64,000 bases of DNA from Octopus vulgaris (taxonomy: Eukaryota), in assembly GCA_951406725.2 (NCBI GenBank), contig OX597826.1, positions 79,360,001 to 79,424,000 of the forward strand, in the 5' to 3' direction. Shown here piece by piece: positions 1-64,000 of the stretch. Each line of letters starts with the position of its first letter. Position 1 is the first letter of the stretch. The notes below the pieces were generated by a model. It was not told the origin of the DNA and searched no databases. It was given only the letters and a program-made list of their open reading frames with translations. The translations under genes were made by a program, and so were the position numbers.

Positions 1-40
1 GTCCAATATTGAGTCAACACGTTGGCTGGATCACATCAAG
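1..40 (+). CDS. MTMR2: Myotubularin (MTMR2-like) internal exon, 5'-truncated by window edge: SNIESTRWLDHIK
   Basis: Frame 2 translation resembles myotubularin 'SNLESTHWLEHIK'; donor AAG|GTGAGC at 41; phase 0 fits the next exon. Confidence 0.88.
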
Positions 41-769
41 GTGAGCGAACAAACAGATTCCGTGTTCAAATTTCACCATATGTCATTGTAACAATGTTTT
101 TTCTTCTCTTTTAATCTCATGTGGAGGTTCATCGTATTGCTAATAACCAAAACTAAGATGTAAGATACCATGTCAAGCAACTTTGTGGATCTCTCATGGT
201 CATGGTATCAAGTTTGATTACACCTGGCTGAAGTGGTGTATTGGCCGAGTCACTAGAGTGTTCTGAGTTCAAATCCTGCCCAAGTCAAATTTACCTTTCA
301 TCCTTTTGAGGGTCAATAAAAAATGGTACAAATCCAGTACAGTCAGCTTTCCATGCTAGCATGGGTTGGACAGTGGATTAAGGAAACTGTCTGAGAATTG
401 GGTGAGGTACCTTGTGGAATTTGTTAAGGGTCTTTGTTTTCTGACAGCAACACCTGAAATGACACAAGTGCGAAATGCTATCAGCCTCAGTCAGTGGCAT
501 GAAGTGTGGAGACTTGTCTGCATTGACCAACTGCTGGTCTTCCTAGAAAAAATTTTAATTTTTGCTCAAGTCTGCACATATATGCACAGTCAACATTGAC
601 CAATGGAGGTCCTACATAGTCACCCAGCAAGTGATAGATGCATAACTTATGTCAGTGAGCCTGTTGTGTTTTCTTTATCTCAATTTGGTTCTTATAATTA
701 TCTGCTATCACCTGGATTTGTTTGTTATCAGTTTGTTAGAGTCTCTCTCCAAGTCTAGCCACTTCTTTT

Positions 770-1060
770 CTGCATGGAGAGGTCATAGCTCCTGTACTAT
801 AAGACACGTGATTAGAATGTCACAGGAAAGAATTGCAAGACAGATTCTTCAAGAAAAGCTGACGGGCAGGAGACTCTTGGGGCAGATCAAGAATCAGCTG
901 GTTGGATAATTTTCATTGTCTCAGTTGGTAGAACTTGGGAATCCATCCGGGAAGTGTAATGATGGTTTCTTCTGATGGAGTCCTGCAGAAAAGGTGCCTG
1001 AAGACTCTACCCTGACAAATCCGCTCAGGAAGAGCAGCCAGAAAAGATGGACGAGTGCAT
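770..1060 (+). mobile_element. Decayed RTE-clade LINE 3' fragment in a myotubularin intron
   Basis: Translation HVIRMSQERIARQILQEKLTGRRLLG resembles the RTE RT C-terminal 'GHV.RM...R....G.R.RGRP' motif. Confidence 0.6.
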
Positions 1061-1369
1061 TTTGTCTGTGTCTGCTGGGTTTCTTGGATGCTTTTCCTTC
1101 TGTATTATGAGCTTGTGGTCATACAGAAACAAATTATTATCTGACATATTCAAAATTGGATTGAAAAAAAAAGAAACACATAAAGAATTCATATTGATTA
1201 CCTGTATAAATTGTTGTGCAGCCTTCTGGCTTGTCACTCATCAGTTCAACTCCTCCAACCCATGCCAGCATGGAAAGCAAATGTGAAATGATAATGATGA
1301 TGATGATGATGATTGTTATTCAAACGATCAAATCCCTGTTATTATTTTTGTCTTCTTCTTGGATTCCAG

Positions 1370-1468
1370 CAAATTTTGGCCGGCGCTGTTCGTATTGCTG
1401 ACAAAGTGGAATATTACAAGACGTCTGTGTTGGTTCATTGCAGCGATGGTTGGGACCGAACTGCTCAG
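1370..1468 (+). CDS. MTMR2: Myotubularin exon with catalytic CX5R motif: [33 protein letters not shown]
   Basis: [10 protein letters not shown] is the signature of active myotubularin PI3P/PI(3,5)P2 phosphatases; ttccag acceptor, CAG|GTAATT donor, 99 nt. Confidence 0.97.
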
Positions 1469-1656
1469 GTAATTTATAAATGATTATTTGTGAATTTATA
1501 TTTTCAGTTGGTTGTTGTTGTTGTTGTTGTTTTAGTCTAGTCCAGCCCTGACCAAGCAGACTTACAATCAAAGGTGTTGTACCTGTTACACGGTTGTTCA
1601 TTTTTGTGATTTCCAGGAATAGTAAAAGACCACATCATCTAATGTTTTCTTTCAGT

Positions 1657-1980
1657 GAAGGCATGTGGCTTAGTGGTCAGGGTATTAGGATCACGATTTT
1701 AAGGTCATGAGTTCAATTCCTGGCAGTTTGTTGTGTCCTTGAGCAAGGCACTTTATTTCACATTGCTCCAGTTCACACAACTTGCAGAAATGAGTGGGAC
1801 TTATATTCCAAGGGGCCAACCTTGTAACATTGTGTGTCACTCTGAATCTCCCTGAGAACTACATTAAAGGTACGTGTGTCTGTGGAGTGCTCAGCCACTT
1901 GTAGGTTAATTTCTTGAGGAGTCTGTTCCATTGATCGGATCAACTGGAACCCTCGTCATCATAACCAATGGAGTGCCAGT
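1657..1980 (+). mobile_element. tRNA-derived SINE (3' half shared with the 13494-13875 copy)
   Basis: A box TGGCTTAGTGG and B box GAGTTCAATTCC; 3' part near-identical to 13700-13870; imperfect TSD taatg(t/c)tttctt. Confidence 0.75.
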
Positions 1981-2604
1981 TAATGCTTTCTTCCTTTTTT
2001 TTTTTTTCTAAGAGATTTGGTTCTTATGTTTAGCTGATCAAGAAATTAATAGAGGTACGTAATGTTGGTGTTAGGAAGCCCCAGTCTTTGAATCGATCTA
2101 TAGTAGAGATGACCAGTCAAAGCGAGTCCTAGAACTATGCAAGAGGCAATTATCTCTAAATATATAAAAGGCAAATGTCTGTGTGTGTGTGCGTGCGTGC
2201 GTGCGTGTCCTTTATACAAATCCACAATTTTTCAGTTAGAGGGCTCGCACTTTCTATGGTCATTCAAAACCGTCCAAGGGTGGTCGTGCACATCTTTACA
2301 TTTCCCCAGTCACCCCACAGAGCCATTAAAAAATCAATAGAAGTGACTTTTTTGTGAATTTTCTATCCAAAACCCAATCAAAATGCCCGAAACTTGATAC
2401 ACCAATTGAATGGCAGCTAGCTGTATGTGATTGGTTGGAGATTTTGGACAGTACTCCCGTGTATGTGCGCACACATGCAGCTGTACATGCATGACTTGGT
2501 GTTGCCGGGTCATAGTGCTAGTGTTGTTTATTTGATTCTTACCGTAATGTTTCTAATTGTTTGATATTCCTGAGATTTTCAATTTCTCTCTCTCTAATCC
2601 ACAG

Positions 2605-2712
2605 CTCACCTCTCTTGCAATGATTATGCTGGATCCGTACTACCGAACTGTGAAGGGGTTTGAACTCCTGATAGAAAAAGAGTGGCTCAGTTTTGGACAT
2701 AAATTTGCTCAA
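2605..2712 (+). CDS. MTMR2: Myotubularin exon: [36 protein letters not shown]
   Basis: Conserved [22 protein letters not shown]; pyrimidine tract plus ccacag acceptor; CAA|GTAAGT donor; 108 nt. Confidence 0.97.
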
Positions 2713-2827
2713 GTAAGTGGAGACAAGATATTTGGTGACTTATATCAAAATTAACTTTTTTACTTTTAATTACCAGAAAATATTATTGCTGAGGATCATT
2801 TTGTTTTGCAGCTGAAGTCTGTATAAT

Positions 2828-3072
2828 TTTTTTTCATTTTTGTTTTTCATTGCCCACAAGGAGCTAAACATAGAGGGGACAAACAAGGACAGACTAAGGG
2901 ATTAAGTCGATTACATCGAACCCAGTGCGTAACTGGTACTTAATTTATTGACCCCGAAAGGATGAAAGGCAAAGTTGACCTTGGTGGAATTTGAACTCAG
3001 AACGTAGAGACAGACGAAATATCAATAAGCATTTCGCCCAGCATGCTAACGTTTCTGCCAGCTCGCCACCTT
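2828..3072 (-). mobile_element. tRNA-derived SINE family A with 15-bp TSD
   Basis: TSD tgaagtctgtataat at 2813-2827 and 3073-3087; B box GAGTTCAAATTCC on the minus strand; many copies in window. Confidence 0.88.
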
Positions 3073-3509
3073 TGAAGTCTGTATAATGGTAACCTGAAGT
3101 TTGCAGGGAATTTTAAAACTGAGTCTAATAGTGAAATATTACTCAAACACGTAGATGTTTCTATGAGCATTTATGAAGCTGTTTCATTGTATTTAGGTCT
3201 CCATTTTTACAACTTCCACATCAAGTTCAGATTTATATTTGTGTTATTTTATATCTGTCTTGATAGGGAACACCTAGTTAAACCCAGTATTTTATATTCA
3301 AACCCAGTATATCTTGGATTACATTATCAATGTGTTCTTTTCTTTTAACTCAAAAGAAAGTAATTTGGAGCAGTTTTAGCTGCTATTTCTTGTATGCTGA
3401 AAATCACCATGTATGCGTCCTCATTAAGTACTGTATAAATGTAGTTGCCTGCGTATAACTTAAAAAAGGTTCATACATAAAATTGTAATGGGGGGGTGTT
3501 CTAGTATAA

Positions 3510-3719
3510 CCCTTAAGCATTTAATCTGGTCTAAATATTCTGCCTGTTTTATGTTAAAACAGACCATATCCGACTTCTCACACCTACCCAACAATGTCAT
3601 TCTAAAAATAAACAATCACATCATCAAAATCTCAAAGACATGAGATAATCCCTGATTAATTCCAAACAATGTGTATAAACAAGGATTACATTCAACAGAG
3701 TTACCTGAAAGCTGAAGGG
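3510..3719. mobile_element. piggyBac-type MITE
   Basis: Termini CCCTTAAGC...GCTGAAGGG flanked by ATAA/TTAA; second, interrupted copy at ~7292-8050. Confidence 0.65.
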
Positions 3720-3884
3720 TTAAATATGGCCGATTAGAGAATGGCTTGATTTGTGTCATAGAAGCAGATGGGGTCTTAGATATGTTGTTATGAAACAATT
3801 TAGTCTGGTTTAAGATTGAGTTAAAGTTTTAATAAAATACACATCGTTGTAGGCTGAATTCCAATTTCAATTTTTTTCTTGCAG

Positions 3885-3977
3885 AGAATCGGGCATGGTG
3901 AAGACAAACACTCAGATGCTGACCGTTCTCCTGTATTTTTGCAGTTTATTGACTGTGTGTGGCAAATGGCCAATCAG
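3885..3977 (+). CDS. MTMR2: Myotubularin exon: [31 protein letters not shown]
   Basis: Conserved GHG...[17 protein letters not shown]; tttcttgcag acceptor; CAG|GTAATC donor; 93 nt. Confidence 0.97.
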
Positions 3978-4459
3978 GTAATCAATCTTAAAATCTGGAC
4001 AATGGACATGAGTTAGAATGAGAACAGTAATAAATGAATGAAGAACGAATATATGGTGCATGTGTTTATTTGGCAAAGAAAACAAAAAAAAAAGACCATC
4101 CTGAAATATAACAAAATCTTAAAATCACTGTTCTTTAATTAATGATGTAATACAAAGAACATTAGAGTGAAATGGTTATCGGTAATCACCTTCACTAATT
4201 AGGTTTGTGGATGATTTGATCATCATATTGTGACTTAAAGGGATGATAAAATACTGTACAGATTAAAAGATTAAATGTATTGAGACTTGGAGAACTGATT
4301 AAAGCTGATTGACTGGGGTTGACTCCTTGTTACCTTTTTAGTTCTGTGGCAGAAGTGCAGCTCAGCACTGAAGACTAACAAATATAAAACCCATGCTGTA
4401 GGCTCCCAAAGTACTTGTTTACAGCCAAATAGACTGAGCTTTTATCACCTGTGCTGTGT

Positions 4460-4491
<32 letters not shown>

Positions 4492-4493
<2 letters not shown>

Positions 4494-5452
4494 ATCGTTG
4501 TCGTTTAACATCTGTTTTCCATGCTGGCATAGGTTGGACGGTTTGATTGGGGACCAGCAAGCCAGGGGCCTCACCAGGCTCCAATCTGATCTGGCAAGGT
4601 TTCTACAGCTGGATGCCCTTCCTAATGCCAACCACTCCGAGAGTGTAGTGGGTGCTTTTTACATGCCACCACCACGGGAGCCAGTCAAATGGCACTGGCC
4701 TTGGCTATGTTCAGGTGATTTTTATGTGCTACCGGCACAGGAGCCAGTCAGGGAGGGGGCTGGCATTGACCACATTCGGATGGTGCTTTTTACATGCCAT
4801 CGGCATGGGGAGGCAGTCAAGTGGCACTGGCAACAACCCACACATGAATAGTGCTTATTGCGTGCCACCAGCACAGGAACCAGTCAAGTGGCACTGGCAT
4901 CGGCCACAACTACAATTTCCATTTTTGATTCTGATTTTACTTGACTCAATAGGTCTCCTCAAGCACGGCATGTTACCCGACAATTCAAAGAGGGACTTTT
5001 TAAATGGGCTGGTTATGTGACATATATATATATAAGGAAAATCAAAATCGAAATCGATCAACATCAATAGAAATTGTAACAGTGATACCAGTGCCGGTGG
5101 CACATAAGAGAACTGTCCAAACGTGGCCGTTGCCAGCGCTGCCCCGACTGGCCTCCGTGCCGGTGGCACATAAAAAGCACCATCCAGTTGTGGCTGTTGC
5201 CAGCCTCGTCTGGCCCTCGTGCTGGTGGCACGTAAAAAGCACCATCCGATCGTGGCCGTTTGCCAGCCTCGTCTGGCACGTAAAAAGCACCCACTACACT
5301 CACGGAGTGGTTGGCGTTAGGAAGGGCATCCAGCTGTAGAAACTCTGCCAGATCAGACTGGAGCCTGATGCAGCCTTCTGGCTCCCCAGACCCCAGTTGA
5401 ACCGTCCAACCCATGCTAGCATGGAAAACGGACGTTAAACGATGATGATGAT
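4492..5452. mobile_element. Two oppositely oriented copies of an (ATG)n-tailed RTE-3'UTR/SINE family separated by a (TA)n spacer
   Basis: 4492-5020 and 5040-5452 are reverse-complement homologues (ggatgcccttcctaatgccaaccactcc / ggagtggttggcgttaggaagggcatcc); same 3' end as the LINE at 17330-17496. Confidence 0.8.
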
Positions 5453-5699
5453 GAAGGGCACGTAGCTGTAGAAACCATGCCAAAGCAGACATTGGAGCAT
5501 CAATACAGGTGTCAGATTCTGTAAAACCATCCAACTCATGCCAATAGAGAAGATGGATCTTAACAGATGAAGATTATGTCTGTGTGTGTGTGTCTGTGTG
5601 TCTTTGTGTGTGTGTGTGTGTGTGTGTGGTCCTCTGGTCACATGGCTGGTGTAAAGTATCTCTGTAAGCATTCTAGCATCAGGGAATTGATTGTAATGT

Positions 5700-5930
5700 T
5701 TTTATGTGGCACGTAAATAGCACCAATTACGCCCGTGGAGTGGTTGGCATTAGGAAGGGCATCCGGCCATAGGAACCTTGCTAAATCAAACCGGAACCTG
5801 GTGCAGTCCCCCCCCGCCCCCCACCCTGACAGGTTACCGGTTTTCAGCCAAACCATCCAACCCATGCCAGCATGGAAAGCAGACGTTAAACGACGACGAC
5901 GATGACGATGATGATGATAACGATGATGAT
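5700..5930 (+). mobile_element. (ATG)n-tailed RTE-3'UTR/SINE fragment
   Basis: ggagtggttggcattaggaagggcatcc...ccatgccagcatggaaagcagacgttaaacgacg...gatgatg. Confidence 0.75.
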
Positions 5931-5966
5931 TGCCATTAATGCTTCTCTTTCTGTTTTCAATTTCAG

Positions 5967-6080
5967 TTTCCAATTGCTTTTGAATTCAACGAATACTTCT
6001 TGATTACCATCATGGACCATCTGTATTCCTGCCTCTTTGGAACATTCTTGTACAATTCGGAACAACAACGAGTCAAAGAG
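5967..6080 (+). CDS. MTMR2: Myotubularin exon: [38 protein letters not shown]
   Basis: Conserved FP.AFEFNE.FLITI.DHLYSC.FGTFL.NSE; tttcag acceptor; GAG|GTACAG donor; 114 nt. Confidence 0.97.
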
Positions 6081-6633
6081 GTACAGCATTCAGTTAGAAT
6101 TTCTCCCTGAACACCTCCCACCCCAACCCCCACCCTCCAACCGTTTCCATTAATTTCCCACCTGATGTTTTCTCGTTTTCTCTATCACTCTCTCATCTAA
6201 AACTCCCAGACTCTCATATCATTCACCGCTCTACTCTCGCTCTGTCTGCTTTTTATGACGATGCCCGAAGCCAGCTCAACCCACCCCGGGTGGATGCTGT
6301 CTCAAGTCAAGTCAAGTCTCTGTTATAAGTGATGGAAAAGCATTCAATCTGTCTGTATTCCATTACTGTTTCTTTATTGCTAGCCATCACTCTTTCTCTC
6401 TCTCTCTCACCCTTCCTTGATCTCTCTCCTTTCTCTCCTCTCTCTCTCCATTCCCCTCTGCCTCTATTTCATTACCCTCTCTCTCTCTCTCTCTCTTTCT
6501 CTGATTGTTCTGTCTTGCTGACAGTTTTCTCTGGAAATATTCAAAGAACACAGATTTATAGAACTCCATGTTTACACTTGTCTCCTCACTCGCTGATCCC
6601 CTCTAATCTTCTCATTCTATTTATTGTATTAAG

Positions 6634-6813
6634 GAACTGAAGACAAAGACCCATTCCCTGTGGGGTTACATCAACAGCAGCGTGGAGGATTATCTTAATC
6701 CTCTCTATGCCACTTACCTAGACCAACATGTCTTACTACCAGTTGCAAGTATGAGGCAGTTAGAACTTTGGATTGGATACTACTGCCGGTGGAACCCATG
6801 CCTAAGGCCACAG
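6634..6813 (+). CDS. MTMR2: Myotubularin exon: [60 protein letters not shown]
   Basis: Conserved SLW.YINS, NPLY and PVASMR.LELW.GYY.RWNP blocks; attaag acceptor; CAG|GTAATT donor; 180 nt. Confidence 0.95.
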
Positions 6814-6890
6814 GTAATTGTTTTGTTGTTCTTCTTAATACTCTTGCAGTTCTTTTGTAAATCTGTTTACCATTTTTTGGTGTGTGTGGA

Positions 6891-7293
6891 TACTCTTTTA
6901 CTTGTTTCAGTCATTTGACTGAGGCCATGCTGGAGCACCGCCTTTAGTCGAGCATATCGACCCCGGGACTTATTCTTTGTAAGCCCAGTACTTATTCTAT
7001 CGGTCTCTTTTGCCAAACCGCTAAGTGACGGGGACGTAAACACATCAGCATCGGTTGTCAAGCAATGCTAGGGGAACAAACACAGACACACACACACACA
7101 CATACACACACATACATATATATATATACATATATACGACAGGCTTCTTTCAGTTTCCGTCTACCAAATCCATTCACAAGGCATTGGTTTGCCCGGGGCT
7201 ATAGCAGAAGACACTTGCCCAAGATGCCACGCAGTGGGATTGAACCCGGAAACATTTGGTTGGTTAGCAAGCTACTTACCACACAGCCACTCC
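6891..7293 (-). mobile_element. tRNA-derived SINE family B
   Basis: Homologous to copies at 7408, 34525, 34921, 46305 and 48385; internal microsatellite; (AAAAGAGT)-type tail. Confidence 0.85.
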
Positions 7294-7407
7294 TTTAGCA
7301 TTTAAACCAACCATGTCTGACTCAAATATTCTCCCTGTTTTATGTTCAAACTGACCAGATCTGGCCTCTCACACCTATCCTACAATGTCATTCTAAAAAT
7401 AAGCAAA

Positions 7408-7835
7408 GGGCTGCGGGTGTGGCTGTGTGGTAAGAAGTTTGCTTCCCAACCACGTGGCTCTGGGTTCAGTCCCACTGTGTGGCACTGGGTTCAGTCCCAC
7501 TGCGTGGCACCTTGGGCAAGTGTCTTCAGCTGTAGCCTCGAGCTGACTGAAGCTTATGTGTGGATTTAGTAAACGGAAACTGAAAGAAGCCTGTCCTGTA
7601 TACATGTGTGTGTGTGTGTGTGTGTTTGTTTGTTCCCCACCACCACTTGACAACCGGGGTTGGTGTGTTTATGTCCCTATGACTTAGTGATTTGGCAGAA
7701 GAGATCAATAAAGTAAGAACCAAACTTAAAAAGAAAAAAGTACTGAGGTTGATTCATTCGACTAAGAATTCTTCACTGCGGTGCCCCAGCATGGCCACAG
7801 TCTAATGACTGATGCAAGTAAAAGGAAACAGATAA
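7408..7835 (+). mobile_element. tRNA-derived SINE family B inserted into the piggyBac-type MITE copy (7292-8050)
   Basis: TGGCTGTGTGG A box, GGTTCAGTCCC B box (locally duplicated); MITE sequence matching 3510-3719 resumes on both sides. Confidence 0.8.
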
Positions 7836-7877
7836 ATGACATCATTGAAATCTTGAAGCTATGAGATAATGCCTGAT

Positions 7878-7992
7878 TAATTTAATGCATAATTAATGCA
7901 TTTAATGCATAATTTAATTTCATAATTTAATGCATAATTTAATGCACAATTTAATGCATAATTTGATGCATAATTAATTTAATGCCTGATTA
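7878..7992. repeat. Minisatellite, ~12-bp unit AATTTAATGCAT
   Basis: About 9 degenerate tandem copies; absent from the inverted duplicate at 12871-13068. Confidence 0.8.
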
Positions 7993-8917
7993 ATTTAAAA
8001 CATGAATGGATAAGCATTTCATTTGAGAGAGTAATCCAAAGGCTGAAGGGTTAATGGTGAGACTGCATTTAAAGGCTGAGCAAAGAAAGACCCGGTTGGT
8101 TTGGCTGCACATTAAAGCTGTTTATGTATGGAAGCCAAGCACACTGGTAGCACCCAAGGCCTTCTACATGTTTCCCAGTCTACTGGCAGGAGTTGGAGGA
8201 AGAGAGGACTGACCCACAACTCCCAGGCTGCTGTTGTTATAAGGAGCACCACAGGATGATAGCCATTACTTCCCTGCATTGTCATCATCCCATTGCCCTG
8301 GTCCTTTTCACTCAGTCTCTCTTCTAGCTGCCAAGGAGGAGACAACCCTTTGGTGCTGGTGAACAGACACCGAATGGACACAGAGCAGAGAGGACTCTTT
8401 AGTGTTGCTGTGGACATGGCAACCTCTCTGGTGTTGGTGCTATGATGAAATGCAACCAGTTCACATTGTCCAGTGGTCGGTCATACCTGTTCTCAGACTA
8501 TAGTCCTAGACTCCAACCTTTGCTGCAGCATGCTGGTTTCGTGCCCCATGTCCCATCTCCTGCCTCATCTCACTACTTTTCCTCTCTGTCTGATCAACTC
8601 CCTTCGAATAAGTCTGCTACCCAGGCACAGGTAGGGTCCAGCTGATGAACTCCTGCAGCTTTTGTCCACCCATTCGTACTGGCTGTGGTAAGTGCAGGCG
8701 TGGATGTGTGGTTAGCATGCTTGCTTCTCAACCACAGGGCTTTAGGTTCAGTCCCACTGTGTAACACTTTGGATGTGTATCTTTTACTGTTGCCCCAGGG
8801 TGACCAAAACCTTGTGAGTAGATTTGGTAGATGGAAACTGAAAGCAGCCCATCATCCTCACTATCATCATCATCATCATCATTTATCATTTGTGTTCCAT
8901 GTTGGCATGGGTTGGAT

Positions 8918-9148
8918 GGTTTGACAGGAGCTGATAAGGCCAAGGGCTGCATTGTGCTTCTGTATCTGTTTTGGCATGGTTTATATGGCTGAATGCCCTG
9001 CTTCAAATAAACACACAGACACGCACACACACACACGTGCGTGTGTGTGAACACTATCTAAAGTGGTTGGCAACAAGCTGTAGAAACCATACCAAAACAG
9101 ATACAGAAGCACAATGCAGCCCTTGGCCTTATCAGCTCCTGTCAAACC
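8918..9148. repeat. 65-bp inverted repeat (arms 8918-8982 and 9084-9148, one mismatch, 101-nt loop)
   Basis: Direct reverse-complement comparison of the two arms. Confidence 0.92.
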
Positions 9149-9274
9149 TGGAACTGTTTCGTTGGGAAGCAAGCTTCTTACCACACGGCCACGCCTATAT
9201 CTAATTGTGAAAATTATTATTATTATTATTTTTAAAAATCCTTTTTGTCTTTTCTCCACCCATTTCTCTTTTAG

Positions 9275-9472
9275 GAACCAATCCATCTCCGGAATAACGT
9301 TTTGCTGAAGCTGAAGAACCATTTGCAGAAGGAGTATGAGAGTCTCATGAAGGAACAGGAAAGCAGGAACGCTCGCGGCACCAGCAGCAGCAGCAGCAGC
9401 CAGGCTGTCAATTCCACAGCCTCAATATCTTCGAGTTCAGCTCAGAGGGTAGCGTCTCCCGTCAGCACCTGA
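9275..9472 (+). CDS. MTMR2: Myotubularin terminal coding exon (coiled coil plus Ser-rich tail): EPIHLRNNVLLKLKNHLQKEYESLMKEQESRNARGTSSSSSSQAVNSTASISSSSAQRVASPVST*
   Basis: ctcttttag acceptor; PQ|EPIH junction as in MTMR2; TGA at 9470-9472. Confidence 0.9.
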   Translation, partial: EPIHLRNNVLLKLKNHLQKEYESLMKEQESRNARGTSSSSSSQAVNSTASISSSSAQRVASPVST

Positions 9473-9527
9473 GACTAACGAAACGGTCTCCAGAAACGAT
9501 TTTTAAAGAATATATAGAAAATGCAAA

Positions 9528-9533
9528 AATAAA
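9528..9533 (+). terminator. Proximal poly(A) signal candidate of the myotubularin gene (further AATAAA at ~9677, 11378, 11498, 12758, 12815)
   Basis: AATAAA hexamers downstream of the stop; which is used cannot be determined from sequence. Confidence 0.4.
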
Positions 9534-9619
9534 GCTAAAAATTATGTGTATTGAAGTATAAAAAAAAGACAAAAAACAATGCGAGCATGCTTGTGTATAT
9601 GCTTGTATGAGTGGTGCTT

Positions 9620-9896
9620 GTGTGTGTGTGTATATATATATATATGTATATATATGTGTGTGTGTGTGTGTGTGTGAATAAATAAATGTGTATGTGTTTT
9701 TACATGATTATATATATGTATACATACATTGTTACATACGCATACAAGTACACTCTCAGACACATACATGAAACATAAACACTCACATATGTATATATGT
9801 ATACACATGTATGTATGCATGCATGTATATGTATGTACGTATGTGTATGTATATATATATGTGTGTGTATGTATATATATATATGTATGTGTATGT

Positions 9897-9931
<35 letters not shown>

Positions 9932-10124
9932 CATATATGTATGTATATATATGTATGTATACATATATGTATGTATATATATATATATGTATGTATACAT
10001 ATATGTATGTATGTGTGTATATATGTGTATGTATATATATATATATATGTGTATACATGTGTATGTATGTAATATGTATATGTATGTATGTATATATATT
10101 GTGTTTATGTATATATATATATGG

Positions 10125-10155
<31 letters not shown>

Positions 10156-10656
10156 GGTATGTATGTATGTATGTATGTATGTATATATATATATGTATGT
10201 ATATATACATATATGTATGTATATATATATATATGTATATGTATGTATGTATATATACATATATGTATATGTATGTATATATATGTATATGTATGTATAT
10301 ATATATATATATATATGTATGTATATATATATGTATATGTATGTATGTATATATATATATGTATATGTATGTATATATATATATGTATATGTATGTATGT
10401 ATATATATATGTATATGTATGTATGTATATATGTATGTATGTATATATATGTATATGTGTATATGTATGCATATGTATGTATGTATATATATATGTATAT
10501 GTATGTGTATATGTATGTATATATATGTATATATATGTGTACGTATATATATATATATATATACATACGTACACATATATATATATACATACGTATGTAT
10601 ATATATATATGTATATATATGTATCTGTATGTATATATCTATATATATATATGTAT

Positions 10657-10690
<34 letters not shown>

Positions 10691-10786
10691 ATAATGTACG
10701 TATATATATGTGTATGTATGTATGTATATATATATGAATGTATATATATGTGTATGTATGTATTTATATATATATATGTATGTATG

Positions 10787-10819
<33 letters not shown>

Positions 10820-10920
10820 AAATATGTGTGTGTGTGTATGTATGTATGTATGTATATATATATATATCTATGCATGTATATGCATATGTGTGTATATATG
10901 TGTATATATATTTATGTATG
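9620..10920. repeat. ~1.3-kb compound (TA)n/(TATG)n/(TG)n microsatellite just after the myotubularin stop
   Basis: Low-complexity sequence; source of the spurious Y/I/M/C-rich ORFs. Confidence 0.95.
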
Positions 10921-11765
10921 AACTCCACTCTCGTATGATTGAAGATCTTTTTTTGTAAATATTGGAAAACAAAAGCCTTAACAAATAACAATGAAATGCT
11001 GCAAAAAAACAAAACAAAAAAACTCAACATCCCTTTCTTATTTGAGCTACACATATTACTCCCATACACATACGCACATAAACATTTATAGGTCACGCAT
11101 ATACAGATACACACATGTAAATCTATCTATCTGTCTGTCTGTCTACACACATATATAATTCACTTAATAGCGGGATGCGAAGCTCAACAAAAATGGCCTT
11201 TGTTATGAGATTACAAAACCATGATATTAGTCAGTATTCTTGTCTATTATAATATAATACTTGTATTTTATTTATTCTCTTTTGTTTTCTCTAAAAAATT
11301 CTTCAGTTAAGAATTCTGCCCTTTTTTTTGACTCTGGGATACCCAGCAAGTATGTGGTTTTACCAGTATGCATGTGGAATAAATGTCTGTTGATACTTCA
11401 AGTGCATCTTGCTTGCTCTTCTCCTTCATGCGCCCCATGGCCTGTTAAGGACTTTCTTTCTTCCTTGTAACCCACACCAGAACACAGGGGCAAAGCGAAT
11501 AAAAATTTTAAACTGCACACAACAAGCAATCTTTCAAACGCTGCACTGATGCACTTGAAACTCTCTATGAGAGGCTGTGCTTTCTATGTGCCCTGATTGA
11601 GCAGGAAGAGCTAAGGTTCATCATATGGGTTATCATTATCTTAAGTTTGCCTTCATCTATTTAAGAACTCTGTGTGTGTGTGTGTGTGTGTGTGTGATTT
11701 TGCATACATATGGATACATACAAACATAAAGTTGAAAACTTGGTAATATCTTATATACACATGTA

Positions 11766-12004
11766 AAGGTGGTGAGCTGGCAGAAACGTTAGCATGCTGG
11801 GCGAAATGCTTAGCGGTATTTCGTCTGCTGTTATGTTCTGAGTTCAAATTCCGCCGAGGTCGACTTTGCCTTTCATCCTTTCAGGGTCAATAAATTAAGT
11901 ACCAGTTACACACTGGGGTCGATGTAATCGACTTAATCCATTTTTCTGTCCTTGTTTGTCCCCTCTGTGTTTAGTCCCTTGTGGGCAGTAAAGAAACAAA
12001 TATA
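11766..12004 (+). mobile_element. SINE family A with 15-bp TSD
   Basis: TSD ttatatacacatgta at 11751-11765 and 12005-12019; B box GAGTTCAAATTCC. Confidence 0.88.
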
Positions 12005-12870
12005 TTATATACACATGTAGAAGAGGTGTGTGTGTGTGTGTATCGAGTGCAATAGATGCCATGTGGCAACTGGGATTTCACTGATGGCATTAAATTTCTT
12101 TGTAATGTATAAAATACACACACATGCGTGCATACACATATACCTTCATGCATGCACACACACAGACATTACACACAGACATGCTTGTGTTTGAAGTGTT
12201 TAGTTTGAGATTGGCATCTACTTCTATGCATCTCTGAATATATTCACACGCATATACACATGAACATAAACATATTTTTACATATGCACACACACACACG
12301 CGTTACCATCAAATATACATACACTATGTATGTGTGTGTGTGTGTAATGTTTGAGAGAGAGAGAGAGGGAGGGAGGGAGAAAAACTAGCTGTTTGTATGC
12401 AAATGAATCTTATCATATCTCTGAACTATTATTTTAATTAAAAGCAGTGGGTGTTTCGAATAAGAACCATGGAGGTTAAATGCATTCTGGAATTCCTGTC
12501 CATTTCTCGTGGTTCCACATTCAAATTCCATCCAGATAGGGTTGATAAAATAACTCTAAATGCTTAATTGGAATCAATCTAATTATAACTTTTCTTTCAT
12601 CCCACCAAACACTTGTTGTTCAATAATTACTCTTTTAATTATCATTGCAAAAATAAACCCAAAAAGCAAACAAAGACCCAAAAATTCAGTGCTTCATTTT
12701 TTTTTTTTTTTTAAATAATTTTATACTGCATTTTGTGTGCAAGCTTTTGTGTGTCAACAATAAATATATTTTATCTTAAATTTTACATGTTTAACCTTAT
12801 TTATTGTAAAAAAATAATAAATCTATTCGAGATTTAGAAAACTTGTTTGACTTGACACTGTGAATATCAA

Positions 12871-13068
12871 CCTTTGGATTACTCTCTCAAATGAAATGCT
12901 TATCCATTCATGTTTTAAATTAATCAGGCATTATCTCATAGCTTCAAGATTTCAGTGATGTCTTTTTGCCTGTTTCCTTTTACTTGCATCAGTCATTAGA
13001 CTGTGGCCATGCTGGGGCACCGCAGTGAAGAATTCTTAGTTGAATGAATCAGCCTCAGTACTTTTTCT
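12871..13068 (-). repeat. Inverted local duplicate of 7735-8042 (SINE/MITE junction)
   Basis: Reverse complement matches both the SINE tail and the adjacent MITE segment, without the minisatellite. Confidence 0.85.
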
Positions 13069-13493
13069 AAGAGAAATAAACATGGGAGATGCCTTGCCCC
13101 ATGTAGAAAGTACAGGAGTTACTCAGAGGTTTTATAGGCTCTTTTAAATCCACTGCAATGCTGGAATCCCTTCCATATCATCAGCAGGTGTCTCAGGGTC
13201 ATTTTGCTCCTTAGTCTATATGCCTCACCTATGTGGGGCAGCGGGAACAGAGCTTGCCTTTGCCTACAGAGAATATAACATATGCTAAGTTATATGCTAT
13301 AGAAAGAGGTCTTAAGTAAAATCGTTATCAATATAAAATGCTCAATGTGTTGTGTGTGTGCCATTCTGTATTTCACCGTTGTTGCAGCTTGTCAGTGTCT
13401 TGTTATATATATACACACGCATACTAGCAGATATACTTGGCGTTGCTCAAGATTTAAATGACATAGTTTGTATATATGTTACAGTTAAGCTGG

Positions 13494-13875
13494 GAGGCGC
13501 AATGGCCCAGTGGTTAGGGCAGCGGACTCGCGGTCATAGGATCGCGGTTTCGATTCCCAGACCGGGCGTTGTGAGTGTTTATTGAGCGAAAACACCTAAA
13601 AGCTCCACGAGGCTCCGGCAGGGGATGGTGGTGAACCCTGCTGTACTCTTTCACCACAACTTTCTCTCACTCTTACTTCCTGTTTCTGTTGTACCTGTAT
13701 TTCAAGGGGCCGGCCTTGTCACTCTCTGTGTCACGCTGAATATCCCCGAGAACTACGTTAAGGGTGCACGTGTCTGTGGAGTGCTCAGCCACTTACACGT
13801 TAATTTCACGAGCAGGCTGTTCCATTGATTCGGATCAACCGGAACCCTCATCGTCGTAACCGACGGAGTGCTTCC
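13494..13875 (+). mobile_element. Young tRNA-derived SINE family C with 13-bp TSD
   Basis: TSD acagttaagctgg at 13481-13493 and 13876-13888; A box TGGCCCAGTGG, B box GGTTTCGATTCC; CpGs retained. Confidence 0.9.
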
Positions 13876-14349
13876 ACAGTTAAGCTGGAACATGTGATAT
13901 GGGGAAGTGCAACATTGATGACAAAACATTTGTGGAGTAGATGAAGGGCTAATTTGATGAAATGACGTCATGCATCTGTTTGGAAGATTCCAGGCCTTAA
14001 CCTTGTCATGGAAAAGTGGGTGGGGGTATTTGTTTTTTGAATGCGCCAAAAAGCTCTCAGAGGATATGCTCTCCTTTGTGGCTGTTGGCGCTGCTGCTAC
14101 CATGCTGAATAATCAGCAGACATAGGAACTACATCTGTGTGATAAATTAAACCCGTGGGTGTGCCCAGCAACCCCACATGAAAGAAATGACATGGTAAGC
14201 GGGTGGGATTGACAAGGAAGCACTTGAAAACAACCACTGTCATATGATATTTCGGTTCGGAATGAATAGTTGTGGCTAAACCATGTACCCCTTCACGTAA
14301 GCATCATGTGACCATTCTGAGGACAGCTCAGCTCCCAAATGAAAACAGT

Positions 14350-14960
14350 TCTGCATGCAGCATAGGGGTATGCAAGGTCACATTAAGGACACGGTCTGTA
14401 ACAAATGTGTCCAAATGCAATTGCAATCACCCACACGCACAAAAGTGCAGGATGTTACCAGGAAAGCTTCTAGATACCTGATAAAGTTCAGACACCCCAA
14501 CCCAATCTGAGCATGGATGGCCACTTGCCTAAATGCTCTGCTTTCACTGCCTCTCACAGCCAACATTACCAATTTTGTCTGGATCTAGAAAGACTTATTG
14601 TATCTGGAGATCCAAGCATTTCCAGAACAGTTTTGTCTCTGCACCACCCAATCGTGGCTGATTACTTTTATCATTATACATTATTGTTGTCACAAATGTG
14701 CACTCGCTGTAAATTCTTATCTTGCCAATGGCTACAACATCTATGCCCAGTTCCAAGGTCTGTAAAAGAATCTGGAAGGTTTGGCCTCCAACCAGGCCTT
14801 TCCCAAGACCCTTAAAGCCAGGAACTTTTCAGCAACCCCTTGTATGTTCTCTGCTTGTTTGCCTGCAATTCATTTGCACTTCATGCATCCATTGGGTACA
14901 GTATATGGAATTTACACCTTTTCTGCATACCAGGGTCCTGTATTTTGCCTAGTTACTAAA
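14350..14960 (-). mobile_element. Mosaic of highly decayed non-LTR retrotransposon fragments (APE endonuclease-like and PHD-like) with a mariner-like end
   Basis: Minus-strand translations FVRVGDCNCI (GDFN-like) and LVCRKGVNSIYCTQW; tacaaggggttgctgaaaagttcc resembles a mariner TIR. Confidence 0.4.
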
Positions 14961-14984
14961 ACCTTAATATTTACTAACTCTAAT

Positions 14985-17496
14985 GATTCTGCAAAGAAAG
15001 GGGCTTGAAAACGCCCCTATGAAAGGCTGCTAAATGTAGAGAATGAATGGGAAAAGGAGAATCTGCCAAATGTTGACCCAACTGAGGGACCAGCTATCTG
15101 AATTGACAATAGCTTGGTAGGTAAAGCAATTAAGGATATGAAGATGGGGAAAGTCCCTGGCTCATCAGGAATCACGGCTGAGATGCTTAAACGTTTCAGC
15201 AGAGTAGGATATAGCCTAGATACTCGTATTGTTACTCAGGTGGTCTGTGAAGAAGTCATACCCAACGATTGTGTTACAGCATTATAGTCAACTGCTACAA
15301 AAGCAAAGGTGATGCCTTAGACGGAAATAATTACAGAGGCACCAAATTGTTGGAGCAGGTGATGAAAGTCACAGAAAGGGTCATAGCTCAATCAATTAGG
15401 AAGAAAGTTAAGTGTAGATGAGATGCAGTTGGGATTTGTGTCAAGCAGGAGCCTGGCTGATGCCATATTTCTGGTTAGGCAACTGCAGAAGAAATATTTA
15501 GCCAAAAATAAGCCTCTGTACTGTACCTGGCTTTTGTTGACATGGAGAAAACCTTTGACAAAATCCCCCGCTTCCTTATCTGGTGAGCAATGCAGAAGAT
15601 GGGGATAGATGAGTGGTTGTAGAGAGCTGTACAAGCCAAGTACAGGAATGTTGTCAGTAAGGTGAAGGTTGGCAATGAGTGCAATGATGAATTCAGGGTA
15701 CAAGTAGGGGTTCGCCTAGGATCAGTCCTCAGCCCCCTCTTGTTCATCATAGTCCTTCTGGCAATAACAGAGGAATTTAAGATGGGCTGCTCCTGGGAGC
15801 ACTTCTATACTGATGACCTTGTTCTTATAGCCAAATCACCAGCAGCACTAGAGAAGAAATTTCATGAGGTTTTAAGAAATGTCAATGGAAGCAAGGTCTA
15901 AAATCAAAGGGTCTTAGAGTCAATCAAGCAAAAACCAAAGTCTTAGTAAGTAGGAAAGGAGACAAATCACAAATCTCTTCAGGTAGATGGCGCTGCTTGA
16001 TCTGTAGGAAAGGCATAGGTAGAAACTCTGTAAGGTGTACCCGGTGTAAGTTATGGACACATAAGTGGTACAGCAATATCAAAGGAAAGTTAACAGGGAA
16101 AATAGTTTTTGCACGTGGGAGGTGCACTAAAAATGTAAAGAAAATTGATTCTATCGTATGTCAGTGGCAGAAGCTAGAAGTAGTTGCTAGCTTCCATTAT
16201 CTAGGTGATGGAGTCAGTAGTGGAGGCAGATGCTCTTAGAGCATAGCTGCTTGAAGAAGAATAGTCTGGGCAAGGTTCTACCTCTGTTGGTAACTAAGGG
16301 TCTCTTCCCCAGAGTGAAAGGCAGACTGTATGATGCTGTGTGTGAACAGCCATGCTAAATGGCAGTAAAACATGGGCTGTGATCACCGAGGACATGCTTA
16401 GGCTTGAAAGAAATGAAGCTAATATGCTTTGCTGGATGTGCAATGTTGGTGTGCATGTATGATAAAAAGTTGGGCATAAGAAACCTCAACTGTGGTGCGC
16501 AAGAGAGACAACTCCACTGGTCATGTGATGCATATGGTCAAGGACAGCTCTGTAAAGAAGTTTGTTGTTTTTGTTTGTTCCTTCTTAAGCCATGCCTGGG
16601 TCATAAGGGCCAGTTTCCTGGTTTCCTTGGCATATAAGTTCCCCACCTGGACAGGATGCTGGTCCATCGCAGGTGAGCTGCAAAATGCAGAAGGAAAGAG
16701 TGCGAGAAAGTTGTGGTGAAAGAGTCAGCAGAAGTTCACCATTACCTTCTGCCAGAGCTGTGTGGAGCTTAGGTGTTTTGCTCATAAACACACACATTGC
16801 CTGGTCTGATATTCGAACCCGCAATCCCTCGACCGCCAGTCTGCTGCTCTAACCACTAGGCCATATGCCTCCACGTGTAAAGAAGTGCTGATCTCTAATT
16901 GAGGAGGGGACTTGTGGAAGAGGTAGACCCAGGAAGATGAAGTGGTAAAGCATGGTCTTCAAATGTTGGGCCTCACAGAGGTGATGACAAGTGGCTGTGC
17001 TTGAGAAGGGCCATGAAGCCAAGTGGAATCGTAGTTGTGTCCATTGCCAGTGTCATGCAAATGGCATCCATGAAATCGTAATTGTGGCCATTAATGGTAG
17101 CATGATCTTTTGAGCATTGGGCCTCATGGAGGTGATGACAAGTGAGTGAGGCCTTTGGTGATTCTCTGCTGAGAAGACTTGTCAAACCAGGTGAAATTGC
17201 AGTCAGTCATGACTTGCCAGTGTCACTGTAAATGGCACCCTGCAGGTGTCGTCGTGTAAATGTCACCTGTAAAATCATAACCATAGCAGCTGTTGCCAGT
17301 GTGATGCAAATGGCACCTGTGCTGGTGGAACGTAAAAGCACTCATTACAGTCTTGGAGTGGTTGGCATTGGAAAGGGGTCTGGCCGTAGAAACCATATCA
17401 AATCAGACTGGAACCTGGTGCAACTCCCTGGTTTACCAGTTCCAGTCAAACCGTCCAACACACACCAGCATGCAAAGCGGACGTTAAATGATGATC
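14985..17496 (+). mobile_element. 5'-truncated, frameshifted RTE-clade LINE (RT, PHD-like finger, 3'UTR)
   Basis: QLGFVSSRSLADAIFLVRQLQKKY, VGVRLGSVLSPLLFIIV, YTDDLVLIA, C..CRKGIGRNSVRCTRCKLWTHK, RGRPRK; (ATG)n tail at ~17487; many stops. Confidence 0.92.
16562..16875 (-). mobile_element. Family C-headed SINE nested in the RTE LINE, 11-bp TSD
   Basis: TSD tgtaaagaagt at 16551-16561 and 16876-16886; tRNA head TGGCCTAGTGG...GGGTTCGAAT on the minus strand. Confidence 0.85.
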
Positions 17497-17632
17497 ATGG
17501 TTTACCCTGAGCCCTCAAGGATTTAAGGTTGAGCTTCCATGTCTGGAATTTCCTCTCTAATTCCACTTGAGATTCAGCTATGAGAGAACTAGATTGTCTA
17601 CATAACCAATCTTAATTGTTCTGAGGTAGTCT

Positions 17633-18400
17633 GTAGAACTGATGAAGAAGGCTGAGCCTCGATGATCTACCTTCTCACTGAATTTGACACTGAAATCATT
17701 TTTTGATACTCATTATATCTTTGCACATAGCTTTGACATCTCTCATCTCTCACAGGCCATTTAGTCTTCATCTATGGACTGCTTTATATTTTATGTTCCT
17801 CCCTCTCAGCTTCCCTGGAGCCATTTCATCTCACTTTCATCTCCTATACTGAACTTTCAACTCGCCTTTTCTCCTGTGTTCCTTCTCGTTTTGTCCATGG
17901 CAGCCCTACCCCCATTACCTCTGCTCGTCTCCCACAATTTCAACCCTTATGTATCTCTGACGTTGTCCCTTGACTGTGCATCTCCTGCATCCCACCCCTA
18001 TTTCCTCCACCTTTCCCTCCAACCATGCCTCCAGTGTTTCCCACTCACTGCATTCCCCCCTATCCCATCCCATCCTCCACTCCTTTCACACTTACCTACC
18101 CACTCACCCTCTCTAGTCCTCTGTATCACTTGTATTCACTCCCACCATAACTTCCTGATACATATTTCCCTGCTGGCGATGACCGCGTATCCCCTCCACA
18201 GTGAGGCACCCGCTTCCCTGTATTGAGCTTGGTGCAATCCTCTGGCTTTGCTATTTCCTGTAACAAGTCAACCTCTATAATCATAAATATTCCACACCCG
18301 AGAGATCTCAAAATGAGACCAATTGTGGTGGCTGGTCCCTCTTGTGACGTCCTCCTCAAACCTATCCTCCAACATAAACACATGTGGATAATATACCCAT
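17633..18400 (+). mobile_element. Decayed Penelope-like element fragments
   Basis: PRDLKMRPIVVAGPSC resembles the PLE RT 'LK.RPI.AGP.C' motif; degenerate hammerhead-like motif (CTGATGA at 17639) at the 5' end. Confidence 0.5.
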
Positions 18401-19128
18401 TCATCCATCTGTCTTTTCTGTCCACTATTCCAGGGAGAGTTGTGGGGGTAGGGTCCTTAGGCATCTCCTAACCCTCCATAGGGATCTTAGAGGTAACCAT
18501 CATTAAACTCTATGGCTGGATTTCCAAACATGACCAGCTGAGACTATATCCAATCATGTAGTTCTGATCTACCCCCAAGTCGCCTGCTAATAGTTTCAGC
18601 TTGAAGAATATGTCTTCCCAGGGACATTCTACTCATGTCCATAGTACTGGAGACATGGCCTCCCAAAGCAGGTAAGTAGCTGCTTAACCTCCAGATTCTT
18701 TGATCTGAGTTATGCGCCCCTTTTGAGTAATGGAAGGGCCCCATTTCAGTCATATCTTTATCTGTCTGTCTATCTATCTATCTATCTATCTAATCATATA
18801 TATATCATCACTTAACGTCTGCTTTCCATGCTAGCATGGGTTGGACGATTTGACTTAGAACTGGCAAACCAGATGGCTGCACCCGGCTAAAAGCAACATT
18901 GAAGGAAGGTCACTTCACTACCATTTAATTAATGCATCTTGAGGTAACTCGTTGCTGGGATTCATGATAATGGTGGCACTACATGACTTGTTTCAAGCTA
19001 TCTTCAAAGCTGAGCTGTTTCACATAATTTATCCTGCAACATGTGAACATTTCTCTTTGACCTAATGGAACTGCATTACTCTAGACCAGCAGTTCTCAGC
19101 TAGAGATAGAGAGAGAGAGAGAGAGAGA

Positions 19129-19293
19129 GACTGGGAATACTGTATAGATGGTAGATGGCAGACTTTACCAAACTTCCAGATTCCAATGGCAACAATTTTA
19201 TTAACTCTTCCGTGCAAAGGGTCCCTGAATAAGGTTTAAGGATGTTGAATGAAACACCCATGTCTCCAGATGTAAATTATTCTGCTCACAGAC
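19129..19293 (+). repeat. ~160-bp direct repeat, copy 1 (after a GA tract)
   Basis: Near-identical to 25783-25941 (gactgggaa...ctgctcacagacc). Confidence 0.9.
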
Positions 19294-19818
19294 CTTACCA
19301 ATCCCACCCCCTTACCATATGGCCCTTAGAAGTCCGTATAAAATTTATTTCCAATAAATTGGCTGCACTTCTACAATACAAACATTTTTATTCAATCCTA
19401 AATAGTATTTAATTATAAAAAAATGTATTTTTTAAATGTGATTTGCTAGTCAACATTTTTAGTTATGATAAATTACTGCCGTCACGTTGCATCTGTGTAT
19501 TCTGGCAGCATTAGAACAGTCCACCATATTGGCATTTTTCTTGGTGATTCTTCATCCTTGGTTGTCACTAGTATTTCTTGATATTTATTTCTGAAACAAG
19601 ACTATTTCCATTTACATTATATACCTGCTCAGGACTTTTTCAACTGCTTCCATATCTTCTGAACATTTTTCACCTTACACTGACATATTGAGCTGCAGCC
19701 AACCCTCACTGTAAACACTAAATTTTGTCCTTATTCTTTAACAAAATGTTTGGGTATCACCTTCACTTGATATATAAAAACCACTTCAGGACATGATCTT
19801 AATTAGAACTTATTTCTG

Positions 19819-20045
19819 TCATTTTTGCTTCATGAAAAAAGCAAACAATTTTTTTTCTATTGGAAAGTCATTGCTGTATGAATCCCTGCTGTCAAGTTCA
19901 ATTTCTACCTTTAAAAGGACAATGCCTGGGGTCTGATTGTTTATTCTGATTGTAAACACCGCCAAAAAACAAAACCAATTTGGAATGCCTTCGCTGTGTT
20001 TAGATCGATGCAGGATTACTAATGGACAAGTTAAGAGAGGATGAT
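19819..20045 (-). CDS. Possible terminal exon of the His/Cys-rich gene (xHPLLTCPLVILHRSKHSEG...MKQK*)
   Basis: Strong acceptor ttctcttttaattcctag at 20046-47; phase-1 frame open for 74 codons; but an AATAAA lies inside it at 19940-19945, so its coding extent is uncertain. Confidence 0.4.
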
Positions 20046-20667
20046 CTAGGAATTAAAAGAGAAGTAACAAAAAGATCAAGAAAATAACAGGAAATTGGTT
20101 TGTGTGTTTTTTTTTTATATTTGTATATTTGTCAATAACGAAAAGGGTGTCGAAATTTAGACGGCTGTTTTTCACCAATTCACTGTTCATCTTTACTCTA
20201 CGAACTTTTTTTCATCACAGTAATAGTGGCCGCTGGGTTTGGACATGGACAATGGTGATCACAGCAACCGTGACAATTTGGAGCGTGACAATTTGAGCAA
20301 GGATTGCAGGGGCACGGATGACATATTGGTGTCACGTGGATTTGAGGTTCTGGTGCTAAGAATCAAAAGAGAAGCAACAAAAAGATCAAGAAAAAATAAC
20401 AGAAAATTGGTTTGTGTTTTTTTGTGTTATATTTGCATATTTGTCAATAACGAAAAGGGTGTCGAAATTTAGACAGCTGTTTTTCACCAATTCACTGTTC
20501 ATCTTTACTCTACGAACCTTTTTTCGTCACAGTAATAGTGGCCGCTGGGTTTGGACATGGACAATGGTGATCACAGCAACCATGACAATTTGGAGCATGA
20601 CAATTTGAGCAAGGATTGCAGGGGCACGAATGGCATACTGGTGTCACGTGGATATGAGGTTCTGGTG
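20046..20667. repeat. Tandem duplication of a ~312-bp exon+intron unit (2 copies)
   Basis: 20046-20355 and 20356-20667 align almost base for base. Confidence 0.95.
20206..20355 (-). CDS. His/Cys-rich gene duplicated exon Y: (A)PEPQIHVTPICHPCPCNPCSNCHAPNCHGCCDHHCPCPNPAATITVMKK
   Basis: Acceptor ttttgattcttag; 150 nt, phase 1-1; weak donor AAA|GTTCGT; read-through gives SS* (TAG at 20198-20200). Confidence 0.78.
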
Positions 20668-20671
20668 GATT
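20518..20671 (-). CDS. His/Cys-rich gene exon X: NPPEPHIHVTPVCHSCPCNPCSNCHAPNCHGCCDHHCPCPNPAATITVTKK
   Basis: Acceptor tttttgttcttttctcag; donor AAG|GTTCGT; 154 nt, phase 0-1; same C/H/P composition as the main exon. Confidence 0.82.
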
Positions 20672-21219
20672 CTGAGAAAAGAACAAAAAAAGAAAAAATT
20701 AGAAAATTCTCTTATAAGGTTGTCTCAAAAGTTCGTAGAAAGTCTTGAAAAATAATGGTCTTTATTTTGAGGAATAATTTTTGTTGTTTTTGTTAGTACT
20801 TGGCGAGTAAAAATTTAATTTTCGCAAGTGTTTACGAACTTTTGGGACAACCTAATATTAATGAATAATTTGCGCAGCAAAATTTCGTCATTAAGTAGAA
20901 ATTAGAAATCAAGTTAAGGGGAATAACTCTCAGATAAGGGAGAGAACCCATAGATATTACGTCACGAAATTTTTTTAAAATGTGTTTTGTAAGTAATTAA
21001 GAGCATCTTCATCCTCTTAACACATTTTCCTCGCTAATATAGTTGGGGAAATATTCAAAACCCGAGCAAGATTATGAATTATACCAAAGTGATTCAGTAA
21101 TAATTCAGATTCACGTTTAATGCACACTACACAGCTTCAACAAGCAAATTTGCTATTCAACTGTATTTTTGATAGGAAAAAAAAAAAAAGAAATATACAA
21201 AGAATGAAAAAACAGTTAC

Positions 21220-21257
21220 CTGGGTAACAGTAATTTTCGTTCGTTTTCTTTTTGGAG
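21220..21257 (-). CDS. 38-nt microexon of the His/Cys-rich gene: (A)PKRKRTKITVTQ
   Basis: Acceptor attatttttgcag, donor CAG|GTAACT; phase 1-0 exactly bridges the main exon (ends phase 1) and exon X (starts phase 0). Confidence 0.78.
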
Positions 21258-21298
21258 CTGCAAAAATAATAAGAATAATTATAATACCCAGCAAAATA

Positions 21299-21324
21299 AG
21301 CTACTGCTGCTGCTGCTGCTGCTG

Positions 21325-21408
<84 letters not shown>

Positions 21409-21409
21409 G

Positions 21410-21447
<38 letters not shown>

Positions 21448-21455
21448 ATAATAAT
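21299..21455. repeat. (CTG)n(CTA)n(ATA)n trinucleotide microsatellite
   Basis: Pure triplet tracts in an intron. Confidence 0.95.
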
Positions 21456-21459
21456 ACTC

Positions 21460-22090
21460 CTTTCTACTATAGGCACAAGGCCACAAGGAAGGAGTAAGTC
21501 TAGATTACCCCAGTACACAGCTGGTACTTAACTCCAAAAGGATGAAAGGCAACGTCAACCTTAGCGGGATTTAATTTCAACTTTTGTCCCAAGGCCTGCA
21601 ATTTCGGTGGGTGGTCAAGTAAGTTGATCACATCGACCACAGGGCTCAACAGGCACCCATTTTATCAATCTCGAAAGTTCACCTCGGCAACATTTTTTTC
21701 GTCTGTTATGGTTTCAAGTTTTGGAACAAGGCCAGCAACTCATTTGATCGACTCCCAAAAGAATGAAATGCAGAGTTAAACCTTTGCAGAATTTGAACTC
21801 AGAATGGATTGCCAGAAGAAATACATCTTACCATTTCATCTTAGGCACTAAAGATTCTGCCGGTTCCCTGCCATCATATTAATGGTTTCAAAATTTAGAA
21901 CAAGGCCTGCAGTTAGGATGAAAGGCAAAGTCGACCTCGGTAGAATTTGAACACAAAACACAAATACAGACGAAATACCGCTAAGCATTTCGCATGCTAA
22001 CGATTCTGCCAGCTTGCTGTCCTTGCAAAGCAGCCTATTCTATGCTGTTGTCCCTAGTATTTAACTGGTACTTTACTTTATCAACCCTGG
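21460..22090 (-). mobile_element. Tandem cluster of decayed SINE family A fragments
   Basis: Repeated 'cacaaggcc', 'gatgaaaggcaaagtcgacctcgg' and 'aatttgaactcag' blocks. Confidence 0.7.
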
Positions 22091-23923
22091 AGATATGAAC
22101 GAGGCCTTCCAATGTTCTGTTGCAAGAGGATCAGAACCCTTAACTGTTCTGGACTGTCAAGGGGAATCACACCCTCACGAAGTATGGAAAAAGGGTCCAA
22201 AACCTTACAAAAGATTGTTGAATATAGAAAATGTGTAAGGTTTAAGAATAATTATCCTTTCTAGTATCTTTAACTCGAGACACAGGTGTCTTGGTAAAGC
22301 CAAAAAGACCAAAATGTTTTCCTGTTGATTTAAATTGATGGGTGCATGTAGAAAACAAAGGATAAAGTGCCTAAAATTACTTTATTATGTAAAAACATGA
22401 AAACTTGTGAACAGTACAATACATCTACCACAATAAGAAAACCTAAAAAAAATATATATGTAAAGTATGTTTGTGAAAAAATAAGAAGCAAACTATGTAC
22501 TGAGAGACGATCTCTGATTGGCTCTTACACTTCAAAACCAACCATTCACAACATTTATTCCATTGGGCTGATCAATTGGCCCAGTTATCCCAATAGGGTC
22601 TAATAGAGAATTCAGCTACAGAAGAGGAAGTAGATGGTCTAGGAAGAGGCCAAAGCGAGGGACCCTGTTATGGAAAAACAAACAATTTAATGAATTAGTT
22701 AAAATGCAGTTTGTACATGTGCCAGGTTGGGGTAATACTCATGCTTCCCAGAGTGAGTGTCACTGTCTTGCAGTGTCTGCTGTGGTCTTAGCTAAATCCC
22801 ATGATCTCTAGTGAAAGTTATGTACATGATGCATATGCTAGGTACAGTGCAAAAGCTATGACAGCGTTGGTAGGGACAGTTGAATGTGATGACAAGTGGG
22901 TAAGAGAAATGTCTGGAAATATATGTGGATAGAAACTAAAAGATATGGGATGAAAATGGAAGAATAATCTCAATGCTCACAAAAGATAATATAGGAATGC
23001 AACAAAGGAGCGTTACTTCATGGGAACAAGCAAATCTGAAGAATGTGATGTCATCTTTAAAAAAGAATTTTGTGGAGAAGACAAAGCTTGAATGAGCTGA
23101 GAGAAATAGTTGGAGGTTCAGAGAGAAAAGATGGTGGCTAACTGAAAGTTTGTGATAAATCTTCTGAACGTTGGAAACCTGATGCAAGGTGGTATGATGG
23201 TACTGTAGAAAACCCCTAAAACGAAAGGGACAGACTTGAAAGAGAAATTAGACGTCCAATATAATTAGGAAAGTGGAAAGTTAAAAGTAAAGAGCTTTGC
23301 CAATCTTTTCAAACATGAGGTATCCTGGATGGGAAGGAGTTTATGAAATGGAATAATAATGGTACACTTCTCTTTAATGATGCTAAAAATACAAACGTAT
23401 GTGCTATAATGAGGACACTGATCAAGAAGAATTAATGCATAGTGGTGGAGGTGGTGGTGGTGATCTACTCAAGACAACAAAGGTAAGAAAGGCATCTGGA
23501 CTTTCAAGAACGAGCTGTGTGTGTGTGTAAGTATTATTGAAGCTCTGCTATCACATAAATGTAAAAGCCACATGTAGTGTTGAGGGTGGTGTGCCACCAG
23601 TGGTGGTGGTGAGAAGTCAAGCATGAGGTACCAGAAGGTGGAAGTGACAACATAGTGATGCAGGTCTTTCAATCAGCCTCTTTCTTGGATGAGCAGTTAA
23701 TTCCTAAAATGTGTTGGAACTTGGTGGCCCTCTTCATTATTTGCACCACCGAACTAGGTGAGAAATGTTGTAAACAAATACAAATGAATTTAGAAGTGCA
23801 GAAAAGTATTTGCATGCATAACATACATACAACTGCTCACATATATTACAAATAGAATGCATTATATAAATCAGACCCACCGCCCACCATCACCACCAGG
23901 TCACAAATATCACAAGTTGAACA

Positions 23924-23929
23924 TTTATT
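23924..23929 (-). terminator. Intronic AATAAA overlapping the read-through stop codon (TAATAAA)
   Basis: Plus-strand tttatt at 23924-23929; G/T-rich downstream element on the minus strand at ~23875-23900. Confidence 0.5.
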
Positions 23930-23950
23930 AACATATATACAGTGACTCAC

Positions 23951-24647
23951 CTGGCACTGTTTGAATGGCAAGTTGTGGAGCACACGGGCAGTGGCATAGT
24001 TTCACAGTGGCTGGCTCACACTGTTCTAGATCAGATGTTGATGCGTCATTCATATCGACTGTGACATTCTCCGGGCAAGGGCAAGGGCATGGACCGCAAG
24101 GACCGCAAGGCCCACAAGGCCCGCAAGGCCCACAAGGCCCGCAAGGCCCGCAAGGCCCGCAAGGTGCGCAACACTCCTTGGGCGCTACTTCAATTGAGTA
24201 AGTTTCACATGGTTTCGGTATCAGTTGTGATAACATGGTAGCCACCTTTGTTTGCTCAGCTGCCACCACAGCCTGTTGGGTCGCAACTACAGCCTGTTTA
24301 GCAGCTACTTTTGCTTGGTGTTTGGCTATCATAAATTTACAAGGCAGTTTGTGTATGCAGACACAATGGTTGTGACAGTGACCGTGACCGTGGCAGTGAC
24401 CATGACTGAGGCAGTGACCATGACTGAGGCAGTGACCATGAAAATGACAGTGACCATGGCCATGGCAGTGACCGTGTCCGTGGCAATGACCGTGTCCGTG
24501 GCAATGACCGTGTCCGTGGCAGTGATGACCGTGTCCATGGCAGTGACCATAACCGTGACAGTGGCCATGATGCCCATGACAGTGATGATGGCATGGCTTA
24601 TGGGTATGCATAATAATAGAATCACATGTTACAGAATCACAACTCAT
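23951..24647 (-). CDS. Main coding exon of an uncharacterised His/Cys-rich protein with (HGHCHG)n, heptad and (CGP)8 repeats; unspliced read-through ends at 23928 (239 aa)
   Basis: ATG at 24647 with in-frame TGA upstream (24660-62); consensus donor CAG|GTGAGT at 23950; acceptor with long pyrimidine tract at 24716-17 and branch-like TCTAAC at 24755-60, so the 5'UTR contains an intron. Confidence 0.88.
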
Positions 24648-25682
24648 GTTTCTGCTAGTTCATGCAAAACGTCAAAATAGATAGATATTTTCTCCTGCAG
24701 GTTGACACAAATCTGCTGGTAAAAAAAAAAGAAGAAAAAAAAGAAAAGAAAAATGTTAGAGTACATACAAAAATGTTAAGAGTACATACATTGTATACAT
24801 CATACACATAGCTTTATGCAAACCAATCACAAAAATAAAGTTCTTTTATATACGTCAAAAAAAAAAAAAAATTCATCTGTGAATGTGTGTGTGCATATAT
24901 ATATCATCATCATCATCGTTTTAATGTCCGCTTTCCATGCTAGCATGGGTTGGACGATTTGACCGAGGACTGGCAAGCCAGATGGCTGCACCAGGCTTAT
25001 ATTGTTTTATATATGGTTATGCCTGCACCCAAGTTGAGGAATGTATATCATGTATTGCGTTTAGTTGAATTGGCATCATCTTCATTGTTGCCTTCGCTTT
25101 GTTTTGGCTGTTGTGCGCTCCAGCCTTCTTCAGGTGCCTTGTGCTAAACTCAGTTCTATCTGAATTTCGAACCTGACCCTTTTTGATCTCCCGGGTTTTA
25201 TGTTATTCTCAAGAGAGTTGGAATGAAAGCAGTGATCCTTCTGTCTGAAGGTCAAATAAAAGATTAGGTTTGAAATTCGTTTGCAGCTGAGTTCAACACA
25301 AGACACCTGAAGACGGCTGGAGTGTACAAAAGCCAAAACAGTGAAAAGCAACAAAATGAAGACACCATACATAACACAATTGTGTTTAAAAAGAAATTTA
25401 AATGGACAATATTTTGTTTACAAGATTTTTCTTCTCTACATGTTTACATTTGCATGTACGCATCATTGTTCTAATGTCGAATTTTTCAAGCTTACATGAG
25501 TTAAACAAAATTTGTTGAGGTGGAATACCCTTCCTGTGAAACAACTCACAATTGTTTTCAAGTAAAGGGTAAGATTTCTTGAAGAATACACATGCTTTCA
25601 TGGAAGATTGGAAACAAAAGTACAGTTCAGGTAGAGAGAAAATAGAAAGATATAGTGCTGTGGGAGAGGATAAAGGGGAGAA

Positions 25683-25941
<259 letters not shown>

Positions 25942-26194
25942 ATTCATCCATCCCTTCATGATGAGGATCCAAAGCAAGGGACCTTGTCAAGGGCCTCTTC
26001 CTGTTTAGCAAATGTTAGATATAAAGGTTGTCTTCAAGTTAGCTACCGCCAACCCCTGCCCGAGTAGTTGTCTCCCTTGGAAACTAGCATCAGTGGTACC
26101 GCTTTACCGCTCCCAGGCTCAAAGTTAAACTGCATCTCATTCAGGTTAATTCTGCTTATCTACTCTTAAGACTGTCTGTGTCTGTGTGTCTGTG

Positions 26195-26232
<38 letters not shown>

Positions 26233-26387
26233 TGGTGAAGGCCGTTTTATAGGGTTACTTTGGGTTTCTCGCTATAAAGGATACCTTTATGGCGTATCTT
26301 CAGGCCATGAAACCTGTTGGCATATGATCTCTTTAAAAATGGAGGGGGAAATGATACGGATGTAATCAAGGGGATTATGTATGCATA

Positions 26388-26438
<51 letters not shown>

Positions 26439-26608
26439 ATCCCCTTGATTATAATATATATATAATAGTGAGGGAGCAGAGAGAAAGAGAGAAGAGGAAG
26501 AGGAAAGAAGAAAGAAGAAAGAAGAGGAAAGAAGAAAGAAGAAAGAAGAGGGAAGAAGGGAAAGAAGGGAAGAGAAGGGAAAGAGAGTAGGGGTGAAAAG
26601 ATGAAGGA

Positions 26609-27352
26609 CTAAAGAGAAGTAGTAGTAGGGGGGAGGTTAGATGAAAAGCAGGGGGAGATTTGAGACCAAATGGCGTAAAAGAGCGAAGAGAAGATTAATC
26701 CCTGTTCACGGCGCAAGCGGGAATCCGGATGACCTCTGTGCAAGGACAATCCGAACACAGACAGGTGTTGCAAGGAGTGACCGGTGGAGCGGAAATGGCG
26801 TGAGACTGGTATGTCATTGGCAAGGCGGATGTCTCGGAGGTGTTCCGCGAACCGGTCAGCCAAGCGGCGTCCAGTTTGTCCGATGTACAGGAAATGGCAG
26901 AGAGAGCAAGAGACGCAATAGATGATATTGCTGGAGGTGCAGGTGAAGGAGTCGATGATGGGTGAGGAGGGTGGTGTTGGAGAGGTAAGGGCAAGTGCGG
27001 CAACGTGGGCGGGAGCAGGGAAACGAGCCAGGTTGGGAGGTAGGGTCAGGAAAGAAGCTGTGGACCAAGAGGTCTCGTAGGTTATGGGCTCGTTTGAAGG
27101 AGGGGAGGGGTCGGTTAGGGAAGAGGTGTGAAGTGGACGGGTCGGACTGGAGATGCCGGAAAGCCCGAAGAATGGTGCGTTGGAGAGGTAGGGTGGTGGG
27201 GTGGTAAGTGAGGGGAAAATGGAAGCGGGTGACTGCAGGGCGGGTTCGGGGGAGAGAGCAGATGCACGGTCTACGGAACGTGCTCTGTCAAGGGCGGTGT
27301 GGATAGTGGTGAGGGGGTATCCACGTAGGATGAAGTGGCGAGCCATGAGTCT
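26609..27352 (-). mobile_element. Penelope-like retroelement 3' fragment (RT thumb, GIY-YIG endonuclease), frameshifted
   Basis: FILRGYP; CSRPRCRTCP; FTCTSSNIIYCVSCSLCHFLYIGQTGRRLADRFAEH (GIY-YIG). Confidence 0.92.
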
Positions 27353-28551
27353 CATATATATATATATATATCTATATCTATATACTGGGCACAGGCATGG
27401 ATGTTTGGTTACGAAGCTTGCTTCCCAACCATATGGTTCTGGGCGTCGCACACGCGTATGTGTGTGTGTGTGTGTGTGTGTGTCCTTGTCATGACACTGC
27501 GTAATTGTTGTAAACGAACATCACTGCTATACAAGCGATGTTGCGTCATAGGGAAATGTTACCTTGCTTGGAAACTGGTGAAAGGTTGGTTATAGGAAGG
27601 GTTATAGGAAATTGTCTGAACCCATCGTGTGTGTGTGTGTGTGCGTGCGTGTGTACCTAGGCGCGTCTGTGCTCGTCTCACCGGTTGACAACTGGTGTCT
27701 TGTTTACATACGTACAACATGGCATCGGCTTGGCAAAAAGTCTGATAACAAGACTTAAAAATATAATTAAAAAAAATAGAATCTACAAACACAGCGGTGA
27801 GTTTCTTTAAGGCAATGCATTTTTTATAACTTTATTGATATAACGCTTAATATGCATACACACGCATATATTTATCAGATTTATTATATAAAGAATGGGG
27901 AAACTGAAAATAAAAAATATTTACATATTCCCTCACAAAAGGGACAAAAGATATTCCCCTTTAAAAAAAGGAAATGGTTTTATTTGTTAACAGTATTTTC
28001 TCATGTCGTTCAGTTGCGGAGGTGGTAACCCTCCATTTCCACCGCATCTTAACCGTCGCGTCCCATACGAGGCGTCTTGTTTTCAAGCTCAAGTGTAAAG
28101 ATAATCCACTGGGTTCCTATGCAAAACCGCCAATGTTAGCTTTATTTCACATTGAATTGTTTTTATCATTTTTCATCTGGAGGGATTATTCTTCAATGTT
28201 ACGATGGGGTTGCGTCTCACATGGTCTGTTTTAAACCCCAAGGGCAAAAGAAAAGATCCACCGGGCTTTTTCCAAATCTGCCCCAGACAAACCCTGAACG
28301 GAACGTATTGTTTTGCTTAGGACACGTTTAATAATTAGTAGCAATTTCAGTAGATATAACAATCCCTAAAGACCCCTAAAATGGAACGGCTTATCCTGTT
28401 TACTTCAGCTCCCGATGTAAAGTAACCGATGTTTGTCGCTGATAGAAAAGAGACAACTTTCCAATTGAGACTTGTAGAGCTTTCCTTATTGGCACTTGTC
28501 ATTATACCTGTGCGTGTGTGTGTGTGTGTGTACATTATATGTGTGTGTACA

Positions 28552-28647
<96 letters not shown>

Positions 28648-28758
28648 CTGTGTGCGCGCGTGTGTAGTATATTATACAGGGCCGGTCCTAGGGTAGCTAA
28701 TCCAGCCCAAGTATACACAACCTCCCACATGTATGTATGTATGTATGTATGTATATGG

Positions 28759-28850
28759 GGCGGAGGTAAAGAATACGAACACCACTAACCCTAACCCTAA
28801 CCCTAATCCTAGCCCGAAACACCAGCTGTACCGTATTCTTTACTTTCGCC
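28759..28850. mobile_element. 92-bp MITE-like unit with 19-bp TIRs enclosing (CCCTAA)n telomere-like repeats
   Basis: ggcggaggtaaagaatacg vs cgtattctttactttcgcc (17/19 complementary); ctaaccctaaccctaaccctaa inside. Confidence 0.7.
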
Positions 28851-29399
28851 TATGTGGTGCAGCCTCTGAATTTGCCAGCCTCAAAACCGTCCCAACTCAT
28901 GGAAAACGGACATCAGATGATGATGATGATGATAAAGACAAAATTTGTTTCAGCACCAATTCACATCAAGACTCTTGTAAACTAAAACGAAATCTTTGTC
29001 CCGTATTGAAAAATTTTGCAATAAACAAAGATTATTTGTATAAGTTGAAAGCTAAGCAGGCCGAAAATTTGAAGTCACTTTAAAAGTATATTTTGTATTC
29101 TTAATGCGTTAAAAGAATACACCATATATATTTTTATATATGATTTTATATAAAATATTTATGCATGAATATATAGTGTGTATGTTATGTTTTGTCATAT
29201 ATATATTGATAAATATATAAATAATGTTTATATAAATTTTGTAATTTGTTCGTTGCAATTTCGATTCTGAGACGCGGCGTCTTTGTAGCAGGATTTAGAA
29301 AAATTAGAAAAGGGAAAAAACGAAAAACGAAAGACAGAAAGAATAAAGAGACGAGGAAAGTGAGAGAGGAGGAAGCGATAGATAAATAGATAGATCGAA

Positions 29400-29448
<49 letters not shown>

Positions 29449-29564
29449 AAGAAGAGGGAGAGATAGATCGATAGATAGAGAGAAAGAGAAAGTGGAATGG
29501 AGAGTATTTAAAATCTGGGCGTTTGAGTTTCTAAAAAGAAACATCCACCAAAATATTTATTTCG

Positions 29565-29632
<68 letters not shown>

Positions 29633-29642
29633 TGTATGTATA

Positions 29643-29704
<62 letters not shown>

Positions 29705-29705
29705 G

Positions 29706-29777
<72 letters not shown>

Positions 29778-30223
29778 CACATGTAAATATTCATTATGAT
29801 ATTAATATACATACATATAAATATGTGTGCGTGTGAATGTGTGAGGATGTAGTATACATATACACGTACTACATTTATGTATATGTCTGTAAATTTAGAT
29901 GTATACATTATGTATATGTGTGTGTGTGCGTGTGCGCATGTGTGTGATTGATGTATGTATATTTCAACTTTCCTCTGTTTATCAGGAAAGTTCCCTTTGC
30001 GCCATAATTTGGATATGGAAGAGCTTCGAAAGGTCTTAGGTTTTCTGCCAAACGCCAAAGATTCCACTCCTATTAAGAAGGCTCGCAACTACATGTCTAC
30101 AATTGTGCTATAAAAGTTCCTGCATTCCCCCCCCCCCATCAGATTCCAGATTAATCTACATCACGGGTGATCCAGCATGGCATAACTAAGGCGATAAATA
30201 ACAGACACACACACACAAATGCT

Positions 30224-30319
<96 letters not shown>

Positions 30320-30395
30320 CCTACCTACCTACCTACCTACCTATCTATCTATCTACCTATCTATCTATCTACCTACCTACCTACCTACCTACCTA

Positions 30396-30440
<45 letters not shown>

Positions 30441-30506
30441 GTCTGTCATTCAATTGACTGTATTATATCTGCACATTACATATGCATCATATATATATAC
30501 ACATAC

Positions 30507-30550
<44 letters not shown>

Positions 30551-32464
30551 CGTTGTTTATATATATATATGTTATATATATGTAATATCTTTATATTTAT
30601 CACACGCACACGCACACATCACACGCACACGCACACGCCAGTAACGGTTTGGAAGTCTATAAACGCTGAGCGCAAGGTCTGGCAGCGTTGTTCCCCTTTT
30701 TAAAATTATTCCCCAACCATTTTAACAAGTCAACATTTCTGTAAAACACAATTTTTGTTTTGCAGAAGTTATGTATTGAGTTCTTCCTTATACATGTATG
30801 TATGTATGTATGTATGTATGTATGTATGTATGTATGTATGTATGTATGTATGTATGTATGTATGCATGAATGTATGAATGTATGTATGTATGTATGAATG
30901 TATGTATGTTTGTATGTTTGTATATATGTATGAATGTATGTATGTATGTATGTGAGTGTATGTATGTGAGTGTATGTATGTTTGAATATATGTATGTCTG
31001 AATGTATGTTTGAATGTGTGTATGACTGCATGTATGTATGAATTGTATATCTATGTATGTATAAATGTATGTATGTGTTCGTTGCATATATATATATAAC
31101 ATGTATACATACACACATGCATGTACACATACATATACATACATACATTATACACACAAACACCGGTGTACATACATATATACATTATATCCATGTGTAT
31201 ATATGTACGTAATAAATACACATCATATATTCATTATGATATGTATATTTTATTGTATGATCAGAAAATGAAAGCGTATAAACAAAATATCGACGTTTCC
31301 AAAAAGGCGTCCAAACAAGATTTGCAATTGCGCGTCCTTGATGCAAAAATAACGGTTCTGAAAAAAATTTGGTTTTCCAACTTTTTTAATGCATATGAGA
31401 AAAGAGAAAGAGATAAAAACAGCATAACTTTTAGAAATATCTTTTCAGGAAATTTTCTGCAATTTCAATTGGAGATGACTAACCGGAATTGTAGAAGAGA
31501 CAGAAAAAAAAAAAAGATAAAAAAGAAAAATGAACGCGTTCACATACTAGCGAAAACCGAAAACTTGGAACTTTTGAAAAATGTGTTGTTGTCAGAATGT
31601 ATGCGTTCTCGCCCATCAATCTTTTAAAATTCTTTTGTAATCATAATCAGAAGGGATTTGTAGAAAATTTCATAAAAAAAATTCAATAAAAAATATTCCA
31701 TTTTTTCCTGAAAGTTATTGGGAAACAAAAGTTGGTGTGGGGAACAGTTGTGTAGGTATACTCACAGTTCCCAGTTAAAAAGATCCAGCGTCTTTTATTT
31801 AAAAAAAGTGGAAAGTTAAACCATAAAGAGATATAAATGAACATTTAAAAAAAAAAGGGGCCGCCGGCTACAGTCAAAGAATTATGAAAGAAGCCCCCTC
31901 TATTGGTCCTCGTACTTTTAATATACTAAGAAAGTTTTCTTCGTGTTTTAAATTTTGTCCAAAAGTTCCAAGAACAAAAATTAACATGGGTAGGGGAATA
32001 TTTTTTCCTGAGAGTTCCTATTTCTGTAATTAATCTTTTCACTGTATGGTTCATTTTGATTCGATAAATGAAACAATATTTAAAACAAAATCTTCTTAAA
32101 GAAAGGAAAATGAGAAGTAAATTCTTTTTTTTTTTTTCAAAGAGGGGGAAAAATTGAAAAATTGAAAATTCTAGAAAACAGAAATAAAAACAGTTTGTAA
32201 AATAATAATAATAATAATAATAACAACAGTAATAATAATAATAATAATAGTAATATTCTTACTTACTTTGTTTTGGCAAACTAGACTTTATTTTAACAAT
32301 CTCCTTTCAGATTGCGAAAGCCTCACCAAAAGCCTCAACAAACAGCCTCGCCTAATAGCCTTAAGTTGTTAAATGAAAAGAGGATAACGCCTGATGCGCT
32401 TCCAATTCACTTGGCTCTCTATTTGATATTACGTTTACATTTTCAAAAATTACGTGACAGACCA

Positions 32465-32478
32465 TTATGACGTCATAA
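32465..32478. promoter_or_regulatory. Perfect 14-bp palindrome TTATGACGTCATAA containing a full CRE; TTACGT half-sites at ~32429 and ~32450; CCAAT at 32402
   Basis: TGACGTCA at 32468-32475 in a non-repetitive, CpG-retaining segment. Confidence 0.55.
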
Positions 32479-32734
32479 AGCACACAGTGATATGTCGTTG
32501 ACCGTTAGAGGAAGATAGAACCGTCGTTCTTTCTCACGAAAAAACAAGATGAAAAGGACGGAAAGAAAACATTTATTTATTTGTTTGTTTTCAATGAATT
32601 CCTTTTGTACTAAAATATTTGAAAACGATGTAAAGCAACGCTGGTCACCACCAACACCACCATCGCTACGACATTACCACCACCACCACCATCACCACCA
32701 CCAAACAATGCCGTCACCACCACCCTCCACCTCA

Positions 32735-32787
<53 letters not shown>

Positions 32788-33076
32788 TTCCTCTTCCTCC
32801 TCTTCTCACCTCTATCCACCACCCACCTCTTCTTCCTCATTAAACAATGTAACAAATTCAAATGAAATCGGCATCCTTCATCGCGTTCTTCATTTCTTTG
32901 CCAAAATATTGAACGAAAGTTTACCTGTACTAATACGCACGCGCATACTCTCTCTCTCCCCCTCTCTCTATCTCTCTCTCCCTCTCTCTCTATCTCTCTC
33001 ATACACATACAGTGACACACGTACATACACACACACAGACATCAACAAATGTCTGCGTGTGCGCGTGCGCGCGTAC

Positions 33077-33158
<82 letters not shown>

Positions 33159-33190
33159 GTCTGTCTGTCTGTCTACATATACATATATGC

Positions 33191-33255
<65 letters not shown>

Positions 33256-33935
33256 ATTCGAAATATAAGCAATAATAAACCATAAAACATTTTTATTTTT
33301 CAAAATGAAACAAAACTAACGTTAAGATAGATGGAAAATAGAGTTTATTTTTGTATCCTTCCATTTTATTTATATTTGAATAGTTTTCTCTTTTTTTGAG
33401 TGCAAAGTTTTTGATCAGAATCTCCCTGTCACACCATGAACATTTCGAAATTTCGAAATTATATTTCGGATCATATAAACCACTTCGAATATTGATTTAG
33501 CGAGTTTAAAATGATTTCTTTTGGGCCGTCAAGCATTTACCATTTTTGTGATGACCATTTCCCTTAAGTATAAGTTTATTTTCTTAATGGTTGATTCAGT
33601 GCCGGGCAGCTCCGAGGTTTTGCAGGGGCCCGGAAAACTATTATGGATGTAAATCTTATTTCGGCTTCTCATTAAGTGAAGGACGGGGCTTGTAAAAAGT
33701 TTTGCAAATATTTGTTGGTGTTAGTGGTGTGCTGGGCCGCTCCGGGTTGCACGAGGCCGTTCTGGGCCAGTATTTGTGAAACACTGCTCTCATGTATTCT
33801 TCACTTTTGAAGGTAAGAGGGTGTGAATTGATTAGGATTTGGCTACGACTCAGAGGGTCTCTGGTTCATTCTGACCTGGAGTTGGTGTATGATGGAAGGT
33901 GTTGTAAACCTGATGTGGTTTCATATATCTATCTA

Positions 33936-34051
<116 letters not shown>

Positions 34052-34058
34052 CACATAT

Positions 34059-34132
<74 letters not shown>

Positions 34133-34138
34133 TGTATG

Positions 34139-34169
<31 letters not shown>

Positions 34170-34524
34170 TAATGTATGTATGTATAATGTATGTATATGT
34201 TGTGGTTTAGGCTCAGTTGAGTCTTGGGAGGAGGACAGACCTACAGCCAAAGACTTCCGGTAATAACCATGTAACTTTAGAACATAAATCTACATGAAGG
34301 ACTACATTCTCTAATGTGATTTTCAGAGGTCGGATGGGAGGAATTCCAAAGATTTGAAAACGGTCAGAAAGATTGTGGCGTTTAATAGAATTAAGATGCT
34401 GATGAGAATGTTGCAGGAAAGAATCGCAAGATGGATTCTTCATAGGACGCTCTGGATTCGGTGATTGAAGACTGTATCCCCTACTGGCCTTCTAGGAATA
34501 GCAGATGGAGAAGATGTATCAGAT

Positions 34525-34915
34525 GTGGCTGTGTGGTAAGATATTGGTTCCCAACCACATGGTTTCGGGTTCAGTCCTACTACGCGGCACTTTGCGCAAG
34601 TGTCTTCTACTATAGCCTCGAGTCGACTAAAGCCTTGTGAGTGGATTTGGTGGACGGAAACTAAAAGAAGCCCATCGTACATATATCTATATCTATGCGT
34701 ATGTGTGTTTGTCCCCCATCACATCTGGACATCCAGTGCTGGTTGTTTACGTAACTTTAGCGGTTCGGCAAAAAAGACCGATAAAATAAGTACAAGACTA
34801 AAAATTAAAAAAAAAAAGTATTAGGGTGATTCATTCGGCTAGAAGTTCTTGAAAAGAGGTACTCCAGCGTGGCCGCAGTCTAATAACTGAAACAAGTAAA
34901 AACTTAAAAGGTAAA
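34525..34915 (+). mobile_element. SINE family B
   Basis: TGGCTGTGTGG...GGTTCAGTCC head; homologous to 7408. Confidence 0.82.
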
Positions 34916-34920
34916 GTATA

Positions 34921-35175
34921 TTCTTTTATTCTTTTATTTGTTTCAGTCATTTGACTGCGGCCATGCTGGAGCACCGCCTTTTAATCGAGCAAATCGACCC
35001 CAGGACTTATTCTTTGCAAGCCTAGTACTTATTCTATCGCTCTCTATTGCCGAACCGCTAAGTTATGGGGACGTAAACACACCAGCATCGGTTGTCAAGC
35101 AATGGTGGGGACAAACACAGATACACGAATATACACACACATACATGCATACGTACATACATACATTCATACATA

Positions 35176-35259
<84 letters not shown>

Positions 35260-35425
35260 ATATACAACGGGTTTCTTTCAGTTTCCGTCTACCAAATCCA
35301 CTCACAAGGCTTTGGTCGGCCCGAGGCTATAGTAGAAGACACTTGCCCAAGGTTCCACGCAGTGGGACTGATCCCGGAACCATGTGGTTGGTAAGCAAGC
35401 TACTTACAACACAGCCACTCCTGCG
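34921..35425 (-). mobile_element. SINE family B, tail-to-tail with the previous copy
   Basis: Reverse-complement homologue with an internal (CA)n tract. Confidence 0.85.
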
Positions 35426-36094
35426 TATATATATATATATATAATATATATATATATAGATACACACACACACACATACATATACAGGGTGTGTGTGTGC
35501 ACAAGAGTAGGTATATAGTAAGTATCATATCAATGTTATAATATTTAATTCATTAGAATCATTAGCACATTAAATTAATTAGCCTCATCATAACTTTTCA
35601 TGTTTTGATAAAAACAAACGAGTAATGTACGTGTTGTCTTTTTCACGACCGTATCCCTGCTTCTGCACCCCGCTGTATTTGCATTTACACACATACAGGT
35701 TGTCCCTCTCTCAAATATGTATATACACATTAAATGATTGTAAAGTTAATGTTTATCGAAATATATTTCATTTAAAGATTCAATCGAATGTATTGGCAGA
35801 ATTCTATCTTTTATGAACGCTTCTTTTCAAACTGACGACCGTTCTGGTCCAGGCATTGCTGATAACGCTAAGCAATAGAGTCGTAACTCAGACCAATTTC
35901 TTTACGGCAATAAAGAAATTGGTATTTAAAAATTTGCTAAGAATGAAATTATTGTGTATAATGCTCAGGTGCACTACAACTCATCAAAGGTCCATGTATG
36001 GTGCATAGAATTATGTACAAAAGTCAGGAAAGGGAACAGTGTGCATTCTCCTTCTTCTGGCTACCATTAATTTGTCAATGTTACTATACTAGTA

Positions 36095-36300
36095 AAGGCG
36101 GTGAGCTGACAGAATCGTTAGCACGCCGGACAAAATGCTTAGCGGCATTTCGTCCGTCTTTACGTTCTAAGTTCAAATTCTGCCGCGGACCACTTCACCT
36201 TCCGTCCTTCCAGGGTCGATAAATTAAGTACCAGTTGCTCACTGGGGTCGATGTAATCGATGCATTCCCCACCAAAATTGCCGATCTTGAGCTAAAAATT
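36095..36300 (+). mobile_element. SINE family A
   Basis: ggcggtgagctgacagaatcgttagcacgccgg...aagttcaaattc. Confidence 0.8.
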
Positions 36301-36781
36301 TGAAACTAATATTAACTATGCCAGTGTGGGAATATTTTATCTTGCTGGAAATAAAACTCGCGGCAAGGGACCTGTCAGAGTATCGCTATGGAACAAAAAA
36401 AAAAAAGAGGATTCCATTAATCCTTTGATAATAATCTGCCCTTTACCGTAACATCTGGTAAATTACCAGATATTCCTCCATGGTATGCAGATTGATTTCT
36501 GTGGAATAGAACTAAACGTGGCCGTGTACAACTAAGCAATGTTGAAAGAAGCAATGAAATTTATTTAATTTCAGTGGATTTATCTTAATTTCACGCTGTT
36601 TGATTGGTTCCGGCTCTGGATGTTCTATCAACAGAGCTCCAAACATTAGCCAGCATGCTTCAACGATAAGATTTAAAGAATATTAATTATATTAACTTAT
36701 CTCCCTTGAACTAATGAAGAGTTATCTCCCGTGTAATTAGCAAGTTATAAGTTATCTCTCATTGAGTATCGTATGAAAAAG

Positions 36782-36860
<79 letters not shown>

Positions 36861-37122
36861 AATTATGTCTGTCTGTCTGTTTCTCCCTCTCTTCCTTCTC
36901 TTTATAGTTCTCTCACTCTATCTCTCTCTCTCTCTCTTTCTCCCCCCCCTCTCTCTCTCCAAAATAATACCAATCTTTGTGTTTTTTCCAGTTTTGCAAC
37001 TGAAATATGTTTTCATCGTCTGTTGCTGTCTTTTGGCTTTCTTTGAATTAAAGAATTAAAACGAATCCGAAAACGGAATTCGAAGAGAAGCGTTTATGCA
37101 CGGACATGTGCACGCACATCTG

Positions 37123-37208
<86 letters not shown>

Positions 37209-37209
37209 A

Positions 37210-37252
<43 letters not shown>

Positions 37253-37340
37253 GGTTCGTCTGTCTGTCTCTCTGCCTGCCTGCAGGTTCGTCTGTCTGTC
37301 TCTCTGCCTGCCTGCCTGCCTGCCTGTCTGCCTGCTTGCC

Positions 37341-37430
<90 letters not shown>

Positions 37431-37869
37431 ACTATCTATCTATCTATCTATCTATTTCTCTGTCTCTCTGTCTCTGTCTCTCTGTCAGTCTTTCTATCTA
37501 CCTGTCTGTCTATCTGTCTGTCATCTATTTATCTATGTATCTATAAACATAAGTCTCAAACACACACACACACACACAGAACTCCGCTGAATAATATTGC
37601 TCCGTCTATTTCACGTCAGATTTCCGGCCCCTTTTTCTATCTTGACTTCTATTTGTGAAGGGGTCTTTCCCCACAGAATATAATTGTCCATAGGATAAAC
37701 GCTTTGTATTTCTATCGCGTCTTCCATGCTAACTGTTTTTTATGGCCCATCCACATATATCCACATATCCACATTCAGTGTGGGTTGTGGAGGTCCCTTA
37801 TACTTAGGACTTTGCCCAATTCGAACATTTGCCTTAAATTAGAAAAGTAATCAGCCAACAAGATCCAGG

Positions 37870-38220
37870 CCTGGATGTGTGGTAAGAAGGTTGCTTCCCG
37901 ACAACATGATTTCGGTCTCAATTCCACTGTACGGCACCATGGGCAGGTATCTACTTATATAGTCCCGGGACAACCAAGTCCTTGTGAGTAGGTGTGGTAG
38001 ATGGAAACTGAAAGAAGCTCATTGTATATGTATATATTTATATGTGTGTGTGTGTGTGTCTTTGTGTTTGCTTTTGTCCCCCAACAACCACTTGACAACC
38101 GGTGTTGGTTTGATTATGTCCCTGAAACATAGCGGTTCGGTAAAAAGAAATTGATAAAGTAAGTACTAGGCTTAAATGAAATGAAGTACTGGGGGTCGAT
38201 TCGTTCGTCTCAAATCCTTT
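37870..38220 (+). mobile_element. SINE family B (diverged)
   Basis: tggatgtgtggtaagaag...ggaaactgaaagaagc...cttgacaaccggtg. Confidence 0.75.
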
Positions 38221-38549
38221 GAGGAACGAGCAGAGAAGCTTGGATTCGGTCATTCAACCATTCATCGACACCTGTGTACCATCGGAAAAGTCAGCAAATA
38301 TACTTGAGAACGAAGTATGTATGTATGTATGTATGTATGTATGTATGTATGTATGTATGTATGTATGTATGTATGTATGTATGTATGTATGTATGTATGT
38401 ATGTATGTATGTATGTATGTATGTATGTATGTATGTATGTATGTATGTATGTATGTATGTATGTATGTATTAATGTATGTATGTATGTATGTATGTATGT
38501 ATGTATGTATGTATGTATGTATGTATGTATGTATGTGCTTATGTGCTTA

Positions 38550-38735
38550 TATACCACCTCCTACGAACAGAACAGAATTGTAAAAGCTCAAAGAAAATGT
38601 GAACTACGCAAGTCCCGAGCGAACTCCTTGCCTTCAGTCACAGCTGACCACCAACACTGTCCGACTTGCGGCAGAGCCTTCCGAACATGTATCTGACTGA
38701 TTGGCCACGATCGGACACACCATGTCTGGTCTTCT
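38550..38735 (+). mobile_element. RTE/BovB-type LINE 3' end (C2H2 finger)
   Basis: HCPTCGRAFRTCI..IGH.RTH resembles the RTE C-terminal zinc finger. Confidence 0.6.
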
Positions 38736-39329
38736 TCTTTCTCTTCTTCTTCTTCAATGTGGGATGTCTATGGTCACCGTCGATAAAGATGGACGAACTG
38801 ATATTATGTGTGTATGCGTTGAAACACTTACAACAAAGTAAACTTGTATGGAAATAAATGGCGTATCGTTCAAACGACAATTTGCCCCATTTATAAATAG
38901 CGCAGAAATTGTGAAATAAATAGAAAACAGAGCGATCGAGATGAATAGCCGCCATTGATGATATTGGAAAGTTGATTGAACACACAGAAAATTGGATTTG
39001 TGCCTAAACGAAGAGAAAATCATTATCCTCATTGTTACATTTGCTGCTGCTGCAGCTGACGAGGCTATAAATGTTGTTACTGCACTTTTTGGCTTACAGT
39101 ATATTATGAAATCAAGGTCTGAAAATAATTCATCACGTGGTTATGGCTGAACGGAAGTTGTTCGGAATAACTGGAGCAATGAGGCTTTGTTTGTTCACGC
39201 TGCTGGGAAACGATCCAAATCCCGGCTGGCTTGATGCTTTTGATGTATCTTGAGCATCGTTAGGCCTGAATAGGAGTATTTATATTAACAGGTGTGTATT
39301 TATACATACGCATGTTTATACGCAGGCAA

Positions 39330-40258
39330 AATCAGAAACACTCAATAAAATGAAAGAAAATACCGAAGCGAGTCAAACGTTTTGCAATATTTGCACACGT
39401 GCTAGTTTTGCGGCGTTTGTATTACGTGACCGAAGCAGTTCGAGCCATGGAGGAATCCACTGAGGCTGGCAAGTATCGTAGCAGTTGGTGCTCCGACACG
39501 TTGTGCATTGTTTTACTCCGGATTTGATTTGGAAGCCGCACAGATGAGCGTGCAAAGTAGTTTAATCCGGGAACTTAGGCTTGACACGTTCGAACTGAGC
39601 CATAACGCCGAGGAAGAAAGCAAAAACATTTGTTTTGTGAAAGGTGAAGTCGCAGTCGATTTCCATACAGTAACCAGATGGTTCAAGAAATTTCGCCTGG
39701 GCTGCAAGAACTTGGATGATCAAGCAAGGTCAGGTAGGCGTAAAACCGTGGATTCCGAAGTCGTGCTCCTCCAAGCCATAGAAGCAAATCCAGCGTGTGG
39801 CACTCGGAGTGTGTCTGGCAAACTCGGCATCTCACAGATGTATGCCATTGTGCAGCAACAATGCCTGGCATTGGTTAACAGAAAGCGAGTTCTTTTGCAG
39901 CAAGACAACACAAGACCTCACACGGCTCAAACGACTCGGAATAAACTCCAGGAACTTGAGGGAATCAATCTAATGCCACACCCAGCTTATAGTCCGGAGC
40001 TAGCTCCCCCGGATCGTTACTTGTTCCAATCCACGGTTCACTTTCTGCGCTCGCGATACTTTATGAATCAAGAGGAAGTGGAAGCTTCAGAGAATGGGTT
40101 CCTCACCTCAAATAACAAGAACTAGTATCAGCGCAATGACTGGCAGAATGGTGGCCTCAGAGGGTGCCGCAGCAGAATGGTTCAGCTGGTTTTGTTGTAA
40201 GTTGACGAATAAAGCAAATAAGTTACTGAAACATTGTAAAAGTTTCTACTCAACACAA
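39330..40258 (+). mobile_element. Internally deleted mariner transposon (transposase remnant 39508-40125)
   Basis: HTH TVTRWFKKFR...LDDQARSGR fused directly to LLQQDNTRPH...HPAYSPELAP; WVPHEL and the first catalytic D region are missing. Confidence 0.88.
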
Positions 40259-40479
40259 TACAAGACACGCACATTCATACACACACACATACACACACAC
40301 GCGCGCTCACACACACACGCACACACGCACACGCACGCACACGTACAAAACTTGGTTTCACTAAACCAGAAGAGCACGGTTAATTAAAAAATCATTGCTA
40401 CAAGCCAATAAATGCACTGTAAAAATATGTAAAACATTCCAGAAGTTTAGCTTATAATATGTGCATACATGCACACAGG

Positions 40480-40527
<48 letters not shown>

Positions 40528-41022
40528 CATACACATACATATCTTTGCAAACCGTTTCTATATATATGCGTACACATAACAACGCATACAATAGCATTCG
40601 TGTTGGAAGATATGCACATGTATGTGTCTGCGCGCGCGCACATGCACACACACACACACACACGCACACATATGTTTGATAGCTTATTCACATACATGCA
40701 CGCATGCACACATTACCTGCACATTTGACGTCTAAAGTTTGAAATTTAGCCTTACTTCCGGTCTCGAAACCTGTTTTTTTTCCCATAGGTGAGAAGCTTG
40801 ACGAAATAAATCTGAACGGCACATCTACTCCAGGTGAGTCGAAAGTCGTCCGACTAAACTACGTAAATAGAATTTCGGAGGAGAAATACGCATCACAGAG
40901 TTCAGGCCCACTGCACAGCACCATGGGCAAATGTCATTTACTAAAGCCTCGGGCCGACCAAAGCCTTGTGAGTAGATTTGGTAAGTGGAAACTGAAAGAA
41001 GCCTGACGAATATATATATATA

Positions 41023-41058
<36 letters not shown>

Positions 41059-41061
41059 TAT

Positions 41062-41327
41062 GTGGAGGCGCAATGGCCGAGTGGTTAGGGCAGCGGACTC
41101 GCGGCGTTGTGTGTGTTTATTGAGCGAAAACACATAAAAGCTCCACGATGCTCCGGCAGGGGGTGGTGATCCCTGCTGTACTCTTTCACTACTCTTTCTT
41201 CCACTCTTTCTTCTGTTGGCCTGCTCGCTTAGCCAGTGGGGTGGCGTCATTCGAAGGCTAAAACAATGCGAACGCATTGTGACCAGCGATGTGTAACAAC
41301 ATCTGATGGTCTGGTCGGTCACGTGAT

Positions 41328-41335
<8 letters not shown>
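41062..41335 (+). mobile_element. Family C-headed SINE inserted in (TA)n
   Basis: tggaggcgcaatggccgagtggttagggcagcggactcgcgg head as at 13494; B-box region deleted; different 3' half. Confidence 0.8.
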
Positions 41336-41395
<60 letters not shown>

Positions 41396-41834
41396 TGAGA
41401 CCCCTTTCAGTCATGACTGACCATGGGATTGCACCTAGATAGTTACCCTCCTTGGCACAAGTCCAGGCAAGGTTGTTTATGGAAGACCAGCAGTCGCCCA
41501 TGTTGATATTCTCTCGCTTGTAGAATAAGACCCAACCATATGTTTCAGTCGGATTATCCGTTACTCTTTACTTTTTCCAGTCATTAGACTGTGGCCATAC
41601 TGAGGCACCTCGTCTCCACGCCACCAGTGTCATCCAAGTGAAAGGCAAAAGCCGATATAGCTTTGCACCTGTGACGTCGCAACTCATTTCTACAGCTGAA
41701 TGCACTGAAGCAACGTGAAATAAAGTGTCTTGCTCAAGAATGCAACATGCGGCCCGGTCTGGGAATCGAACTCACTACTTCATGATTGTGAGCCCGACGG
41801 TTTAACCACCGAGCCATGCACTATATTACAATAT

Positions 41835-42172
41835 ATTCTTTTCTACTCTAGACACAAGGCCCGAAATTTTTTTAGGGATGGGGGTCAGTCGATTAGGTCT
41901 ACTGCAGTGTGTAACTGGTACTTAATTTATCGACCCCGAAAAGATGAAAGGCAAGGTCGACCTCGGCGGAATTTGAACTCAGAACGTAAAGACAAGATGA
42001 TAACGATATATTCTCTTCTACTCTAGGCACAAGGCCCCAAATTTTTTTAGGGAGGGGCTCAGTCGATTAGATCGACCACAATACGCAACTGGTACTTAAT
42101 TTATCGACCCCGAAAGGATGAAAGGCAGAGTCGACCTCGGTGGAATTTGAACTCAGAACGTAAAGACAAGAT
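41835..42172 (-). mobile_element. Tandem duplicate of a SINE family A fragment (~175-bp unit x2)
   Basis: ttctactctag.cacaaggcc...gaacgtaaagacaagatga repeated at ~41840 and ~42015. Confidence 0.85.
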
Positions 42173-42311
42173 GATATATTACAATATATTACGACACATA
42201 ACATAACATGATATAATACAATATCCATAACAAATCGAATACAATATATTTTACATTTTATTATATTTAATCAATCAATCAATCAACATATAAGTATATG
42301 TATGTGTGTGT

Positions 42312-42362
<51 letters not shown>

Positions 42363-42822
42363 GTTCATCAATCAATGAATGTTAAATATATATAATATAC
42401 AATTTACAAATCAAATTTTGAAATTCGGTATATATTTATTGATATTATATTTGATTTTATTTGTGAACATTTTTGCATTTTAAATTTAGAGCCACAAAAA
42501 AGAAAAAAAAAATTGGGGAAAAAAATTTGCTAGCCATCATGGAAGGTGTTTCCACAATGTTTTACAGTGAAATATATATTTATATATAGCAGTGAAAACA
42601 TTTGGAAACTAGGCGTGCACGCACGCACACACACACACACAGACACACACACACACACACACCCACACACACACACACACACATACATACTCGTATATAT
42701 ATATATAAATGCATGTATGTTTGTGTGTATATATATATGCATGTTTATGCATGTATATATGTACACATACTCATATAAATGTGTGAATGTGCATATGTAT
42801 ATATGTGTGTGTATTCACATAC

Positions 42823-42871
<49 letters not shown>

Positions 42872-42872
42872 A

Positions 42873-42921
<49 letters not shown>

Positions 42922-42922
42922 G

Positions 42923-42970
<48 letters not shown>

Positions 42971-42995
42971 GTATATATACATGTATATGTATATG

Positions 42996-43099
<104 letters not shown>

Positions 43100-43110
43100 T
43101 GTATATATAC

Positions 43111-43174
<64 letters not shown>

Positions 43175-43232
43175 GATATTTATGTATGTATATATACATG
43201 ACTAAGGTATATATGCACGCATAAATAACCAG

Positions 43233-43284
<52 letters not shown>

Positions 43285-43361
43285 ACACACACAACGCTCA
43301 CTCATACATGCCTAAATTTTAAGATATATGTAGATATGTTTGTATGTGTCAAAAGACACAT

Positions 43362-43414
<53 letters not shown>

Positions 43415-44164
43415 ATGTGTGAGCGCGCGCGCATGTATCTGTGTGTTTGTGTGTATTAATTGTTTTTGTTTTACAAAGAAACGGTTGACCATATCTAAGC
43501 TATCTTCGGTGACCGGCGGTTTGAATTACATTTACCGTGTTTAGGTGCTGCATATTTGTTTTAAGCCAGTGTTTCGATGAATTTTATAGACGAAGCTATG
43601 GCTAATTGCCACGATTTTTGAATTGCAGTATTTTATTTCTAGGAAAAAAAAATTAATTAATGAAGAATAGAATCTATGTGTGAGGAACGATATGTATTGA
43701 AAGAAAAGGCGAAAAGATTTGGTGATATTTGGTGATAAGCAAAATAGCTGTGTAGCTTATAGTTTTTAGATAATTAAGGCTTTTAGACGTCAAATGTCGT
43801 AAAAGATAATGTAAGCGCGTATAGATAGTTATTGACTGCTTTCACCAGCGATGGGTTGGGGTATTTTGGCCGAAATCACATCGGTATGAATGCCTGCAAA
43901 GCCCTTGAACTGATTTCAATTAATATTTATGACTAGTGCGGACACTGGCTTGTACGTGATTACGCATATACATACATACATACATACATACATACATACA
44001 TACACATACATACACACATACACACATACATACATACATACATACACACACACATACATACATACATACACACACATACATACATACATACATACATACA
44101 TACATACATACATACATACATACACACATACATGCATACATACATACATACATACATACATACA

Positions 44165-44200
<36 letters not shown>

Positions 44201-44286
44201 TGTAGTTGAAATTTATAGAAAAACAAAAAACGAAAACAGATGAGGGGACAAGTGTATTAGTTTGACGCTCGGGAAAATGAAAAAGT

Positions 44287-44322
44287 CTTTTACGATTCGA
44301 GCCTACGCTCTTCATCCGAAAG
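44287..44322 (-). ncRNA. Degenerate PLE-type minimal hammerhead motif
   Basis: CUUU-CGGAUGA-A-GAGC(GUAG)GCUC-GAAU-CG-UA-AAAG; two core substitutions. Confidence 0.5.
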
Positions 44323-44492
44323 GAAGAAGAGAAAATAAATAGAGAGAGAATGAAAAAAAAAACTTGTAGATTTTATGTACAGACATACATAAAGGTTTCG
44401 TTTGTGCATAGCCATACTAACAACTTGGCGTTCGAGCTCAATATACATATGCTTCAGAATAAAAACGTTAAGCGAGTAACAGATTTTTTAGA

Positions 44493-44571
44493 AGCTCTGA
44501 TGAAGCTATAAGTGGATACACAAGTATTCAGCTTTGAGTGCAGTTCCTTAAGGCAGAAACAGCTGTAAGCT
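44493..44571 (+). ncRNA. PLE-type type I hammerhead ribozyme motif
   Basis: Stem I AGCU/AGCU, CUGAUGA 44497-44503, stem II GCUAUAAG/CUUAAGGC with long loop, GAAA 44556-59, palindromic ACAGCUGU, GUA site. Confidence 0.7.
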
Positions 44572-44615
44572 AATGAAATCGATTATTTAATTCCTGTTCC
44601 CTTGTTGTTTATTTA

Positions 44616-44704
<89 letters not shown>

Positions 44705-44752
44705 GTATGTATATATAAAATCAAAATAAGCAACGAGGATATCCAGAGGTAA

Positions 44753-44839
44753 TGCAGTACGATTGTTTCATGTAACTCCATTTAATTGAACAATGCAATC
44801 ATTACATCAATTTAAAATGCAGAGCAATCTTCAGCTGCA
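44753..44839 (-). ncRNA. PLE-type type I hammerhead ribozyme motif
   Basis: Stem I UGCAG/CUGCA, CUGAAGA, GAAA, near-palindromic ACAAUCGU, GUA site. Confidence 0.62.
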
Positions 44840-45160
44840 CAAAGACATAGAAATTAATTAAATTAGAACAGATAATACATACATATATACATACATACAT
44901 ACCTACCTACCTACATACATACATACATACATACATACATACATACATACATACATACATACAAGACATTATAAAAATGTGAAAACTTTGAGAGAACGTT
45001 GTATAATTCTTTTTCGGAACAGTGGATGTCGAAGCGCATAGAGCTACAAACAACAGTATTTAAAAACCACATTGGACAAACAATTTGAAGGGTTTTTTAT
45101 CCACTATTTACACGCTATTATTTATAGTTTTATGTGCAGTGAGATACACCATTGTTCCAA

Positions 45161-45233
<73 letters not shown>

Positions 45234-45761
45234 GCACACATACACACACACACACACATATGCATATATATATTGACACATGTATATATATATACATATA
45301 TATGTATGTATACATATATATATATCTATATATCTATACATAGACGCACACATACAAACACATGCTCTCCTTTGGGATTGACAATTACTTCTAACCATTT
45401 GTGATATGCTTGTACAAAGATTATGCCTCAAGATGTAAGAAGCTGGAATAATGTGTTCACTGGTAGAGGGGAATGACGTGGTGGGCTGTTCAAGCCCGTG
45501 GCAAATGGAAACATGTTGCTGAGTAGCCTTAGGAAGAGCGAAGTGCGTGGATCGTCCCCACGAAGCAGTGCTGCAGCGATATTCGTTTCGTTTCAATGTA
45601 TATATTCTGTTTGAACACAACATGTCTAAGAAGAGAGTTTCTCTCAGGCACAAACCACAGCACCATACCTTTCTATAATGCACATACATCAAGTATTGCG
45701 TTTATCGAATTTCTCTTTAGAGCATGGCAAGCATTCTACAACATAGGTGAATGTCTGTATC

Positions 45762-45946
<185 letters not shown>

Positions 45947-46304
45947 TCACACATATTCATTCATTCATTCATTCATTCATTAATACATACATACATACAT
46001 ACATACATACGTATGTATGTGTTTCACATCTCTGGGAAAAAAGTACGGTGTATTTCTAATGCAGGACTCAATACGAGCTCCTTGCTGTTTACACTCTAAT
46101 ACAGACATACTGACATACAAGCATATATACATACATACATACACACATACATACATACATACATACATACATACATACATACATACATACATACACACAT
46201 ACATACATACATGCATACTAACACACATACATACATACCAATAAACATACATAAATATACATACTGACGTACCCACTTATGTAGTAGATACGGCTCTGCT
46301 ACAT

Positions 46305-46710
46305 CTCTTTTACACTTTTACTTGTTTCAGTCATTTGACTGTGGCCATGCTGGAGCACCGCCTTTAGTCCAGCAAATTGACCCCAGGACTTATTCTTTGG
46401 AAGCATAGTACTTATTCTATCGGTCTCTTTTGTCGAACCTCTAAGTTACGAGGACGTAAACACACCATCAGTTGTCAAGCGATGTTGGTGGGACAAACAC
46501 ATACCCACAAACATATGCACACATATATATACATATACATATATACGACGGGCTTCTTTCAGTTTCCGTCTACCAAATCCACTCACAAGGCTTTGGTCGG
46601 CCCGAGGCTATAGTAGAAGGCACTTGCCCAAGGTGCCACGCAGTAGGACTGAACCCGGAACCCTGTGGTTGGCAAGCAAGCTACTTACCACACAGCCACC
46701 CCTGCGCCTA
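46305..46710 (-). mobile_element. SINE family B, full length
   Basis: Near-identical to 6891-7293 and 34921-35425. Confidence 0.88.
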
Positions 46711-47059
46711 TTATCATTTTCAATTAAGCTTCTATTTCTATCGTTTGACTCTTCAGTGGACTAGTAGAAGCTTTATAAGAAAGCTTTCGTTTCTGATATC
46801 AAAACAGTACGTGAGCCTATAGAGTGAATGACGTAGACTCGAATGTGCTGACATACTGTTGTGAGACAGAATTTTCAGTGGGCGACGAAAACTATCACGT
46901 TTCTAATTAATTACATTTGGATCTCAACTGAACTATTGGGACCCAAGTGTAACATTTTAGTATTAAATACGAAATTCAAGATAAGGCAAGAAAATATCAA
47001 ATGTGGCACTCTATACTTAATAGAACTCTAGTCGTTTTTGATGACACGGTTATACCGGT

Positions 47060-47168
47060 ATAAACAACGACGATAATAAAGATAATAACAATAGTAGTAG
47101 TAGTATTAGTAATAGTAGTAGTAGGGGTAATAATAATAATAATAATAATAATAATGATGATGATGATG

Positions 47169-47235
<67 letters not shown>

Positions 47236-47257
47236 TAATAATAATAATAATAACAAC

Positions 47258-47296
<39 letters not shown>

Positions 47297-47301
47297 TAAC
47301 C

Positions 47302-47372
<71 letters not shown>

Positions 47373-47490
47373 CGAAGGTCGTTGAGAGTGACCCGGTAAG
47401 TGATTGTATCAAACACGCAGATTAAAAGCAAAATAACAAGAACAAAAACAAAGACAAGAACAACAACAACAACAACGATAAAAATAATCA
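47060..47490. repeat. (AAT)n/(AGT)n/(AAC)n trinucleotide microsatellites
   Basis: Pure triplet tracts. Confidence 0.95.
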
Positions 47491-47664
47491 TCGTAAAGGT
47501 TTTCTGGGCAAGATAACTCCGTTCACTATTTCTAGAGTCCTACGCCATGTAGTATAAAAAAATATGTAATACCGTAAAATATAGAATACAATATAACATG
47601 TTTTATACTTATATATATTAAATCAGTAAATGAATTAATATACATATATAGTTATACATTTATA

Positions 47665-47709
<45 letters not shown>

Positions 47710-47884
47710 TTGTCTTCTTAATTATCCTTCGACAGATTAAAGTCAGATATATATTATTCAGGTTCAAATATTGAACATTTCATATATTTATGGATAGGTG
47801 ATTTTTTAAAGGAATAGTTTAGAACTGTGGGAAAATTGCTAGCAAACAAGGAAGAGGTTTTCTCACGTCCTTTTACAGTGAACC

Positions 47885-47915
<31 letters not shown>

Positions 47916-47950
47916 CATGCGTATATATACCCTTCTCATTTTCTCTATTT

Positions 47951-48006
47951 GTCTCTGATGACGGAGTATCCCATACTCTGGGATATCCCAGAAACAGCTG
48001 TAAGAC
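47951..48006 (+). ncRNA. PLE-type type I hammerhead ribozyme motif (best-preserved copy)
   Basis: Stem I GUCU/AGAC, CUGAUGA 47955-61, stem II GG(A)GUAUCCCA/UGGGAUAUCC, GAAA 47991-94, palindromic stem III ACAGCUGU, GUA site at 48000-48002. Confidence 0.8.
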
Positions 48007-48205
48007 TTTGACATTTTTTCCAATAATAATATTGTATATGACTTGAGATGTTTGTCTTGCCTTAACGTTTATTGTCCTCTTTAACAATTATATACATATA
48101 TATATATATATACATTTCAAATTTACAGAAAAACAAAAGACGAAAGACAGATGTATGAACAACAAGCAGGTGTATTAGTTTGACGCTCGGGAAAAATGTA
48201 AAAGT

Positions 48206-48241
48206 CTTCTACGTTTCGAGCCTACGCTCTTCAACAGAAAG
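48206..48241 (-). ncRNA. PLE-type minimal hammerhead motif (A6 to U)
   Basis: CUUU-CUGUUGA-A-GAGC(GUAG)GCUC-GAAA-CG-UA-GAAG; lies within a ~170-bp repeat shared with 44203-44380. Confidence 0.55.
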
Positions 48242-48384
48242 TATCAAGAGGGGAAAAATAGAGAGTGTAGAGTTCAGCGGTCCTCTGTGTGTGTGTGTGT
48301 GTGTGTTTTGTGTGTGTTTGTCTGTGTGTTTGTATAAAACTGTGAAGTTGTAGAAACGTTTATATACATATACATGCATATATC

Positions 48385-48795
48385 TTTTACTTGTTTCAGT
48401 AATCAGAATGTGGCCATGCTGTGGCACTGCCTTGACGGGTTGAACAAACTGACTCCAGTACTTCTTTTTGAAGTCTGGTACTTAGTCAATCGGACTCTTT
48501 TGTCGAGCTGCTGGGTTACAGATGCGTAAACCAACGAACACCGGTGAGTGGTGAGTGATGGGGCTGGTGGTAAACACATACATTCATGCACACACACACA
48601 CATACATGCATACATATATACATATGTATACGACAAGCTTCCATGCAGTTTCCGTCTACTAAATTCATTCACAACGTTTTGGTCAGTTCGAGGCTATGGT
48701 AGAAGGCACTGGCCCGAGGTGTTATGCAGTGGACATGAATAAAAAACCCGTTTTTGCAAAGCAACTTCCTTAACCACACAAACATACCTGTGCCT
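48385..48795 (-). mobile_element. SINE family B (diverged)
   Basis: cttttacttgtttcagt...cagtttccgtctac...ccacaca. Confidence 0.75.
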
Positions 48796-48819
48796 ATACG
48801 TACATCAAAAAAGTATAAC

Positions 48820-50030
48820 ATCAGCATGGGATCAAACGATTCCTTTGAAGCTAGTGCCAGTGTTGGACTTTATATATTACCACCTCTGCACACTAAATTC
48901 TATTTTATTTTAAGTGGTTTCTAGACAGATGGCTTACTTCTCAGGTTCTTGACATCAAAGAACAAACAGTATTAGAAAAATTCTACCTTATTTTAAAAAT
49001 AATCTAGGCATGTCTAGTATAGTAGATACACACCTAAAGCTAGTCAATTTTTTTAGGTGTGATCCTAAATTTAAGAGACCCCTATGTATAAAACTCTAAA
49101 ATGTAAATGAAGAATTGAAAAATATACATAAATCATCCAACCATACCTAAAGCTTAAGAAAAATCTTAGGAGTATCTCGTTTAAACTCTCAAACCTATCT
49201 TCCAACGAACATGCATCAATGAAATTTCTACCTCTCTGATGATATAAAGTGAATGTACAACACCACTTTAATTACTAAAAAGAAACTTGGAAAATTAGTT
49301 ATAGAAATATAATTTGGTTTACCTCTCCCTTTAACTTGCAAGTTTGTTGCTCAATAGTTATTCTATTCCTTAAAGTCTTACGAAAACACTTCCCCACTAA
49401 CCATAGGGATTAGAAATTGTTTAATAAGCAGGACTTAAAAAAATATCGGATTCCATAACAAATGAATTCGAACGAACGTGAGGCAGTCTTTGCCAGTAAA
49501 ATTTTAAAGCCAACCAAACAACTAAACAGCCAACTCAAACCACACGAGCTCGTCAAATATAATTTAAAAACCAACTCTTTTTTCTTTGAAAGAAGTCTGT
49601 TATATAGTTCAAGAGTAATACCAGACGTAATCCAATATCTTATGTATGTTTAGCAGCCATCTCTTAGAAAATATTACAACCAGCATACTCACATATTCTG
49701 CTACTTGTAAGAAATGAAATTTTAATGCCTGGCTACGTCTGGCCTTTAAAGTCTACAAACGGGCACCGCAGTATTAAATGGGAAGCACTAACTTTCGCTA
49801 AGTCGTACTTACTGATGAAAACAAACAATAAAAAGAACAAAAAAACTCCCCAAAACATGCCAACATTGGACTTCAGGGTTTTCCAAAATGTTTTTAAACT
49901 GCTCTTGTAAGCATAAAGTTTTATAGTACTAAGCTTTTCTAAGCCCATTGTCGACCTCATTAAGATTACCGGATCCAAACGCTTATTGTCTACCACCTCT
50001 TAATCCCGTAATCTTGTATTTTTGTCATAC
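48820..50030 (+). mobile_element. Highly decayed Penelope-like element (RT and endonuclease remnants)
   Basis: Fragments resembling MGS.DS.E....VGLYIL, (Y)RDDGL, VNFL.V.LNL and YIHKSSNH; many stops. Confidence 0.5.
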
Positions 50031-50669
50031 ATATTAGTCCCCACCCAAGGTCCTCCAATTTTCGTACTTATTATTTATATTTTATACCATTTTATAGTTT
50101 TATTTATTCTTATACTTATATTCATAATGCGTTGATTTTAGCTTACATCCATCTTAGATTATTTATACTTATTATTTTATATTTATCATTTATTTATTAA
50201 CGTACATTTTTATTATGCGCGTATCTATGTCTTCATTGTCAAAGTTTTCCATCATTTTCAGTTTTCGATACGTTTTATATCTTAACTATTTTATTTCCAC
50301 AATTCTTCAGACTTTGTTATTGATTAGATATACTTCAATCATATTTTACTTAATCTATTATTTATTCATTATTTAGCTATATGACATGTATTATTTCTAG
50401 ATTGTGGTATATAAGAATCATTCTTCCATTTCGATTTATCTACATATCGCCTTTACTATTGTTTTACGTTTTCGGGAAATTTTGTTTTCAGTTTATTGTC
50501 AGTATTTATCTTCATCTCTAAGGGCACCAATAATACTAACTTTCAGGCGTTACTCTTTAACCTTTGCATATATAAATATAGTATTTATTTTATTATCGTT
50601 TCAATTTTATTTTATTATTTATCTTATATATACAATATTTTAACATTTATTTTATATAATTTTACATTC

Positions 50670-50712
<43 letters not shown>

Positions 50713-50759
50713 TATATGTATATATATATGTGTATATATATGTATATATTATATGTATA

Positions 50760-50818
<59 letters not shown>

Positions 50819-51383
50819 ATATGTATGTATATATGTATGTATATATATATGTATATATATATATGTATATATATATGTATATATATATATATATATGTAT
50901 ATATATGTATATATATATGTGCATGTAAATATGTGTGTGTGTGAGTATTTGTGTGTCTGTATTTGTGTGTGTATGTATATATTATTTATATATTATGAAA
51001 AGAAAAAAAAAACGTATATCTGTGTGTACCTTGAATTTTTTGGAAACAGTGTAATGTAGCGCAAGAATTCATCGACTAAATATTTGCAGACATAAACTCT
51101 TCTGCCTAAAGTTGTCTCCTGTATATTTCTGGAATTGAGCAGCAGAAATCGAAGAATTTTGTTGCTTATTTTATCCGCACGGTAAAGCAATTATGAAAGC
51201 GCAACAATTCACTGACAAACAGATAATGAGGCAGAAATGTAGAAAGAAGCAAAGTAGAGTGACGTTAGATATCGACAGAAAATGGAAAAAGAAAAACAAA
51301 AAAACAAAAAACACCGAATGAGAAAAGATCAGATGAAAAAAAAATGAAACAAAGTAGGAGGAAAATAAAAAAAAAGGAAATGA

Positions 51384-51457
<74 letters not shown>

Positions 51458-51649
51458 ATTAAAGGGCGTACATTTTATGTATTTTACGTCTAGTTTACAC
51501 ACACTGGTTTCAGTTAGTGAAATGTGGTCACGGTCAGTGCAGCGTGCAAGGGTTCAGCCGAGCATTTGGACCTTCGCTAATTATTTAAGCTTGATATTTA
51601 TTTAATCGATATAAACAAAAATATTGATTTTTTTTCAAAGCGGTGCAAA

Positions 51650-51759
<110 letters not shown>

Positions 51760-51842
51760 CGGACACACTCTCTCTCACACACACAAACCTTATTGAATAA
51801 ATGTGCACAGTAGATTTTACTTTCTATTTTTAGATTATAAAT

Positions 51843-51899
<57 letters not shown>

Positions 51900-52000
51900 A
51901 CAGTTAATCTAAACAAGAAAGCACAAAAAAACAAAACAATGCGACGACGTGGAACAAATCTGGTATTATTGGACGCTCAGGAAAGAAGGAAAGAAGGAGG

Positions 52001-52035
52001 GTTCAACGTTTCGAGCGGAGCTCTTCGTCGGAAAC
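52001..52035 (-). ncRNA. PLE-type minimal hammerhead motif (U4 to C)
   Basis: GUUU-CCGACGA-A-GAGC(UCC)GCUC-GAAA-CG-UU-GAAC. Confidence 0.55.
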
Positions 52036-52156
52036 ATAGGAGAAGGAAAGATCCAGAGAAGGGAAGATAGAGGGAAAAAAATCGCCAACGGTACACACAA
52101 GGTCACATTGTATACATATGCAATATATTTGCAAACATACACACATATATTTACGA

Positions 52157-52310
52157 TCCCAGTACGCAACTGGTACTTAATTTATCGACCCTGAAAGAAA
52201 TGAAAGGCAAAGTCGACCTCTGCGGAATTTGAACTCAGAACGCAAAGACAGACGAAATACTGCCAAGCATTTCACCCGGCGTGCTAACGTTTCTGCCAGT
52301 TCTCCGCCTT
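52157..52310 (-). mobile_element. SINE family A fragment
   Basis: aactggtacttaatttatcgaccc...gaatttgaactcagaacg...ccggcgtgctaacgtttctgccag. Confidence 0.82.
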
Positions 52311-54704
52311 TCTCGCTGCCATGACTCATACTGACCCAAACACAAATCTGGTCCTGGGTATATGAGTTTTTTTCTCTCTATTTTCTGATTGCATTGGTTG
52401 CTTAGGTGGTTGGGATTTTTTCCCCAGTATGTTGACTTTTAGTATTTTGTTTCCTTTCTGGTAGTTCAGGTCTCCGTGGCCTTTCTAGTGGCTGCTTTTA
52501 TATATATTTATCAAAATTTTATGCAGACGACAGTTATCTTGTAATAAACAAGTAAATCTAATGACGAAAATCTTATGACGACAACTGTATGATCCACGAA
52601 CCGTATCTAATGGCTCCCTAATTTGAAAAACAGGACATATACTGTGAAAAATTTCATAAAAATAAACAGAGATTTTCTATGAATACAAATATACATTAAA
52701 AGAAAAGCAAGGAAACAACCAACATGGCGTTTTTTTTCCTGTGAATCGTCTGGTAAAATTACACACATATACGTATAACATACACACACATCCCGATTTT
52801 GGCACAAGTAATTTTAAAGGGAAGGGGATAGTCTATAGTATCAACCCCAGTGCTTGTATTTTGTCGGCTCCGGAAGGGTAAAAGGCAAAGTTGATCTCGG
52901 TGGGATATTGACTTAGAATTAAAGAATCAAAACAAATTCTACAAAGCGTTTATTGCGACGCTCTTGCGATTCTGCAGATCGTTGCCTAAATGTAAAGAAA
53001 TGGAAGGCATTTAGTATAGCACTTAACCGTTTTCTGCGACTTATACATTCTTGTAGAACTAATATTTATTATAATGATTTTAAATATAGGCACAAGGTGA
53101 CATATTTTTTGATGAGGCACAATGTGATATGGATGTTGGTTGGTTAGTTGATAAAATGGTACCCGCTATTTATTCTATAGATTCCAGAAGCATGCAAGAC
53201 AAAGTTGGTTTCGACAGGAATTAAACGTTAATGAGCGTATATTGAAGCTCAGTGTTCTAAATCAATACTTATGAAACTTATTTTTTAACTATCACCTGCT
53301 TTGTTTCACCAACACTTTTATCAGCGTTCCCTAGCTGCAAATCAACGCTTCCTGCATCATTTTTCATGTAGAAGCACGTCACACCGGGTACTAGTTTGAG
53401 ACGGGTTACTACTTACCGCAGAACTGTCCTTCCATATGCGTATACTATAAGTGTGGATAGTCCACATTACTCCGTAAGGAGGGTCCTTTTCCCGCCTCCT
53501 CTGACGCATATATTTGTCCTTGGACGTGATGCCGGTCCGTCACAGGATTGCTAAATTTTACCAGCTGAGTCGACTGAAGTAACACGAAATAAAGTGTTTT
53601 ACTCAAGAACACAATGCATCGCCCGGTGCAGGAATCGAAACCATAATCTTACGATTATGAGTCCAACACCACAACCACTGAGCCACGCGCCTTCATTACA
53701 TATACCATAAGTGGTACATATTCGGGTTTTTTTTTACTCATTCATATTTCAAAGCTTATTATGATTTTAATTGTCAGCTCGGCGACCTGGCAGAGTTGTT
53801 AGCATATCGAAGAAAATGCTTAGCAGTATTTCTTCCGTCTCTTTACGTTCTAAGTTCAAATCCCACCGTGGTCAACTTTGCTTTTCTTCTTTTCGGAATC
53901 GATAAAATCAAGAAGCAGCCACGTAGTGGGGGTCGAAGTAATCAACTGATTACCTTCTCTTATAATTGCTGGCCTTGAAACAATTTCTGTTGCTGTGAAT
54001 GTAGCTAACACACAGTTTAGTCATGATATTATATTTAACAGTTCTTAGAAATAATGGAAGGAAAAAAATATGTGCACGGTGCTCCGGCATGGCCACAGTC
54101 AACTGACTAAAACAGGTAAAAGAAAGAATAAAAGACGGGGTTATCGTTTCATATCTTCCCTTTGTTTGCCATATTCATATAAAGCTTCCCAGGCCCCAGT
54201 CCCCGAGGCGGTACCGTTCAATACTTTAAAGGGTTATTTTCATAGGGCCTGATATTGTTGTAAAGGATATACTCACTTTAATCCACCCCCCCCAAATTAT
54301 ATGGCTTGTAGCTATTATATTGACAGTGGAGGGACAAAAATAAAATGCTGGTTACGGTTGGATTTGAACTTAGAACGTAATATTTACTATTTCCGTCAGT
54401 CTACTGAAACCTATAGCATTTTCGTCTCTCAAACGATTCTGCATCCTCATCACTATTGTTTTCATTAATGATGGTTTCAAATTCCGCCACAAAGCAATCA
54501 GGGCAAGTACTGCCCACAGCCTTAGAAAAACCCTATCAAATGTGTGAGTTGTATTAGATGGAGACATTTTTGTAATACCCTCGCCCCTTCCCCTCTCCAA
54601 ACTTCCGCTTCTATTTCAACATCTCTTAACCTTCGCTAGTCCTAGGGTGCTGGGTGTGCCCTGACAAGTGATTACATCAAACATGCAGATAATAATAACA
54701 TTCC

Positions 54705-55092
54705 TTTCTACTATAGGCACAAGGCCTGAAATTTTGAAGAAGGGGAAAAGTCGATCACATCGACTCCAATTGGTACTTAATTTATCGATCCCTAAAGGAT
54801 GAAAGGCAAAGTTGACCTCAGCGGAATTTGAACTCAGAACGTAAGAACGGACGAAATACCTATTTCTTTACTACCCACAAGGAGCTAAACACAGAGAGGA
54901 CAAACAACGACAGACAAACGGATTAAGTTGATTATATCGATCCCAGTGCGTAACTGGTACTTATTTAATCGACCCCGAAAGGATGAAAGGCAAAGTCGAC
55001 CTCGGCGGAATTTGAACTCAGAACGTAGCGGCAGACAAAATACCGCTCAGCATTTTGCCCGGCGTGCCGACAATTCTGCCAGCTCGCCGTCT
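54705..55092 (-). mobile_element. SINE family A, nested/tandem copies
   Basis: Two successive gatgaaaggcaaagt.gacctc..cggaatttgaactcagaacgta blocks. Confidence 0.82.
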
Positions 55093-55109
55093 TAGATAAT
55101 AATAATAAT

Positions 55110-55167
<58 letters not shown>

Positions 55168-55177
55168 TTAATAATAA

Positions 55178-55254
<77 letters not shown>

Positions 55255-55549
55255 TGGAGAGTGTGAACACAGAAAAAAAGGATTTTATCTATATAATAGT
55301 CAATTTCATGTCTCCTACGAACGTTTCAATTTCGTACCTTCATTCATATTTTACAATTAAAATTGCATTATGAATTTAAAAAGTAAAAAAATCTCTTTAG
55401 GGCTAAATTGACACATATTCATTTACATCCTAAAGGATGGAGAGTTCCTTACAGACTTAAATAGTAGCATGTAAATATGTGTGTGTGTGTGTGTGTGTGT
55501 GAGCATGTGTGTCTTTGGATTCCATTCTAAAAATTGCTAGATGCCAAAC

Positions 55550-55652
<103 letters not shown>

Positions 55653-55761
55653 GTATCTATCTATCTATATATATACACACACATATATACATACATACAT
55701 ATATATATATATATACACACATATATATATATATACATACGTACGTTTATATATATATATG

Positions 55762-55811
<50 letters not shown>

Positions 55812-55820
55812 TACACACAC

Positions 55821-55881
<61 letters not shown>

Positions 55882-56752
55882 CATAAACATACCATCTCAT
55901 TGCAATAACTACACGCAAATGAAAACGATGCTTACGTGCTGACAATGCTCAACTATCCGGACATAATATGTATTTATGCAAACATCATACATATCCAAAT
56001 TGTCTAACCCTGATAATGATGTTCGTGTACGGCCTCACCAGATCCGCTGTATCAGAGTGAACTCATCCGTTTGGGTGATTGCCAGTACATGCACATATAA
56101 GACATTCTTGGTGAATAGTTTTTGTCAACCCGTTCTGATTATTTAAAGCCCATTCTAATATGTTGTTTATGTACATATAAAACAAAACTGAACAGAGGAG
56201 TTTCTTTATAAAATATTAATTACATTTTCGTACGCGCATTTCATTAACAAAGAATGATTGTCAGTTGTATAATATAAACAATATAATCCAATTGCATTGT
56301 TAAATCTTCAGAGATGCGTATCTGGCATTCGTATTCTACTGGATTCCTGGCATGTTGCCATCGCTGATCGTACAATTTGATTTTAAATCACACTTTACGC
56401 ACATACACGCACACAGAGACTCGCACACACACCCATATGGTTACATACGTTCTTACTCATACCGATTAACAGCTATAAACCCACACCAACAACACACACA
56501 TCTAAATCAGTAGTTTCCATTAACCAATTGATATATATTAACCAAAACAAACCCTGCACCTAGAACAGTCTACGAACAGTACACACCCGGGCACACACGC
56601 GCACATTCTAACAACCAAATACGTGCACATACACCAACACTTGGGATATATGCAACACCGGCAGTTCATTTCGAATATATGAGTGTACATACATACATAT
56701 ATACATACATACATATATACATACACATATATATATATATATTATACATACA

Positions 56753-56821
<69 letters not shown>

Positions 56822-57338
56822 GACGGGCTTCTTTCAGTTTCCGTCTACCAAATCTACTCACAAGACACTTGCCCAAAGTGCCACACAGTGGGACTGAACC
56901 CGGGACCATGTGGTTGGGAAGCAAGCTTCTTACCACACACCCACTCCTGGTGTATATATGATGATATATATGTGTGCAAAACATGCATGTAGATGTGTAC
57001 AGATGTATATATACAGGTACGAAGACGTACGGAAGCATGCAGATATTGTGTGCATTGCGGCGAGTGTGGGTTTGAGTGCCACCAGCTTAGTTGTTTTGCG
57101 ATTCAGATGAAATAGTTTTTGTAGTCTGTATTCATTTTAGTTTCTTTCTTTCTCTCTTGTCAGGGAATTTTTTTTTAATATTTTCTTTTCCATTCTAATT
57201 TCGGAAAATAAAACGTTTTCAAAGTCTGTCTGGTTTGCTCTGCCAAAGGCGAAGTCCATATCCAGAATGTTTGTCATATGTTTTGTGATACAAACAAAAG
57301 AATTATACACATATATACGCGCAAATAATCATGTATAT

Positions 57339-57429
<91 letters not shown>

Positions 57430-57789
57430 CATGTGTATGTATGCATATATACATGTATATATATGTATATATTTTTGTATTTACGTGAGTACATACGCAC
57501 GCACTCACAGACAGACACAGACACACTTACACACACGCGCCGCACACATACATAAAAACAAAAGAATGGAAAATTATATATTATTTAATCACTTACGGAC
57601 GTTTCTTATAGATTCGCAAAGTACAAGATTCTGTGCTGCAGCAAAACTGCATATTAATAGATCCAGTATCTGGTCGAATAAAATTCTACAGAGAGAGAGA
57701 GAAATTTAACACAGCCTATCCTCATCAATTCTGTATCACACTGTTTGGAACAGAGAATATTTAAAGGGGCAAAGACTGCAGTATTCCTC

Positions 57790-58260
57790 CTCATCATTGT
57801 TCGACCGTAGTCGAGACAATGGAATTTACTATGTTACGCCAGACTTCACAGTCCATCATAGCATTACGGAGGTCCTGTTGCTGGATGTATCCCTGGGGAT
57901 TACATCAGGGTAGGAGAGTGTGCGCCCTCTGGTATCGCGAGCAGAAGTCTTCCAGAGGAGAAGAGTAGAAATTACCTCGTTTTCAGCTCTACAACAATGT
58001 CCAGCAAACTGGACTCTACTACCTTTCACAAGAGGTGATACAGGTGGTAATTTCCCATATACTTGTACTTTGCTTGGATGACGCTTCCACGAGAGATTTT
58101 GAGCTCTCATAAGGAGGCGAGTGTAAGTTCCATCCAACCGCTTCTCAAGCTTCTTTGATAACGTTCAGGTTTCTGAGCCATTTAGTAGAATTGGTTCGAC
58201 TGTGGCTTTGAAGATTTTAAGTTTGAAATCTCTATTTAGACTTGATGACCAGATCTTTAC
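57790..58260 (-). mobile_element. RTE-like LINE RT C-terminal fragment
   Basis: KIFKATVEPILLNGSET...KKLEKRLDGTYTRLLMRAQNLSW...QFAGHC.R...RGR. Confidence 0.8.
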
Positions 58261-58768
58261 TAACAATATTCGACCAGTGTAAGGTGTTAGGAGATATTTC
58301 AGTAGATCAGAATGGGATCTGTATGTATCAGATCGCGATAACAATTGCAATATCCTTAATTTCGTAAAACTCACTCGGCAACTTGACGAATGCGTATGGA
58401 AACATTTCTACAGCATTTAAACTGACCAATTGGAATACGTAGAAGAGGTAAGGAGAACCAAGCAATTCGATATATATATTATTATTTAAGTTACACTGGA
58501 AATGTCATATGATCAGTAAACATTCTAAATATAAACTAAGACAAACAAGTTGAGTTAGCGAGAATTCTAAGAGAAAATCTATTATTCACTGCGGAAGACA
58601 TTTTTAGAAAAAAAAAAATTTTTTTCTTAAAATATAGGCATTTTAAGATTAAAATAATTCTAATACGATTAAGATAATCTATGATAAGTATGAAATGAAA
58701 ATAAAATATGAAAGATAAACTAACAATTAAAAATAAATAATCTAATCTCCCTCTCTCTTTCTTTATAA

Positions 58769-58817
<49 letters not shown>

Positions 58818-58855
58818 TGAATGTATGCACGTCCGTGTATATATATATATATATG

Positions 58856-58901
<46 letters not shown>

Positions 58902-59103
58902 GCTGATATGCGACAATATATATTTACCACGTGATCTTAGCTGCCAGTTGAGGGTTAAGCTCATAGAAGGTATTTTGAATTTCTCTCAAAGCTCCTACTC
59001 TGCTCTAGCACCATATGAAAATGATGTGTTCCTTACGCCTAAGTAATTCAGAGCGGAGTCAAACTATCATATATATGTTTATATACATACATACATACAT
59101 ACA

Positions 59104-59187
<84 letters not shown>

Positions 59188-59663
59188 AATTAATATTGAC
59201 AACGGTATGCAATGTGGTACCAAAAACGAAAACTATAATTGTCATTAGATTATGACTAAGGGTGTCAGAACATCTACATTGCTTGAAATAAGAGCTAGAC
59301 TCTTCTAATGCTGTAGTCAAACCACACACACACACACACACGCACACACACAAACATAGATGGACTCTCCCGTCGTGAGACGACGTGTGACGGTTTTTCA
59401 CTTCCTTGCTGATCAGCCACACATGGATTTTTGTTCATAATCATCAAATGCTTATGCCTACATAACCTCACTCCCTCCATGAAATCGACATTACCTGTAC
59501 AGGTGCCCCATGTGCCACATGTCAGATGACCAAATGATCACAGAGCAATGTGAAAGGAAGTGTTTTTGCTGAAGTTCACAACATAACACCTGATCTGGGA
59601 ATCGAAACCACAATCTCGCAATCGCGAATGCAACACCCTGACCAGTGAGCCAGGCGCCTTCAT

Positions 59664-59694
<31 letters not shown>

Positions 59695-59732
59695 TACATA
59701 CATACATTACATACATACATATATACATACAC

Positions 59733-59798
<66 letters not shown>

Positions 59799-59926
59799 TT
59801 ATATACATATACATATATATATGAATATACATATATATATGTATATATATACATACACACACATACACACACACACATATATATATATATGTATGTATGT
59901 ATGTATATGTATATATGGATGTATAT

Positions 59927-59957
<31 letters not shown>

Positions 59958-60559
59958 GCTGACATATGGTTGGCTATATATATATATATATAGATAGCTG
60001 ACACATGGTTGGCGTCTATCAAAATAATTAAAGTGGGAAGTCTAGGTCTCAAGGCTGTGTGCAAAGAGCAAAACAGATGAGTGGTCAGCAAAGAGTAGTG
60101 CGTAACACGGATTCCATACACGCGGAGAAAATTGTGTGCCAAAGAGGTTAAATAACTGATCTTTTGATTGCAAGGCCGTGAGTTCGATTCTCTGTCCGGG
60201 AAAGACTCCATGCTTTTTTTTTTTATCTTCCGTTGGTCCATTTTATTTCATTTACGAGCTCATAATAGAGAAAGCGCCTGGTCAGCAACAGTTTAGCGTC
60301 GCAGCTTTAAGGAGTGAGTGTCACGACCAGAAATTTTCAGACACGAAGAGAGATGCATTCAGGAGCGTATGTATATAAGTATGTATGTATGTATGTATGT
60401 AGCTTTGCACTAACAAGTTCCCCTTTTAGCATCTGTTTTGGGATCCTGCTATCATTCATTCTAACAAGGTGTCCAATCCAACGTTACCGGCGTTTGTGCG
60501 CCATCGCCTTAATACTCAGGATATCAGCTTTCCTCGGGACTTGTGTATCAGATGCTATA

Positions 60560-60920
60560 TGGGTAACTTGTTAGGGTAAAGCGACTCCGGCAGAAGCCAA
60601 GACTGCGATTTAGGAACTGTGTAAAGTCCTCATTAAAGGCCTGTGAAATGCGGGAGGCTGACTGGGAGAGCAATATTTTCTGCATCGCCACGGATGGAAG
60701 AAATCGGTTAGAGAGGGAGTCGATATTTTCGAAAGAGCACGTATTCGTCATGAAGAATTTAAGCGTGCTGCTCGAAAGCGGACTGCTAATGAAATGAATG
60801 GGGAAAGCTTGGTCTGCAATGTTTGCCGTCGTGTATGTTTGTCAAGAGCAGGGCTCAACAGTCACCACCGGAGCCTAAAGGTCAATAATGGCTTTCCTCG
60901 GTCACGAGTGGACGGCCATC
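60560..60920 (+). mobile_element. RTE-type LINE 3' end (C2H2 finger)
   Basis: LVCNVCRRVCLSRAGLNSHHRS, followed by a short UTR and (TATG)n. Confidence 0.55.
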
Positions 60921-61790
60921 ATGTATGTATGTATGTATGTATGTATGTATGTATGTATGTATGTATGTATGTATGTATGTATGTATGTATGTATGCATGC
61001 ATGTATGTATGTATGCATGTATGTATGTATGTATGTATGTATGCATGTATGTATGTATGTATGTATGTATGTATGTATGTATGTATGTATGTATGTATGC
61101 ATGCATATATGTATGTATGTATGTATGCATGTATGTATGTATGTATGTATGTATGCATGCATGTATGTATGTATGTATGTATGTTTGTATGTATATTTGT
61201 ATGTATATATGATGTATGTATGTATGTATGTATGTATGTATGTATGTATGTATGCATGAATGTATGTATGTATGTATGTATGTATGTATGTATGTATGTA
61301 TGTATGTATGTATGTATGTATGTATGTATGTATGTATGTATGTATGTATGTATGTATGTATGCATGCATGTATGTATGTATGTATGTATGTATGTATGTA
61401 TGTATGCATGCATGTATGTATGTATGTATGTATGCATGTATGTATGTATGTATGTATGTATGTATGCATGCATGTATGTATGTATGTATCTATGTATGTT
61501 TGTATGTATATTTGTATGTATATATGATGTATGTATGTATGTATGTATGTATGTATGTATGCATGCATGTATGTATGTATGCATGTATGTATGTATGTAT
61601 GTATGTATGTATGTATGCATGCATGTATGTATGTATGTATGTATGTATGTATGTATGTATGTATGTATGTATGTATGTGTGTGTATGTATGTATGTATGT
61701 ATGTATGTGTGTGTGTATGTATGTATGTATGTATGTATGTATGCATGCATGTATGTATTAATGTATGTATGCATGTATGTATTTATGTCT
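60921..61790. repeat. ~870-bp (TATG)n/(CATG) microsatellite
   Basis: Tetranucleotide array; source of the MYVC/HTYI pseudo-ORFs. Confidence 0.95.
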
Positions 61791-62096
61791 CTTCTATTTA
61801 TAATTATTATAAATCTCCCACTGAGAAGGGATCCGGTTTCTAACAAAGAGACACGGGTCCATTTTTGGGATGCAGTTAACAGAGACAAATTCACGTTTGG
61901 AACTTGAGAAAAGTCTTGCATATTTTTACTGTTCCACTCACAGATTGCACTTGTAATGTACGAGTTAGCCGGTCAGTTTCTCTTTGTAATTATGTATGTA
62001 TGTATGTATGTATGTATGCATGTATGTATGTATGTATGTATGTATGTATGTATGTATGTATGTATGTATGTATGTATGTATGTATGTATGTATGTA

Positions 62097-62127
<31 letters not shown>

Positions 62128-62690
62128 ATGTATGTATGTATGTATGTATGTATGTATGTTCTACTTTTAGTCATTGAAATCTTTCAGTAAGGGAGTATCC
62201 AGTTTCTAACAAAGGTACAAAGCTAGGTCCCTCGTTGGAATGTAGATAACAAAATCAATGTCACATTTTTAGCATGAGAAATATCTCGCGTATATTTATT
62301 GTTCCACTTGAAGATTTTATTTCCATTATGCGACTTGGCCGATTGATTCCTTTTTCTGCAAACCCAAACTCATCCAGATTGTCACTGAGGTTTTACTTAC
62401 AAAACCAAGTGCACCATTTATTATAAGGAAAATGCGAATTTATATTATGCATGTATGTGTGTGGACATTTCGTGTTTTGCTTTGAAGCAATGCAAGGTCG
62501 CAAAATTTTCGACTCGAGTCAACATACAGCAAACTACTCCGAATCCTTCTTTGAGTATTTGCGTAAGAGGAGTCAAGACACGCGAGTCTGTGCTAGCATT
62601 GAGTCATATAACTTGTAATTACTGGGGTTGAATCCATTTTTACGAGTTATATGTATATATCAATATGTAAATACATGTATACATAATGTT

Positions 62691-62746
<56 letters not shown>

Positions 62747-63104
62747 TACATATATATATATATACATGTATATGTATATATTTGTACATATATATATATA
62801 TATATATATACGCACATGCATACATACAAACATACATACATACATACATACATACATACATACATACATACATACATACATACAACATACACATAAATGT
62901 ATATACGTATGTATAATTTTTCTCCAAATTAGCACGCTGATGCATATTCAAAGTAGGAAATTCTAATGAAGTACCCCATAAACTAGGTTTTGCGTTGATA
63001 TATACACACACATACTCGCAAACATACATGCACGCACACACACACACACACACGTGCCTATATACATACACTCACAAAACCAGTTTATTTAAGCCTCATC
63101 ACCA

Positions 63105-63160
63105 TCAGCACGAGCATCACTTATCACGAGCATCACTTATCACGAGCATCACTCATCACT
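63105..63160. repeat. 16-bp tandem repeat CACGAGCATCACTTAT x~3
   Basis: Direct reading. Confidence 0.85.
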
Positions 63161-63239
63161 CATCATGATCACCATTGGTAATCGTACCATCATTATGATG
63201 ACTACGATGATATACACACATATATATATATATATATAC

Positions 63240-63340
<101 letters not shown>

Positions 63341-63368
63341 ACATATACATATACATACATATATAAAT

Positions 63369-63478
<110 letters not shown>

Positions 63479-63729
63479 GTATATATATATATATATATAT
63501 GAATGATATGTATGGATTACGAGAAAATATAGTAGAGATGTAGGAAATGGTAAAATTTAAGACAGTAGACGATGGTATGTTTAAAGATTACAGTTTATTA
63601 TCTTTACATTCCATTAATTCAAAAAATAGCGAAAGAAATAATGCGGTTAATAATCTATGTAATCATCGTTATTTTTGACTAATCTCTGTGTTGCCCTTCG
63701 TAATGTTCCCTCACATTTATGACATAGAT

Positions 63730-63755
63730 TATTGTTATTATTATTATTATTATTA

Positions 63756-63798
<43 letters not shown>

Positions 63799-63957
63799 AT
63801 TATTATTACATATTCATATGATAATTATTAATATTATCATTCAACTGTTATTATTTGTACTGTATGATTATTATTATTATTATTATTATTGATATCATTA
63901 TTATTATTATTATTATTATTATTGATATCATTATTATTATTATTATTATTATTGATA

Positions 63958-64000
<43 letters not shown>
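63730..64000. repeat. (ATT)n microsatellite with GATATC interruptions about every 30 bp
   Basis: Direct reading. Confidence 0.92.

What the first reader, a model, noticed from the sequence alone, without database searches (positions are those of the whole stretch)
47951..48006. Well-preserved hammerhead ribozyme motif with palindromic stem III
Seen: GUCU-CUGAUGA-C-[10-bp stem II]-CA-GAAA-CAGCUG-UA-AGAC. Both core boxes are intact, stem I closes, and ACAGCUGU is self-complementary. Known: Penelope-like elements carry minimal type I hammerheads with palindromic stem III that can cleave as dimers. The extra nucleotides flanking stem II are atypical of canonical hammerheads. Inference: a solo PLE terminal repeat or non-autonomous retrozyme-like unit that may still self-cleave after 48002.
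Basis: partly seen in the sequence, partly recalled or inferred. Interest (0 to 1): 0.7.

Follow-up and report, generated by a model that had tools for sequence, protein, structure and literature searches.

The report
Hydra-clade Penelope hammerhead, truncated copy
This is a real hammerhead-ribozyme motif in a 172-base leftover end of an abundant, decayed Penelope-like jumping gene; that pairing is already known, and the motif is predicted to cut RNA only as a pair and likely does nothing at this spot.

Summary
The motif is real and not chance. It lies in a 172-nt, 5'-truncated, (TA)n-flanked copy (47923-48094) of a high-copy dispersed repeat. Walking through other copies links it to a decayed RT + GIY-YIG ORF with the Hydra-clade marks of Craig et al. 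2021 (RWK, DKT, CxCX5C, CxxC/CxH, TA-repeat targets). So it is the pLTR hammerhead of a coding Penelope-like element, not a retrozyme.

Stem II folds best with one mismatch (C·A) at its base rather than C plus CA. Extra bases at this position are in the published Hydra hammerhead table. Stems covary across sister families. A dimer is predicted to be more stable than two monomers.

Within the family the core is no better conserved than the flanks. Copy 5' ends do not pile up at the cut site (0 of 30; 1 of 30). One sub-lineage spread with a U4C core. All this fits insertion from uncleaved RNA, as shown for another Penelope element. Cleavage is untested.

The scan noted Hydra-type hammerheads before on other pieces of this genome, but not this family by sequence. 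Ordinary; low interest.

The parts
47923..48094 (+). 5'-truncated pLTR fragment of a Hydra-clade Penelope-like element (79 nt before to 92 nt after the predicted cut)
   Evidence: Homology to dispersed copies starts at 47923 and mostly ends at 48094; other matches 87-93% identical
47951..47954 (+). Stem I, 5' strand (pairs with 48003-48006)
   Evidence: Sequence; pairing covaries across sister families
47955..47961 (+). Core box C3-A9 (CUGAUGA); U4 is C in a sub-lineage of the family
47962..47990 (+). Stem II arm: basal C·A mismatch, 10 pairs with one internal A·C mismatch, 5-nt loop
   Evidence: Predicted fold -13.1 kcal/mol; basal position paired in only 5 of 19 clusters, next pair G-C in 14 of 19
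47977..47992 (+). Second, 16-nt perfect palindrome overlapping the 3' arm of stem II and G12-A13
   Evidence: 4 of 30 copies start exactly here, 3 of them visibly at a fold-back junction
47991..47994 (+). Core box G12-A15.1 (GAAA)
47994..48001 (+). Palindromic stem III (2 bp in the monomer, 8 bp in a dimer)
48002..48002 (+). H17 = A of a GUA triplet; predicted cut after this base
   Evidence: Hammerhead numbering applied; not tested
48003..48006 (+). Stem I, 3' strand
48007..48094 (+). Short 'tail': start of the element's 5' UTR side, ending at an internal TATATA, one of two preferred 3' termini
   Evidence: 3' ends cluster at +85..95 and about +244..267; ATG lies 248 nt after the cut in L140
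47885..47915 (.). (TA)n tract on the left of the insertion
48095..48113 (.). TA-repeat tract on the right of the insertion

Best explanation
The motif is a type I hammerhead sequence in a 172-nt truncated end-piece of a high-copy Penelope-like retrotransposon with Hydra-clade marks; it was likely copied from an uncleaved RNA into a TA repeat, is predicted to cut only as a dimer, and is likely inert at this locus. SHOWN: the repeat is dispersed and high-copy; single loci carry RT, linker, GIY-YIG and this hammerhead in order, and others carry hammerhead, ATG and RT; 3' ends are fixed at two TATATA sites while 5' ends are random; stems covary across sister families. INFERRED: in the parent element the element's endonuclease nicked (TA)n, RT primed at an internal site 92 or about 264 nt past the hammerhead on an unprocessed tandem transcript and fell off early. 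In the parent's RNA the two pLTR hammerheads would pair through the 8-nt palindrome and cut slowly after GUA, probably helped by the element's protein, trimming unit-length RNA as a side step not needed for insertion.
For: Copy number: 2333 first-look candidates, 40 scored; 665 exact pattern matches vs 0 control. Linkage: L098 has RT-postRT-linker-EN-hammerhead on one strand plus an inverted 5' hammerhead; L140 has hammerhead-N-terminus-RT. Hydra marks RWK, DKT, CxCX5C and CxxC/CxH read in translations against PMC8557442 section 11. Atlas leads: HTH_animal/RVT_1 clusters at 0.93-0.95 and GIY-YIG at 0.90. Covariation: 160 of 209 cells paired vs 110.6 +/- 5.5 shuffled, 0 of 5000. Double hammerhead -39.9 vs two monomer MFEs -32.6 kcal/mol. 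5' ends at the cut site: 0 of 30 and 1 of 30. Core identity 0.865 vs flank 0.862 in 33 copies found as neighbours. PMC11167929 passages: an Anolis PLE hammerhead cuts only with protein, and unprocessed RNA is the main insertion substrate.
Against: No cleavage assay. Pfam found no RT or GIY-YIG family in 5 ORF pieces. Clade assignment rests on motifs and by-eye comparison with the paper's alignment; no tree was built. The double-hammerhead fold is not the cofold minimum (-39.9 vs -45.3). Core identity is slightly above flank identity in the two query-biased sets (0.968 vs 0.941; 0.922 vs 0.905). The 19 clusters in the covariation test are related and some are single decayed copies, so the shuffle count is not a probability. 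Dead copies decay neutrally whatever the parent did, so this decay says nothing against activity in the parent.
Confidence: 0.87

Rival explanations
1. The copy is still an active ribozyme at this locus, cutting a host read-through or intronic transcript, as a monomer or by pairing with transcripts of other copies.
For: All core positions, stem I and the palindrome are intact. Thousands of family copies could supply partners in trans. A window motif at 44497 shares the same palindrome and strand.
Against: Monomer hammerhead p about 2e-4 for the motif and 2e-16 in the whole copy. With the 44497 motif only stem III pairs; stem I strands are not complementary. An intact core is common among copies this close to the majority (19 of 28).
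Confidence: 0.08
2. The unit is a non-autonomous retrozyme that spreads as short tandem repeats through circular RNA.
For: Short size. The abstract of 10.64898/2026.07.22.740005 derives animal retrozymes from PLE pLTRs. One locus has two same-strand motifs 380 nt apart (L316).
Against: No tandem array at this locus. 58 of 76 loci solo and 17 inverted. 5' ends are random and run continuously into a coding region.
Confidence: 0.04
3. Chance resemblance to a hammerhead.
For: Rfam finds no hammerhead.
Against: 0 of 200 shuffles; 665 vs 0 genome matches; cross-family covariation; same layout in File S2 of PMC8557442.
Confidence: 0.01

Closest known systems
Hydra-clade C-terminal EN+ Penelope-like elements and their hammerheads (Craig et al. 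2021, PMC8557442; sections 11-12, passages, Files S1 and S2, parts of S4 and Fig. S7 text read)
   Same: RT then GIY-YIG; RWK, DKT, CxCX5C, CxxC/CxH; (TA)n targets; 3' hammerhead with an extra base after CUGANGA and before GAA in many rows (often a U·U mismatch); stem III acag/ctgt as in Penelope-1_NV, Penelope-1_SK, Penelope-2_SK and Hydra-1_aMil; GUA triplet.
   Different: Not the listed Hydra-1_Obim, whose hammerhead sequence differs. Stem III is a loopless 8-nt palindrome. Stem II has 10 pairs against 3-7 in the listed Hydra rows. The linker has a long Thr/Asn-rich insert. A U4C sub-lineage exists. The string gaaacagctg was absent from the supplement.
Minimal/variant hammerheads of metazoan PLEs (Cervera and de la Pena 2014, PMC4209133; parts 1-2 of 4 read)
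   Same: Short helix I (4 bp), long helix II, an extra base after A9, palindromic helix III, mostly single dispersed motifs from truncated PLEs, some inverted pairs; low activity reported, only as dimers.
   Different: That paper's consensus has G10.1-C11.1 directly before G12; here an A lies between the basal G-C pair and G12.
PAc (Poseidon, Anolis) pLTR hammerhead and 'tail' (Frangieh et al. 2024, PMC11167929; part 1 of 4 and passages read)
   Same: Two preferred 3' termini downstream of the hammerhead; copies span the cut site.
   Different: In PAc the ORF starts inside the hammerhead and RT starts at sites not homologous to the target; here the ATG is about 250 nt downstream and the termini are TATATA sites that match the (TA)n target.
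Metazoan non-LTR retrozymes (Cervera and de la Pena 2020, PMC7229834; passages read)
   Same: Type I hammerhead working best as a dimer; the axolotl HHR_Amex2 has a 2-bp helix III with tetraloop and a U·U mismatch under helix II.
   Different: Retrozymes are non-coding tandem repeats of 150-450 bp expressed as circles; this family is coding-linked, dispersed and randomly 5'-truncated.

Membership tests
Penelope-like elements (EN+) | Single ORF with RT and C-terminal GIY-YIG endonuclease linked to the repeat | tested here: met
   L098, L097, L109, L143 maps; YRDD and NFLD motifs; Atlas leads. Pfam negative; all copies read are broken.
Penelope-like elements (EN+) | pLTR on both sides; tandem or inverted arrangements; 5' truncation | tested here: met
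   Hammerhead upstream of the ATG in L140 and downstream of EN in L098, L102; direct pair in L103; 17 of 76 inverted pairs
Hydra clade | RWK motif in the N-terminal region | tested here: met
   RRMRWK in L140, L143, L161
Hydra clade | DKG modified to DKT | tested here: met
   SDKTG in L109, L135, L140, L161
Hydra clade | Linker CxCX5C; CxxC and CxH around conserved E and N; no CCHH | tested here: met
   CNCRSGRDC in L069; CGLCSKE..N..CKH in L068. Absence of CCHH judged by eye only.
Hydra clade | Insertion into (TA)n | tested here: met
   Window copy and most 3' junctions
Hydra clade | RT phylogeny groups with Hydra | not tested
   No reference proteins were available as tool sequences; by-eye match to the alignment only
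Type I hammerhead ribozyme | Conserved core C3 U4 G5 A6 G8 A9 G12 A13 A14 A15.1 U16.1 H17 | tested here: met
Type I hammerhead ribozyme | Base pair 10.1-11.1 directly flanking the core | tested here: not met
   C·A mismatch; mismatch in 14 of 19 clusters. Natural U·U at this position is reported in PMC3088659 and PMC7229834.
Type I hammerhead ribozyme | Three stems supported by covariation | tested here: met
   Stems I and II across families; stem III was fixed by the search pattern, so it was not tested
Type I hammerhead ribozyme | Loop I - loop II tertiary contact | not tested
   No analysis run
Type I hammerhead ribozyme | Site-specific self-cleavage | not testable with these tools
   Needs a bench assay; only contigs were available
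Non-LTR retrozyme | Head-to-tail tandem units of 150-450 bp, each with a hammerhead | tested here: not met
   (1 of 76 loci with a same-strand pair)
Non-LTR retrozyme | Non-coding unit | tested here: not met
   Family runs into an RT-EN ORF
Non-LTR retrozyme | Expressed as circular RNA | not testable with these tools
   No run on record as RNA

The most novel reading that the evidence does not exclude
This family is a natural experiment showing that a Penelope hammerhead is a deliberately braked, dispensable passenger: a sub-lineage with a U4C core amplified about as well as its U4 sister, copies almost never begin at the cut site, and the 10.1·11.1 mismatch is kept across sister families as a brake that only dimerisation or the element's own protein releases.
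Probability: 0.25. Interest if true: 0.45.

Novelty: new member of a known kind. Interest (0 to 1): 0.2.

Why it matters
Modest. It adds one more Hydra-clade family and shows that Rfam misses these hammerheads. The role of PLE hammerheads is stated as unclear in PMC8557442. The U4 / U4C sister lineages and the lack of copies starting at the cut site give genomic support, in a second clade, to the in vitro result of PMC11167929 that cleavage is not needed for insertion, and they offer a ready matched pair to assay.

Tried and rejected
Rfam: nothing at gathering score; only microsatellite-driven hits at E<=10.

Pfam on 5 stop-free ORF pieces: no relevant family.

Expression: no RNA holder listed (kinds are guesses). 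At 90% likeness, contigs of family copies bridge the cut site with 4-10 differences. At 98%, flanks have depth about 2-3 in three runs, and only 32-40-nt family-shared pieces lie on the motif in one run. One contig ends at 48002, but contig ends cannot show RNA ends. None of this is used as evidence.

Link to the RT remnant at about 48817-49440: rejected, because it is only 48% and 38% identical to this family's protein, no N-terminal piece lies between, and two other repeats intervene.

Heterodimer with the 44497 motif: only stem III pairs.

Competing folds through the 16-nt palindrome: crashed, and the energies include a mis-registered helper hairpin and are not used; the cofold minimum does not use this palindrome.

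Whether the window's U4 arose from C by CpG decay: unresolved. The copy carries four alleles of the lineage that holds U4C and two of the other.

Lunse et al. 2017 on dimeric PLE hammerheads is not held (recalled only).

Literature searches for octopus or cephalopod + Penelope + hammerhead gave PMC8557442 as the only relevant-looking listing; PMC6962438 was seen as a listing only. Supplementary figures of PMC4209133, which I did not open, may list closer hammerheads.

Full report
OBSERVATION. The 56 bases at 47951-48006 are as described: a 4-bp stem I, CUGAUGA, a long stem II, GAAA, the palindrome ACAGCUGU and a GUA triplet with the predicted cut after 48002. The pattern occurs once in the window and in none of 100 shuffles. 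A full type I descriptor hits two places in the window (this one and 44497) and none in 200 shuffles. Rfam does not see it. One correction: stem II folds best with 10 pairs, an internal A·C mismatch and a single C opposite a single A at its base (-13.1 kcal/mol), not with C and CA flanks (-11.6).

WHAT IT SITS IN. A search of the own genome (2.8 Gb) gave 2333 first-look candidates; 40 were scored and nearly all other matches are 87-93% identical. The window copy shares homology only from 47923 to 48094, with TA repeats on both sides. It differs from the majority of the 112 other copies at 7 of 172 positions. An exact core+stem III pattern has 665 matches against 0 for the control, and 329 more have another base before GAAA (control 1); these include several sister families. 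The repeat content, the likeness to Hydra-1_Obim and earlier AI notes suggest an octopus; this is inference.

THE PARENT ELEMENT. Four walking searches upstream (scripts 20, 23, 30, 47) led into a decayed ORF. Single loci show the order directly. L098 has RT, post-RT, linker, endonuclease and, about 830 nt later, this hammerhead, with an inverted hammerhead at its 5' side. L140 has the hammerhead, an ATG 248 nt after the cut, the N-terminus and RT. The translations contain RRMRWK, SDKTG, YRDD, CNCRSGRDC (CxCX5C) and CxxC..E..N..CxH, the marks that PMC8557442 section 11 gives for the Hydra clade along with (TA)n targeting. By eye they follow the Hydra rows of that paper's alignment. Pfam gave no support. 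The Atlas gave leads to HTH_animal/RVT_1 clusters (Pfam share 11-26% of members) and GIY-YIG (25%). No tree was built. Of 150 RT matches scored from 11108 candidates, those at least 65% identical have open frames of at most 324 aa, while more distant families (about 50%) reach 806 aa. So this family looks dead in the sample seen.

THE 'ATYPICAL' BASES. File S2 of PMC8557442 lists many Hydra hammerheads with an extra base on each side of stem II, often U·U, and several with acag/ctgt stem III. PMC4209133 reports an extra base after A9, long helix II, short helix I and palindromic helix III for PLE hammerheads. Among 61 motifs from pattern-derived loci and the window, grouped into 19 clusters, the basal position is paired in 5 of 19, the next pair is G-C in 14 of 19, and the following pair includes G-C 5, C-G 5 and U-A 4. 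Overall 160 of 209 cells pair against 110.6 +/- 5.5 in shuffles (0 of 5000). The stems were not part of the search pattern. The clusters are related and some are single decayed copies, so this is strong support but not a p-value.

HOW IT WOULD WORK. As a monomer the hammerhead fold is 4.3 kcal/mol above the minimum (p 1.8e-4). The double hammerhead with an 8-bp intermolecular stem III scores -39.9, better than two monomer minima (-32.6) but above the cofold minimum (-45.3), which forms stem III but not stem I. Published dimer-type PLE hammerheads cut weakly, and only as dimers or only with protein.

Genomic copies argue that insertion used uncut RNA. With anchors downstream of the cut, 0 of 30 and 1 of 30 copies begin at the cut site (two loci are in both sets, and the single case is an inversion junction). 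5' ends scatter from -561 to +39, while 3' ends cluster at about +92 and +244 to +267, at internal TATATA followed by (TA)n. The window copy is a +92 case. This recalls the two RT start sites and 'tail' of PAc (PMC11167929), though here the sites match the target repeat. The priming model is inference.

NO SIGN OF SELECTION ON COPIES. In 33 copies found as neighbours (three are near-duplicates of one region), core identity equals flank identity (0.865 vs 0.862) and 3 of 33 cores are intact. In the query-biased sets the core is slightly higher (0.968 vs 0.941, 19 of 28 intact; 0.922 vs 0.905, 11 of 29). That is expected of dead copies and says nothing about the parent.

A U4C SUB-LINEAGE. The family splits into two linked haplotype groups. 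In the first 100 of 147 matches of a pattern blind to position 4 (counted by hand), C4 occurs in 22 of 49 copies with loop-T and 0 of 37 with loop-G (Fisher p 4e-7); the 14 copies with other loop bases were left out, 4 of them with C4. So a master with CCGAUGA likely amplified. PMC3088659 states that U4C considerably lowers activity in vitro yet permits viroid infectivity. The window copy is loop-T with U4; part of such copies may be CpG reversions, which I could not resolve for this one.

NOT A RETROZYME. Of 90 pattern-derived loci (not deduplicated), 76 held a motif: 58 solo, 17 inverted pairs, 1 with a same-strand pair. No same-family partner lies in the window or 10 kb on either side. Expression data were uninformative.

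EARLIER NOTES. I reached the Hydra reading before consulting them. A sequence look-up found no note on this family. Word look-ups found several unreviewed notes on Hydra-type hammerheads elsewhere in this genome, including one with a C4 core; they agree but are not independent evidence.

VERDICT. Real motif, known kind of element, new family; probably inert at this locus. Interest 0.2.

Noticed in passing
window 44493-44572 (+): Second hammerhead of the same layout (same ACAGCUGU stem III, palindromic stem I AGCU, much longer stem II) from a sister family, followed by a (TA)n tract at 44621.
   Followed up: partly
window 48120-48241 (-), 44200-44320 (-), about 51940-52035 (-): Three ends of another Penelope-like repeat with a minimal hammerhead-like motif (short stem II, GAAACG); cores read CUGUUGA at 48237 and CCGACGA at 52031. 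The 48205-48245 piece has very high contig depth in the runs laid.
   Followed up: no
window about 48817-50660 (+): Heavily decayed remnant of a more distant Hydra-like ORF (38-48% to this family's RT pieces), with an AT-rich tail ending at the (TA)n tract at 50672; no hammerhead core was recognised in it.
   Followed up: partly
window 47977-47992; L285, L291, L296, L297: A 16-nt perfect palindrome inside the motif coincides with the 5' end of 4 of 30 copies, three with a visible fold-back; possibly a template-switch hotspot.
   Followed up: partly
G000, one search list (e.g. C5:50457260, C18:62343253, C4:75254701): Many related RT copies at about 49-54% identity with open frames of 500-800 aa and identical scores, suggesting a young Hydra family.
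   Followed up: no
L069 2410-3165 (-), L106 1245-2087 (-): The linker between RT and endonuclease carries a long Thr/Asn-rich, microsatellite-like insert not seen in the Hydra rows of the published alignment that I read.
   Followed up: no
searches lists: Sister families share the stem III palindrome but vary stem II from about 20 to over 50 nt.
   Followed up: partly
L069, L070, L071 (C1:157.2-157.5 Mb): Three copies 93-98% identical including flanks, likely a segmental duplication.
   Followed up: no
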